A DNA stretch of 61,202 nt, filler included, from Dimorphilus gyrociliatus (lineage: Eukaryota > Animalia > Annelida), in the NCBI GenBank assembly GCA_904063045.1. It is 3 parts of 3 records of this genome, joined end to end, with 100 filler letters (N's around TTAATTAATTAA, not from the genome) between each part and the next. Parts side by side here need not be neighbours in the genome. Positions count along the whole stretch, not along the records: positions 36,829 to 61,202 come from CAJFCJ010000166.1; 2 more parts are not named here. One strand, 5' to 3'. Of this stretch, positions 1-61,202 are shown one piece after another; positions within the stretch are counted from its first letter, which is position 1; the number at the start of each line of letters is the position of its first letter. A model generated the notes under the pieces. That model was not told the DNA's origin. It was given only the letters and a program-made list of their open reading frames with translations, and searched no databases. Position numbers and translations under genes: made by a program.

Positions 1-347
1 TTACTTTTGTTTTTGTCAACATTAAAATTTGTCAACTATCAACCTTTGAAAGAGTATATAAACCCTACAAACTTAACAGTTGATAATTTAGTTTTTAACC
101 ATCAGATAGTTGTTCAAAATAGCTTGTTTAGAACTAGAAGCTCATTCTACTCAATACATATTCTTTGCACGAAATACTGGTGTTTTGTTGATTAATTTCT
201 ACCAAAATTACATTTGTTAGACTATTTGTGGATGAACTTAAAGGTTCTATTTGTGTGAGTACTTTGGTAAGTCGGTAAATGATTGGAAAGGACGATTACA
301 GTTGTGATGAATCAGAAATTCCTACAATTACAATACAACAAAGTACA
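1..347 (+). mobile_element. LTR (family 3) 3' portion, cut by window start
   Basis: Near-identical to 56222-56570 and similar to the LTR following the env ORF (20090-20828, minus); ends ...TACAATACAACAAAGTACA. Confidence 0.8.
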
Positions 348-392
348 GTTAGTGCAAATTCAAAATTTGAATTTATTAAATTAATTACTTAA

Positions 393-1844
393 TTAAGGTT
401 GATCAGATAGTTCTTCTTCTCCATCACTTTCAATTTGTTCAGAAGTAGTAGATGTTTCATCCTCTTCATTGCTGTCGCCATATGCGGAGGAGGTAGTAAA
501 TATATCGGAATCTTCATCATCATCAATAGAATCGTATAAAGACAAATTATCAGATGACATAAAATCAGAATCATCAAATAAACTGTTTGGAAAAATTTCC
601 TCATTATGGAAAACGTTATCTATTTTTGGAAAATAGTAAATATGATAATTGATGTTTAATTTTGTTAAATCAGTTTGTTGTGAAATAAAATCTTGAAATA
701 AGATAAAATCTATCCTATCAGTTGGAAAGAAGTTGATTATTTTTAATGTTTTCAACATTAGTGTTTCATACTCGAAGAGTTGACTCTGTAAGAGGTCAAG
801 TAGACAAGTTGCAACCAATCTTTCAGGATCATAAATGAAATATAAACTCAATTTTATCAATTTTGTTTGTGATTCAATAAATTTAATGATACTATAAGTC
901 AAAGCCTTGGAATTGATTGTCAGCTTTTTCAAATATGTTATACAAGAGATTCTTTGCAGAAAATCTTCAAAATCATTAGTAGATTCTGGATACAAGTGTA
1001 AATTTTCTAAACATTTCTGATTAATTAGAATATTTGCAAATGTCGGACCATCACAAGTTGATGTTAGGGGTATATCAATTGTTTTCAAACTTAAATTTAT
1101 AAAATTGATGGGTTTAATCAAATATCCTGATGTAATATTGTTCAATCTTGAGATATTCACTCGAAGGGTTTTCAGATTTGTATTCTTTTTAAGAAATGGA
1201 AGAAATTCAAGCTTTCTTAAAAATTCTAATTGAATGTAATACTCTGAATTAAAATTACTGTTTGCCGTCTCAGATAAAGTTTCACTCTTAGCAGGTTCAA
1301 TCAAACCAAAAAAGATATTAAATAAATGAATACTTTTAAGTTCTGTTTGATTCTTAAAAAACTGAACAAAACTTTCAGAAGATTCTCTTTTCAATGAAAT
1401 ATTCTTTAAACAGATTTTTTGAAGTTTTTTTAAACAATTTAATCTTTGTTGATTCAAAATAAAAGGTGAAAGAAAACTTCTTGTATAGTCAAATTTCAAT
1501 TCTTCAACACTGTTCAAACAAATATTATTCAATATTTCATCATATTTTTTAACTTGTCTTAAAGTTAAATTTTGTATTGGTTGATTCTGTAAGAAATTGA
1601 AATTACAAAACTTGACAGCTTCATCTTCATTTAGAGAAAGTTTTGTTAAAATAGAACACTTTGATGTAAATATTAACAAATCATTTTCTTTAAATTCGTT
1701 AATCTTTTCTTTACAGAAATCAAAAATCAAATTTATTACAAGTGGAGGGACAAAAAAGTTATTCTTTAGACAGATTTCACCTTGTTTGTCTATTGAGTTA
1801 TATATTTGAAATAGAGCCAAATGTTTTAAACTCTTAGCGGGCAT
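393..1844 (-). CDS. Intronless leucine-rich-repeat protein with N-terminal BC/VHL-box-like motif and acidic C-terminal tail
   Basis: Open ORF; first plausible ATG at 1844 (MPAKSLKHLALFQI); repeated LxxLxL units (LTKLSLN, LKKLQKICL, LKTLRVN, LENLHLY, LKKLTIN, LTKLNIN); D/E/S-rich tail. Confidence 0.75.
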   Translation of the reverse strand: MPAKSLKHLALFQIYNSIDKQGEICLKNNFFVPPLVINLIFDFCKEKINEFKENDLLIFTSKCSILTKLSLNEDEAVKFCNFNFLQNQPIQNLTLRQVKKYDEILNNICLNSVEELKFDYTRSFLSPFILNQQRLNCLKKLQKICLKNISLKRESSESFVQFFKNQTELKSIHLFNIFFGLIEPAKSETLSETANSNFNSEYYIQLEFLRKLEFLPFLKKNTNLKTLRVNISRLNNITSGYLIKPINFINLSLKTIDIPLTSTCDGPTFANILINQKCLENLHLYPESTNDFEDFLQRISCITYLKKLTINSKALTYSIIKFIESQTKLIKLSLYFIYDPERLVATCLLDLLQSQLFEYETLMLKTLKIINFFPTDRIDFILFQDFISQQTDLTKLNINYHIYYFPKIDNVFHNEEIFPNSLFDDSDFMSSDNLSLYDSIDDDEDSDIFTTSSAYGDSNEEDETSTTSEQIESDGEEELSDQP

Positions 1845-2842
1845 TATCCTCAATATCTGCTGAAACTGAAAGCAAAAATCATGGTAAGGTAAAAAAAATG
1901 GTGGTAAGGACACCAAAAAAAAAAAAAAGCAGTACTAGAACAATTTTCGAAAATGTGACGAGTATAGTTTATTAGACAGAAAAGGATTACCAATATTTAT
2001 GGCATAGTTTCATATCTATGTTATCTATGTTATCAAACTTTTCACTTCTGATGGTTACTTTTTGAATGCAATCTAATCCTTTGTTTCAATTAGGGTTTAT
2101 TCAATGAATCATTGACACAAACATCTATCAACCATTCTTAAAAGTTAATTATCACAAACCACGTCTAAATGGAAGGAATGCAACAGCAAAAAAAATACAA
2201 CAACTGCAAAATTCTCCTATTTTTGGATTCATTATTGGTTTTGAGTAAAAGCTTAAAAGTGTTGACTAAAACAAGACTCATTTCCTTTCTGATTTACTTA
2301 TAAATACTATGACAAACTATCTCCTAAGTAAATAAACTCTTGGTTACGCTATGCTTATTATTGAAAAATAAGAAGAGAGAGAGAGAGAAGCAAGCACTTC
2401 CTTGGCTAATTACCTTTGCTTTAAAATTGACGGTAATTTTATCATAAGTGACATTTCTGACATTTCCGACATTTTAAAAAATGTCAATTGACATAATTAC
2501 AAACTAACCTCATAAACTTTAACCTGTTTGTAAAATACTTTTTACAGTGTTATAGTGTTGTTAGTTGTTTATGTTGGGTCAAATTGAGGTCATGCTTTGG
2601 GCATTATTCCTCTAAATATATATTTGTTGATGTAGTATAAAGTAACTCTAAGAAAGGTCTCTTTAGAATTTTCTATCGCTTGGGGAAATGTAATCTTAAG
2701 TTATTTAATCAGTATTATTAAAATATCATTACAAAGATGGCTAATAACAAATGAATTTGATTACAGCAAATAGTTAAGATTCATATAAAATCTATTTTCT
2801 GTAGAGATCTAAAGCTCATTTCTATTTGATAAAAGAGAAAAA

Positions 2843-3814
2843 ATGGAGAATACAACTCTATCAACTGTTGGAATAGACTTTGAATTTTTCATACCATTTC
2901 TAATTTATATATCAATTACTATGACAATTGGAATATTTTCAAATTTTCTTATTCTATTCTTCTATAATTTTAAGAAAACTTTTAATCCTAATGATTTATT
3001 TATTAAATTTATGGCAATTGTCGATATAATTGTATGTTTGATTTGTGGTCCTTTTTCTATTGTTCTCGAAATGGGTATGATTACTAATAGTATCATTTGT
3101 AAAATGGGTTTGTTCTTCTATCATTATCTATTAGTTACCTCGTCATTCGCATTCCTGTTTGTTGCCGTTGAACAATGGTTTTGCATTTGTAGACCTTTGA
3201 TTAAACTCAATGAAAAACACATAAGAATGATGTTTATGTCGTTGTCTTCATTCTCTTTATCGTCTGGTTTATTAAATTGTCTAAAATACGGAATTAGAGT
3301 TGGAAAAAGATACGACGGTCGTGTATTGATCAATTGTTTTCCAATACCCGGAATATTAGATAATGTACATAATTACCTTACTAATGTTCTGTATGTAACG
3401 GCTGTAATTCTGCTATATACAACCTATGGCCTAATTTATAGGGTTATCATATTAAGAGCAATAAAACTAAGAAAGAATAGAGTGAATGAGGATCAGACAA
3501 CTTCTAAACGTTCTAAAAGCTTTAAGAAGAATATTAGAACTGTATCTATGCTATTTGGCGCATCAACAATATTTCTAATCAGCTGGTTTCCATTGTCATT
3601 TTCAAATACTGGCATTTTTCCATCAAATATCGTTCTATATCATATCTTTTTTATTAATAATTGTACAAATTTTTTTGTCTATGTTCTATTTCAGATAACG
3701 TTTCGTAAAAATTTACTCAGGCATTTTTTATGTAGAAATTCAACTATCGACAGTTCAAGTAAAAAGACTAATACTACAAATCAAACGTCGCAGACGCGGA
3801 CAAGTTTAACTTGA
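2843..3814 (+). CDS. Orphan class A (rhodopsin-like) GPCR, intronless, 323 aa
   Basis: Seven hydrophobic segments; TM1 GIFSN, TM2 MAIVD, TM3 end AVEQWFCICRPL, TM6 ISWFP, TM7 NFFVY, helix 8 FRKNL. Confidence 0.9.
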   Translation: MENTTLSTVGIDFEFFIPFLIYISITMTIGIFSNFLILFFYNFKKTFNPNDLFIKFMAIVDIIVCLICGPFSIVLEMGMITNSIICKMGLFFYHYLLVTSSFAFLFVAVEQWFCICRPLIKLNEKHIRMMFMSLSSFSLSSGLLNCLKYGIRVGKRYDGRVLINCFPIPGILDNVHNYLTNVLYVTAVILLYTTYGLIYRVIILRAIKLRKNRVNEDQTTSKRSKSFKKNIRTVSMLFGASTIFLISWFPLSFSNTGIFPSNIVLYHIFFINNCTNFFVYVLFQITFRKNLLRHFLCRNSTIDSSSKKTNTTNQTSQTRTSLT

Positions 3815-4252
3815 GGATAGAAAATCTGGAATGAAATCTTTCTCAATTGTTAGGTTTTGTGTTAAAGGAAGACTGGAAAAGCAATAATAAAAGATTATAT
3901 TTTTGCCAATTCCTTACCAGTTTTCCTCTCTTTTAAGTGGCTATCATATTGTTGTCTTTATTGTTGTTGTTGCTGTTGTTTTTTAGAGGCCTATATACAT
4001 TTACAAATAGTAAAAAGTCAGTTATTACTTGTAAAAAAAAAAAAGGATTACACAAATACTGAAAACTAAAATAACACTTTCCAGTTAAGAGCAACATTTC
4101 AGTCCTTGTTAGGCCTTAGCCGAAGGTTAGAAGTCTGAAAAAGGGTTAGGCCGAAACTCTTAATAAGTTAAAGCATAATTTGAAAATCCGTATTTTCTTG
4201 TACATAATAGAGATATCTATTAATTCTTGATGTTCCTTCAATGTAAAAATTT

Positions 4253-4458
4253 GGATACGACAGAAAACGTCCCCAAATGCATGGTTTAACCCTAACCCTA
4301 ACCTAGCCCTTGTCCCTCTCTAACCTTTTTGATTACCCCTAACCCTTAGATGGAACCCCCCTAACTACAAATCAAAAGCTACTTTACTCCTACTAACCAT
4401 TTTTCAATCCGAAATGTTGCTTTCAAAAAACTCACTTGGGGACGTTTTCTGTCAGCCC
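4253..4458 (+). mobile_element. ~200-bp MITE-like element with subterminal inverted repeats and internal (TAACCC)n
   Basis: GACAGAAAACGTCCCCAA (~4259) and TTGGGGACGTTTTCTGTC (~4436-4453); near-identical inverted copy at 16016-16222. Confidence 0.8.
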
Positions 4459-4503
4459 CTAAAAATTTACATCATACAAACTAGAGATTCAATAGAGAAG
4501 ACA

Positions 4504-5779
4504 ATGTGGAAGAAGATTGTTTGCCTTTTCTTATGTATTGCAGTTAAAGTGTTTTCAAATCATGTAAATTTGGCTTATGAACAATTTACAAACATGTCTG
4601 GTGTGTGGCCATCCAGCGATACTCATTTAGCGGTAAATGGAGAATTCGATCCCAGATACCTGGATCATAAAAGAAGTAGTCATACTTTGGAGACAAATCG
4701 ACCGTGGTATTTGATTCAATTAGACAAATCCTATATTATTAAGACCATAAGAATTCTGAATAGAAGAAACTATTCTGCAAATATGAAAAATTTGATTATA
4801 GGTACTCGACTGTTAAAGGAGACGTCAATAAAAGATTTTAGTGCCTATAAGCAATTCCTGGTAAGGTTTCAGCCTCTAGATCTGAAACAATGCACTACAA
4901 TGGTAGACCTCATTTTGCAACTTCAGTTATAATATACAGAGATGAACATGGAATTCTAGCTTTATGTCAAATTGAAATGTGGAGTTTAGATAATATTAGT
5001 AAAAATAAGATGACATCAATAAGTAGTACACCTAATGATAATTCAAAAAGCTCGTATGCTGTTGATAGCCAAACCTGTTCAGTGTATGGTCAAAATGGCA
5101 TTTATTGTTCTCATACAGCGAGGGAGAAGACACCGTGGTGGAAAGTTGATTTAGAGAAAACCAGTGTTGTGTTTGCTGTGACAATCATTACGAGAGGATA
5201 TATCAACAGTGATAGATCAAGGAATCTTCGTATTGCCGTTGCTAATGATGACAGTGTTCCTACACCGCAAACACTGTCCAAAATCAACAGTTGGTCGTTA
5301 TTTATCGACTACTGTCATTTCCAATCCTCAAAATGACCCATTAATCTTATGCGAAGTAGACGTTTTTGGTTATAATTTGGACAGGAACCTAGTTACGAAT
5401 ATCATATTTCATAACGAAACTGATTACTATCACAATACAAATGAACCTATTGAAGATTGCAGTGAACATAGAAAATACAATGCAGATATATCAAAATTTC
5501 ATAAGTCGTCATTTCAGCTGATAATAAAAGGCGTAAGCATTGTAAAGGCTTGTAAAGAAGGAAATTTTGATTTAGTATCAATTTTCACAAAGACAAAAGG
5601 AGAATTTATAAATGAATGTAAACTTTTGAGTGTCGTTGATGGCTATTTTACGGAAAGAGTTTGATACATGTACTTTTTTCTGTGACTGCCGTGTTTATAA
5701 TTGTAAATCATTCTCCATTTCTTATTCATTAACCATAGAAACATTGTATAAAGAAATTTTTATCTTTTTTAAATATTGA
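4504..5779 (+). pseudogene. Tandem F-type lectin (FTP/F5-8C-like x2) pseudogene with three frameshifts
   Basis: Signal peptide MWKKIVCLFLCIAVKVFS; collinear with the intact paralog at 6727-8079 across frame changes at ~4857, ~5273 (about 53-nt deletion relative to the paralog) and ~5659; last frame ends CKSFSISYSLTIETLYKEIFIFFKY*. Confidence 0.8.
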
Positions 5780-6468
5780 CCTACAACACAGCTGCTATGT
5801 TACACTTTAGGGTGAATTAACTCTTTTGCTCTCTCTCTCTCTCTCTGTCTCTCTCTTTCAAATACAAAAACTTCAGGAAAGAAATGATCATTATTGATTA
5901 TTGGATTGAAAACACACACACACATACAATACATCTTCAAAAGTAAGAATATTGAATAATTGATAAAAGTCAAAAAATTAACCTTAAACATTGAAAGAAC
6001 GTCATTCAAATAAATAATTCCCCAATTCCATTCATTTTCAATACTGTCGACAAAAATTTGCTCTAACAAATGTTAAAGTCTTTATAATCATTTATAGATC
6101 TTCTGAAAGTGAATGGAAAAGTTGAATTTGTGATTGGAAAAGTTGGAAAATTCCATAACCTTAAAACAGTGCTGGAAAACTTACTGATGGTTACACTTCA
6201 TAATTCACAGAGAAAGCTTGCCAAAATGATGACTTTTTTCTCTATGATTCAATGGAAATAGGACATAGAAAATGTTAAATGTTCAAAATTAACATTTTTT
6301 GAACATGGAAATTCAAAAAAAAAAGAATCAAAAGAATAACAAGAGAAAAGATCATAAGATAGACTTGAAAATAAACGAGAAAAGATTTTAAGTGACAGTT
6401 TTTTTTGCAAGCATTTAAAAATCTATCTCTTTCTAAAATTTCAAATGTAAAGAATTGATTCCCAATAA

Positions 6469-6630
6469 CCAAACCTTTATTGGTAATTAAAGATGAGCCT
6501 TGAAGCTGACTAATGAGACTTATGTTTGGCCAATGTTATAGCATTTTCTTGTGTAGGTTTTAAGATGTACATGTATATATTGCATCAAATAATAGAGTTC
6601 AAGCATGTAAAATATAACCAAAGTTTTACA
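6469..6630 (-). mobile_element. 5'-terminal ~160 bp fragment of LTR family 1
   Basis: Near-identical to ~18269-18430 and the reverse complement of ~56889-57050. Confidence 0.85.
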
Positions 6631-6726
6631 ATGTCGACCCAACTCAACTTTGTATAATAGATTAATGTTTTTTCAAAAATGTGTATTATGACGTAATTTC
6701 CAAACGGAAATAGAGTTTTGTTGGAA

Positions 6727-8079
6727 TTAATTCATTTTAAAAAATACATACATCTCCTTAAAAAATATTTGCAGTCGTTTTGAAATAAATAGCGAAAATG
6801 ATTTGCAGACGAAACCATTGCATTCACATTTATATTTACAAGAACTAAACATATCTCTTTCGATGTTATATCCATTTTTTACATTTATTAAACTGCAAAT
6901 ATTTTCGTATTTCATTCCGCTCGATTGGTTTAATTCAAATATTACGGATGTAGATATTATACTCTTTTGACACAGGTCATCAACACCAACACCTGTCAGG
7001 TCAAGTTCAAACTCTGTTTTATTATATAAAGCGATATCGGTTGAATATTTCACATTTCCGTTACAGTCTTTCTCCTCCTCTCCTTTGTATTCGTATTTCT
7101 CATCGTCGTAAAGTATTGTATAGACGATGAGAGACTCTGACAGATTGAAACCAAATATGTCTACTTCGCATAGAGTAAGTTTTTCCGTATGCCCAGTTTC
7201 CGATTTAATCATAACGGAAACGTATTGGCCAATAGACCATTGAGGACATCTACTTGTTAAATAGACTCCCTGATTACCGTTAAAATTGCCACATTCTCTA
7301 TAAACATTGGGTGAAGGTAGAGTATTATTTTCACTTATTGCAATTCGAAGATTGTGAAATGAAAATTTGTCAATTCTGCCAATAGTTGTTACAGCGTAAA
7401 TAACACTTTTCTCCTCTAAATCAACTTTCCACCACGGATTATGTTCAATATCTGAACATGCGCATGGGGCTAACCAATTTTGAAGTCCCATATTATGAAG
7501 ACCATTCGACTGACCATCTAAAGCATAATTCGGCAATCTGCCAATTGAACTCATTGTAGAATTTTTAAATTTAGCAATATTTTTCAATGTCCATATTTCC
7601 ATTTCGCATAAATTTAAAAATTGGTGGTCATTTAAATAAAGTAGAACAACGGAACCGTAATGAGGTTTGTCAGTAAAATGAAATGTATGAGATCCAGAAG
7701 GTCCGGGACTGTTTGCCTTATATCCAAATAGTTTGTAATCATCAAAATTGATTGTAGCTATGTCTCTTGATAATTTAGTTTTTATATAAATGTTTTTCAA
7801 TCTATCAGAAGAGCCGTGTCTGTTCAGAATTCTAATATCTCGAATGATATAAGCCCTATCCAATTGTACAACAAGCCACGGCCTATAAATATATGTTGTA
7901 TGAAGGCAGGCAGTGTTATGAACAGCCACTGTATAGAAATTTCCATCCAATACTGCACTGGCTGGACCACCAAACTGAACACTAATTTCTTTACTGTTCT
8001 GCTTATAGGCGATATTTACGTGTTTACTTGACAAAGTCAAAATAGGAAATTCCAGAAGAAAAAGGAGTGAAATTACCAT
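6727..8079 (-). CDS. Secreted two-domain F-type lectin (fucolectin-like) with Cys-rich C-terminal domain, 450 aa
   Basis: Signal peptide; two domains with A.DG, C.HT...PW.V.L, I.NR...RL and L.LCE..I motifs typical of FTP domains. Confidence 0.85.
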   Translation of the reverse strand: MVISLLFLLEFPILTLSSKHVNIAYKQNSKEISVQFGGPASAVLDGNFYTVAVHNTACLHTTYIYRPWLVVQLDRAYIIRDIRILNRHGSSDRLKNIYIKTKLSRDIATINFDDYKLFGYKANSPGPSGSHTFHFTDKPHYGSVVLLYLNDHQFLNLCEMEIWTLKNIAKFKNSTMSSIGRLPNYALDGQSNGLHNMGLQNWLAPCACSDIEHNPWWKVDLEEKSVIYAVTTIGRIDKFSFHNLRIAISENNTLPSPNVYRECGNFNGNQGVYLTSRCPQWSIGQYVSVMIKSETGHTEKLTLCEVDIFGFNLSESLIVYTILYDDEKYEYKGEEEKDCNGNVKYSTDIALYNKTEFELDLTGVGVDDLCQKSIISTSVIFELNQSSGMKYENICSLINVKNGYNIERDMFSSCKYKCECNGFVCKSFSLFISKRLQIFFKEMYVFFKMN

Positions 8080-8649
8080 TTTAGATTGAGAGCTGTATGA
8101 TAGAAAATAAGAGAAAAAGTGGATTATATTATTGAATTAGATATTCAAATTTAATGAGTATGAACTAATCTCTAATTCAAATGTTGAACAGTTAACGATT
8201 GAATGTGACATTTCTTATTTAGGACTAAAGCTTTATTAGACTTTATTTAAATTATACATGCAATGCATTTTAAATAAAGTTAGCCTATAATATTACCATA
8301 GCAAAATGCATCTTTAATTCACCAATTGAACAAAATTTATCCTACCCTTTGTGAGTGATTATCACAAACTATTAATATAGACAATCGTTACTTTCTATTA
8401 ACATAAAATAATTTTATTGATTCTACCCTCTCTCTCTCTCTCTCTGCTTTGTGTCACGTGATCTATAGGTCAAAATTCATCTTACCAATCATATTTGATT
8501 ATGCAACACTATTTAATTTTGCTTTGTAAACATAGATATATATTTCTATAAATTCTAAATATCTATCTATAGTTAAATCTATATTCTGATTGATAATGAT
8601 AAAGATTGAGAAATGGTTAGGCAGAAGAAAACAGCAACTGATTTATACT

Positions 8650-8742
8650 TAGGAGGGTCTAATGGAAAAGGTTAGGTACAGCTAAGGGCTGGGGTTAGGG
8701 TTAGAGTAAAAGCACTCATTTGTGGACGTTTTTGTCGCATCC
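8650..8742 (-). mobile_element. Partial diverged copy of the telomere-motif MITE
   Basis: GGGTTAGGGTTAG followed by TTTGTGGACGTTTTTGTCGCATCC, matching the end of the 16016-16222 copy. Confidence 0.55.
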
Positions 8743-8825
8743 GTTTCATAAAGAATACGTTTTCACAATTGATTAGATTAAATTTAAAAATAAAAAAATA
8801 CAGTTTCATACCAAATATTACAGTT

Positions 8826-8894
8826 TAAAAACTGTATCAGTTTAAAAATTGTATCAGTTCAAAAATTGTATCAGTTCAAAAACTGTATCAGTTG
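8826..8894. repeat. 17-bp tandem repeat x4 (AAAA(C/T)TGTATCAGTT(T/C)A)
   Basis: Read directly; the unit core AACTGTATCAGTT is quasi-palindromic. Confidence 0.8.
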
Positions 8895-9065
8895 ACTAGA
8901 TAAGAAGTGATATTTTAATGTTAACAAGATTATCATTAAAGACAGTTTAATAGAAATATATAAGAAAATTTTGCTTATCCAAAGATCAGTGACACTTTTA
9001 AATCACTGATTAACTTATCATGAATGATATAAAAGGCAGCAAATATTTTGAGTTTTATCAAAACG

Positions 9066-11016
9066 ATGATGAAAACTGCAAAAGCATTTTCTTTTATTTT
9101 CTTAATAGGTAAAATAGTTTGAATAATGAATTTTTATTATTATTAAAACTGGTATTAATTTTTCAGTGTGTTTGGCAAGACAGAGTGTTTGTTTTCTTTG
9201 TCCAGTGGATGAGGACTTTAAACCGTTAGATGGTGCATTTGCGGATCCGAACAATTGCGCTATTTACTACCATTGTATTAATGGAACATCTTACAGTCAG
9301 CAATGTCCACCTGGCCTCGTCTTTACAATTTCTGTAATAAATTGCGAGTACTCAACTTGTGTAGAACCGAAAGACTCCAAATGTCCAGGGGATAATCAAC
9401 AGCAATATTCCAGATCATTCCCCCAATGCTCCCAAAGTAATCCAGTTGCCAAAGATCTCAGTGGAACTTGTTATAAAACGAATGTGGAAGATTGTCCACC
9501 AAATAGAAATGGAACTTTTCCAAATAGATTTGATTGTAGACAGTACTTTCATTGTGTAAATGGTCAACAATGGCCTCAGCAATGCCCCAATGGATATTTC
9601 TTTAGTCCGGATTTAAATGTAAGAGATTGCTCAACTAGAATGTGTGTCCCATTCGAAGAGGCTGAATGTCCTATATCAGGAGGATGGTCTAGTTGGTCAG
9701 CCTGGCAAAATTGCCAACCATCATGCGGCAGTGGAACAAGAGTTCGAACAAGAAAATGTGACAATCCTCCTCCTTCTAATGGAGGTTTTGACTGTTTGGG
9801 AAACGAAGTTGATGTGGAACCTTGCGAAAATGATCCTTGCATCAATACTGTTGAGCCAGCTTTTCTCCTATCTAATATCAGAACGGAACGCTTCGATAAA
9901 TTTAATAGAGTAAATTTCAATAATTTGAATATCTACAATTCCTCCACAAATAGGCTGACAATTCGGAAATCTGGAATATATGTATTCTCACTAACAGCTG
10001 GAGCAAATCATATATCTGAAGTTAATTTAAGACTGGCTGCAACGCCTACAGCAGTTGGGTTGATAAAAGGAAGCCAATTTGATAATGCTAGAGGACCTTT
10101 GGTGAAATCAAGGATAATAATTTCTTCCCTAACACCTCTATCCTCTCCTTACGTTCCATCTCATACAGCTGGTTTATACTTTAGTACGGAAGCTGGAAAA
10201 GAGACTGCATGGTCAGGATTCTATATCAGCACAACAACAGTATTATTCGCTTCTTCTTCTAGAAGGGAAACAAATACTGGTGAAATATCGCTGCCAGCCA
10301 CTCACACATTGAGGAATGTTATTGTTATAAGCAATAGTTTTATAGTTGGTAGCAGTGACATGTATTACATCCAATTTGGAGCTGGAACGTCATATTTGAA
10401 AGATCTTGAAATATCTGTCTTTATCAATACTGCAAAAACTAATTCTACTCTGATAAGAATTGGAAATTCTGATATATTAAATGACCAATTTTCAAGAGGT
10501 TTTCTAATTCATTTACAGAGTAATGATCGAATAACTTTACACAACAATAGAGGAGCAATTAGGTCAAGTTCGAACAACAATGAACTCTACTTATGCGCTT
10601 TAGCGTTAAATAGAACAAGAGAAGCCTTTTACGCCTATAGAACAACAGATTTCTCTAGTTCAGCTTATAGGAAAATTAATTTTGATAAAATTGAAATCGA
10701 TGAGGGCAATTCTTGGAATTCAGCAACTATGGAATACGTAAGCCAAGTTGATAATCTCTTTCATGTTGATTTCTCAATTGGTGTTGGCGCTAATATTAGA
10801 GGATCGGCTAGAGTTGTTGTAGATGGTATCGAAGTTTTAGCTGTTCGAAGAGGATTTACAGTTACCTCTACCATTGATACAGTCTCAAGATCTGGTCTGG
10901 TAAGATTAAATATAGGATCCAGACTTTCAATTCAAGGTGAAGGAGATTTGAAACCATATAATTCCCAATTAATATCTTTAACATTATTTCCCGTATCTTC
11001 CTTAAATTCAGCCTAA
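9066..11016 (+). CDS. Secreted protein: 2x chitin-binding peritrophin-A (CBM14), TSP1, ~3x C1q-like domains; exons 9066-9108 and 9167-11016
   Basis: Signal exon MMKTAKAFSFIFLI joined by a 58-nt GT-AG intron; two D/N-C-x-x-Y/F-x-x-C...CP-x-G-x-x-F modules; WSSWSAWQNCQPSCGSGTRVRTRKC; C1q-type AF...F...N...SG.Y.F blocks. Confidence 0.85.
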
Positions 11017-12186
11017 ATAGATGATTCTTGTTCTTCAATTCTCAAAATCATAACTGTACAATGTTTATAATTTTTTTAAAAAAATACATTTTCAAAATGG
11101 CTGCCTAAGCAATGCGTCTCTGATTCAGAATAATGATGACTTTCATCTTGTATTCCGCCATCTGCTCTTCGACAGTCAATAGTCCTATAGTTTGAATATC
11201 CCCAGATTTCAGCAGCTGCTTTTCTTGATAAATAGTTGATTATTGAATTTTTTTTTATAATTTAAAGCTGCTAAAAGACTGTTAAAGAGATTAATATCGG
11301 TATGAATAGTCAAGAAAATGATATATATTTCTATATTCTGCTTTTTTGTTCTTGTAACCAAACTTTGCAAATTGTCTGTAGTAATAACAAATATTTATCA
11401 AAGTGTAATAATGATTAATGGCCAGTACTGTATTATATACTTTTAACTGCTTTTCAAGTCTCAATTGAATTATGGGAAAATTGAATTAATGCTCTCGTAT
11501 TAGTGTGTAATGCATATATTATTAATATATAAAAAGAGTAATCATTTGGCTATAGATAACATTTTTTACAATCAAGCCTATGAATGAACTCAATACATAA
11601 GAAAATCGTTGAACACTTTCAAATATACATTTTTTACTAATGATTCAGAAGATTTTCATAGCTTTTTGCCAACAATAATGTCAAGAATGGTTCATGTAGT
11701 ACAGTTACCATGACAACTGTTATTGAAGAAAATTATTCCAATATTAGCATGAATATTTGCTGTAGGATATAAAATTTATTGAAAAATTGATAGATTCATA
11801 GAAAAATGAGATATTCTTATTAAGTGATTGTTAAGAAAGAAGGACAAAAAACAATATTCTATAGTGTAATTGATCTCTTTCAATTTAATATGATAAGACA
11901 TCAATTTACTAAATAAAATATTCTTTTTTGTCTGTTAAATAGCAAAAAAAGATAATCCTTATCCTTTAAATGGAAAATAAACATATGAATTTTCTTCAAT
12001 ATCCACACCATATTATTACTATAACTTTTCATCAATAGTAGATATTATGTATGAACAATCATTCATCTTGTATTTTCCTTTCTCTATTTCCCCATATTTT
12101 TCTCAACCTAAATATTCATCCGTTAAGCCTAATAATTTCATACAAAGGGAATTGCTAGAAATTTTCTATACACTACACAAGCATTT

Positions 12187-13604
12187 TTAATTTATGTGGA
12201 ATGAGAGCAAAGATGAAGAATGATCTAGCAAAAAAATGATAAATGATGAAAAAATAAAAATATTACCATTATCAATTGTAAATTCAATTGAGTAAATTCT
12301 AAAAACATGCGTAACCATTTTACAATCAAGTTCATAACCAACAGTTAAATCTTCAAAAAAGATTTTTTTTGCACAAACCTATTGATTAAAGTTGAAATTT
12401 TGAATATTTAACTATATTCTATTAAAAAATTCTCTTACAGAAGGATAATCAGTTTTCTCAAATTGATTTGCTATAACATGAATAGTGTTTTTCTTGTGAA
12501 TAATACTGTAGACATCACCCGCTTCAATAGGTATAGGCTGAGAAAGAGTTACAGTTTGCTCACTCAATGGTGCCGCATTTTCTACTTCAATTATATGAAG
12601 TAATTTGAATTTGAAAGGATACACTTGATCCGGAAGTGGCCTCCAAATTCCAATAAAACATATTCCGTTATACTTTCGGAATATTTTAAAGCTTAGCATA
12701 CGACCACTGCAAGGGAAGCTTGGATGCACAACCACATTTAAGTGATCTCCTCCACCCTCTGCTCTATTTATGATAGGTGAACCAAATGTTGTTATGTTGT
12801 TATTGCAAACATCTGATTGCTCTAATTTATAAAAAAGAACAAAACTAGTAAATTTCCTTTTTAACTAAAAAAAATAGATATGCTTACTATTATATTCTGC
12901 TGAAATATCAAAGTTTATGGCATAGTGTCTAGGATTTTGTAATGCAGGAATTTTTACAACTCGACCGGTGGGCAATTTAAGAGTTTGAATATCAAGAACA
13001 GCTCTCTAAATGTTAGAAATTCATAATATTTAAAGAGATAAAAATAGACAAAGAAATAGATATTTACATCATAAAGTACAGATACCATGGGGTCGTCTAT
13101 ATTTTCAGTCATTCTGATATTATGTTTATGATTTTTTAAAAAATCAAAACTAATTGAATAATTTGCTTTTACATAAATTTTTTCAGTAACATTCAATACA
13201 CGAATTCCTGCAGTTGCTGATGCGGGAATTACAATTTTGCTCCTGCAAACATAGGTCAATGGATTTTCCTGTAATCTCTCCCAAATTCCAATATGTAAAG
13301 GATAATTATTACCCAAACTATCAATAGTTACTGAATTTATATATCCATTGCATGGAAATTTAAATCCTACAAGCATATTAAATCCATCATTTCCCTGAAG
13401 ATTTACAGGTTTCTTATCCAATGGAGGTCCAATAGTTGTATGATTTTGGCATTTTTCTTGTTGTCCTAAATCTATTTATATTAATTGAAAAACAAGAACA
13501 AAAATCTAAGAAGAAAAAGAATATAATACATTACCAATTAATGTTAGAAATATAAAGACAGTGTATAATTTCCATATGGGCTGTTTTAAATTTAAAAACA
13601 GCAT
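12187..13604 (-). CDS. Multi-exon secreted protein with two related ~130-aa domains (F/PC.G....I....IGIW); family not recognised
   Basis: Signal exon MLFLNLKQPIWKLYTVFIFLTLIG with GT at 13534; ORF pieces 12954-13421 and 12412-12735 share the motif; short GT-AG introns; 3' end tentative. Confidence 0.55.
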
Positions 13605-14574
13605 TTCTTTGTTGGAATACTAGAAATTCTTGAGTAAATGAACAGTATAGAATATTATAATTGAGCAGCATATGAATAAATAATATGCTGAGATGGTAGT
13701 CAATGCAACATGAAGTAATAATGACATTAAGATTTTGTCCAATTATTTTTTGTATATTGTTGCTGATTTTCACAAATGATATGATTTTAGGAGAAGAAAG
13801 TTTTTACTTAGCAAAATTATAGTTTTACCGTAGCCTAGGTTAAGCGTTTGCTATGCACTTTTCGATAGCTCTAAGCCCTATATAGGACTTCTCTAACTAA
13901 AAATGAAAACTAGTTGTTTTATTTCTATTAGCCGTTTTTCATTCCAAAGTCTAGCTTTAAAACACCTCATTTTATATCTGGTTAAATGTTCATAAGTGCA
14001 TGATAAACCATGCTATAAAAAAGGACATTATTAAAATAACACTAATATCTTTCGCAAAAGGAAAGAAAAATATATTAAAACAAAGTCAGATCCAAAAGTT
14101 GTTGTTCAACTTTGGTATTTCCTTAGTAATAATGTAAAGATGGGTTGATTTGGTTCTATATTTATCTTCCCTCAATTCTACATCTCTCTTCTAAATGGCT
14201 TACTCCTAATTCGGTTTTAATCGGACCAGTACTTGCCTACAACACTGCAGCATAAAGGATATTTTGGTTTAAGTTGGGTGTTTTAGTCCTATTTTGGATA
14301 AGATCTATAGGAAGAATATGTAAAGAATATATGTTAACTAGCTTTTATATCTACCTTCAAGAATTAATAATACTTTTTTGAATTGAAATATGGATACTGT
14401 ATAGAATATTGGAATGATTTTTGATATTACTCTATGAACAATAGATTGTGTATACAATACTGTTTAATAGTGATTGAAATCTAAAACTTCAAATGAAAAC
14501 ATAACTGGAATTTAATTAAAGTAATTTTATTAAATAAATTACAATATTTGTCTACAATTTCATAGAAATTGTTC

Positions 14575-14690
14575 CCGCGCATTATATATGCGCCGCCCTA
14601 CATGAAACTAGGTCAATACTGCTGATCTCTATCAGTGCCATCTGCATAGTACAATACTGGTTCAATACTACTTATTCGTAGAATAAGCTT
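14575..14690. repeat. Dispersed repeat (inverted copy at ~55660-55775)
   Basis: CATCTGCATAGTACAATACTGGTTCAATACTACTT matches the reverse complement at ~55674-55710; similarity extends on both sides. Confidence 0.7.
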
Positions 14691-14834
14691 GTGAATTTAT
14701 GTCTACACAAGCCCGTATTGATTATCTAGATCTGACTGAATAAACTCAATAGGCCTATTATTTAATATATATATATTATATCAAATGGAATGCTATTACT
14801 TTATAATGCTTTATTTTGTTGTATATTCTCAGCA

Positions 14835-14908
14835 GCTTCCATAGCTCAGTTGGTTAGAGCGTCGTGCTAATAACGCGAATGTCCTGGGTTCGACCCCCAG
14901 TGGGAGCA
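14835..14908 (+). tRNA. tRNA-Ile (anticodon AAT)
   Basis: Cloverleaf: acceptor GCTTCCA/TGGGAGC, D-arm AGCTCAGTTGGTTAGAGC, anticodon arm TCGTG-CT-AAT-AA-CGCGA, T-loop GGTTCGA; oligo-T Pol III terminator directly after. Confidence 0.97.
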
Positions 14909-16015
14909 ATTTTTTTTTTCTTTTTTTTTTTAACAGCAAACTTATTTTTAATGAATGAATCAATCATGGCAAGGTGAACACTTAAAGAGGGATATAACTC
15001 AATTGGCAGCCAACAACAGATAATTGTATTCTCATTATGTTCCTATATATTAAATTTTTAAAATTCATTTTTTTTCACTGAAAGTAGAACTATAAATAGT
15101 TTTCGATTGAAATATTCTCTTTCTATCCAACTTGTGTAGCATTATATTTTTGATTTAGCGAAATCTTTACAACATCATCAGTTCCCAAGTCAAAATAATA
15201 AGCTCTGTAGAAAGAAGATTCTATCATTTTGAAAGTCACAAACCCTTAACCATTTAAGGGATAAGATACAGGAGGAAGTTGAAAAAATAAATAATTAGTA
15301 ACAATGTTGGAGGCTGTAAAGTAGCCATTTTTTGTAAACTGTGCAGGCTTACAGTACTAAAAATTTTCTTTGTTTGCAGTTTGAAATGATACTGTAGGCT
15401 TAATTTAAGATATTTTTTACTTCTACGCCACCTCAATGTTAAATTCTTTTGATATTTTGTATTCCATTTGGTTTTGTTGGCTAGGTAGCGTAATGGGACG
15501 TTGCTATAATTCACAAGGTTTCTCGAATTGTGACAGGTATTTTTGCACCAACCTGATAGGTCAATGTCGTTACAACCTTCTATAAAACCATTTACAGCGA
15601 AATTTTTTCTCAAAAGCGTCTCTGCAAAACACTGCAAATGTTTTATCAAGAGAAAATTTTGAAAGATGTCTAAAATTTTTATACAAATTTGTTTAATTAT
15701 TTGGGTTATAAGTTGTAGTATGTTTACTCTACAGCCACTCATAAAACCGTTAAAAAAATTAAACTCTCTGATTTTTGGAAAGTGTTTGATCTATATTCAA
15801 TTTCTTATCAACACTCTATTTTTTATAATTCAAAGATTTTTCACAATTGATAAATCAGCTGGAAAACTAAAATTTCTAGAGTAATAAGATTTTTACTTCC
15901 TGCAATTATATTCATGATATTCCAACTATTAAAAGTGACAAAAAAGTACTGAAAGGTCAAAGTTGACTATTTTTTAGCTTTTTTAACCCTGATTCTCTTA
16001 ACACATTCTTCTCTT

Positions 16016-16222
16016 GGGGCCGACAGAAAACGTCCCCAAATGAGATTTTTGAAAGCAACATTTCGGATTGAAAAATGGTTAGCAGGAGTAAAGTAGCTTT
16101 TGATTTGTAGTTAGGGGGGATCCATCTAAGGGTTAGGAGCAATCAAAAAGGTTAAGGAGAGACAAGGGCTAGGTTAGGGTTAGGGTTAAATCATGAATTT
16201 GGGGACGTTTTCTGTTGTATCC
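16016..16222 (-). mobile_element. MITE-like element, inverted copy of 4253-4458
   Basis: Same subterminal inverted repeats and interior with GGTTAGGGTTAGGGTT. Confidence 0.85.
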
Positions 16223-16384
16223 TCTTCTCTTTAACACTATTTGACAGCCTATAAAACCTGAACACTCTCAGTTGTATTCAATTTTTATATAGGGAGTTAA
16301 CCAACTAGTGTTTTATACCGGGAGGAAACTAGCTGATAAGGAATAACAAAAACAGTTCTTATCCCTATCTAGAAGCTTGAATGT

Positions 16385-16578
16385 GGTAGAAAACGGCCAT
16401 AAATCTATGGTTTTACCGTAACCCTAACCTAGCCCTTGTTTTTGCCTAAACTTTTTCAATGCCACTAACCCTTAGATAGGACCCTCCTAAGTACGTATCA
16501 ATAGCTATCCTATTCTCCTAACCATTTCCCAGCCTGAAATCTGACCTTCAAATATTTCATTTATGGCCGTTTTCGACC
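16385..16578 (+). mobile_element. Related MITE subfamily with different 20-bp inverted repeats
   Basis: GGTAGAAAACGGCCATAAAT ... ATTTATGGCCGTTTTCGACC; interior homologous to 4280-4430 (AACCCTAACCTAGCCCTTGT, TAACCCTTAGAT). Confidence 0.75.
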
Positions 16579-16856
16579 GGTCCCTAGAAGCTTTATACTT
16601 TTATACATTTTTATAAAAGTCAAGTAGAGGTAAGAAAATGTATAAAAAACAGGGTTACAAGTAGCAAAAATATTCAATTCGTAGTCAATCATCTTTATTG
16701 CTCATATTTTAGCTAATTTCTTATTTTTGGTTGTATATGCAGAAAAACTACTGTTCTTTCTCTTGTTTTTTTGCTGAGCCACATTATCTTTTTTCCAATA
16801 ATCTGCAGTGGGACAAAATTTTAAACATATTTTCGTAATTGATCAAAATGTAATCG

Positions 16857-17735
16857 TTATATACTGTACTGCTCTTGCTCATCTTTTCTGATTACCTGGG
16901 TCTTTTTGGGCTCTTTTCTTTGTTGAGTTTCCAATTTTGACACCATTGTGATCAGTTTTCTTTGAGTTAGTTTTAATGAAGTTTCTGCTTGCTTAGCAGC
17001 CTCATATAGTTCTGCCAATGTTTGACATTTAGGATGTAAGGTGTACACTAAATGTAGAATATCCTGTTGTAATCCTCTTTGTAAAACTTCCATCAGTTTT
17101 ATTTCTTTCATAGTTGCAAGCAATTGTGGTTCCATTGGTCTAGGTGGAGAAAACCTCTTTATCAATTTCTTTGCTCTATTAACAAACTGAACCACACTTT
17201 CGCCATTCATTTGCTTTAAGTTAAGCAATTTCTCTTGATACTCCAAAGGATCCAGATCAAATTCGTCATGGAGGGCTTTCCATATTTCCTCCACAGTAGG
17301 CTCTCCATCCAGAGCCAACACCAAATCCTTTGCAGGACCAGTTAAATAATCTAAAAGATTTGCTTTCACAACATCTTCACCTATCCAACCATAAGCATAA
17401 CATGCCTGATTAAAGTCTTCCTTGAATTTTGAACACTCCTTGCTTCCATCAAACAAATTGAGAATAGTTCTTTGAGGGCGGTCCCAAGCAGCCCTTAATG
17501 CTTGAATTACTGTTGTGATATCAACATTTGGGTTCTGTGCTGGGTGATGTGTTCCATCTCCATGATCTGTTGGAATTGTGATTCGATTTCTTTTCATTTC
17601 ACTCACCAATCTATCATAGTCTTCAATTAGTCTTTGTTGCCTTTCTGACATTCCTGCTGGCTGAATTGTAATTGTTGGAGTTGCTGGGGTTGAAGGGTTA
17701 GAGTCTGTAACTGCCCCATTTCCTCCCTCTGCCAT
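16857..17735 (-). CDS. Retrotransposon gag (capsid-like), 292 aa, truncated by deletion
   Basis: YLTGPAKD, W..L..EF and L.NLKQ..GESV.QFV motifs; follows the LTR and PBS. Confidence 0.85.
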   Translation of the reverse strand: MAEGGNGAVTDSNPSTPATPTITIQPAGMSERQQRLIEDYDRLVSEMKRNRITIPTDHGDGTHHPAQNPNVDITTVIQALRAAWDRPQRTILNLFDGSKECSKFKEDFNQACYAYGWIGEDVVKANLLDYLTGPAKDLVLALDGEPTVEEIWKALHDEFDLDPLEYQEKLLNLKQMNGESVVQFVNRAKKLIKRFSPPRPMEPQLLATMKEIKLMEVLQRGLQQDILHLVYTLHPKCQTLAELYEAAKQAETSLKLTQRKLITMVSKLETQQRKEPKKTQVIRKDEQEQYSI

Positions 17736-18430
17736 ATTTACTTTCTCAAAACTTTTGAATAAACCAAAATATTATCCTGTTGACTGCGCCAAATTTGTAC
17801 TGCTCTTGCTGGCAAAATCTATGCATTTGCAAGTTATAACAATACTGGTTCTACTCGAACCTTTAAACAAATGTTTCAATTAAAACGGTTTATTCGCAAT
17901 AATAATACTTAAGCAAGTAACAATATGAGAGTTTGATAGCAGAGTAGATAGTTCATAAAAGCAGGTTGCCAAATTACCAAACTGTCTTCTAATGTTGAGG
18001 AGTAGATGGATGGTTCCAGTGGAGGTTGTTTCCAGATGATTTTCCCAGGTCCTTGGGTCCAGATGGAAGCTGCATGCCAAATGAGAATAGTGAAGATTTA
18101 TATACTTTGAGGTTTGCCTCTGACATCCAATCATCACTTTACAGTTGCCGAAATGTGTAGTTCATATTTATATTTAGTAAGAGGATGTAACAAGGTTGAA
18201 CATTTAGGAAGGTTAATTGAATTATAACTTGGCCACACCCTAGGCAAGTTAATTAAATTATAACTTGGCCAAACCTTTATTGGTAATTAAAGATGAGCCT
18301 TGAAGCTGACTAATGAGACTTATGTTTGGCCAATGTTATAGCATTTTCTTGCGTAGGTTTTAAGATGTACATGTATATATTGCATCAAATAATAGAGTTC
18401 AAGCATGTAAAATATAGCAAAAGTTGTACA
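16865..18430 (-). mobile_element. Internally deleted Ty3/Gypsy-type LTR retrotransposon: 5' LTR (17796-18430), PBS, gag, last 15 bp of the 3' LTR; 4-bp TSD ATAC
   Basis: LTR TG...CA ends defined by the solo copy at 56889-57519; ATAC at 16861-16864 and 18431-18434; TGTACTGCTCTTGCT at both 16865 and 17796. Confidence 0.9.
17774..17791 (-). promoter_or_regulatory. Primer-binding site TGGCGCAGTCAACAGGAT, probably tRNA-Ser
   Basis: Starts with TGG 4 nt after the LTR end; resembles the complement of animal tRNA-Ser 3' ends; identical PBS at 47796-47813. Confidence 0.7.
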
Positions 18431-18890
18431 ATACTGGAAATCTATTTTGGGAATAGTCTAATGAAGAGGAGAAAATTAGAAGGCAATTCACTCCAAAACA
18501 CTTATTGTTAATTTCCGCTTACTTGATGAGTCATTGCTATAAATTGCAACAATTATTGTTATATATCCTTCATAGCTGATAGCCATTTTCAATCTGTTTA
18601 TTGATCAGTAGAATTTTTGTCCTATGTTAAACTATTCAAAGTGGGTATTAACATTTTTGTCACATCGGATATTTTGACAGATGGAAGCACTGAAAAAGAC
18701 AGAAATTTCTCCTCAAAATAGTCAAAAGAGATATGCAAATGTCTTCTCAAAAGAAAAAATTCGAATATCATTTAAATCTGAAGAAGAATCATCTGCTCCA
18801 ACCTGTTTAGACTATGTATTGTTTTGTACAACAACTCTTAGTGTATCTTTGAGCATCTACTCTATGATATATATTTCAACTGTAGACTAT

Positions 18891-18990
18891 NNNNNNNNNN
18901 NNNNNNNNNNNNNNNNNNNNNNNNNNNNNNNNNNTTAATTAATTAANNNNNNNNNNNNNNNNNNNNNNNNNNNNNNNNNNNNNNNNNNNN
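18891..18990. other. Assembly gap (Ns with TTAATTAATTAA linker)
   Basis: 44 N + 12-nt linker + 44 N; same pattern at 36729-36828. Confidence 0.95.
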
Positions 18991-19330
18991 AAAATCTTCT
19001 AATACTTTGAGACAGCTTCACTTGGTTTCATGTTATTTGAATGAAGAACAAAGTAAAAGTTTGGGATATTTCTTAAAGAAGTGTTCAAATATTGAGAAAT
19101 TATAATTGAGTAAAAATATTAAAATGAGAAGTGTATTATTTACTATTTTTGAAGATCTTCAAAAATCTTCAAAGATAATGAAATATCTTCTTTTGGTGTC
19201 TTGTAATTTGAATGTAGATGAAGAAAACAAGATCAGATATCTTTTTAGAAATTTTTTAACAATGATAAAGATGAATTTTTAAAAGGTGTAAAATTTTAGT
19301 TTGTCTTTTTTTCACATTAGATGATATTGT
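18991..19330 (+). pseudogene. Degenerate ribonuclease-inhibitor-type LRR fragment (NLR-like)
   Basis: Translates as KSSNTLRQLHLVSCYLNEEQSK..LGYFLKKCSNIEKL*LSKN..MKYLLLVSCNLN with stops and frameshifts. Confidence 0.55.
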
Positions 19331-20089
19331 TTGCAACTTTCAAATGGTAATTTTTCATGTCTGTTTGTCTTTTTTAATAAGCATTAAGAAATGAAAAAAT
19401 TATTGCTAATAACATCCTAAAGATTAAATTAATGTGAGGAAAATTTTGGTATTCATTATTGTTTAGCTTTTTGTGCTTTTAGGTATAATAAAATACCAAT
19501 ATTTTTACATCAATATCTCCCTACAATGATTGTTGGAAAAGTTTTTGCTCTTTTTCCAAATTTTGCAGTTCAAAAATCATCAAATACATTGAAAAAGCTT
19601 CATGGAAAGTTTTCACAAAAGTCTCAGACTTTGTATCAGATATAAATGTTGTAATAGAGTTGGGTACGTTCGCAGCAGGGTACATTCACACCCTATTTTT
19701 ATACATGTTTTTTCTGAATTTTTGGTTTCCATAATTTATTTTTGATCCAGTTTGTTTGGAAGTATTGCAACAGGTCCAAAAATTTATTTTTTTCACAAAG
19801 TTCTACATTTATACTGTCAAATGTTTGTTGAATAATATGTGCTGGCAAGAATGACAGAGCCATCAATTTTCTGAAATCTTTCCAATCATTTGCTTTTTCT
19901 TTGTATTTCTTTACATAGCCAAGAGCCTATTCAATAATATAAGTTATTCAATAGATAATGTTATATATATTTGAATGTAACTGACTTGTATTTTCCTATA
20001 CACTGCTTGTGTGAAATGAAATACACAACCTTGAAATTCAGTGAGGGGATATACTTTTGATAATGCTTTCCATAGTCCTATTTCAAAAT

Positions 20090-20828
20090 TGTACTTTGTT
20101 GTATTGTAATTGTAGGAATTTCTGCTTCTTCAGAACAGTATTCATCATTTCCAATCATTTATCAATTTACCAAAGTACTGGTCCAATTAGAACCTTTCAA
20201 GTTCATCAACAAATAGTCTTAACAAATGTAATTTCAGTAGAAATAATTCAACAAAATACCAGTATTTCATCCAAAGAATATGTATTGAGTAAATGAGTTT
20301 CTAGTTCTTAACAAGTAAGTTTAAACAACCAGTTAACAGTTAAAGAACTGAACTGACAAGCTGCGAAAATGCTATTTCCTTTTATACATTTTCCAAAGCT
20401 TGGGTTCAAGTGGTCAAAGGATTACAAAGTTGAAATCTGACAGTCTCATAATTCTCATGTAACAAAAATATGAAAGACTGTTATATCACACATATAAAAT
20501 ATAATCCTAAGATTAGGGCCACATGCCAAACATGTGCCACAGCAAACAGGCCTGTCTCATCAGCATCTGGTGTTTGACCTGCATCTTTTCCATGTTCTTT
20601 GTTCCTTTGTTAATTCCCCAAGTAGCCACCATCTGTTACAGTCAAAGAGTCTATTTCTTACGAAATAGAGTTCTTTCTAAAGTACTAAAAGCTAACTCTA
20701 CGAAATAAAAGTCTTTCTAAAGTTCCACCACTATAATTCCTATGAAATATAAGTATTTCTATAGTTGCACCAGTCTAATTCCTATAAAATAGAAGTCTTT
20801 CTAATGTACCCTTATATCTAAGTGCACA
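20090..20828 (-). mobile_element. 3' LTR (family 3) of the env-bearing retroelement
   Basis: Follows polypurine tract AAAAGGGTGGGA (20844-20833); begins TGTGCA, ends AAAGTACA; 3' half matches 1-347 and 56222-56570. Confidence 0.75.
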
Positions 20829-20842
20829 GATATCCCACCCTT

Positions 20843-23489
20843 TTAAGACCTTGCGTCCACGAAAGGTCTGGGACTTGTTACAATGACTCTATTACCTTCC
20901 TTTGAAAATGTTGGATAGTTTTGAAGAGGTATTGCTTCTTGATCGATTTCCATAGTTGAGTATGTTGGGATCTGTAGTTCCTCTTGTGTATCTGGAGCTG
21001 TGGGTTGAGCTTTCCTTCTTTCTAAGTATTTCCAAAGTGTTTTCCTAGTAAGTTTGTTACATCTTCTTTTATATGCTAGCCATAATATAAATGAGGTTCC
21101 AATAATAATTATTGTTGGAAATGCAATGTTAATCAACATTTTAGTTGTAGTTTTTAGCCATGATGAAAATAAATGTTGATGTGTTGACATACTTGAGTCA
21201 ATTCCTAATTCGTTAGCAAAGTTGATATGCTTGTTATGCCTTGTTAAAGTATCTTGTATATAGTCAAGAACTTGTTGGAACTGTTGGTGTTTTTTGCCAA
21301 CATCATCTTTTATACCCAATTGTAGTAGCTGAGTGAGCCTTGCAACTTCCAGTTTTGGTTCTTCAATTTCATTGCTGATTTTCATTCTTATTGACCTTGC
21401 AGCAGCTGTTTGGAATTTACAACCATTCTTTGTATAATAGATAAAAGTTTTCCTTCCAGAGGATGCTCCTTTCTGATTTCTTTCAGCATCCAGAGGGTTC
21501 TTTTTTATTTTAAAAAGATATTGTGTTTGGTCACATTCCCCATATCAAATATCTTCTTTTGTTATGTGGTAGGCATGGTGTAGTATTGGATCAATTGAAA
21601 ATAGAAGATCTTTATACTTGATGAGGAACTGTTTTGAACATAATCCATTTTTTGTTATGATTCCAACATCACAAATTACTTGAACTGATTTGAGTTCTGT
21701 GTTTGTGTTGAAGTGTTGTTAGATTGCCCAGCCAGGTGCTGTGAGTTCCTTGTGTTGGATCCAATATTGTTGGAAGTTGGGGTGCCAAAGGTGTAAGCAA
21801 TGCCACCATCTTATTTCTCATAATAAACTCTTTGTATAAAAGTTGAGAAACTTGTTTAAATACAGTTTGTAAATTTTGGAAGTTCTTATCAATATTACTG
21901 AGTAAGGCAGATGTTCTAACTGCATTTTCAATGTCCAATGTGTGAAATTCTGGTTTGTTTTTCATCATGCTTTCCTCCATTCTCCAATTAGCAATATTTG
22001 GGCTTTGTTGTAATAGTGTAAATTTTCCATTTGCTTGCATTGTTTGAAATTGGTTCCCTGTTGGACTTTCATACCAAATATTTAATTTTTGTAATGGGTT
22101 GAAAGTGATTTCTTTGTGTTTCAATCTGAAATCTTGTAGTCTGATTCTTGGAGTGGGTTTCAATTTGGAATTTTCCAGCATTGTCAGAATGTAATTGTTA
22201 TCTATATCCCAAATATCAGGTGAAATAATGTCTTCCAAAATAAGTGTTTTTACTAATGTTGTTAATTGGGTTTTTAGTAACATGTGATAATTTCTATCAA
22301 CTTCTCTATACCAATCATTATAAGTTACAATATTTTGTTTATCTGTTTCATTAGCATTTCTCAAAAATGATTTCTTTTTTCCTTCAAACTTTTCCAGTCT
22401 TGTAGCTTCAATATTTGAAATAACTTGATATTTCCTTTTTGCTAACATTATCTTATTTACATAGTTTGAATCTTTAAGATCAGTTCTTAATAAATCAAAT
22501 GTTTTATGTGGAACTAATACTCTTGTTCCTGGTCCACCAAATCCTTTTATGTATCTGTCTTGATATGGTAGGTCCATTATTGCATAATTTGAACATGAAA
22601 AGCATCATCCTAGTTTAACACATTCTATGTTTTTTGCCACAACTTTCCAAGTGTAGGTATGGCCAAGGAGGTGTTGCCCTTTTGTTGGATTAAATATGAT
22701 AATTGAATCCAGTGTTCTACAGAATCTATCCTTTATAGAACAGTCTTCCATATATTCCAGATTTGTAGTTATTTTGTCTTGGCTAGGTTGCCAATAAGCT
22801 TTACCAATTTGTAATATTGTTGTGAATTCTTCAATAACTGTTGTTCTTGGCCATTTGAAATATGTTCCTCTGTTTTCATCAAACATCAGAAGTTTTCCTT
22901 TCTGAATAAGTTTTTGTCCATTTAGAGTTTTCTTAGAATTAAGCATTTTTCTACATTGCTTTTCAGTCAAGGTAAGTGTTTGTTTTTCATTTCTGTGCTT
23001 CTTAGCTCCAAAGAAATAATATGTATAAAAGTTGATTCTTCTTTTCACCATACACTTAACTGCTTGAATTGCCAGTTTTTCAGCTTTTATTTCATAAATA
23101 TTTGCCATTATTTTGGTCATTTCTTTAGTTTCAAAGGTTCATACTGGTTCATCAGCCAAATCATAAGACTGATGTACTTGTTGTCCCTGACAAAATTGTA
23201 CTGGTGGCAGCATTCTTACAGTGATGTTTGCTTTGGTGAATGATGTGTCACCATATGCCAAACTTAAGCAACATAAAGCTAGTAAAGTGAAAGCTATTGA
23301 CCCTCTGATAGGTAATGTTCCACCATTTCTTTTTGTCTTTTCTAAACAAACTGTGTTAATTCGTATTGGTTGTCTATTTGCTAGTCTAAGTCTGCTAGCA
23401 TGATAGAACTTTCTTTTATCTGCCAATATTTCCAATTCATACAAGTATTTTGAAGTATCAGTAGAAGTTACAAGATATGGTCCACTCCA
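20843..23489 (-). pseudogene. Integrase C-terminus (GPY) continuing into an env-like type I membrane glycoprotein, with in-frame stops and one frameshift (~21700)
   Basis: WSGPYLV...YHASRL, then signal-like IAFTLLALCCLSLAYG, Cys-rich ectodomain (YFFG, QCRKM, CSIKDRFC), C-terminal TM FPTIIIIGTSFILWLAY plus basic tail; ORFs 23139-23444, 22605-23120 and 21669-22577 share one frame. Confidence 0.75.
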
Positions 23490-24335
23490 TTAGCTTGTAT
23501 TGATTCTGTTCATTCCTTGTCCAATGTGTTCATTTTTTATGTGTACCCAATCACCAATTTTGTAAGTTGGTGGTTTTCTTGTGATAGTTTTATTAACTCT
23601 ATCTCTGTATTCCTTCTTTTTCAAAGCAGATTTGCAAAGTGCAGTAGCTCTGATTTCTTCCATTTCATGCTTTCTATCAAGTAGGAATTTTGTTGTTGGT
23701 TCTAATCTTGGGATTTCCATTAATAAATCTAAAATGTTTCTATTTTTTAATCCAAATAATATTTCATGTGGGGTTTTACCAGTGCTTCCAACTGGAATTT
23801 GGTTTAAACATGTTTGAATTATTGGTAATTGTCTTGTCCAATCTGTCAATTGTTCCATAACTACATGTTTATGTAGTGCTTTGCAAATTTCCAAATTCTT
23901 TCTTTCTACCATTCCATTACTTTGGCTATGGAATGCTGTTGTTTTAATTTTTCTTATTCCCTTTGATGATACCATTTCTGTAAAGATATCCCCAAGAAAA
24001 TTCCTTCCTTTATCTGTAAGAACTTCTTCAGGAATACCAAATATTGGAAAATAGTTGAAAAATAAATGTTTGGAAATTTCTTCACCTCTTTGTGTTTTTA
24101 GAGGGAATAGATTGGTGAATCTGGACATGTGATCTATAATCACAAGTATATATTTGTAAGAATCATGTCCAGTCAAAGGTCCCATTATGTCCATAGCAAT
24201 TCTTTGCATTGGTAGAGTTGGATGAGGTGTTTCAACCAACAAGTGTTTGTTGCCTGGTGCTCTTAATTGCTCACAAAATTCGCAATTCTTTATGTGGTCT
24301 TTAATTGTCTTCTTTAATTTTGGAATTGCAGCCAA
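23490..24335 (-). CDS. Ty3/Gypsy integrase (C..C zinc-binding end plus DDE core), 5' truncated
   Basis: CEFC, RIAMDIMGP, IIDHMSRF, LTDKGRNF, TTAFHSQSNGMVERKN. Confidence 0.92.
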   Translation of the reverse strand: MAAIPKLKKTIKDHIKNCEFCEQLRAPGNKHLLVETPHPTLPMQRIAMDIMGPLTGHDSYKYILVIIDHMSRFTNLFPLKTQRGEEISKHLFFNYFPIFGIPEEVLTDKGRNFLGDIFTEMVSSKGIRKIKTTAFHSQSNGMVERKNLEICKALHKHVVMEQLTDWTRQLPIIQTCLNQIPVGSTGKTPHEILFGLKNRNILDLLMEIPRLEPTTKFLLDRKHEMEEIRATALCKSALKKKEYRDRVNKTITRKPPTYKIGDWVHIKNEHIGQGMNRINTS

Positions 24336-24547
24336 ATTTAGGTGATGTGCTCATCAACTACACTGGCCGGGGAAGAGGATAGGAGAGAGCTTCATCTGGT
24401 AGGAAAGGGAATTGTATCTCTAACATCTCCCTCTATATTACTGTCTCCTGTGTAGATTTTGAAGGTTCAGTCTGTAATTTTATGGGTTATTCTCCCTAAT
24501 TTAAATTTGTATATTGATCTTTAATCCAAATATAGGATAGTCTTAAG

Positions 24548-24650
24548 AAATGTAATTTTGGTAGAAATTAATCAACAAAATGCCAGTATTTCGTTTAAAG
24601 AATATCTATTGAGTAAATGAGTTTCTAGTTTTAAACAAGTAAGTTAAGTC
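24548..24650 (-). mobile_element. LTR family 3 fragment
   Basis: Matches ~20230-20330 and the reverse complement of ~130-215. Confidence 0.6.
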
Positions 24651-24659
24651 TTTTAATGT

Positions 24660-26426
24660 ATTGAATAGGTTCTTGTTCAAATTATAATAACTTTTTTGAT
24701 TTCCTGTTGGAATAATTTGAAATTTTTCACTTTCAACTTTCAAATTCCAGTCTAGATTATCATTGATTGCTTTAAGATAGTGATTATCACTTCTTTCAAA
24801 CTATTTTCTTCCAATTCCATTAAGCTATTTGGGATGGGAACCACCCTATTTCCTTGTTTATTTGGTAAAAGGCTTAATTTTTGTCTGTTAAAAACCCTAA
24901 TTGTTCTGTATTATCAAAATTGTCATCTATCAAATTTTCCAATTGACAATTGCTCATGTGATTTTTACTATCTTGAAAAAATACCATTGTAGGATGAATT
25001 ATAAAGCAATTTTGTAAGATGAAGAATTCCAATAAATTTCCTTCCTTTCTTTCTTTGATAAAATTGAAGAAGCTGTTAGTTTCATTTGACCTAATTAGCT
25101 TATTTTCAATTGTTATTATCTCCAAATACATATTTTGTTTAAAAACAAAGTGATTGATTGATTGTTGAAAAAGTCATGAAACTGGTGTGATGAATTTATG
25201 AATTCAGATAGTGGTTTTTGTCCAAATGACTTTAATTAAATAATTATTATAAGTTAGATTGCTTGAAATTATTATCTTTTTAATATTTGATGATCAGACA
25301 TTTTATTTTTCCCTTAAAATTTCAAATGCTTGGCCAAAAATATCCAGAAATTGTATGTTTGTTGTTGAAATAATTTGAATAATTATTTTGTAGATGATAT
25401 GAATGGAAAGTGAAGAATCTTTACCTTTAATTGAAATCTAGGTAATCTTTGGTGAATGTTTATTAAGCAATTGGAAAAGAAGATCAACATTTAGTTGAGT
25501 ATTGTCAAAATGTAATTCCTGTAAAGATTCTCTCTTACTTTCTATCAGTAATGCTAGTATTGCATCCTCCAAAGTTTCATTGTTGAAAGTGAGTTTTTCA
25601 TCACGATTCTCAAAAGATAAATATTTTTTAATTCCTTCATCTCAAGAAAACATATTCCTAACAATTTCAGAAGATAACAGAATATTTTGAAAGATTTCCG
25701 TAGAATATTCTTCAATAGAATCCATTATGTAATAGATTTTGGTGTTAGTTTTCTCTGTTAAAATTTGATCAAATGATTTTTCACCTCCAAAAGTTGAAAT
25801 TTTATTCTTTGGTCTTCTTTTGAATTCTTTTATAAGAAGGCATCATTGAATGGATGATCCAGTAGATTGAATTCATCAGCTTCATCTAAAAGTAGTATAA
25901 CATCCTCTAAACCTTCTTTAAAGAATGATTTAACTGTGTCCTCATTTATATATGAGATCTTTTTAAGATCCTGATGTACTGTTGAATTTGATTTAAGATC
26001 TCTTAGAATGATAAACAGGGATAATTTTTTATCATCTCTCTTTCATTCTCCCATTGCCCAACTGTAGATTAAATTTCAAATATGAGCACTTTTATCAACT
26101 CCAGGTTCTCCTTGAATTAAAATGTTTTAGAAATCCTTATTAAAAACTTAGTCAAAGTTATTATAGCAATTGTCTTTGACATCTACCAGTTTTGTATCGA
26201 AGATACCTTTTAACAACTTCTGATATTTGAACAGGTTTTATAATATCTTTAATGTTGTCCTTGTCATCTTTTAAGCTGATAGGTTATCTGTTTACTAGCC
26301 CTACCAGCTTGAAAAATGTCTTATATTTTGGTGTTTTACACTAGCTTTAAATATTTCTAGAGTATTGTTGATTTACTCAAGTCCTTGAGCAATAAGACAA
26401 GATACTATTTCACCAGTTTTCATCAT
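24660..26426 (-). pseudogene. Degenerate NACHT-NTPase (NLR-like) gene
   Basis: ILIQGEPGVDKS (Walker A-like, ~26085-26118) and VILLLDEADE (Walker B, ~25870-25905); many stops and frameshifts. Confidence 0.7.
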
Positions 26427-26779
26427 GGAGGATTATGATGCTGGACAACACATCCTCTGGACAAAATGTCTCCTGGAGGAAATGTTACTTGGAGATTTTG
26501 GGTGATATTTAAAAGTCAAGCTTTTGGAATTATATCCAGAACATGCTGTATCAGGTATAACCTGGTACTTTAACAGAAATTCAATACAATTTGGAATATT
26601 ATATTCCTGTTTTTATCTTTTGAACAACAATAAAGAAAAGATAAATATAGTTTTGATAGACATTTTATGCTATATACAACTACTTTTGTTAATTTTATTG
26701 CCTTTTTTCAAGATAACAGTTTATCTGAAGTGCAAATGGAGTATTTTGAGAGTGAGATTTGAAACCCATAAAGACTGGT

Positions 26780-27516
26780 TTAACAATGTTTAACTAAACA
26801 TTTAATAGACATTTTGAGATGAATTCAATTACTGGAAATTTACACAAAACCATATATTCATTGAACAAATGATAAAATTCAAGTTAATTGAATAATTTTT
26901 TCTAAAAACTATCTACATTGAAATTAACAACAGATGTGAAGAATGCAACTGTCAATCTTTTTTTTCTCTTACCTTGAGATATTGACATCTATTGCACAGT
27001 TAAGGATAGACAAAGTATTAGACTGGTTTCCTTCTTGAATAGTCAAATTAAATCTCTTTGTGATACAAACACACAATGTGCAGATAATTGATTACGAACA
27101 AAAACATATAAGACAATATATTCATGGTTTTATATTGCAAACTTCAATTGAAAAAGTAACTGGTAGAGAATTTTTGGCATATGTAATAGAATAATAGAAT
27201 TTTGAGATGACATCATTTTTTCTAGAACATTTAAAGATATATCTATGATATAGATTATTACTAAAACTTAATGATGTTAATATACAAGGTTCAATATTTT
27301 CAATTGATTCCATATTTTTGTAAAATACATTAATAATGATTGATTGGGAGATATCTTTTTCAAATTTCAAAGTCATTTCAGGAAAAGTATGTTGAGAGTA
27401 ATATTTCACATTGTTTAGCCTACTACTCTCAATTAAAACTTTAGAATTATTATTCAAAGTTAAACAAGTAGAATGTAAATTATCTATTAAATATTCATTT
27501 TCAATTTTTTGGCATG
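26780..27516 (-). repeat. Inverted near-identical duplicate of 30846-31580
   Basis: ORF 27122-27457 encodes the same residues as ORFs 30773-31238; both breakpoints traced. Confidence 0.92.
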
Positions 27517-28400
27517 GGAAGCAGAGGAGGCCTATCAGATACTAAAGAAATCAATGACTGAGCCACCCATACTTCAACTACCAGATTTTACCATACCATT
27601 TTATTTAACAACAGATGCTTCCAATTATGCAGTTGGCACAGTTCTGGAATAAGAATGTGAAGAAGATGGAAAGAAAATAAGAAAACCAATTTCTTTTGCT
27701 TCCAAGCTTCTAATCAATACACAACTAAGATATGCAGCTTATCAGAAAGAAGCTTTTGCTGTGTATTGGGCAGTACAAAAATTCTCCCATTATTTGCAGT
27801 ATAAGAAATTTTTTCTTTATACTGATCACCAAAATTTAGTACAAACCTTTGTGCAAAACAAACTAAATTCAAGTACTATCAAATGGGTTATGGCACTTAT
27901 GAACATGGATTTTGAAATAATTTATATACCAGGAAGGATTAACAGAGCAGACTGGGTATCAAGAATTGGAGAAACTGATGAAGTAATTGATTTTCGCAAC
28001 TTACTAAAAGACAGACTGAATCAAGAAAAACAGAATGGCAATACAGTTCCTCAACTAGCAGAAAGAAAAGATATGCTTAAATGCTTTTATATTGATACAG
28101 AAGATCTGGAAGAATTAGATGATTGCTTAGATGATAATTTAGATGATGAGTTTGATGAAGAAACAATTGAAAACCAATTGAAAGTTATGAAACTAAAAAC
28201 TACAACTGTTGAAATAGCCTTCTATACAGAACAACTTTTGGATACTCCACTGATGAAAGTTGTAGACAAATTGGAAGGAGAAAATATTGATACTGGAACA
28301 TTGTATGAATATAAAAACTTCATTGAAAATATGTTTGTTAAAGAGGATCTGGTATGGTATTTAGATGGTTGTCAACCACTACTTGTAATACCACACAGGG
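27517..28400 (+). pseudogene. Ty3/Gypsy pol fragment (RT-RNase H linker and RNase H)
   Basis: AYQILKKSMTEPPILQLPDFTIPFYLTTDASNYAVGTVL, EAFAVYWAVQKFSHYL, FFLYTDHQNL. Confidence 0.9.
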
Positions 28401-28680
28401 TTTAAAGAAGAAAATGAGAAAATAAAATGGTTCATACCACACCACAGTTGTAGCAAATCCAAATAAAAAGGTGTATGATTGCATGGCAAAATACCATGGA
28501 AGAAGTGTGAATGATACAATCTCAACAGGCAGAAGGCTGGTGGAAGATATACTCCTAATATTGATGAATTGGTGCTGTCTGCAAGCACTATGTAACAGGT
28601 GACATAAAGGCAATGTTCAACCAAGTAAACCTGAAAGAGTCAGATAGGCCAGATTTGACTGTATTCAACCACACGAAAAC
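28400..28680 (+). pseudogene. BEL/Pao reverse transcriptase fragment
   Basis: WFIPHH...VYDCMAKYHGRSVND and GDIKAMFNQVNLKESDR match the BEL/Pao PHH...FD...SLND and DI..MF.Q motifs. Confidence 0.7.
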
Positions 28681-29087
28681 CAAAGATGAGAGAGAACATA
28701 ACAGAGTATATAAAATTGAAACAAAATTTTAAATATTCACTGAGATTACGTAAAAAATAAACTTTAAATTTTAAGAAAATGATCAGTTTTTTCAAAATAT
28801 GCTAATAGTCCTATCAGCAACTGATAAAAATTTAATGATGTTTGAAAAAGTTGTCTTTAAACAAGGCTAAGATAATAAAATGTTTACCTATCAAATACAA
28901 TTTATTATTCAATTCTCAAATAGTTGGTAACAGTCTATCAATAATACATTGTCTGTTACTAACAACACCAAAGTAGTAATATTGAGCTAAATTGACAATT
29001 AAATTAAATAATAGTTGTTTTTTATTATACTCTTCTATATAATATAAAAGGAGCTTCTTAGAATAGCATTGCATTTAAAAATTCAAA

Positions 29088-31238
29088 ATGATGAATAATT
29101 TGATATTTTTTCAATTTTATTTTCTAATTTTACTTTCAAATTATATTGCAAAGACAGGTTTATTAATATTTTAAAATTTAAAATTTTTAACCTTATCTAC
29201 CTTTGTTGTTTTTTTTTAAAAACAAACAGACAGAAAGTTGATAAACATTGGCGATATTGAAATGGGATCAAGTTGCTATTCTCCCACTGCTAAACCACCA
29301 GAGAAAGAACATACATTCTTTTGTAATAATAGTCTAATTCCAAATTGGGTTAATATGGAATTTTGGCTTACTGCTTGTCAACCTAATTGCCCTATCAACA
29401 TCATCTCTATAACATTTAAAAAAGCTTATAATATCACTGAAATTTGCCTTTTTCCTCCATTTTTTTCACTTAAACATAAAGGAGAGAGTGTGAAATTTAT
29501 TTTCAATGATCAAGAATTTTATATTGAACAATTGAATTTGGAAGATGTAGGTGAATGTTTTCTACCCAGATTAAATTATGGTAAAAATATACATAATATG
29601 ACTTTCCAACCATATCAATATCCAACATGCAATGTTGGATTTAACTCAATAATGATATATGCTATTGTAGATGGTAAGTCAACATTTTTTTATGTATAAA
29701 TTACAATTTTAATACTAAAACAAAATATCATTTAGCCAATTACGAAAATACAGACAATTTAGAGTATTTAACAGATATTGCTCAAATTGAAAATGGAGCT
29801 ACTTGTACAGCCAAAACAGAGAAGAGCTCAAAATGGGCCTGTCAACATGCCATAGACCATTTCAGTAGTTTGTTACAGAAGTATAAAGAATGGTCAAGCA
29901 AATGTAATGGCAAAAACTGTATTGGACAGTATATTAAAGTCTTTTTTAAAATATATGGAAACCCTATTAGATATTGTTTAACAAATAGGTCAAAAAAAAT
30001 AACAAAAACAATTATTCTTTCTAATTAAACTATATTTATAAACTTTGAACAGACAAAATAATCAACAATACATTTCAAAAGTAAGCATGAATGGACTTCT
30101 GGTTTAGAAGAAATTATTAACACTACAGAAAATAGTTTTCAACATTGTTTTGACTATAATAAGGATTTTATAGAAACTGGAGTGTATATTGAGGTCTTAG
30201 AAACACCAACTCCACTTTCTGTTGGCTTTGGCCTTATTCAAGTATTCATAAAAGGTATAGTACATTCCCTAATTAGGCCTATATCAATGTATAGTTGATC
30301 TTTTTCAGATATCTTGGGAAAAGAGTACACAATTCAGAATGCGAAAACTGTTATTTACACCCTTCCACCACCACTTCAAAATGAAGTCAGATCAATAAGT
30401 TTCAGCCTATTTGGAAAAGTAAATGATTTGAACAAATGTGGAGATATTGAACTACATTTCTATTCAAATGATAAAAGAATATTTTATATTTTCATATCAA
30501 ATTATTTAAAGAGTTTTATTTATTTAGATGAGTTTAATCAGTCCTATAGCAACTCTAATATTAAAGAATATGTTGTTTGCAATGAGTGGAATGATTTCTG
30601 GTTTTCTATCAATAATGGTTTAATTCAATTTGGTAAAGGATTACTATACTATTCAATGTATTGTTAGCTACTAAATACAATATTGAATATGTTGATAGTC
30701 AACTATCATTTAGAAATACTATGTTGGGTTTAATCATAAATTAAAAGTCAAGGACATTGGTATGTATTTAACTTGAAAAAAAAATTGAATATATCTATCT
30801 TTGTAAATACAGAAGGAAGAATAATTAGAATATATCAAGAGAATACATGCCAAAAAATTGAAAATGAATATTTAATAGATAATTTACATTCTACTTGTTT
30901 AACTTTGAATAATAATTCTAAAGTTTTAATTGAGAGTAGTAGGCTAAACAATGTGAAATATTACTCTCAACATACTTTTCCTGAAATGACTTTGAAATTT
31001 GAAAAAGATATCTCCAATCAATCATTATTAATGTATTTTACAAAATATGGAATCAATTGAAAATATTGAACCTTGTATATTAACATCATTAAGTTTTAGT
31101 AATAATCTATATCATAGATATATCTTTAAATGTTCTAGAAAAAATGATGTCATCTCAAAATTCTATTATTCTATTACATATGCCAAAAATTCTCTACCAG
31201 TTACTTTTTCAATTGAAGTTTGCAATATAAAACCATGA
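29088..31238 (+). CDS. Multi-exon secreted protein (discoidin/F5-8-like domains plus farnesoic-acid-O-methyltransferase-like domain); apparent frameshifts in the 3' half
   Basis: TATA-like ~29036-29049; signal exon 29088-29157; GT-AG introns; CNEWNDFWFSINNGLIQFGKG motif; reading frame broken near 30090, 30660 and 31020. Confidence 0.55.
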
Positions 31239-31578
31239 ATATATTGTCTTATATGTTTTTGTTCGTAATCAATTATCTGCACATTGTGTGTTTGTATCAC
31301 AAAGAGATTTAATTTGACTATTCAAGAAGGAAACCAGTCTAATACTTTGTCTATCCTTAACTGTGCAATAGATGTCAATATCTCAAGGTAAGAGAAAAAA
31401 AAGATTGACAGTTGCATTCTTCACATCTGTTGTTAATTTCAATGTAGATAGTTTTTAGAAAAAATTATTCAATTAACTTGAATTTTATCATTTGTTCAAT
31501 GAATATATGGTTTTGTGTAAATTTCCAGTAATTGAATTCATCTCAAAATGTCTATTAAATGTTTAGTTAAACATTGTT

Positions 31579-31865
31579 AATTGAAAGTTATGAAACTAAA
31601 AACTACAACTGTTGAAATAGCCTTCTATACAGAACAACTTTTGGATACTCCACTGATGAAAGTTGTAGACAAATTGGAAGGAGAAAATATTGATACTGGA
31701 ACATTGTATGAATATAAAAACTTCATTGAAAATATGTTTGTTAAAGAGGATCTGGTATGGTATTTAGATGGTTGTCAACCACTACTTGTAATACCACACA
31801 GGGTTTAAAGAAGAAAATGAGAAAATAAAATGGTTCATACCACACCACAGTTGTAGCAAATCCAA
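31579..31865 (+). repeat. Direct duplicate of 28176-28462 (retro pol fragment)
   Basis: Identical translation KVMKLKTTTVE...PLLVIPHRV; ends traced. Confidence 0.92.
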
Positions 31866-34513
31866 TATTAAAACTCACATGATCTAATTAAATTAATATT
31901 GTATCCAATCTTGATAATGTTGGTCATACCACAATGAAGATAGGCATTTCGTATACAATACCAATGAGAACAAGTGTCTGTTTTTTGACAACTACAAGCA
32001 ACCAATTCACATAGGCATTCTGAAAATAGATTTTTATGGTCCAAGAATCTCTTTAAACCTGAAAAACTGATATGTCTACATGATCGAGAATTCTTAATTG
32101 ACTCTAAACAATTGTAAAGAGTTTTAAAAATTTGGCACATTTTCTTAGCATTAAAGTTTCCATTTAGTCTTAAAATGGAAATTCTTGCTTAATTCTTGCA
32201 ATAATCAGTCCATATTCCTCTACCAGCAGTTCCATCTTTACTATCAGATATTTTTTCAATTGTAGTTACATTAAAAATAGTATCCGATTCCTTTTCCTCA
32301 ATGCTATTACTATCATAATTAATATGATCATCAACACATCTGCTATTTTGGACAAACACAGTTTGCAGTTTAACATTATAACATTTTTTCTGCATATCTC
32401 ACTTCTTCTTCATGGAACCTGAAACTTTGAATACTAAAATCAAAACAATAAAGGTTATAATATCAGATACTAAAAAAAAGTAAAGTTCAAGAAAAAAAAT
32501 CTTCATTATTATAGAAATAAGCGCAGTGGCCAAAAATAAGGTATGGGTACTGTATAAAGAAAGGTGCTAAAGTTTAAACCACCAGGTTCAATAGGTTTGA
32601 ATAAGGAGTATGTGAAAAAATTGTTTTAGGCCTATTCTGACTATTTGCCTCGAACAGCTAAAAATTACATAATATGCTAATTCCTAAAAATGCCCATACT
32701 ACCCTTTTCGATTCATCATATATTTGAACACAAGTCTGATGCCTAGTGTCATAATAATTTATGGCTTTTGGACTAATATTTTAATTGTTACTGAAGAAAA
32801 CAACCCTCTTTTTTTATTTGCTTCTACTTATTAGTTGATTGCTTGAAGCATTTTTTTATTGCAGTATTACAAAAACATTTTAAAAGGAAAGAAAACTTTT
32901 TATATATGGGAAAAAACTTTCAAAGGTTGGAAGGTTGTTAAAAGTTTGTCAATTGAATTGCATGATGCAGTGACATTTTGGCACAGGACATTTGGTCCAC
33001 ATTAGCCCATTTTCAGACATTTTAGCCTATTTTAAGAAAATTTTAGGGTAAAATTTAGATTAGAAAAGAACTTTTTTTTCTTCTAATTAAGCTGTCTAAA
33101 TGTGAAATAATATTTTCTCTCTAGATAGAATAAAGCATTGAAAATTTTGAATTTGAATTCCAAATGCCAAACAGATCATCTTTTTTTTCATTGGATTAAC
33201 ATGGATGATTTTTTAAGATAAAATTATCAAAAATCAATTTTTCATTATCCAAAGAAATTTCATCCAAGTTCAGTTTAATTTGAGTAGTCTCTTTTGAAAC
33301 TTCTATCTTGGAACATTCTTTAATTGTTGATTCACAACTGTTTATAAAAATGAAAAAAGTTTTTCTAAATATCTTTTTATTATTCTATCAATTTTACCTT
33401 GAATTCCAAAAATTATTAATTTTTTCAAAAATTTTGATCCCTTTCAAAACTGGAAGTTCATTCCTTGATGTGTAAAGATATGATTCAAATTGAAAACATT
33501 TTGTAGTAACATTGTTTTCAATAAAAGGCGAATAAATGTTTATTTCATTTAAATATTGATTAGCCTTTTTATGATATTGTTTTCTGAGAATTAAAACTGA
33601 ATCTTTTGGTGATAAAAAATGTTTTACAATACATAAAATAAAAGAACTGGAAAGAAAAATAAATTTTTTTACTAAACTCTTTCAGAGAAAATATCCTTAA
33701 TTTCATCTTTATAAAGTACTAATTGAGAATTATATCCAGTTGTTATTTTATAACCACAAAGTCCATGTTCAAAATTACAATTTAATTTATTTTCTAAATG
33801 AAAAAAATTGAAAAAAAGGAACAATGTTTTTACTAAAATGAATAAATTCTAACTATTGTTAATCCTTTTACATCTATTTGTTCTCTAATACGAAAATTAC
33901 TTGTTTTTTGTTGAAAATCAACCAATTTGAAGTCATCATAAATCTATAAATTATATTGAAATGGCAAAAATTAATTAAACTTAGATAAGAAAAGAACAAA
34001 ATCTTTTTAACAAGAAATGATAATTGTCAAAATTTTTGGCTTTTTTCGATAGCAGATATTCAAAAGAGAGGCAAGCATTTTCAGTGTAATTGACCTATAT
34101 AATTTACATTCTTTAAACCAGGTTCTAATTTAATGTATTGTTGTTGTTGACAATAAGTAGAAGGTTCAAATATAAAACTGAAAAAAAAAGATGGTTTTAA
34201 AAATTATCTATTAGAATTTTTTTTTTAATATAGAAATAACAAAACCTTTGACTTTCTTTATTACTATTAATAAAATTCTTGATAATAGTTATAGTAATAT
34301 TTTGTTTAAATGAGTTTGATGGCAAATTTAATGATTGAGGTAAAAACTAAATACTAAATATTTAAATTTATCAATAATGTCCTCAGTAAAGTTTGGAGTG
34401 GTAATTGAAGCTTCATCATCCCTTTTGCCCAAAAAACTTCTTAGTTGAAGATATCCAACTAGTGGGGATAAGAGGATTAATTATAGTAAAGTTCTCTTAT
34501 TAATGTAAGAGTA

Positions 34514-34890
34514 TTAAGAAAAAAATATATAGTTACTTCTTGAATTATGATACCATTGAAAAGAACTTTTCAACCTGCCAGTAATTGTATAACCACATAA
34601 ATTATCTTCAAAATTACAATCAAATGAATTGGAAATTGGGTAATTTTTTATTGGACAATCCATGATTTCAACTTCCTCAATTGTTGTAAAAGTAGGAACC
34701 ATAAAAATGTTATATTATTAGTATACTTGAAGATTATCTGGAATGGTTCTTTTGGAAGATTGTAGATAATAATTTCTTTATTTATCTCGTACTCAAAAGT
34801 TTCTTTTATTGGATTGAAGTATGCAATAGGGCGTGGTTTGTGAGTAAAAGCTGTGTATTGAAATCCATTTTCTAACCTGAAATGAATCTA
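34514..34890 (-). CDS. Exons of a probable MAM-domain protein (full structure unresolved)
   Basis: SFDCNFEDNLCGY...W motif that opens MAM domains; short introns nearby. Confidence 0.4.
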
Positions 34891-35994
34891 AAAAACAAAA
34901 ATATTTTTATAAACATAATCCCTTTTGAAAATTACAATTATAACCATCTGAATTCAAAATGAATTAATTTTTTTGTTTTTTGAAAAAATAGAAAAGAAAA
35001 TTGAACAAAAACCATTTTTTGAACAGGGTCCACTAAAAATTTCAATATCTGTTAATACACCAAGAGATGTGGTTGCATTAAATCTTAACTTAAACTGTGT
35101 TAAAAATATAAAAAATGGTCAGTATCAATCAATATCAATAGAATTTTTACCTTACTTGAACAATTTCTTCAGGAATTTCATATTTAAAATTTGTTTGACA
35201 AAAAGTACTTTGATCTAATCTATTTACAAAAAAAATGAAATATCACAAAAGATAATTTAAATAAAAAAAATTATCTTTACTCTTTAAAATTATTATCCCA
35301 ATTTTTCTTTCTAATATTTTAATATTTATAAAATAGTTTAAAGAAAACTCTATACAGTTTGTTTTATTTGAAAAAGAATAATTGGTGAGGTTAAATCAAA
35401 ATTTTCATTTGATTTGGCAGATAAATCTTGATTAGCTTTGAAGATATGGAGTAGTTTTCCTTTTTAAAAATAAAAAATTGTTATTTTAGTTTTCTTTTAG
35501 GTTTTTAATGGAAAAAAGATTCTATTTATACTGGTCCAAGGGATTATTGATTGTAAAACCTGGAAAATTTTTTTCCAAACCATTCTGTTTTGAATCTATA
35601 AAAATAAGAATAGAATTTTTTAAAAAATGGCTGGCAATAGTTGGAGATAATAGGATGAAATTGACATTTACCAGCTTTTATATTGCTACATTCACATTAG
35701 AAACAGCAATTTCACCAAAAAGGATATCAAATGTATCAAAATATTTTTGAATTGAAACTAAAACTTTAAATATTATCTAGAAGGAAGAGGAACATTTCAC
35801 AATATTTCAAACTGTCTTCTTTTCGTCTTACCTTTACAGGAGAATAGTGATCAGAATTTGTTGCATTTATAACATAACCCTTCCATTTTGGAACTTGGCC
35901 TTTATCATTATTTACTATATCCATTAACTGTTTTGGTGTCTCAATAAATTCAATTATGTTATTTTACTGCTACTGCTTGGGTAGTTTATGCCTT

Positions 35995-36210
35995 ACAAGT
36001 TACAACAGTACTGTTTCTACTCAAACCTTTGAACAAATATTTAATATAAATGTTTATTCCAAATAAAATACTTACCAAGTAACAATATGAAAGTTCAGTA
36101 GCAGTCTAGATATTTCATATTACCAAACTAGTGTCCAGCCTTGATGAGTAGAAGGCTTGTTCCAGTGGAGATTCTTTCCAAATGATCCTCCCAGATGATT
36201 ACATCAAGAT
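35995..36210 (-). mobile_element. Diverged LTR family 1 fragment
   Basis: Similar to ~17830-18060 (CAGTACTGTTTCTACTCAAACCTTTGAACAAAT, GTTCCAGTGGAG). Confidence 0.6.
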
Positions 36211-36728
36211 ACATGATGATTTACCTCAAAAATTAATATATTTTTTTCAATTGTTCTCTTTCATAGTTAAAAGAGCAAAATGAGGACATTATCATATTTA
36301 ATAATATTCTTCTCATCAATATAGAGAGAAAATGTATCTTTTGGTTACAAAGAATGATCCCAAATACACAACAAAAGCAGTAAAATCTGAGGGAGTTAGT
36401 ACAATGGTTTTTTGCTACATCAAATTTAATGGAGATAGGGACATAGCTAAGCACATTTGGATTATATTGAAGTATTGAGGACCCTATTGTTCAAAGTGAT
36501 AATAGTGTGGCAATTTTCAGGGTGGTGGGCCTATTTGTCCCAGATCAGCAAAGACAAAGAACTACCTAAAAAGACAGGATATCAAAACATTGAATCCATG
36601 TCCAGCTAACACCCAGGCCTCAACATTATTGAGCCTATATGAGGCACATGTAAAAAGTGAATGGTGCATTTATGTCAAGATATAAGGATACCTGTGTATA
36701 GTATACAAAAATGAATTTTTTTTAAATT

Positions 36729-36828
36729 NNNNNNNNNNNNNNNNNNNNNNNNNNNNNNNNNNNNNNNNNNNNTTAATTAATTAANNNNNNNNNNNNNNNN
36801 NNNNNNNNNNNNNNNNNNNNNNNNNNNN
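36729..36828. other. Assembly gap (Ns with TTAATTAATTAA linker)
   Basis: Read directly. Confidence 0.95.
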
Positions 36829-37278
36829 TTTCAAGAATCAATGAAAAATGAATATAAGAAGTTTAAAGATCTAATTGAAAAAATGTATTTGGAAAATCTG
36901 GAACATTACCTTGTATTTGAAAATTATGCTAATAATCTTGTATTCTATGCAGACACTTTGATGAAAATGATATCAAAAGATGGATTTCAAAAATCTTTTT
37001 GGAAAAATCTGCCAGATTGGACAAGGATTTGTTGATGAAACAAAAGAGAGTTTGATGGATTTGTGTAAGATGTAAAAGTAATGATAAAAACAGGAAAAAG
37101 AACAAACCTAACCCTAGTCATCTAGAGAGAAATGGTGTAAGTGACATGGCTGCTATAATAGATATTGTACAAATGGTGAAAAATTAAAGAAATCACAATA
37201 ATGAAAAAGTTACAACTGATAGTATAATTAAAGAAATACAAGAAATAAGAAAGATACAAGTCATGCACAATTAAGGAA

Positions 37279-40200
37279 ATGAAAGGAAATAGGAAATATA
37301 CAAGTGACAAGGAAATAGAAAAATCATCAGTTGTTGAAAAAGATGAAAGTCATAAGAAATTGAAAGCAACATCTATAATAGAGACACATACAAGTGATAA
37401 TATTGTAAAAGAAACACTTGTAACAGAGAAGGATGCAAATTATAAGGAAATAGAAGAAACAACTATTCTACAGAAAAATTATGATACTAATATCAAAGAT
37501 AAAGGGATAGTCTGAAAGAACATCAACAAATTTTTAATGAATTGGAAAGAGAAAATGAACAAAGTATTCTAACAACAATTGATTCTCCAAGTGATAACAA
37601 GCCAGAACAAGTGAAAGATGATGAGTTTATTGCAGAAAAGAGAGACTCTGTTAGTATAACCAATGAAGAAAACAATCAACAAACCAAATCAACTGAATCT
37701 AGTATAGAAAGAAATAATGAACAAATAGTAAATACAGCTGAGGAAACCAAGAATAAAACAGCAACTGAAGAAAAGGATAAAAATGAGGAAGAAAGGTTTA
37801 CAGATCAAATCAGTGTTGAAAATGATCTTACTGAAATGATGGAAACAGCTACAAATGAAAATGATAACAAATTTTGTTCAAGAGACATTTCAAATGAGAC
37901 AATCATGGGTGCTTGTGATAAAGAATCTGTTGTTACAAAATTACATTTGTCAAAAAATTTTGAATTAGGATCACCATTAAAAACATCTTCACCAATAGAA
38001 ACTACTAACAATATCTCCATTGATTCTAGTGAACTGGATTTGTTTGATGAAAAAGCCTGGTTGGCATTGGAAGAGATGAGGTCTCAAGATCACTGCAAAG
38101 AAGCAAAAAAAATGGGTATAGATGGAGCCAATGCACTTGTTTTGAGTATGACAGATTGCATCAAAAAATATAAGGGATGGAAAATGATATTGAGGAACAA
38201 TTATAGAAAAGATAAAAAGCTGATTGATATTTATAGAGAATGGGAAAGAATTTCTTGTCAGACAAGGAGGCAAAAAACTTTTCAAAGTTATTGCCACCAA
38301 ATATACAAATGAAAACAGAATTTTTTATGATATCTGACAGTTCATTTAGAGATATTCAAGTCAAAACTATCTCAATATTAGCCTCCAAATATAAAATTGC
38401 TAAAAATGGAATATTAATCAACATTAGCCAATTAAACTATGAAGATATTTTACCCATTTTAATAAACTGGAATATTCAATGTCAATATATATTCATACAT
38501 ACAAATTTAAATTCTCCTAAAGAAACATATGGATTAGCAAAATTTCTAAAGAACAAGTATGGAACTTGCAAGAATGTGATCATAGCCATTCCATTTGGCA
38601 CAAAACTATTTTCTGCATACAAAGATATTCAAATGGCAACTAAGAACCAAGCCACTGTTCTTGATATGACTGATATGAGAAAATTGGGATTTACAGATAA
38701 TCCAACTGGAAATTCGAAATGTAAACACCTGACAAAGAAGGCACAAGAATTTTCAATTGATTTAGTAATGAAAACTTTGCAGAGAATTATCAAAGATCAG
38801 AAAGAGGAAACAATGGACATAGATACATCAACTAACAAGGTAATATTAATGTCTGGATTTAATTTCTATAAACAATTAAATACTCAATATGTTGTTAATT
38901 TGAGCAAATATCAGATTCCAAATGATGTCAATAGTTTTTTTAATCTTGGTTTAAAGTTTGTACATGAAAGTATAAAACCAGACAAATGGAAGCAATACAC
39001 ATTGTTCAATTTAGAGAGATTCTTTAAAAAGATATCAATCATTAAAAAACAAAATAAATCAACAAATCTGGAAAATCTTAGATGTATTAACTATCAATGG
39101 ATACCAAAAGAAGGATTTGAAAGAAATATAACATCTGTTGAAAAACTAGATGATACTGATGATGATGATGGTGGTGATGTGACAGTGATGAAATGTTACA
39201 ATTTTTCAAAGGATGCAGAAAGGCAATTCAAAGTAATATTTTTAAAGAGAATTCTAATCAAAAACTTGGAAAATTTGACAAAGATTTCTTTAAATCTCTG
39301 AGAAAGTTTTTATCCTTAGACATTGTGATTAAGCCAGCTGACAAGGATCTTGTGTTGTGATACAAAATACTGAAGATTATATCTACATGTGCAATCAATT
39401 ACTTTCTGATAATAAACAATATTGTAAACTATCAACAACTTCTAATATAAATATTTCTGGTAATAAATTTTTAGATAAGTCAATTTTCTATTATAAAGAC
39501 CTAATTAAAACATTTAAAGTTACCTTGGATGAAAAAGAATATAAACATTTGTTGGATTCTCTGTGTACAAAGAAGCATTCTTTTGAGAATAGAATATTTT
39601 ATGGCTTACCTAAAATACATAAGGAACCAGAACAATGGTTGGTTGATGGTAAAATTCCTAAAGGAAGCCTGTTGTTAGAATTTAAGGACAGAATCTTATG
39701 AAATATCAAGATATATCTCCCATCACCTCAAACCAATTAGTATGCTACATTCTTCATATATTGGTAATTCTAAACAACTGTTGATGAACTTAATAGAATA
39801 ACAATTCCAGATGATGCTCTTTTGGTGACTCTGGACATAAAAAGTATGTATACAAACATTGATACTTACACTGGATTGAAAGCTGTAAAATATTTTTTTG
39901 AAAAGTATTCCTACAAGCACAGACCTGATGATTTTCTTATTCAACTTCTCAAATTCAACTTGCATAAGAATCATTTTAAATTTTTAGATACAATATACTT
40001 ACAAAAGAGTGGTTGTGCTATGGGTCAAAGTTATGCTCCTGCTTATGCAAACTTATGGATGGCTTGGGTGGAAGAAGTCTACCTCTTCAACATTAGACCT
40101 AAACCTCTATTTTATAAAAGATATTTGGATGATATTTTCCTAATTTGGACAGGTAGCATTGATACATTTCATAGCTATCTTCAAAAAGTCAATAATATAT

Positions 40201-41511
40201 TAAAAATTTAAAGTTTGAGGAACAACTAGTTTTCAATCAATCAACTTTTTAGATTTAATTCTATTTAAAGGAACAAGATTTCTCTCAACAAATCAATTGG
40301 ATCATCTAACTTTCTTCAAAAATTGTGAAACATTTCATCAACTTCATAGAACTTCTTTTCATCCTAAACATATCTTTAAAGGACTTTTAAAATCTCAATT
40401 CAAAAGATTTCTTAATAACAGCTCCTCTCCATTTCTATTCTTTCAAACTTGTCAAACTGTGATGAAACCACTTTCCAGTCAAGGCTACAGTGCTAAAGAA
40501 ATAAGAAAAGCAATACAGTCTGAATTAAAGACCAAATGAAGAAAGAAAACTATGAAAGAGTGTTGGAAGAAAATAGAAAGACACAGTGGAATATTCCAAA
40601 GGAATTAAGAATATATTTTAACATAAGAAAAAAGATATTCTGCCCTCTAAACATGAATTTCATTTATAGGAAAAACTGTGTAGATTTAATTACAGATAAC
40701 TCAAAAGTATTTCTATTACAATGTAAAGAATGTGGACAAATGATGTACTTTTCTATACAGCAACATAAAAAAATCAGCATCTTACAAACACTTAAATACC
40801 TTCTATCAAGAAAATATTTGGAATTGAATAATATTGACCTAGTAGAAAACTATATCCAGCATCAACATTTTGCAGAAAATCAATTTAATATTTCCTTATG
40901 AACAATTGCAAAGAGATAAATCAACAATTGAAATGAACAGATATATTTATCTCTTGAATATGAAAAATGTCATGTATTATCCCTTTGGCTTAGCCAGATA
41001 TACCAGTTGTCCAGTATATTCAAAGCTACCATTAATTATGCCTTATAGAAATGATCATGGACCAGTGTTAAAAAAATTAACAAAAACCTATAAATTATTA
41101 AGTGATAAGAATTCCATATTTAAAAACATTCCTCTGATATTTGCTTTTACAAACAACATAAATAGTTATTTTCAATTAATTCATAAAAACATTTATTTTA
41201 AACAGGAACAAAATATGTCTACTTCCTTATTTCATAAAAGAAATACAACTAGTACAGATTCATCAGAAAAATGTCATTTTTCACTAAATAAAACAGGAAC
41301 ATCAACAATTAAACATTTTTATAAAAAGAAGAATGCAGAAGAAACATCTTCACTTAGTGCACCACCTCAACCAGGAAAAAAACCAAAGTTTGATACAATT
41401 ACAAGAAAATTCACTATGAAGAGGAAGATGGAGAAGGAAACAGACGAACATAAACCAGTAGTTGCAGAGAAGATGGTTAGAACTGGAAGAAGAATTAAGA
41501 AGAAACTTTAA
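37279..41511 (+). mobile_element. Penelope-like element polyprotein (frameshifted): acidic low-complexity region, SGNH-like module, RT, thumb, degenerate GIY-YIG-like region, basic tail
   Basis: IKPADK, FYGLPKIHK, LVTLDIKSMYTNI, G.AMGQSYAPAYANLWM, YKRYLDDIF and SFHPKHIFKGLLKSQFKRF are PLE RT/thumb motifs; pieces 37279-37515, 37542-38312, 38240-39301, 39357-39701, 39822-40211, 40297-40539, 40536-40901 and 40870-41511 are collinear. Confidence 0.88.
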
Positions 41512-41603
41512 ACTTTCAATATTTTTAATTAGTTGTTTTCCTTTGAATATTTGTTTGTTTGCTTCATAATAATTTGCTTTTCACTGCATATATCTGTACA
41601 ACA

Positions 41604-41606
<3 letters not shown>

Positions 41607-41648
<42 letters not shown>
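41607..41648. repeat. (TA)n microsatellite between the PLE polyprotein and the accessory ORF
   Basis: Read directly. Confidence 0.95.
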
Positions 41649-41650
<2 letters not shown>

Positions 41651-41754
41651 TATTCTATGTATTCTTAGATTTGTTCAGTTCATATCTATAATATTCTTTT
41701 TGTGTAGAATATACTAAATTTTACTAAATTATTTGTTTTTATAGATTTTCTATA

Positions 41755-42818
41755 ATGGCAAATAATACTCCACAAAATCAAATTGAAAGAATAGAAAATG
41801 ATGCAATTCTTATCAATCAAATAATTGATATTGAACATTTTTTACCACCATCTTTTCAACAATTTTTTAACTTTGGAACATTTTATAATCATCTTCAAAG
41901 ATTTAGAAGAGATGACAGAAATCATCCTCCAATTTTTGATGCAAGTAAATTTGAAAAAGATACTGTAGACAAACTGATGAAATTTAAACAATTTTGTGAT
42001 GAAAAAATGTGGCTTGTTGAACAACACCAAGTAAATAATATAAATAAACAACAACTTGGAGAAGTGATATTAAGATATTTGAATGGTACTGACCAGCTTG
42101 TAAGATTTAATAATACAATCAAAGTTAATAGAAGAAAACATTTCAATGTTGGTGAACTACTAGCATCTTTTGCAGATATTGGAGTGAATTTAACAGAAGG
42201 GGAAATGGAAAATCTTATGAAAATTCAACAACCAGCAGTGAAATTTACTACCAACTGTAATTTGCTTCTCTTAACAGTGCTAGTTTGAGTGATTTGGATT
42301 TGTTTCAAATAGAAGATGTTAAGAGGAATATCAATTTTCATGGAAATATTTTGATTGTAAATATTTGTGGATTAACATTTGAAAATTGCAAAGAAATCTT
42401 ATCAAAATGGAAGATAAAAACTAACATTGTAGCTCTACATATTCCTTTTGACACCATTAATGATATTGATGATAATTTTCCAGCTATTTATCAAAGTAAT
42501 GGAAATATTAAGGAATGTATGCTGTTTATATCATACAAAGTTCAGGATAATTTTAATAATCAACAATTTCTACCAGAAAGGTTAAAAAAAATGTTTACAA
42601 ATATTGTTTATATCAATGGCATTATAAGAGGAGATCCTTTTCATAGAAGACTCCAACAGGACAAGATATCTCCTTTAAGAAATATTGTTCAACATTTAAT
42701 TTTTAATGAGATATTAGTGAACACTAAAGATGTGATGGAACAACAACAAAGAAGAACTGGAAGAAGAAGATTAAACAGACAAGATATTCAGGCTATAGAG
42801 GAACAACACAATGAGTGA
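41755..42818 (+). CDS. PLE-associated accessory ORF (one frameshift at ~42285), paralogous to the PLE pre-RT module
   Basis: DEKMWL, GVNLTEGEMENLMK..P and ILIVNICGLTFENCKEILSKW align with DEKAWL, GKNFLSDKEAKNFSK..P and ILINISQLNYEDILPILINW; preceded by a T-rich tract ending TTTTATAG. Confidence 0.7.
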
Positions 42819-42884
42819 AATTAACAAACCTATCAAAACTAAATTTCAATCTCTGTATATTTTATATAAACACTTTGATATTTC

Positions 42885-43835
42885 TAACACAGTGTTAGGT
42901 TTTGGACTTAGAAAAATTTCGACTGAAAAAAGTTGATAAATTTTTCAAAAATATTCCAAGTCCAAATTGGAGGTGAAATCACCCCTTATCTTAGATTCAG
43001 TTATATTTCATGGTGCGGTAATGAATATGGCTCTGGACCGCCCCATGCAAATAGGATTGGCCATATATGTACAGAGGAAGGAACATAGAATTGAATCTAG
43101 GTCTTCTTCTGTTACATTTTATGAAAAGTGACTTACCTGATTATTATACCTGTGATTTTTGAAAGGTTACCCTCTAATTACTATAGAACGTAGGGTCGAG
43201 ATACTGGTGATAGAGTCTAAGGCTGCCAGTCAGCCATCCTCACCTACCACCGTTAACTTCAAAGCTCCATAGCTCAGCAACCGCTGGGGCCGATTTCGTT
43301 CAAATTTTGCACAGTTGCTCAGTTCAATTAGATCTAGCACTGTGTAAAATTTCATAACAATCGGAGCAAGTTGAAATTTCAACTTTCGTCAGTGGTCGAC
43401 TTGCTTTACTGACCACCAAATAGGTGATTTGTAGCAAAAAAAGTGTGGGATTGAACCAGTACCTATCCTAAGGTATAGTAAGCCTCTCAGAGATCAGTCT
43501 GGTGGCAAGCTAACCAGCCACTTTTCCCCTCTCACTTGATAAAGGAGGAATACCTCCGAAATATTGTGAGTTTTAATCTGGTGACATTGTTTTAGTTGCT
43601 AAATACAGGTTCTCTTCACCCTTGTGGAGAATTTGTAAGTGGTTTTGTTGGAGATACAGTTACAGCTTAGGCTGGGGAATTGCTACTCAAGATAGCAACT
43701 CCTCAATAGCTACACCAACCCTTAGCCAAAGCTTGGTTATAAGTGTGTGAGCACTTTTGGGATTACCAGTCTGTACTGATTGTGCTAATCCCTAACCCCA
43801 AGACCTAACCCTAACCTAACCCTAACCCTAATCCC
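42885..43835 (+). mobile_element. ~950-bp non-coding dispersed element with a hairpin end and a (TAACCC)n end
   Basis: Near-identical inverted copy at 54438-55410, partial copy at 59925-60070; palindrome CTAACAC-A-GTGTTAG at one end. Confidence 0.85.
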
Positions 43836-43849
43836 ATTCATAAGTAGTT

Positions 43850-44316
43850 TCAAAATAATTTCTCCACATATATCAATGGCATTACCAGAAGCATCTCTAG
43901 CAATCTTTATGGATTGTTCTGGGAAAGATGCTTTGCCTTGAATATGTTTCACCACCCTTTTGCAGATAAATGATCTGTCACTGCCACTATCGATTAATGC
44001 ATCAAACGGGAACCCTGTATTTGTTTTGAAATTTCCAACGAATGTAGCAGAATTTCGTCCACTTGGTTTGCTCTTTAATAATTGACAAGTAGATTCATCA
44101 CTGTCAGAAAAGCATAAAATATCCTGGATGTCATCACTATCTGAGGGACTTTCATTTTCATGGATATCTAGTTTTTGTAACTTGGGTTCTTCCTCTAAGA
44201 CCAGCTGTGGTGGTTGAGGTTTCTGACACCAAGAATTTCCTTGTGGAAAATTCTGTCTTTTGAATTTTGTGGTTGACCACTTTGGTTTTTGAGTCTCTTT
44301 GTACTTAGACTGCTTG
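43850..44316 (-). pseudogene. Gag C-terminus plus retroviral-type aspartic protease
   Basis: Minus-strand translation ...FPFDALIDSGSDRSFIC...GNAIDICGEIIL; continues gag 46853-47759 across the MULE. Confidence 0.8.
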
Positions 44317-46852
44317 GGGTCAGGTCAGAACGCCCCACTCTCTTTAGAGAATTATAGAAAACAATGCTGAGAGAAAAATATTCTTAAATACCAGTTATTA
44401 TAAATATTTTTACCAGTTTTTTTTTATCAGTTTATTCTCAGAAATTGTGTTGCTTAAATATAATTCATCTTAGTATAATTAATTTTTTTGCTGTTAATGT
44501 CTCACTGAAAAAAGGAGGATGAATTTAAAAACTTGTTGGAAATGTATGAAGAAGTTTCATTGGACTCAAAAGAAGTTTAGATGCAAATTATGTAGGCACT
44601 TTTACCATGCTGAATGTTCAAATAGTCAGATTTTATTCTTTAATATTTCTTTTCTATTTAACCATTTCCTCAGATGCAGATTATTGTATAGACTGTTTTA
44701 ATATAAAAAACAAAAAGCTAATTGTTAAAATAAAAAAGCTGGAAAACAAAAAATCACCAACATGTTCAAAAGTATTTGGAAATGAAACTGTTAGTGAAAG
44801 TTCAAGTTCTGAACAGGTACAAAATATTTAACAAATATCTGTTAAAAAAACTATTTAATGTTTTACTATAGCTGAGGTTATCTTTTGACTTTGAATCTAA
44901 TTTCCCTGATGTTTCAAGTACTCCAGGGAATAATGGAATGGAGAGTTGTGATAAAGATATTGATATTGATAATGATGGAATTTCAAGAGAAGATCAACAT
45001 CAACCTGCTAAAATTGTTACAGAAAATAGTCCAGTTGTAAGAAGAATTGATATAAATAATGAATCTTCTTTTAATGATACAAGAGAGCTTTGTCTAAATG
45101 ATAATTTAAAACATGATTTTGAAATATTTAAGAATGGGAGCAGAAAAGGAAAAGATATTCTTCACAATAATTTTACTTATACTGTAAAAAGATCAACTAA
45201 AACAACCATTACCTGGAAATGTAGTCAAAGAACTAAAAAATCACCATGTCTTGCATCTGTAATTCAAAAAGATTTAAAGTTCATTTTGAAAAATTCTAAT
45301 CACATTCACAAAAGAGAGAAAAATGATATGAGAAAAATTATTGAAGCAAGGTTAAATTTAAAGGAAGCTGCAATTATTGATAAAGACAAATCTGGTAAAA
45401 GAATTGCAGAAGATATCAGCCTGAAGTTCAGAAAGGATATTTCTCATATTCCAAGCATTGATGTCATGAAAAGATCTGCTAATAGATACAGAGAAGGTGC
45501 CAGACCAAAGCACCCAGAAAACATTATGTTTGAATTAAATTTAAATGAAATTCCAGATAATTTTTTCTTAAAAGATATAAAAGGGAAGAAAAGCTGAAAC
45601 ATGATGTTTGCAACTGACCATCAAATTAAATTATTGAAACATTGTAAGATATGGTTTATTGATGCCACATTTAAAATTGTGAGAAAACCTTTTTACCAAT
45701 TGTTTACAATTCATGGATTTATAAGAAAAGAAGGTGAATATAAACAAGTTCCTTTAATGTTTGTCCTCATGACAGGAAAGAAGAAGAAACATTATTCATT
45801 GATATTTGAGGTTGGCTTTCTAAAGTAAATATTTGAGTAAAAATTCTAAAGATATATTTTTCTTTACAAGGAGTTAAAAATCTTAATAGATGGAAAAAGC
45901 CCAAAAAAGTTTGTTCTTGATTTTGAAAAAGCTCTTTGGATATCTTTAAAAAATGCTTTTGTTGATTCTGATCTACAAGGATGTGCTTTTCATTTTAAAC
46001 AAGCAATTCTTAAAAACATACAGGTAAATTAAAGTAATTATAACAATTCTGTTACAGATTTAATTTGTGAAATTAAGAAATTAACAAATACAAATTTTCT
46101 TTTTAGAAATTAGGATACATCAAGGACTATAAAATGAAAGGTTATAAAGGAAATGTGTTAAGAAAACTAATGTGTCTAGCATACTTACCAGCATCATTCA
46201 TCAAACAAAAGTTTTATCAAATTAAAGAGGAACTTTTGGAACTGAATTTATATGCTGATCTTCTTGAGTATATGGAATCTACTTATAATGAAAGCAATAT
46301 TTGGAAACCAGAAAATTGGTCAGTTTATAAATTAATAGTTCGTACAAATAATCATGTAGAGTCTTGGCACACAAGAATCAATCAAAATTTGAAAAGCAAT
46401 GAAAACTTTTATACTCTTATCACTGAACTTCATAGAGAAAGCAGCCTTATTGAAGTTTATGAGGATATGTTGGTGGAAAATAAAATGAGACAGAATCAGA
46501 AGAATAAATATAAAGATTTGCAGGATATTATCTTTGAGTTGTGGAAGAAGTTTGAAGAAAGAGAATTAAGTTTAGATAATCTCTTAAAGGGTTTAATTGA
46601 CTTGAACATTGCTTGAAAAATTATTTCTTTTTTTGTGATCACTTATTATATTTGTTTAAGCTTTTGTACTTTAAGACAAAAAATACATTATGCATATATA
46701 TTTTTATATTCAATTGACTTTTTTTAATTTAATAAGTACAGCATTAAAAAATATTATGTTCTTCAAAAATCAGTGGGGCGTTCTGACTCATGAGTGGGGT
46801 GCTCGAAATCAAGAATGGGGCATTCTGACCCAAAATTGGGGTGTTCTGACCC
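44317..46852 (+). mobile_element. Mutator-like (MULE) DNA transposon; intron-containing transposase 44519-46616 with PHD-like finger, FLYWCH and DDE core; premature stop at 45595-45597
   Basis: C..C...C..C..FYH..C; TWKCSQR...C...H.H; WFIDATFK, VLDFEKA, GCAFHF, RTNNHVESWH; GT-AG introns; inverted ends GTCAGAACGCCCCACT (~44324) and AGTGGGGCGTTCTGAC (46772), repeated to 46852; no TSD found. Confidence 0.85.
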
Positions 46853-47759
46853 TAAGCTGGCTGCTTTTGCCAATAATTTGGGGTCTCTGTTGAAGCATCT
46901 TTTAATATCACCTAGTTCTTTTGGACTCATTAGACTGCTTAGTTTCCAAATTGGATACAGTGGCAACAGGCTTTCTTTGGTTAAGTTTCAAGGTGATTTC
47001 TGCATTCCTAGCAGCTTCATATAGTTGTGCTAGTGAATGCAATCTAGGGTGCAGGGTATTTACCAAATGTAAAATATCTGCTTGTAATCCTTTCTGTATA
47101 ATTTCCATTAATTTTAGTTCCTTCAAGGTACTTTCAAAAGCTGGGTTTAATGGTCTGGGAGGAGAGAGATTTTTGATTAGTTGTTTAGCTCAATTGACAA
47201 ACTGTACTATACTTTCTCCATTCATTTGCTTGAGGTTATTTAATCTTTCCTGATATTCTCTGGGATCAGGGTCAAACTCATTATGAAGAGCTTCCCAAAT
47301 TCTTCCAATAGTAGGATTTCCATCCAGAGCCAATACCAAATCTCTTGCAGGTCCAGTTAAATAGTCCATAAGATTTGCTTTAATTATGTCTGGTTCTATC
47401 CATCCATATGCTTGACATGCTTGATTAAATTCTTCTTTAAATTTAGAGCATTCCCTTGATCCATCATAAGCCCTGAGTATGGTCTGTTGAGGATGATCCC
47501 AAGCTGCTCGAAGTGTTTGAATAAGGGTCTTGATGTCTGGATTTGGATTATTCCTAGGAGGATCTTGTCCAGTATCATAAGCCATGGGCAAGGTAATATT
47601 GTTTCTCTTCATATCCTCTACCAATAAATGGTAATCATTGAGTAATTTCTGTTGATAGTCAGTGGCTCTTCCTTCCTGGATTGTGATTCTTGGAGTTTGT
47701 GGGCTGTTTGTACTCTCTGAACTAACATCATCTCTATCACCATTTCCTCCAGTTGCCAT
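46853..47759 (-). pseudogene. Second gag copy (family 2) with in-frame TGA at 47190-47192
   Basis: Clearly similar to the 16857-17735 protein; FVN*AK versus FVNRAK. Confidence 0.85.
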
Positions 47760-47817
47760 ATCTTTAGTTTAGTAGAATAATTGAATTGAAATTGCATCCT
47801 GTTGACTGCGCCAAGTT

Positions 47818-48322
47818 TGTACTACTTTTGCTTGGTTGATACATAAACAAGGGAATTAAGCAATACTGGTTCTAGTCGAACCTTTAAACAACAATGTTTA
47901 AATTTTAACAATTTATTCAAACTAAAATACTTAAGCAGCTAGCAGAATGAAGTTAAGATAATACAGGAGGGTCTCAAGAGCACCTTAGGCCAATTTGCAG
48001 AACCAATGTTGATCCAGAGGGGTACTGGTCCTGAGAAGGGTTGTCTTGTCCCAAGAAGGTTGTAGGTAGAGTTGAAATGGAGGGGAAGTCAGGTGGTTGG
48101 TTCCTCTCTGAGACTGAGGATCTAGCTGTTTATATCTGTTTTCATGAGTTGGAAGTGGCCAATCATTGGTTTGCAACGGGTGGGGCAAATACCATTTATA
48201 TCATTGGTAATTGCATTAAGTTGCTTGCTAATTGCATTAAGTCAATTGTTCGTCTTCTAGAGCAATAGACTTAACAATATTAAGGTGTGGTTCTCTATTG
48301 TCTTTCATAACAGGATGTTACA
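47818..48322 (-). mobile_element. 5' LTR (family 2) with PBS at 47796-47813; far boundary tentative
   Basis: Same PBS and 4-nt spacer as element 1; shares CAATACTGGTTCTA.TCGAACCTTTAAACA with LTR family 1; TGTAACA at 48322 as candidate start. Confidence 0.65.
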
Positions 48323-48528
48323 AGGGTCAGTCTTTCTCAGGTACTCTTTCTATGGCCTTCCATAGAATTACTCATGGTTAATAACCTTATAAAATTTAGC
48401 GATTACTGAAAAAATATAAATTACAGAGATAAATGAATTAATTGAGTATCTGCAAATATATTATCTAGTTTGTAATTGTTTGTAATTAATGCACTTTTTC
48501 AATGGTTAATAAATAAATTATAATGTTG

Positions 48529-48603
48529 GAAATTTCTAATCTAATTTCTTATCATAAATCCAATAAGATCACGTGACAAAAATGTAAAAATAAATAGTCA
48601 ATT
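48529..48603 (+). repeat. 75-bp inverted repeat (partner 50652-50726) containing GATCACGTGAC
   Basis: The two copies are near-perfect reverse complements flanking the 48684-50228 gene. Confidence 0.85.
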
Positions 48604-48683
48604 TCTCTCTATCTGTTAGTCTGTCTCTCTCTCTCTCTCTCTCTCTCATCTTTATCTTGAGTATTGATTATTTCTCTGGAGGG

Positions 48684-50228
48684 ATGAAAATTTGTTGTAC
48701 CTTCTACTTTGTAATAATTTCGATTATTCATGTAAATATATAAATATAATATACATAGTTAAATATAAATTCATGTTGATCAGCAATGGAGAGTTGATGG
48801 TGAAATTGTAGGTGATTTTTATGTAAATCTATTGAAATGGAGAGGAAATGGAAGAGATTATAGTGGAGGTATTTGCGATACTGGACCATTTCTTCCTGAT
48901 AGTAAGAAAATATGCGATCCTATCTTTTATGTTTGCTTCTCCAAACTATATGAAAAGTAAGTAAAAAACATAGAATAAAGGTTCTAACCCTAACCCTAAC
49001 CCTAACAGCAAAACATGCTCTCTTGGTCGCATGGTTACATTTGAAAAAAATAATTATTATACAATTACACACTTTCCTGGTCTTCAACCTTATCATATAG
49101 AGATTGACAGGGAATATCAGGCTTGTTTACCAGTTTTCATTTAATTATTCCTCTCTTCTATCATCCTATTAACAATTTCAGGGTGGATTAATTGTTGATA
49201 TAGACGTTCGCGATCACGATATCTACAGCCAACCTGATTTCATTGATACTTTCCAATTTCATTTACGAACTAGGCCAAATGGGGAAAGGAAAAAATCTTG
49301 GCTAAGGGGAAAATATTTTCACAATTCAAGAAGTGTCTTTAATTTAGAATTTTGGGCAAAATGCCGAACAAATTATTATGGCGAAGATTGCTCTCTTTCA
49401 AATATTTCAGCATCGACTAAGGCAAAGTCAACTAGGCCTATCCCTATTCATAAAATAACTTCAACTAGGCTTAAACCTATCTTTAACATAGCTTCAACTA
49501 GGCCTAAACCTATCAGTAAATTAGCTTCAACCATGCCAAACACTATCTTTAACCTAGCTTCAACTAGGCCTATCCATAACATAGCTTCAACTAGGCCTAA
49601 CCCTATCCATAAAATAGCTTCAACTAGGCCTAAACCTATCAGTAAATTAGCTTCAACTAGGCCTAACCCTATCCATAAAATAGCTTCAACTAGGCCTAAA
49701 CCTATCAGTAAATTAGCTTCAACCATGCCAAACGCTGTCTTTAACCTAGCTTCAACTAGGCCAAACCCTAATCAAAATTCAACAACATTAACTAAGCTAA
49801 ATCCAAAAAGTAACCTACCTAACCCTAACCCTAACCCCAACCATAACCATATCCCTGGGTATATTCCACTGTTGGCTTCTATATTGGTTCTAGCTTTTCT
49901 GTCCTTTGCTATGAGCCTCATTATTTATCTTTATCGAGAACGAAAAAAGTCAAGAGGAGGAGAACAAATACAAAATCAAATGTATTTCAATCAACAATGC
50001 CTCAATACCAATTCGGATAAATTTTGTAATGTAGATGGAGCCAGTAGTAAAATTTTTGATTTAAATTCATCTAAACATTCAGAAAATGTTGTGTTTAATA
50101 ATCTCTACACAGATTTGGAAATTGAAGATCCAAACGTCTATGAAGTTTTACCAACCTATACCAATATGGAATTTGAAATGAATAGAAATCCTCCAAACTC
50201 TAAACATTATCAAATACCTAAACTTTAA
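48684..50228 (+). CDS. Type I membrane protein with Notch-ligand N-terminal C2/MNNL-like domain, S/T/P-rich repeat stalk, TM and cytoplasmic tail (459 aa); exons 48684-48731, 48784-48956, 49009-49120, 49182-50228
   Basis: Spliced frame is open; G.D..G..CD...CD..F.VC, LIVDIDVRDHD and C..NYYG.DC motifs; 33-bp/11-aa repeats ASTRP(K/N)PI; TM ILVLAFLSFAMSLIIYLY. Confidence 0.8.
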
Positions 50229-50651
50229 AGCAAGAACAATCAATTCTCCCAATGAAGATTATCCACTGTAACGCTTGTGAGGAGAGAATTTCTCATACAC
50301 ACTAGAGACATCTATCATCTATTTTTTAATGTATAGCTGGAATGAAAGATAATATATTACTTATTATTTGTTTGTAAAATCTCTTAGAAAGTGTGTCCTT
50401 GACATTGAAAATTTTAAAATAGAGAATCTTCTTCTAAATGTAACTGAATATTTTTTTTTATGTCAAGTATTGTAAATCTATAATCTTTTGTTTTCCTTGA
50501 AAGGTCAGGGTATGATAATAGGTTATTCAATCAATATTTGCAGTGGCGCGCCATATGTTGCTTTGCAGTATACTCTTCTCCTCCTAACTTACTTAATTAC
50601 TACTTTGTAGTTAATTAAAAAAGTCTTATAAAAGAAGAGAAATAATCAGGC

Positions 50652-50726
50652 AATTGACTATTTATTTTTACATTTTTGTCACGTGATCTTATTGGATTTA
50701 CAATAAGAAATTAGATTAGAAATTTC
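50652..50726 (-). repeat. Inverted partner of 48529-48603
   Basis: Read directly. Confidence 0.85.
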
Positions 50727-51059
50727 TTAAGAAAGAAAGAGAGGGAGAGAGAGAGAGAGAGAGGGAGAAAGAGAGGAAACTGTATATGTAAATTTTCTTC
50801 TTACCTACCAGTTTATACTTAAACTTATACCATGTACTACATAGTTTTCTCCAAACACTTACAGAATTTTCAATAATATTTACAAATATTTTTTCAACAG
50901 GAAATAATTAATTATATCTTTTTAATTGTACTTAACCTGATATTATTATGCCAATCATAAATTTTTTTTACAGAAATCAATTATCTTTCACAGTTATTGT
51001 GATAGACTTTATTACATTTTCTTTATACAATTCATTACCAATAATATTATTTTTTCAGT

Positions 51060-51480
51060 TGGAAATATGTTTTTGATATAACGAATGTATTGCCAACAGC
51101 CAATAACTTTTTCTGACAATGATTTTGGTTCAAATTTGATCAAAATCGGCCCAGTAGTTGCTGAGATCTAGTTTTTTCTATGAACGCTATATATAAACAC
51201 TGTATAACCTTATATATAACAAAAATATTCGTCAGAAAAAAACTTTTTTTCTTAATATTCAAGTTAGAGCTTTGAAATTCAGTATAGATAGTAATTTGGG
51301 TATGCCGATTCCAAATCCGTTTACAGAAATCAATTATCTCTCACCATTTCCGAGCGACAGTGATTCAAAGTTTAGTATGAACCCTTTTTTTTTAAAAACA
51401 AAAATTTTTTTTTTCAAGTTTAGCAATATATTAAAAAAAAATGTACCACAGAGGTGTCTGTTAAGTAGTTTAAATCTTAC
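51060..51480. repeat. ~360-bp repeat unit; further copies at ~53470-54110 (two in tandem) and partial at ~51715-51870
   Basis: TTCTGACAAT..TTT...TTCAAATTTGAT.AAAAT.GG.C.AGTAGTTGCT.AGAT at ~51112, ~53473 and ~53837. Confidence 0.75.
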
Positions 51481-53469
51481 GAACTCAATGTTATTTGGTC
51501 ACTCTGTCTGCTATAGAACACAACAAAATGTAAGTAAATTTGTTAATTTACCCCATTTAATTTCATTGTTTGTAATTAATTTTTGTAAGTTTGTATCTAT
51601 AAAAATATATAGATTATTGTCTATTGCTTTTTAATAATTCTTAACAATTATTTCCCTTTCAATTATTGATAATTTCTATCAAGAGTGATAAGTTACTTTT
51701 GGACAGTATATCAAATATCAGCCTATATTTTATTTTCGTCACAAAAATTTTAATTCCGTTAATAATTAAGATAGAGATTTGAAATTTGGTATATACACTA
51801 ATATTATGACACCGATTTTAAATCTTTTTACAGATTTCAATTATCTGCTATGGTTCCAAAGTTATGGCAACGTAAAATTTTTTGCCAATCTACTCAACAT
51901 AGGTGGTATATAATAACATTCGTCAGATAAAAAACTAATTTATTTAGAAAGTTTGTACATAGATTAATTTCCATACGCCAAAAACAAATCTATTTACAAA
52001 ATTTCATTATATATTTATTGTTTAAAAATGCTTATTTTTTGTTGCTTTTTGTTCAATATGTTGAGAGTGTTTTTTCCTTTTCTCAGCTACTGAATATGAC
52101 TTTTCAAAGATATCCCCATCCAGAAAAAATTAACCCAACATTTACAAGTTTTACTTATAATAGTCTCTTGATACAAATCAAGCATATTCTATTAATTGTT
52201 TTTAATTCAATGAACAATAATTTTGGAAAATCTTTTGAGACTCTTTTCAATAGTCATATTTTGAGTTATCCATTACTTGGAAATTTAAAAATTTATGAAC
52301 ACAAAAAGCTATATAACAGAATCAAACTTCACTTTGAGGAATTTCAAGAGAATGTCAATACTGAGATCAAGAATTATTACAAAGAACAAATTGACTTAAA
52401 TCAATTTTTTTATTTAAAACCTCTTCTTAAAACTCCTGCAAGTTGTTGACAAGTGGAGAATTCCTTACCATATGTCATTTATCAAGTACTAAAGAGTAAA
52501 CCCAATTGTATGGAGGGTGCTGAAATATTTAATGATGTAATTGCTGAAATCAAAGAAATGTATTTTGATCAACTTGTTGAACCAGAAGTAAATGAACAAC
52601 TCAATTCAACATTGATAATTGATAATCAAAACCAGAATGAAACAAGCCATTTTGCACCCACATCAACTTCATCACCAATACCAATATCAAATTGAAATGA
52701 AAATGATAATGAAAATTGTAAAAAAATTAAAGATGCTAATGAAAGGTATTTTAATTTGGAAAACAACAATCATTTAGCAATTAGGTCCAAAAAGGAAACA
52801 AAGAAAAATTTTAAAAACATTTTGCCCCACAATGGATTTTTGTACAGAAACTGTAATTATATCAGACTATTTTACTGACATTAAAGTTCCAGATTTTAAA
52901 AAATTTTTCAAAAAATAATATTAAAAATGTTCAATTATTATTATTCAAAAAGTTATCATTCAATACTTTTCCACATTTGCTGGTTGAGTGGCCTTTAAAG
53001 GATAAAAAAATTATTGTGATTTTGAAAGAATATCCAAAGAAACTCAAATTTGAAATTGTTGACTTTTTAAAGTGAAAACCTAATATGCCAAAGGATATCT
53101 ACTTTTTAAAAAAATATTTTCCAAGTAGGATAGAAAATAATTTGGGTTGGAGTGGCTTTCATTTAATTGATTTTGACCCAAACAAATATAAAAAAGAGCA
53201 GACAATGTTTCTTAAATTTATAAAATATGTTTTTTTGGAAAAGAAATTGGTTTAGAAACAATATTTTCTATTTCATTTTTATTTGTATATATGTTTTTAA
53301 CTTTTATATTCAGTTTTCTCTTTTTCTTGTACTTTTTTTCTATATATATATATCTTTGTGTATTTCAACTTTTGTAGTTTTTTCTACCTTTTTCTAATAA
53401 ATTTTAGTTTTCAATTTTAAACAACCGTCTTACATATTTTCTTATTTATTCTTTTATAAAGTTTATAAA

Positions 53470-54110
53470 CATCTTCTGACAATAATTTTGCTTCAAATTT
53501 GATCAAAATCGGCCTAGTAGTTGCTGAGATATGGATTCTTTTGAATGTTGTACTGTAACACTATTACAGGCTAATATAAAGAAGAAAATATTCGTCACAA
53601 AAAACCTAAATTTATTATTAATAATCACAGAGCTTTCAAATTTTGTACATAGACTAATATCGATATGCTAATTTCAAATCTCTTTACAGAATTCAACTAT
53701 CTCTCATAATTTTTGAGTTGTGGTGCGTTAAAGTTTAATGCATTTTCCATATATAATTTATAGTATATAATATTATTTTTTAAATAGGATATATTGAATT
53801 AATAGAACGAATATATTTCTAATTGGTAATATTTTATTCTGACAATAATTTACTTCAAATTTGATTAAAATTGGTCCAGTAGTTGCTAAGATATGCATTC
53901 CTATGAATGTTATATATAAACTCTGTTTTTAACATTGAAATATTCATCATCAAAAACTAAACTTCTTACTAATAATCACAGAGTATTCAAATTTTGTACA
54001 TAGACTAATATTGATATGCCAATTTCAAATCTTTTTACAGATTTTAATTATCTCTTATAGTTTTTGAGTTATGGTGCGTTAAAAAATAATACATTTTCTT
54101 ATATAATTCA
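53470..54110. repeat. Two tandem copies of the ~360-bp repeat
   Basis: Periodicity read directly. Confidence 0.75.
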
Positions 54111-54437
54111 TTATAATAATTAATATTTTTTAAATGACATATACTTAATTAATGTATGAAATTGTTTTAAACTTTGATTTTGGTGTGTTTTTTCTTTGAC
54201 TGCTAACTTTCTACTACCTAGAGTTGAAAGTACATTTAGGATTGCAAAATTCCAATTCATAGACTTCATATTCAAAGAATATAAAAAAGAACAAACTTGT
54301 CTCTTGAAACTTCTGAAGCAGTTTTTGAAACAATTATATAGACTTTATCATTATTTTTCATTTCATATGTTTTTAATTCTAGATTATAGAGATTTATTTG
54401 TTTTTTCATTTTTATATACCTTTTTCTTTTTAAATAA

Positions 54438-55410
54438 AAGGGTTAGGTTAGGGTTAGGTCTTGGGGTTAGGTTAGGGTTTAGGGTTAGGTCTTGGGGTTA
54501 GGGATTAGCACAATCAGTACAGACTGGTAATCCCAAAAGTGCACACACACTTATAACCAAGCTTTGGCTAAGGGTTGGTGTAGCTATTGAGGAGTTGCTA
54601 TCTTGAGTAGCAATTCCCCAGCCTAAGCTGTAACTGTATCTCCAACAAAACCACTTACAAATTCTCCACAAGGGTGAAGAGAACCTGTATTTAGCAACTA
54701 AAACAATGTCACCAGATTAAAACTCACAATATTTCGGAGGTATTCCTCCTTTATCAAGTGAGAGGGGAAAAGTGGCTGGTTAGATTGCCACCAGACTGAT
54801 CTCTGAGAGGCTTACTATACCTTAGGGTAGGTACTGGTTCAATCCCACACTTTTTTCACTACAAATCACCTACTTGGTGGTCAGAAAAGCAAGTCGACCA
54901 CTGACGAAAGTTGAAATTTCAACTTGCTCCGATTGTTATGAAATTTTACACAGTGCTAGATCTAATTGAACTGAGCAACTGTGCAAAATTGAAAGAAATC
55001 GGCCCAGCTGTTGCGGAGCTATGGAGCTTTGAAGTTAACGGTGGTAGGTGAGGATGGCTGACTGGCAGCCTTAGACTCTATTACCAGTATCTCGACCCTA
55101 CGTTCTATAGTAATTAGAGGGTAACCTTTCAAAATCGCAGGTATAACAATCAGGTAAGTCACTTTTCATAAAATGTAACAGAAGAAGACCTAGATTCAAT
55201 TCTATGTTCCTTCCTCTCTGTACATATATGGCCAATCCTATTTGCATGGGGCAGTCCAGAGCCCTATTCATTACCTCACCATGAAATATAACTGAATCTA
55301 AGATAAGGGGTGATTTCACCTCCAGTTTGGACTTAGAATATTTTTGAAAAATTTATCGACTTTTTTCAGTCGAAATTTTTCTAAGTCCAAAACCTAACAC
55401 TGTGTTAGGC
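54438..55410 (-). mobile_element. Inverted copy of the ~950-bp telomere-motif element
   Basis: Reverse complement of 42885-43835 with few substitutions. Confidence 0.88.
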
Positions 55411-56221
55411 TGGACTTAGAATATTTTCGGAAAATATTTTTTCCAAAATCTTTCTAAGTACCCAGGCGAATGTAACGTTTTTACAGGTAATTAACCTGAC
55501 AAAGAACTTAGAAAATTAATGATTTTCGAGAAATCTTTACAAGTCCAGAGCCTCAGTGAAGGCCAATTTTTCAAAATCGTCAGATTGCTTTCAAACTTGA
55601 ATCCAAGCTTGCCCCTACGTCGGAAAGATAGAAAGTGTACACATACATTCGTCAGCTATATTCTACAATAGAGAAGTAGTATTGAACCAGTATTGTACTA
55701 TGCAGATAGCACTGATAAAGATAAGCAGTAGTGACCTAGTTTCGTATAGGGCAGTGCATACACATTATGCAGTAATAAAACCTATTGAATTATATAAAGA
55801 ATATTTGCTATTTGCAACCTAGCATTAATATTACAATTTATTAATCCATAAATTTATGATTTCGAACTAAAACTAGTTCAATTAATTATCAATTATGCTT
55901 CAATTCTAAGTTTAGATTATATTCACTATTCAACAGTATTGTATATACAATACTGTTCTTTTTAACATGCATTAATCAGATATACTTCCTCCTTATATGC
56001 TGATGCTAAATTTACTAACTCAATCAATTGAATATCATTATTAAGGTAGAATATAAAAACGGTCAAATATACAATCTACATGTTTTCTTGATTGTTGGAC
56101 TTGTCCTACTAAAATTGTTACATCTTATGCAACTCTCCAACCTTCGAAATTCAACTATTATTTAGAAGAGGAAAACAATAAAAACATGACCATATTTACA
56201 ACTTTTCTTTGTCTTCAAATG

Positions 56222-56570
56222 TTACTTTTGTTTTTGTGAACATTGAAATTTGTGAACTATCAACCCTTAAAAGAGTATATAAACCCTATGAAATTAACAG
56301 TTGATAGTTCAGTTTTCTAACCATCAGCTAGTTGTTTAAACTAGCTTGTTTAGAACTAGAAGCTCATTTTACTCAATACATATTCTTTGGACGAAATACT
56401 GGTGTTTTGTTAATCAATTTCTACCGAAATTGCCTTTGTTAGACTATTTGTGGACGAACTTTAAAGGTTCTATTTGGACCAGTACTTTGGCAAGTTGGTA
56501 AATGATTGGAAAGGACAATTACAGTTGTGACGAACCAGAAATTCCTACAATTACAATACAACAAAGTACA
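56222..56570 (+). mobile_element. LTR family 3 copy (5' boundary undetermined)
   Basis: Matches 1-347; ends AAAGTACA. Confidence 0.8.
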
Positions 56571-56888
56571 GAAAGAAATATTTTTATTTTTCTACCTGAA
56601 CTTGGAAAATTTTTGATTTTCGAAGCTCAGCCACTCCTGAACTGTAAAAGCTACATGGTCGTGTAGCATATCAGTGAAAAGCTCTTTTTGAGCTCTATCA
56701 CCTCCAACAAAATTGAAACATCTAGGATGACGCATAACGAAACTCCTAAACGGCCCAGAATTGGGAATTTTTGCCACAGCACTGATTTTTTTGGATCAAA
56801 ACTAACTCATTGATATATATATATCCTTTGTGTACTATGTAGCATAAGGTCTGTAGACCCATGTTGTTGGGGAACTTTTGTTCACTGC

Positions 56889-57519
56889 TGTACAACTTTG
56901 GTTATATTTTACATGCTTGAACTCTATTATTTTATGCAACATATACATGTACATCTTAAAACCTACGCAAGAAAATGCTATAACATTGGCCAAACATAAG
57001 TCTGATTAGTCAGCTTGAAGGCTCATCTTTAATTACCAATAAAGGTTTGGCCAAGTTATAATTTAATTAACTGCCTAGGGTGTGGCCAAGTTATAATTCA
57101 ATTAACCTTCCTAAATGTTGAACCTTGTAACATCCTGTTACTAAAGATAAATATGAACTACACATTTTGGCAACTGTAAAGTGATGATTGGATGTCAGAG
57201 ACAAACCTCAAAGTATATAAATCCTCATTATTCTCATTTGGCATGCAGCTTCCATCTGGACCCAAGGACCTGGGAAAATCATCTGGAAACAACCTCCACT
57301 GGAACCATCCATCTACTCCTCAACATTGGAAGACAGTTTGGTAATTTGGCAACCTGCTTTTACAACTATCTACTCTGCTATCGAACTCTCATATTGTTCT
57401 TGCTTAAGTATTATTTTGCGAATAAACTGTTTTAATTTAAACATTTGTTTAAAGGTTCGAGTAGAACCAGTATTGTTATAACTTGCAAACGCATAGATTT
57501 TGCCAGCAAGAGCAGTACA
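56889..57519 (+). mobile_element. Solo LTR (family 1), 631 bp, 4-bp TSD CTGC
   Basis: TGTACA...GTACA; CTGC at 56885-56888 and 57520-57523; reverse complement of 17796-18430. Confidence 0.93.
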
Positions 57520-58499
57520 CTGCCAACTGTCAACCATCTGTTCTCATAGAGAGGTGTCTCCCACAAATTACCCCATTTTTTATTTAACAATTTGTTCTGA
57601 ACAGGTCCCATGTCTGTCCAGTCTGTACCTTCTTCTCTGCTAAGTTAAGTGTTGGTTCCATTATCTTAGGTTAGGGTTGGTTGTAAAGTTTCACTAATTT
57701 GTATCTTTTTAGGGGGCTATAGCTTAGGGTTAGGATATAAGAACCAGATGTGGTGTTTTTGTTGGGGAACTGTTTGTTCACTGCCAACTACCACAACCTG
57801 TTCCCATTAAAGAGGTGTTCAATCCTACTCAGCCAATAACTAGCCCTATTAATTTTCATTCACTGTCAATTTCTCTCTGTATCTCCAATAGGAGATTAAT
57901 ACTGCAAAACTACTATCCTGATCATCCCCACCCAGCTATTGGCCATGGTGAGAATTGTGTCATTGCTGTTGTTCAGGCTCTCTATGTTATTCACAATAGA
58001 GAATTTGTTTTGTGGTTTATTGAAGACTGTTTTAATATGCCACCATGGGGATGGCCAACATTCTAATAGATTCAGAGTGTTGGTATTTGCAAAAGAGCCA
58101 GACATTCTATGTAGTGGAGATATGGTGAAGCTAGCCATAGCCCAATTACACTTTTTACAATCAGCAATGAAAAACATGTGGTCTGAATTACAATTGAGGT
58201 TTCCCTCAATCTTTTTAGTAATATTGAAGATGAGTAGAATCAGGCCACACTTAAATGACAAGGGTAACTGTGAGAGGTATAAAAGGGAAAATATGTGACA
58301 GTACTGTGTGAGTGAAAAAATGAATGTTTAAAAATAAATTGTGATACTTCAGTTCAATATAGATGCTCTTTTAGAAAACATAGACTTAATTCAATACTAT
58401 TTAATATGAATACTTAACAATAGCATTGTGAGCTGGGTACAGATAGAGATAAAAGCTCAGAATATTCAATACATATCTTATTTGGAAAACACTGGCTTT

Positions 58500-58653
58500 T
58501 TGTTGAAAGTTTGATATAAAACTTTGGACAAATATCATTCATTTGTTGAGGTTCTATTTGGACAAGTGCTTTGGTGTAATATTAATGAGGGGTATGGACA
58601 AATATGTTTGGGATGAGAACAAAATTCCTACAATCACAATACAACAAAGTACA
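58500..58653 (+). mobile_element. Diverged LTR family 3 3' end
   Basis: GGTTCTATTTGGAC ... AAATTCCTACAATCACAATACAACAAAGTACA. Confidence 0.65.
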
Positions 58654-58814
58654 ATACAAGTAATCATAAATCTTGTAAAATATGTATTAAAGAGAAAAAA
58701 TATCAGATGTAATAAAAACATTCTACTCTCAAAAAATTATGCATTCTAGTGTTTTTCCTTAATGTGTGGAGCTTTTGTTAATTTTACATAAGCTTTTCTC
58801 CCTTCTTTCTGATA

Positions 58815-59120
58815 TTAGAAAGATATATTATAGGTTGCAAGACAATATGATCTTCTTGAATTACAATTCTCAAAAAATTGTCGTTTGCAATGTAGGCAAG
58901 AATTTCTGCTAGTATATCGCTGAAAGGAAAAGTACAAATAAAGCTTATGGAATAAATTTTCTATATATAATACCTTCTCCAATAATTCTCTCATAAGAAG
59001 AGTTTCCATCAATCCTTCATCTCTTCCATCCAATAACTCCATCAATTCACTTTGAAATGGTGCAGAAATTGCACAATGTGCCAGCATAATAGCAAGACAA
59101 ATGCCCAAAAGATATTTCAT
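58815..59120 (-). CDS. Secreted prepropeptide, 83 aa (exons 59120-58974 and 58919-58815); predicted 33-aa four-Cys mature peptide
   Basis: Signal peptide, acidic pro-region, 54-nt GT-AG intron splitting K|R, then YTSRNSCLHCKRQFFENCNSRRSYCLATYNISF. Confidence 0.8.
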   Translation of the reverse strand: MKYLLGICLAIMLAHCAISAPFQSELMELLDGRDEGLMETLLMRELLEKVLYIENLFHKLYLYFSFQRYTSRNSCLHCKRQFFENCNSRRSYCLATYNISF

Positions 59121-59399
59121 GATTTGAAATGTGTGAAAGTATAAAATATTCTAGTTGATATATATACATATATATATCTTTTATATTTTTTTGACAATAT
59201 GGAGTTTATGATAAAATGAATAGCAAAAAAACCAGTTTAAGACTTCAATAACTCAATACTGTGTAATATGCTTCTGAAGGCTGTAAACAAAAATTAATCT
59301 GTTACTATTTTATACCTGTGTACTACTTATTCAAAAACCTTTGAGAGAAATACAATCACCATTTAGCCAAATTCTGACCTTGTCTGGTCATACATAAGG

Positions 59400-59705
59400 T
59401 TCAACTTTAAGTGCCACTAAGTGTTGGCCAAGTTGTGATTGATAAGCTTTTGAAAGGGTTTGGCCAAAGTATGGTTAATTAATTATCTCAAGTGTTGAAC
59501 TTTGTAACATATTATTCATAGACCACTAACAGTAAAGTGATGATTGTATATTGGAGACAAACCTACATGCATATAAACCCTTGCTGTTATAGTCCAACTG
59601 TATTACTTAAACTGGAAAGATCAACTGGAAACAACCTTACTTAGACAGCACTCTACCCTTTCAACATTGGACATTAGTTTGGTAATTTGGCAACCTGCTA
59701 TTACA
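59400..59705 (+). mobile_element. Diverged LTR family 1 copy
   Basis: TTGGCCAAG, GTAAAGTGATGATTG, CTGGAAACAACC and TTTGGTAATTTGGCAACCTGCT shared with 57050-57360. Confidence 0.65.
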
Positions 59706-59817
59706 AATTATTGAGTGGCAAAATGTCCTGAATTGTCATATATTTATATCAAATTTATATCATATCATTTTCAACTTTCACATTATTCAAATTGATTAAG
59801 AAAGCTACTTTCAAATC

Positions 59818-59925
59818 ATGAAATCTTTTGGGATTTGTCTTGTTATTATGCTGGCACATTTTGCAATTTCTGCACCATTTCAAAGGTTTATGGAGAAAAT
59901 GTCCACAAGAGAAAAGTCCACAGGA
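59818..59925 (+). pseudogene. Truncated paralog of the prepropeptide gene
   Basis: MKSFGICLVIMLAHFAISAPFQ versus MKYLLGICLAIMLAHCAISAPFQ; same TTTCAAATCATG start context; runs into the telomere-motif element. Confidence 0.75.
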
Positions 59926-60070
59926 TTAGGGTTAGGCCACTCACACACTCAGGGTTAGGTCTTGGGGTTAGGGATTAGCACAATCAGTACAGCCTGGTAA
60001 TCCCAAAAGTGCACACACACTTATAACCAAGCTTTGGCTAAGGGTTGGTGTAGCTATTGAGGAGTTGCTA
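59925..60070 (-). mobile_element. Partial copy of the ~950-bp element (telomeric end)
   Basis: Near-identical to ~54480-54600. Confidence 0.85.
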
Positions 60071-60772
60071 GAGTAAGAACTTATTGCACAATATGAATCA
60101 AGTAGTCTTCACATCTCAAGTTGATTGATGATTTAATGTCTTAATGTAGTATATATCTAGTATTAAGTGAAATGGAACCAAGTATGGTTGACCTACATGG
60201 TTTCGTCTTCCCCTTTAGCAAAGACTCATCAGGGTCATTTCAGAGGATAGCTTAACCTAAATACTATCATGAAGGGGAGGATAGGACCAATTCTATAATT
60301 GTATCCTTCCTTGCATGAATTTTTGCTGTAATTCTTTTTGTTTTAAATGTTTGGTTATGTATAATGTGTGAGAGTAGAATATAAAATCCAAATTGTCTGA
60401 TAGATCTTATAGTGTTAATTAAAGAATTGTTCAAGTATATCAATTAGAAATATTTAATTCAGAATATTATAGATAAAGAAAAATGATTCTTAAATGAAAA
60501 CACTGGAGCTTCCCTCACTTTCATATGGACTGATATTTCAATATCTAGGTTGTGAATATGACAAGCATGTTGCACAATAATATATTTAACTTTTAAGTGA
60601 CATAATTAAATTGCTGCTTTGTTATTTTTTTGTTTGTAAAATTTGTATCCTGCACTAAGATGAATACATAGTTATTATATGAATGTTTTTTTCAATGAAA
60701 TATAAAATAATATGTTTGCATAAAAAAGACATGGAAAGCAATAATATATAATATGAATGATTTGTGCAATTC

Positions 60773-61202
60773 TCACTGATATCTTTGTCTATTTAATCTC
60801 CTTCTTCCAGTCCTTCTTTGTTGCTGAACCATCATTTCTTTTGTGTTCACTAAAATTTCATTAAAAATCAGTTTGTTGACAACATTTCTTAATGAAGAGA
60901 TCTTTCCCTGCTGCATTCGTCTATGAAAAGGATCTCCTCTTATAATGCTATTGATATAAAAACTTTGTGAACATTTTTCGTAAATTTTCTGGTGGTGGTA
61001 ATTGATTATTTTATGATTTCGAACATTGTATTTTATAAATAGGAGACATTCTTTAAAGTTTCCATTGTTTTTGTAAATATCTGGAAAATTCCATCAACAT
61101 CATTAATGATATCAAAAAGAATATGAAGGGCTACAACTGTAGCTTTTTATTCCATTTTGATAAAATTTCTTTGCAATTTTTAAATGATAGACCAGAAATG
61201 TT
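60773..61202 (-). pseudogene. Degenerate second copy of the PLE accessory ORF (homolog of 42285-42818), cut by window end
   Basis: NISGLSFKNCKEILSKW, IIRGDPFHRRMQQGKIS.LRN and LIFNEILVNTKEMM.QQQRRTGRRRLNRQ, with frameshifts. Confidence 0.85.

What the first reader, a model, noticed from the sequence alone, without database searches (positions are those of the whole stretch)
37279..42818. Penelope-like element with an RT-fused SGNH-like module and a free-standing paralog of that module as a second ORF
Seen: joined across a frameshift (~38240), the pre-RT region reads DEKAWL...YREMGKNFLSDKEAKNFSKLLPP...FMISDSS...ILINISQLNYEDILPILINW...IFIHTNLN. The co-oriented ORF at 41755-42818 reads DEKMWL...FADIGVNLTEGEMENLMKIQQP...LSDLD...ILIVNICGLTFENCKEILSKW...VALHIPFD. 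Both proteins carry RTGRR near their C-termini. Established: canonical endonuclease-bearing PLEs (Penelope/Poseidon, Neptune) have one RT+GIY-YIG ORF; extra co-oriented ORFs including GDSL/SGNH esterases are known from bdelloid Athena/Terminon elements, and SGNH domains occur in ORF1 of some LINEs. Inference: this is a multi-ORF PLE lineage whose SGNH-like (possibly structural or lipid-binding) module exists both fused to RT and alone. The SGNH call rests on block spacing only, and the catalytic residues look degenerate.
Basis: partly seen in the sequence, partly recalled or inferred. Interest (0 to 1): 0.85.

Follow-up and report, generated by a model that had tools for sequence, protein, structure and literature searches.

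The report
Nuclease-dead Penelope retroelement with duplicated esterase
This is a broken copy of a Penelope-type jumping gene, probably from a tiny marine worm, from a small lineage that keeps a disabled DNA-cutting domain and carries its esterase-like packaging domain both fused to the copying enzyme and as extra separate genes, which is a new arrangement of known parts.

Summary
The pre-RT module (38040-38800) and the downstream ORF (41755-42818, itself split by a frameshift near 42277) are true paralogs. A profile built without window sequences finds both (E 1e-43 and 1e-16). The module is probably SGNH-fold; the evidence is converging but not decisive. Two intact relatives (58% RT identity; one from the annelid Dimorphilus gyrociliatus, the likely host) encode helical domain-SGNH-RT-GIY-YIG in one ORF. 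One of them also carries two free module paralogs, divergently upstream. Other copies in the host hold RT and ORF2, one contig links them in order, and two ORF2 copies show dN/dS 0.23. The RTs nest among Neptune-like elements, where an SGNH domain (free ORF1 or RT-fused) is common and already published. New are the extra paralogs in varying positions and the retained dead nuclease, a Terminon-like trend in an endonuclease-bearing clade. Priming mode and function of the paralogs are inferred, not shown.

The parts
36829..37035 (+). N-terminal helical region of the RT polyprotein, cut by the piece edge; the true start probably lies about 75 codons upstream, outside the available sequence
   Evidence: profile of relatives' N-termini matches weakly, E 0.03 among 6035 ORF pieces
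37249..38039 (+). acidic low-complexity linker (pI 4.4, 24% D+E over 37503-38039), broken by a frameshift near 37510
   Evidence: similar linker in P0001 and P0002
38040..38800 (+). module A: SGNH-like domain with its upstream extension, RT-fused, frameshift at about 38238; block-I Ser equivalent 38339, strand-3 His 38498, block-V His 38726
   Evidence: continuous with RT in P0001 and P0002
38880..40539 (+). Penelope-type reverse transcriptase: N-terminal GLKF motif, IKPADK motif, core with YLDD at 40122-40133, thumb; broken by several frameshifts
   Evidence: Pfam RVT_1 E 3.4e-6; 58% identity to P0001 and P0002; trees
40650..41010 (+). degenerate GIY-YIG endonuclease: CxxC kept, catalytic positions lost; frameshift near 40886
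   Evidence: hhalign probability 89.6, E 1.9e-6 to 52 PLE endonucleases; alignment
41011..41511 (+). thumb-linker motif (PLIMPY...FAFTNN) lying after the nuclease, then a basic tail (pI 10.2) with RTGRR at 41479-41493 and the stop
41604..41653 (.). (TA)n microsatellite in the 243-bp gap between the two ORFs; no hammerhead found there
41755..42818 (+). ORF2, about 354 aa: free-standing paralog of the module, block-I Ser lost, frameshift near 42277, RTGRR at 42753-42767
42884..43831 (+). young 950-bp repeat with a CCCTAA-like 3' tail, 65 bp after ORF2; probably a separate element
   Evidence: 97% identical inverted copy at 54461-55408; depth about 16-20 copies
60773..61202 (-). second copy of ORF2 (3' part, cut by the piece edge), 80% nucleotide identity, several single-base indels
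   Evidence: dN/dS 0.23, p 7e-8
60189..60237 (-). type I hammerhead ribozyme about 540 nt downstream of the second ORF2 copy, same strand
   Evidence: 1.5% of shuffles give any such hit; a similar motif lies downstream of RT in L001 at 8246-8301
59951..60070 (-). 120-bp 3' fragment of the 950-bp repeat with a telomere-like tail, 120 nt past the hammerhead
   Evidence: 98-99% identical

Best explanation
This is a decayed copy of a low-copy (about 5-10 per genome) Penelope-like retroelement, probably in the annelid Dimorphilus gyrociliatus. It descends from Neptune-like elements that had a free ORF1 ending in an SGNH domain followed by an RT-endonuclease ORF. Shown: in this lineage ORF1 is fused to RT; one or two further ORF1-like copies sit beside it as separate genes under purifying selection; the GIY-YIG domain is kept in frame without its catalytic residues; a hammerhead lies 3' of the coding region. 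Inferred: the RNA is bound by the RT polyprotein and packaged with the free paralogs, which act as non-enzymatic ORF1p-like scaffold or membrane-tethering proteins and restore the separate structural protein that fusion removed. The dead nuclease serves as a nucleic-acid-binding or structural zinc module. cDNA synthesis is primed at existing 3'-OH ends (breaks, chromosome ends, or nicks made by another element) rather than at a self-made nick. Confidence is about 0.9 for the anatomy and about 0.5 for the mechanism.
For: Intact one-ORF relatives P0001 and P0002. Free paralogs of 472 and 225 aa in L001/L004; the 472-aa one is a copy of the whole N-terminal third, and is seen in three runs. One contig of run X1 (depth 688) has pieces in thumb, nuclease, C-terminal linker and ORF2 in order, and summed depth over RT and ORF2 is about 5-10 times single copy. 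dN/dS 0.23. The endonuclease is homologous, but the Tyr, Tyr, Gly, Thr, Arg, His, Glu and Asn positions that are 96-100% conserved in 52 relatives are replaced in the three members. The RT clade has support 100 and lies inside a group (support 91) holding all SGNH-bearing elements in that tree. SGNH: ESM features 0.91-0.92, 22 of 30 hits in SGNH/GDSL clusters; top VIA-align rows are PAF-AH, Z about 8 over 135-144 residues. Liposome binding by a retrotransposon esterase does not need the active site (PMC3905857).
Against: No RNA data and no intact copy from this family in the host were seen. Linkage of RT to ORF2 rests on the window plus one contig whose spacer is unknown. The position and strand of the free paralogs differ between species. 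No element ends, target duplication or hammerhead were found for this copy. The SGNH call has no significant HMM hit, the model is low confidence (pLDDT 48), enolase-like folds score as high in the wide search, module B gave no SGNH match, and the profile match to relatives' SGNH is weak (probability 10%). Nothing tested the priming route.
Confidence: 0.55

Rival explanations
1. ORF2 is not part of the RT unit. It is a separate non-autonomous unit, or the ORF1 of a neighbouring two-ORF element in a tandem array, which sits next to RT because such elements cluster or share (TA)n targets.
For: A (TA)n tract lies between the ORFs. In tandem arrays of two-ORF relatives a free SGNH ORF1 follows the RT ORF (L022, L087). 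The second ORF2 copy is followed by its own hammerhead. Order and strand differ in L001.
Against: The gap is only 243 bp and has no hammerhead. A second, diverged copy links the RT C-terminus to ORF2. RT and ORF2 have similar copy depth. No RT follows either ORF2 copy. ORF2 is only 21% identical to the fused module, so it is not a tandem repeat of the same unit.
Confidence: 0.2
2. The point of the duplication is enzymatic. Each element keeps one active esterase (the fused copy in the window and P0002, the free 472-aa copy in L001) plus inactive partners that regulate it or pair with it.
For: In the window and in L001, the less degenerate copy has the block-I Ser and block-V His (SDSS...KHLT, GDSS...KHLT) while the other copies have lost them; P0002 has GNSS...KHLT. 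The strand-3 His typical of transposon esterases is present in 5 of 6 modules.
Against: The triad Asp is absent in all. The block-II Gly and block-III Asn are inconsistent. Only two elements show the one-active, one-dead pattern.
Confidence: 0.15
3. The module is not SGNH but some other alpha/beta domain, and the motif matches are coincidental.
For: No Pfam, NCBIfam or PDB sequence hit. Foldseek E above 0.001. The atlas structure search gave no SGNH row. The model of module B matched none.
Against: Five-strand order with the block-I and block-V motifs in the right places. Same position before RT as SGNH-like domains of sister elements, one of which hits Lipase_GDSL_2 at E 0.01. ESM features and VIA-align agree.
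Confidence: 0.1

Closest known systems
Neptune-clade PLEs with esterase (Neptune1_Ren, BRIDGE1_FR; PMC3905857, PMC5408684)
   Same: Neptune-like RT with GxKF and DKG motifs, SGNH-type domain ahead of RT, C-terminal GIY-YIG, hammerhead 3' of the ORF.
   Different: Nuclease dead but retained, linker zinc finger lost, SGNH very divergent, extra free paralogs in addition to the fused copy, long RT branch.
Terminons / Athena of bdelloid rotifers (PMC6431247, PMC5408684)
   Same: Multi-ORF PLE without a working fused nuclease, GDSL/SGNH accessory ORFs (some lacking catalytic residues), hammerheads.
   Different: RT nests among endonuclease-bearing Neptune-like elements (no Athena reference was in the tree). 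The GIY-YIG remnant is fused. No telomeric repeat directly after the hammerhead. Known size is 6-8 kb, not up to 40 kb.
MjPLE01 and PLE-X families, endonuclease loss inside EN+ clades (cited in PMC8557442)
   Same: Secondary loss of nuclease function in an EN+ lineage.
   Different: Here the domain is kept in frame across three lineages at about 55% RT identity, and accessory ORFs are present. MjPLE01 itself was not compared.
Esterase ORF1p of CR1/L2/RTEX LINEs (ZfL2-1; PMC3905857)
   Same: SGNH domain after a helical region and poorly conserved linker, strand-3 His, arginine-rich peptide, likely RNP and membrane role.
   Different: Different RT class. LINE esterases keep the full triad; these lack the Asp and most copies lack more.

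Membership tests
Penelope-like elements (order) | PLE-type RT with N-terminal GxKF/Y and DKG motifs | tested here: met
   GLKF and DKG in P0001 and P0002; GLKF and IKPADK in the window; intact GIY-YIG PLEs are the next nearest RT hits
Penelope-like elements (order) | hammerhead ribozyme near the 3' end or pLTR | tested here: met
   window 60189-60237 and L001 8246-8301; none found for the main copy, whose 3' end runs into a repeat
Penelope-like elements (order) | pLTR, tandem or inverted terminal structure | tested here: inconclusive
   5' end lies beyond the piece edge; no flanking repeat in L001 or L002
Neptune clade | RT phylogeny within Neptune | tested here: inconclusive
   nests among elements with Neptune hallmarks (50 of 69 endonuclease-bearing hits have the linker finger), but no named Repbase references were available and the branch is long
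Neptune clade | CX2-5CxxC finger in the RT-EN linker | tested here: not met
   absent in all three members
Neptune clade | catalytically intact C-terminal GIY-YIG with R, H, E, N residues | tested here: not met
   homologous domain present, catalytic positions replaced in all three
Hydra clade | short (<3 kb) single ORF, DKT and RWK motifs, no GxKF | tested here: not met
   GLKF and DKG present, ORF above 3.6 kb
Naiad/Chlamys | N-terminal GIY-YIG, CxC motif, DKA | tested here: not met
   the nuclease remnant is C-terminal
Terminon/Athena | Athena-clade RT without fused endonuclease | tested here: not met
   fused GIY-YIG remnant present; nearest RTs are EN+ elements
Terminon/Athena | reverse-complement telomeric repeats immediately after the 3' hammerhead | tested here: not met
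   none in the 25 nt available in L001; in the window they come about 215 nt later and belong to a separately mobile repeat
Terminon/Athena | several accessory ORFs including GDSL/SGNH | tested here: met
   one extra paralog in the window, two in L001
SGNH hydrolase superfamily | five-stranded parallel sheet with SGNH topology | tested here: inconclusive
   element order fits; PAF-AH Z about 8; ESM 0.92; but pLDDT 48, no HMM hit, enolase-like rows tie
SGNH hydrolase superfamily | catalytic S, G, N, D-x-x-H | tested here: not met
   module A and P0002 keep the S, N and H equivalents but no Asp; ORF2 lacks the Ser, and its DPFH does not align to block V
SGNH hydrolase superfamily | ester hydrolysis or lipid binding | not testable with these tools
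   needs purified protein

The most novel reading that the evidence does not exclude
An endonuclease-bearing Neptune-type lineage in small annelids has independently become a Terminon-like multi-gene retroelement. It has a conserved dead GIY-YIG repurposed for nucleic-acid binding, nuclease-free priming, and a set of SGNH-fold paralogs (plus other divergently transcribed ORFs) that build a dedicated membrane-associated particle.
Probability: 0.25. Interest if true: 0.8.

Novelty: new variant of a known kind. Interest (0 to 1): 0.55.

Why it matters
It gives a traceable intermediate between ordinary nuclease-bearing PLEs and multi-ORF nuclease-free ones. The steps can be read from relatives: free SGNH ORF1, fusion to RT, re-duplication as free genes, and inactivation without loss of the nuclease. 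Intact natural members (P0001, P0164, P0002) allow direct tests of two open questions: what retroelement esterase domains do once catalysis decays, and how PLEs prime reverse transcription without their own nick. It also suggests that the 'single ORF' description of EN+ PLEs undercounts a common two-ORF Neptune-like group.

Tried and rejected
Word-index homolog searches with module B and module A pieces found nothing (length limits apply), and the family profile found only P0164. Pfam, NCBIfam and PDB sequence searches gave no SGNH hit. The fold of the ORF2 C-terminal piece gave no clear match; it lacks strand 1 because of the frameshift. The atlas structure search was uninformative. Rfam missed the hammerheads; a custom scan found them. 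No RNA run holds the region, so expression is untested. Window proteins are not on record, so the 5' flank could not be fetched. The Terminon paper was not held. The careful tree did not finish; both trees are quick trees. Rejected: Hydra or Naiad membership; Terminon membership; RTGRR as a family hallmark; the 950-bp repeat as the element's own pLTR (no hammerhead, 97-99% identical copies against 80% for ORF2).
Full report
Observation. The piece 36829-61202 is a transposon-dense, AT-rich animal region. On the + strand a long coding region runs from the piece edge to a stop at 41511 in many frameshifted pieces, followed 243 bp later by a second coding region 41755-42818 in two pieces. Read with X at the breaks, the pre-RT module and the second ORF align over 154 residues at 21% identity with score 108; shuffles average 44 and never exceed 83. 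An HMM built only from relatives finds them at E 1e-43 and 1e-16. The paralogy is real. A second copy of ORF2 lies at 60773-61202 on the minus strand, 80% identical. Between the two copies dN/dS is 0.23 over 134 codons (p 7e-8), so the free gene was under purifying selection.

Host and state of the copy. The closest named RT is DgyrCDS14925 of the annelid Dimorphilus gyrociliatus, and its contig shares a 635-bp segment at 98% identity with window 56889-57519. The window is therefore probably D. gyrociliatus (inference). In the one run that holds the region, summed contig depth is about 5-10 times single copy over both RT and ORF2, with other copies about 15% diverged. One contig (depth 688) has pieces in the thumb, nuclease, C-terminal linker and ORF2 in the same order, which links the two ORFs in a second copy; the spacer is unknown. 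Other copies differ by indels at several of the window's frameshift sites, and some contigs covering those RT sites do not show the difference, so this copy looks truly decayed. Over 37100-38709, however, a contig matches with no substitutions and 10 gaps, so some upstream breaks may be errors of the long-read assembly.

Intact relatives. P0001 (1327 aa, run ERR14224706, organism not known to me) and P0002 (1212 aa as annotated; the genomic frame runs on into an assembly gap) are 58% identical to the RT core, well above the next hits. Both are single ORFs: helical N-terminus, acidic linker, module, RT, thumb, nuclease remnant. So the fusion is genuine and not an artefact of joining frames. L001 also carries, head to head and upstream, a 472-aa free copy of the whole N-terminal third and a 225-aa more degenerate paralog. 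L002 has two short tandem paralogous ORFs of another kind in that position. Free paralogs are thus a lineage trait, but their position and strand vary.

The module. The single-sequence model of module A has the five-strand order expected of SGNH proteins, at pLDDT 48. PAF-AH and other SGNH hydrolases lead the second-look structural alignment (Z about 8, 135-144 residues) and give most of the longest alignments in the wide search, where enolase-like folds tie on Z. ESM features place 22 of 30 hits in SGNH/GDSL clusters (0.91-0.92). No HMM library confirms it, and the profile match to sister elements' SGNH domains is collinear but weak. I rate the fold at about 0.85-0.9. Against the ZfL2-1 esterase residues (PMC3905857), module A and P0002 keep equivalents of the Ser, strand-3 His, block-III Asn and block-V His, but no triad Asp. 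P0164 keeps GDS and the His. ORF2, the P0001 fused copy and the 225-aa copy have lost the Ser.

The segment 40650-41010 is homologous to PLE GIY-YIG endonucleases (probability 89.6, E 1.9e-6). The Tyr, Tyr, Gly, Thr, Arg, His, Glu and Asn positions that are 96-100% conserved in 52 relatives are replaced in the three family members, and the linker zinc finger is gone, while CxxC and the PxGL turn persist. A dead domain kept in frame across RTs only about 55% identical suggests a retained non-catalytic role (inference). The nuclease also lies before the thumb-linker motif, an order shared with a subgroup of intact relatives. Type I hammerheads lie 540 nt after the second ORF2 copy and about 930 nt after RT in L001; 1.5% of shuffles give any hit. 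The main copy's 3' end runs into a 950-bp repeat and has none.

Ancestry. The three RTs form a clade (support 100) on a long branch. It lies inside a group (support 91) that holds all SGNH-bearing elements in that tree, most with the early nuclease position (quick trees, no named references). In 23 of 80 metagenomic loci, almost all with an intact RT-EN ORF, a separate upstream ORF1 ends in an SGNH-like domain; P0057, P0068 and P0088 have it fused. The nearest RT neighbour P0008 is a two-ORF element in a tandem array. The simplest history is a free ORF1, then fusion to RT, then re-duplication of ORF1 as separate genes, with loss of nuclease activity.

Mechanism. Shown: anatomy, paralogy, selection, loss of catalytic residues, hammerheads. 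Inferred: the free paralogs are ORF1p-like scaffolds. The LINE esterase binds liposomes even with its active site mutated, and arginine-rich peptides are proposed RNA binders (PMC3905857), which fits the basic RTGRR tails. Inferred: without its own nick the RT uses existing 3'-OH ends or nicks made in trans, as proposed for other EN-less PLEs (PMC8557442). Telomere targeting is not shown: CCCTAA-like tails near both ORF2 copies belong to a younger repeat. The main rival is that ORF2 is an independent unit next to RT; the (TA)n spacer and tandem arrays in relatives keep this at about 0.2.

Comparison and verdict. Esterases in Neptune-like PLEs are published (Neptune1_Ren, BRIDGE1_FR; PMC3905857 supplement, PMC5408684). 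So are multi-ORF Terminons with inactive GDSL ORFs (PMC6431247, PMC5408684) and endonuclease loss within EN+ clades (PMC8557442). I found no report of the combination: fused plus free paralogs with a retained dead GIY-YIG in a Neptune-derived lineage (the library lacks many papers and Repbase). It fails the membership tests for canonical Neptune and for Terminons, but works like a small Terminon built from Neptune parts. Verdict: new variant of a known kind, interest 0.55.

Noticed in passing
loci L006-L031, L055, L087 (e.g. L020 4994-9285; L087 4208-8289): A widespread marine Neptune-like group has two overlapping ORFs (ORF1 of about 500-900 aa ending in a degenerate SGNH domain, ORF2 with intact RT and GIY-YIG), often with hammerheads, and with the nuclease placed before the thumb-linker motif. 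It departs from the single-ORF description and may deserve its own study.
   Followed up: partly
window 42884-43831 (+), 54461-55408 (-), 59951-60070 (-): Young 950-bp repeat of about 16-20 copies with a palindromic 5' region, 5'-truncated copies and variable CCCTAA-like 3' tails. Two of three copies lie just downstream of ORF2 copies in the same orientation. It may be a non-autonomous retro- or Helentron-type element.
   Followed up: partly
L002 8150-8632 and 9023-9502 (-): Two tandem paralogous ORFs of about 130-150 aa, about 80% identical, head to head with the RT ORF in D. gyrociliatus; no Pfam match and no similarity to the window.
   Followed up: partly
window about 44330-46870 (+): Mutator-like DNA transposon: FLYWCH finger (E 1e-7) and transposase pieces apparently split by introns, with inverted-repeat-like ends; a 68% identical relative lies in L002.
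   Followed up: no
window 47190-48330 (-) and 56889-57519: LTR retrotransposon remnants: gag-like ORF, tRNA primer-site-like sequence near 47800, and LTR-like segments, one 98% identical to L002.
   Followed up: no
window 49395-50228 (+): ORF with about ten 33-bp tandem repeats (Ser/Thr/Pro-rich 11-mers) followed by a transmembrane-like stretch; mucin-like membrane protein piece of unknown origin.
   Followed up: no
window 52018-52695 (+): Two adjacent ORF pieces (143 and 80 aa) inside a family of diverged repeats at 50900-54150; no family match.
   Followed up: no
protein P0150: A PLE RT-GIY-YIG protein with an N-terminal Ulp1/C48 protease domain (E 5e-10); may be a gene-model chimera or another accessory fusion.
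   Followed up: no
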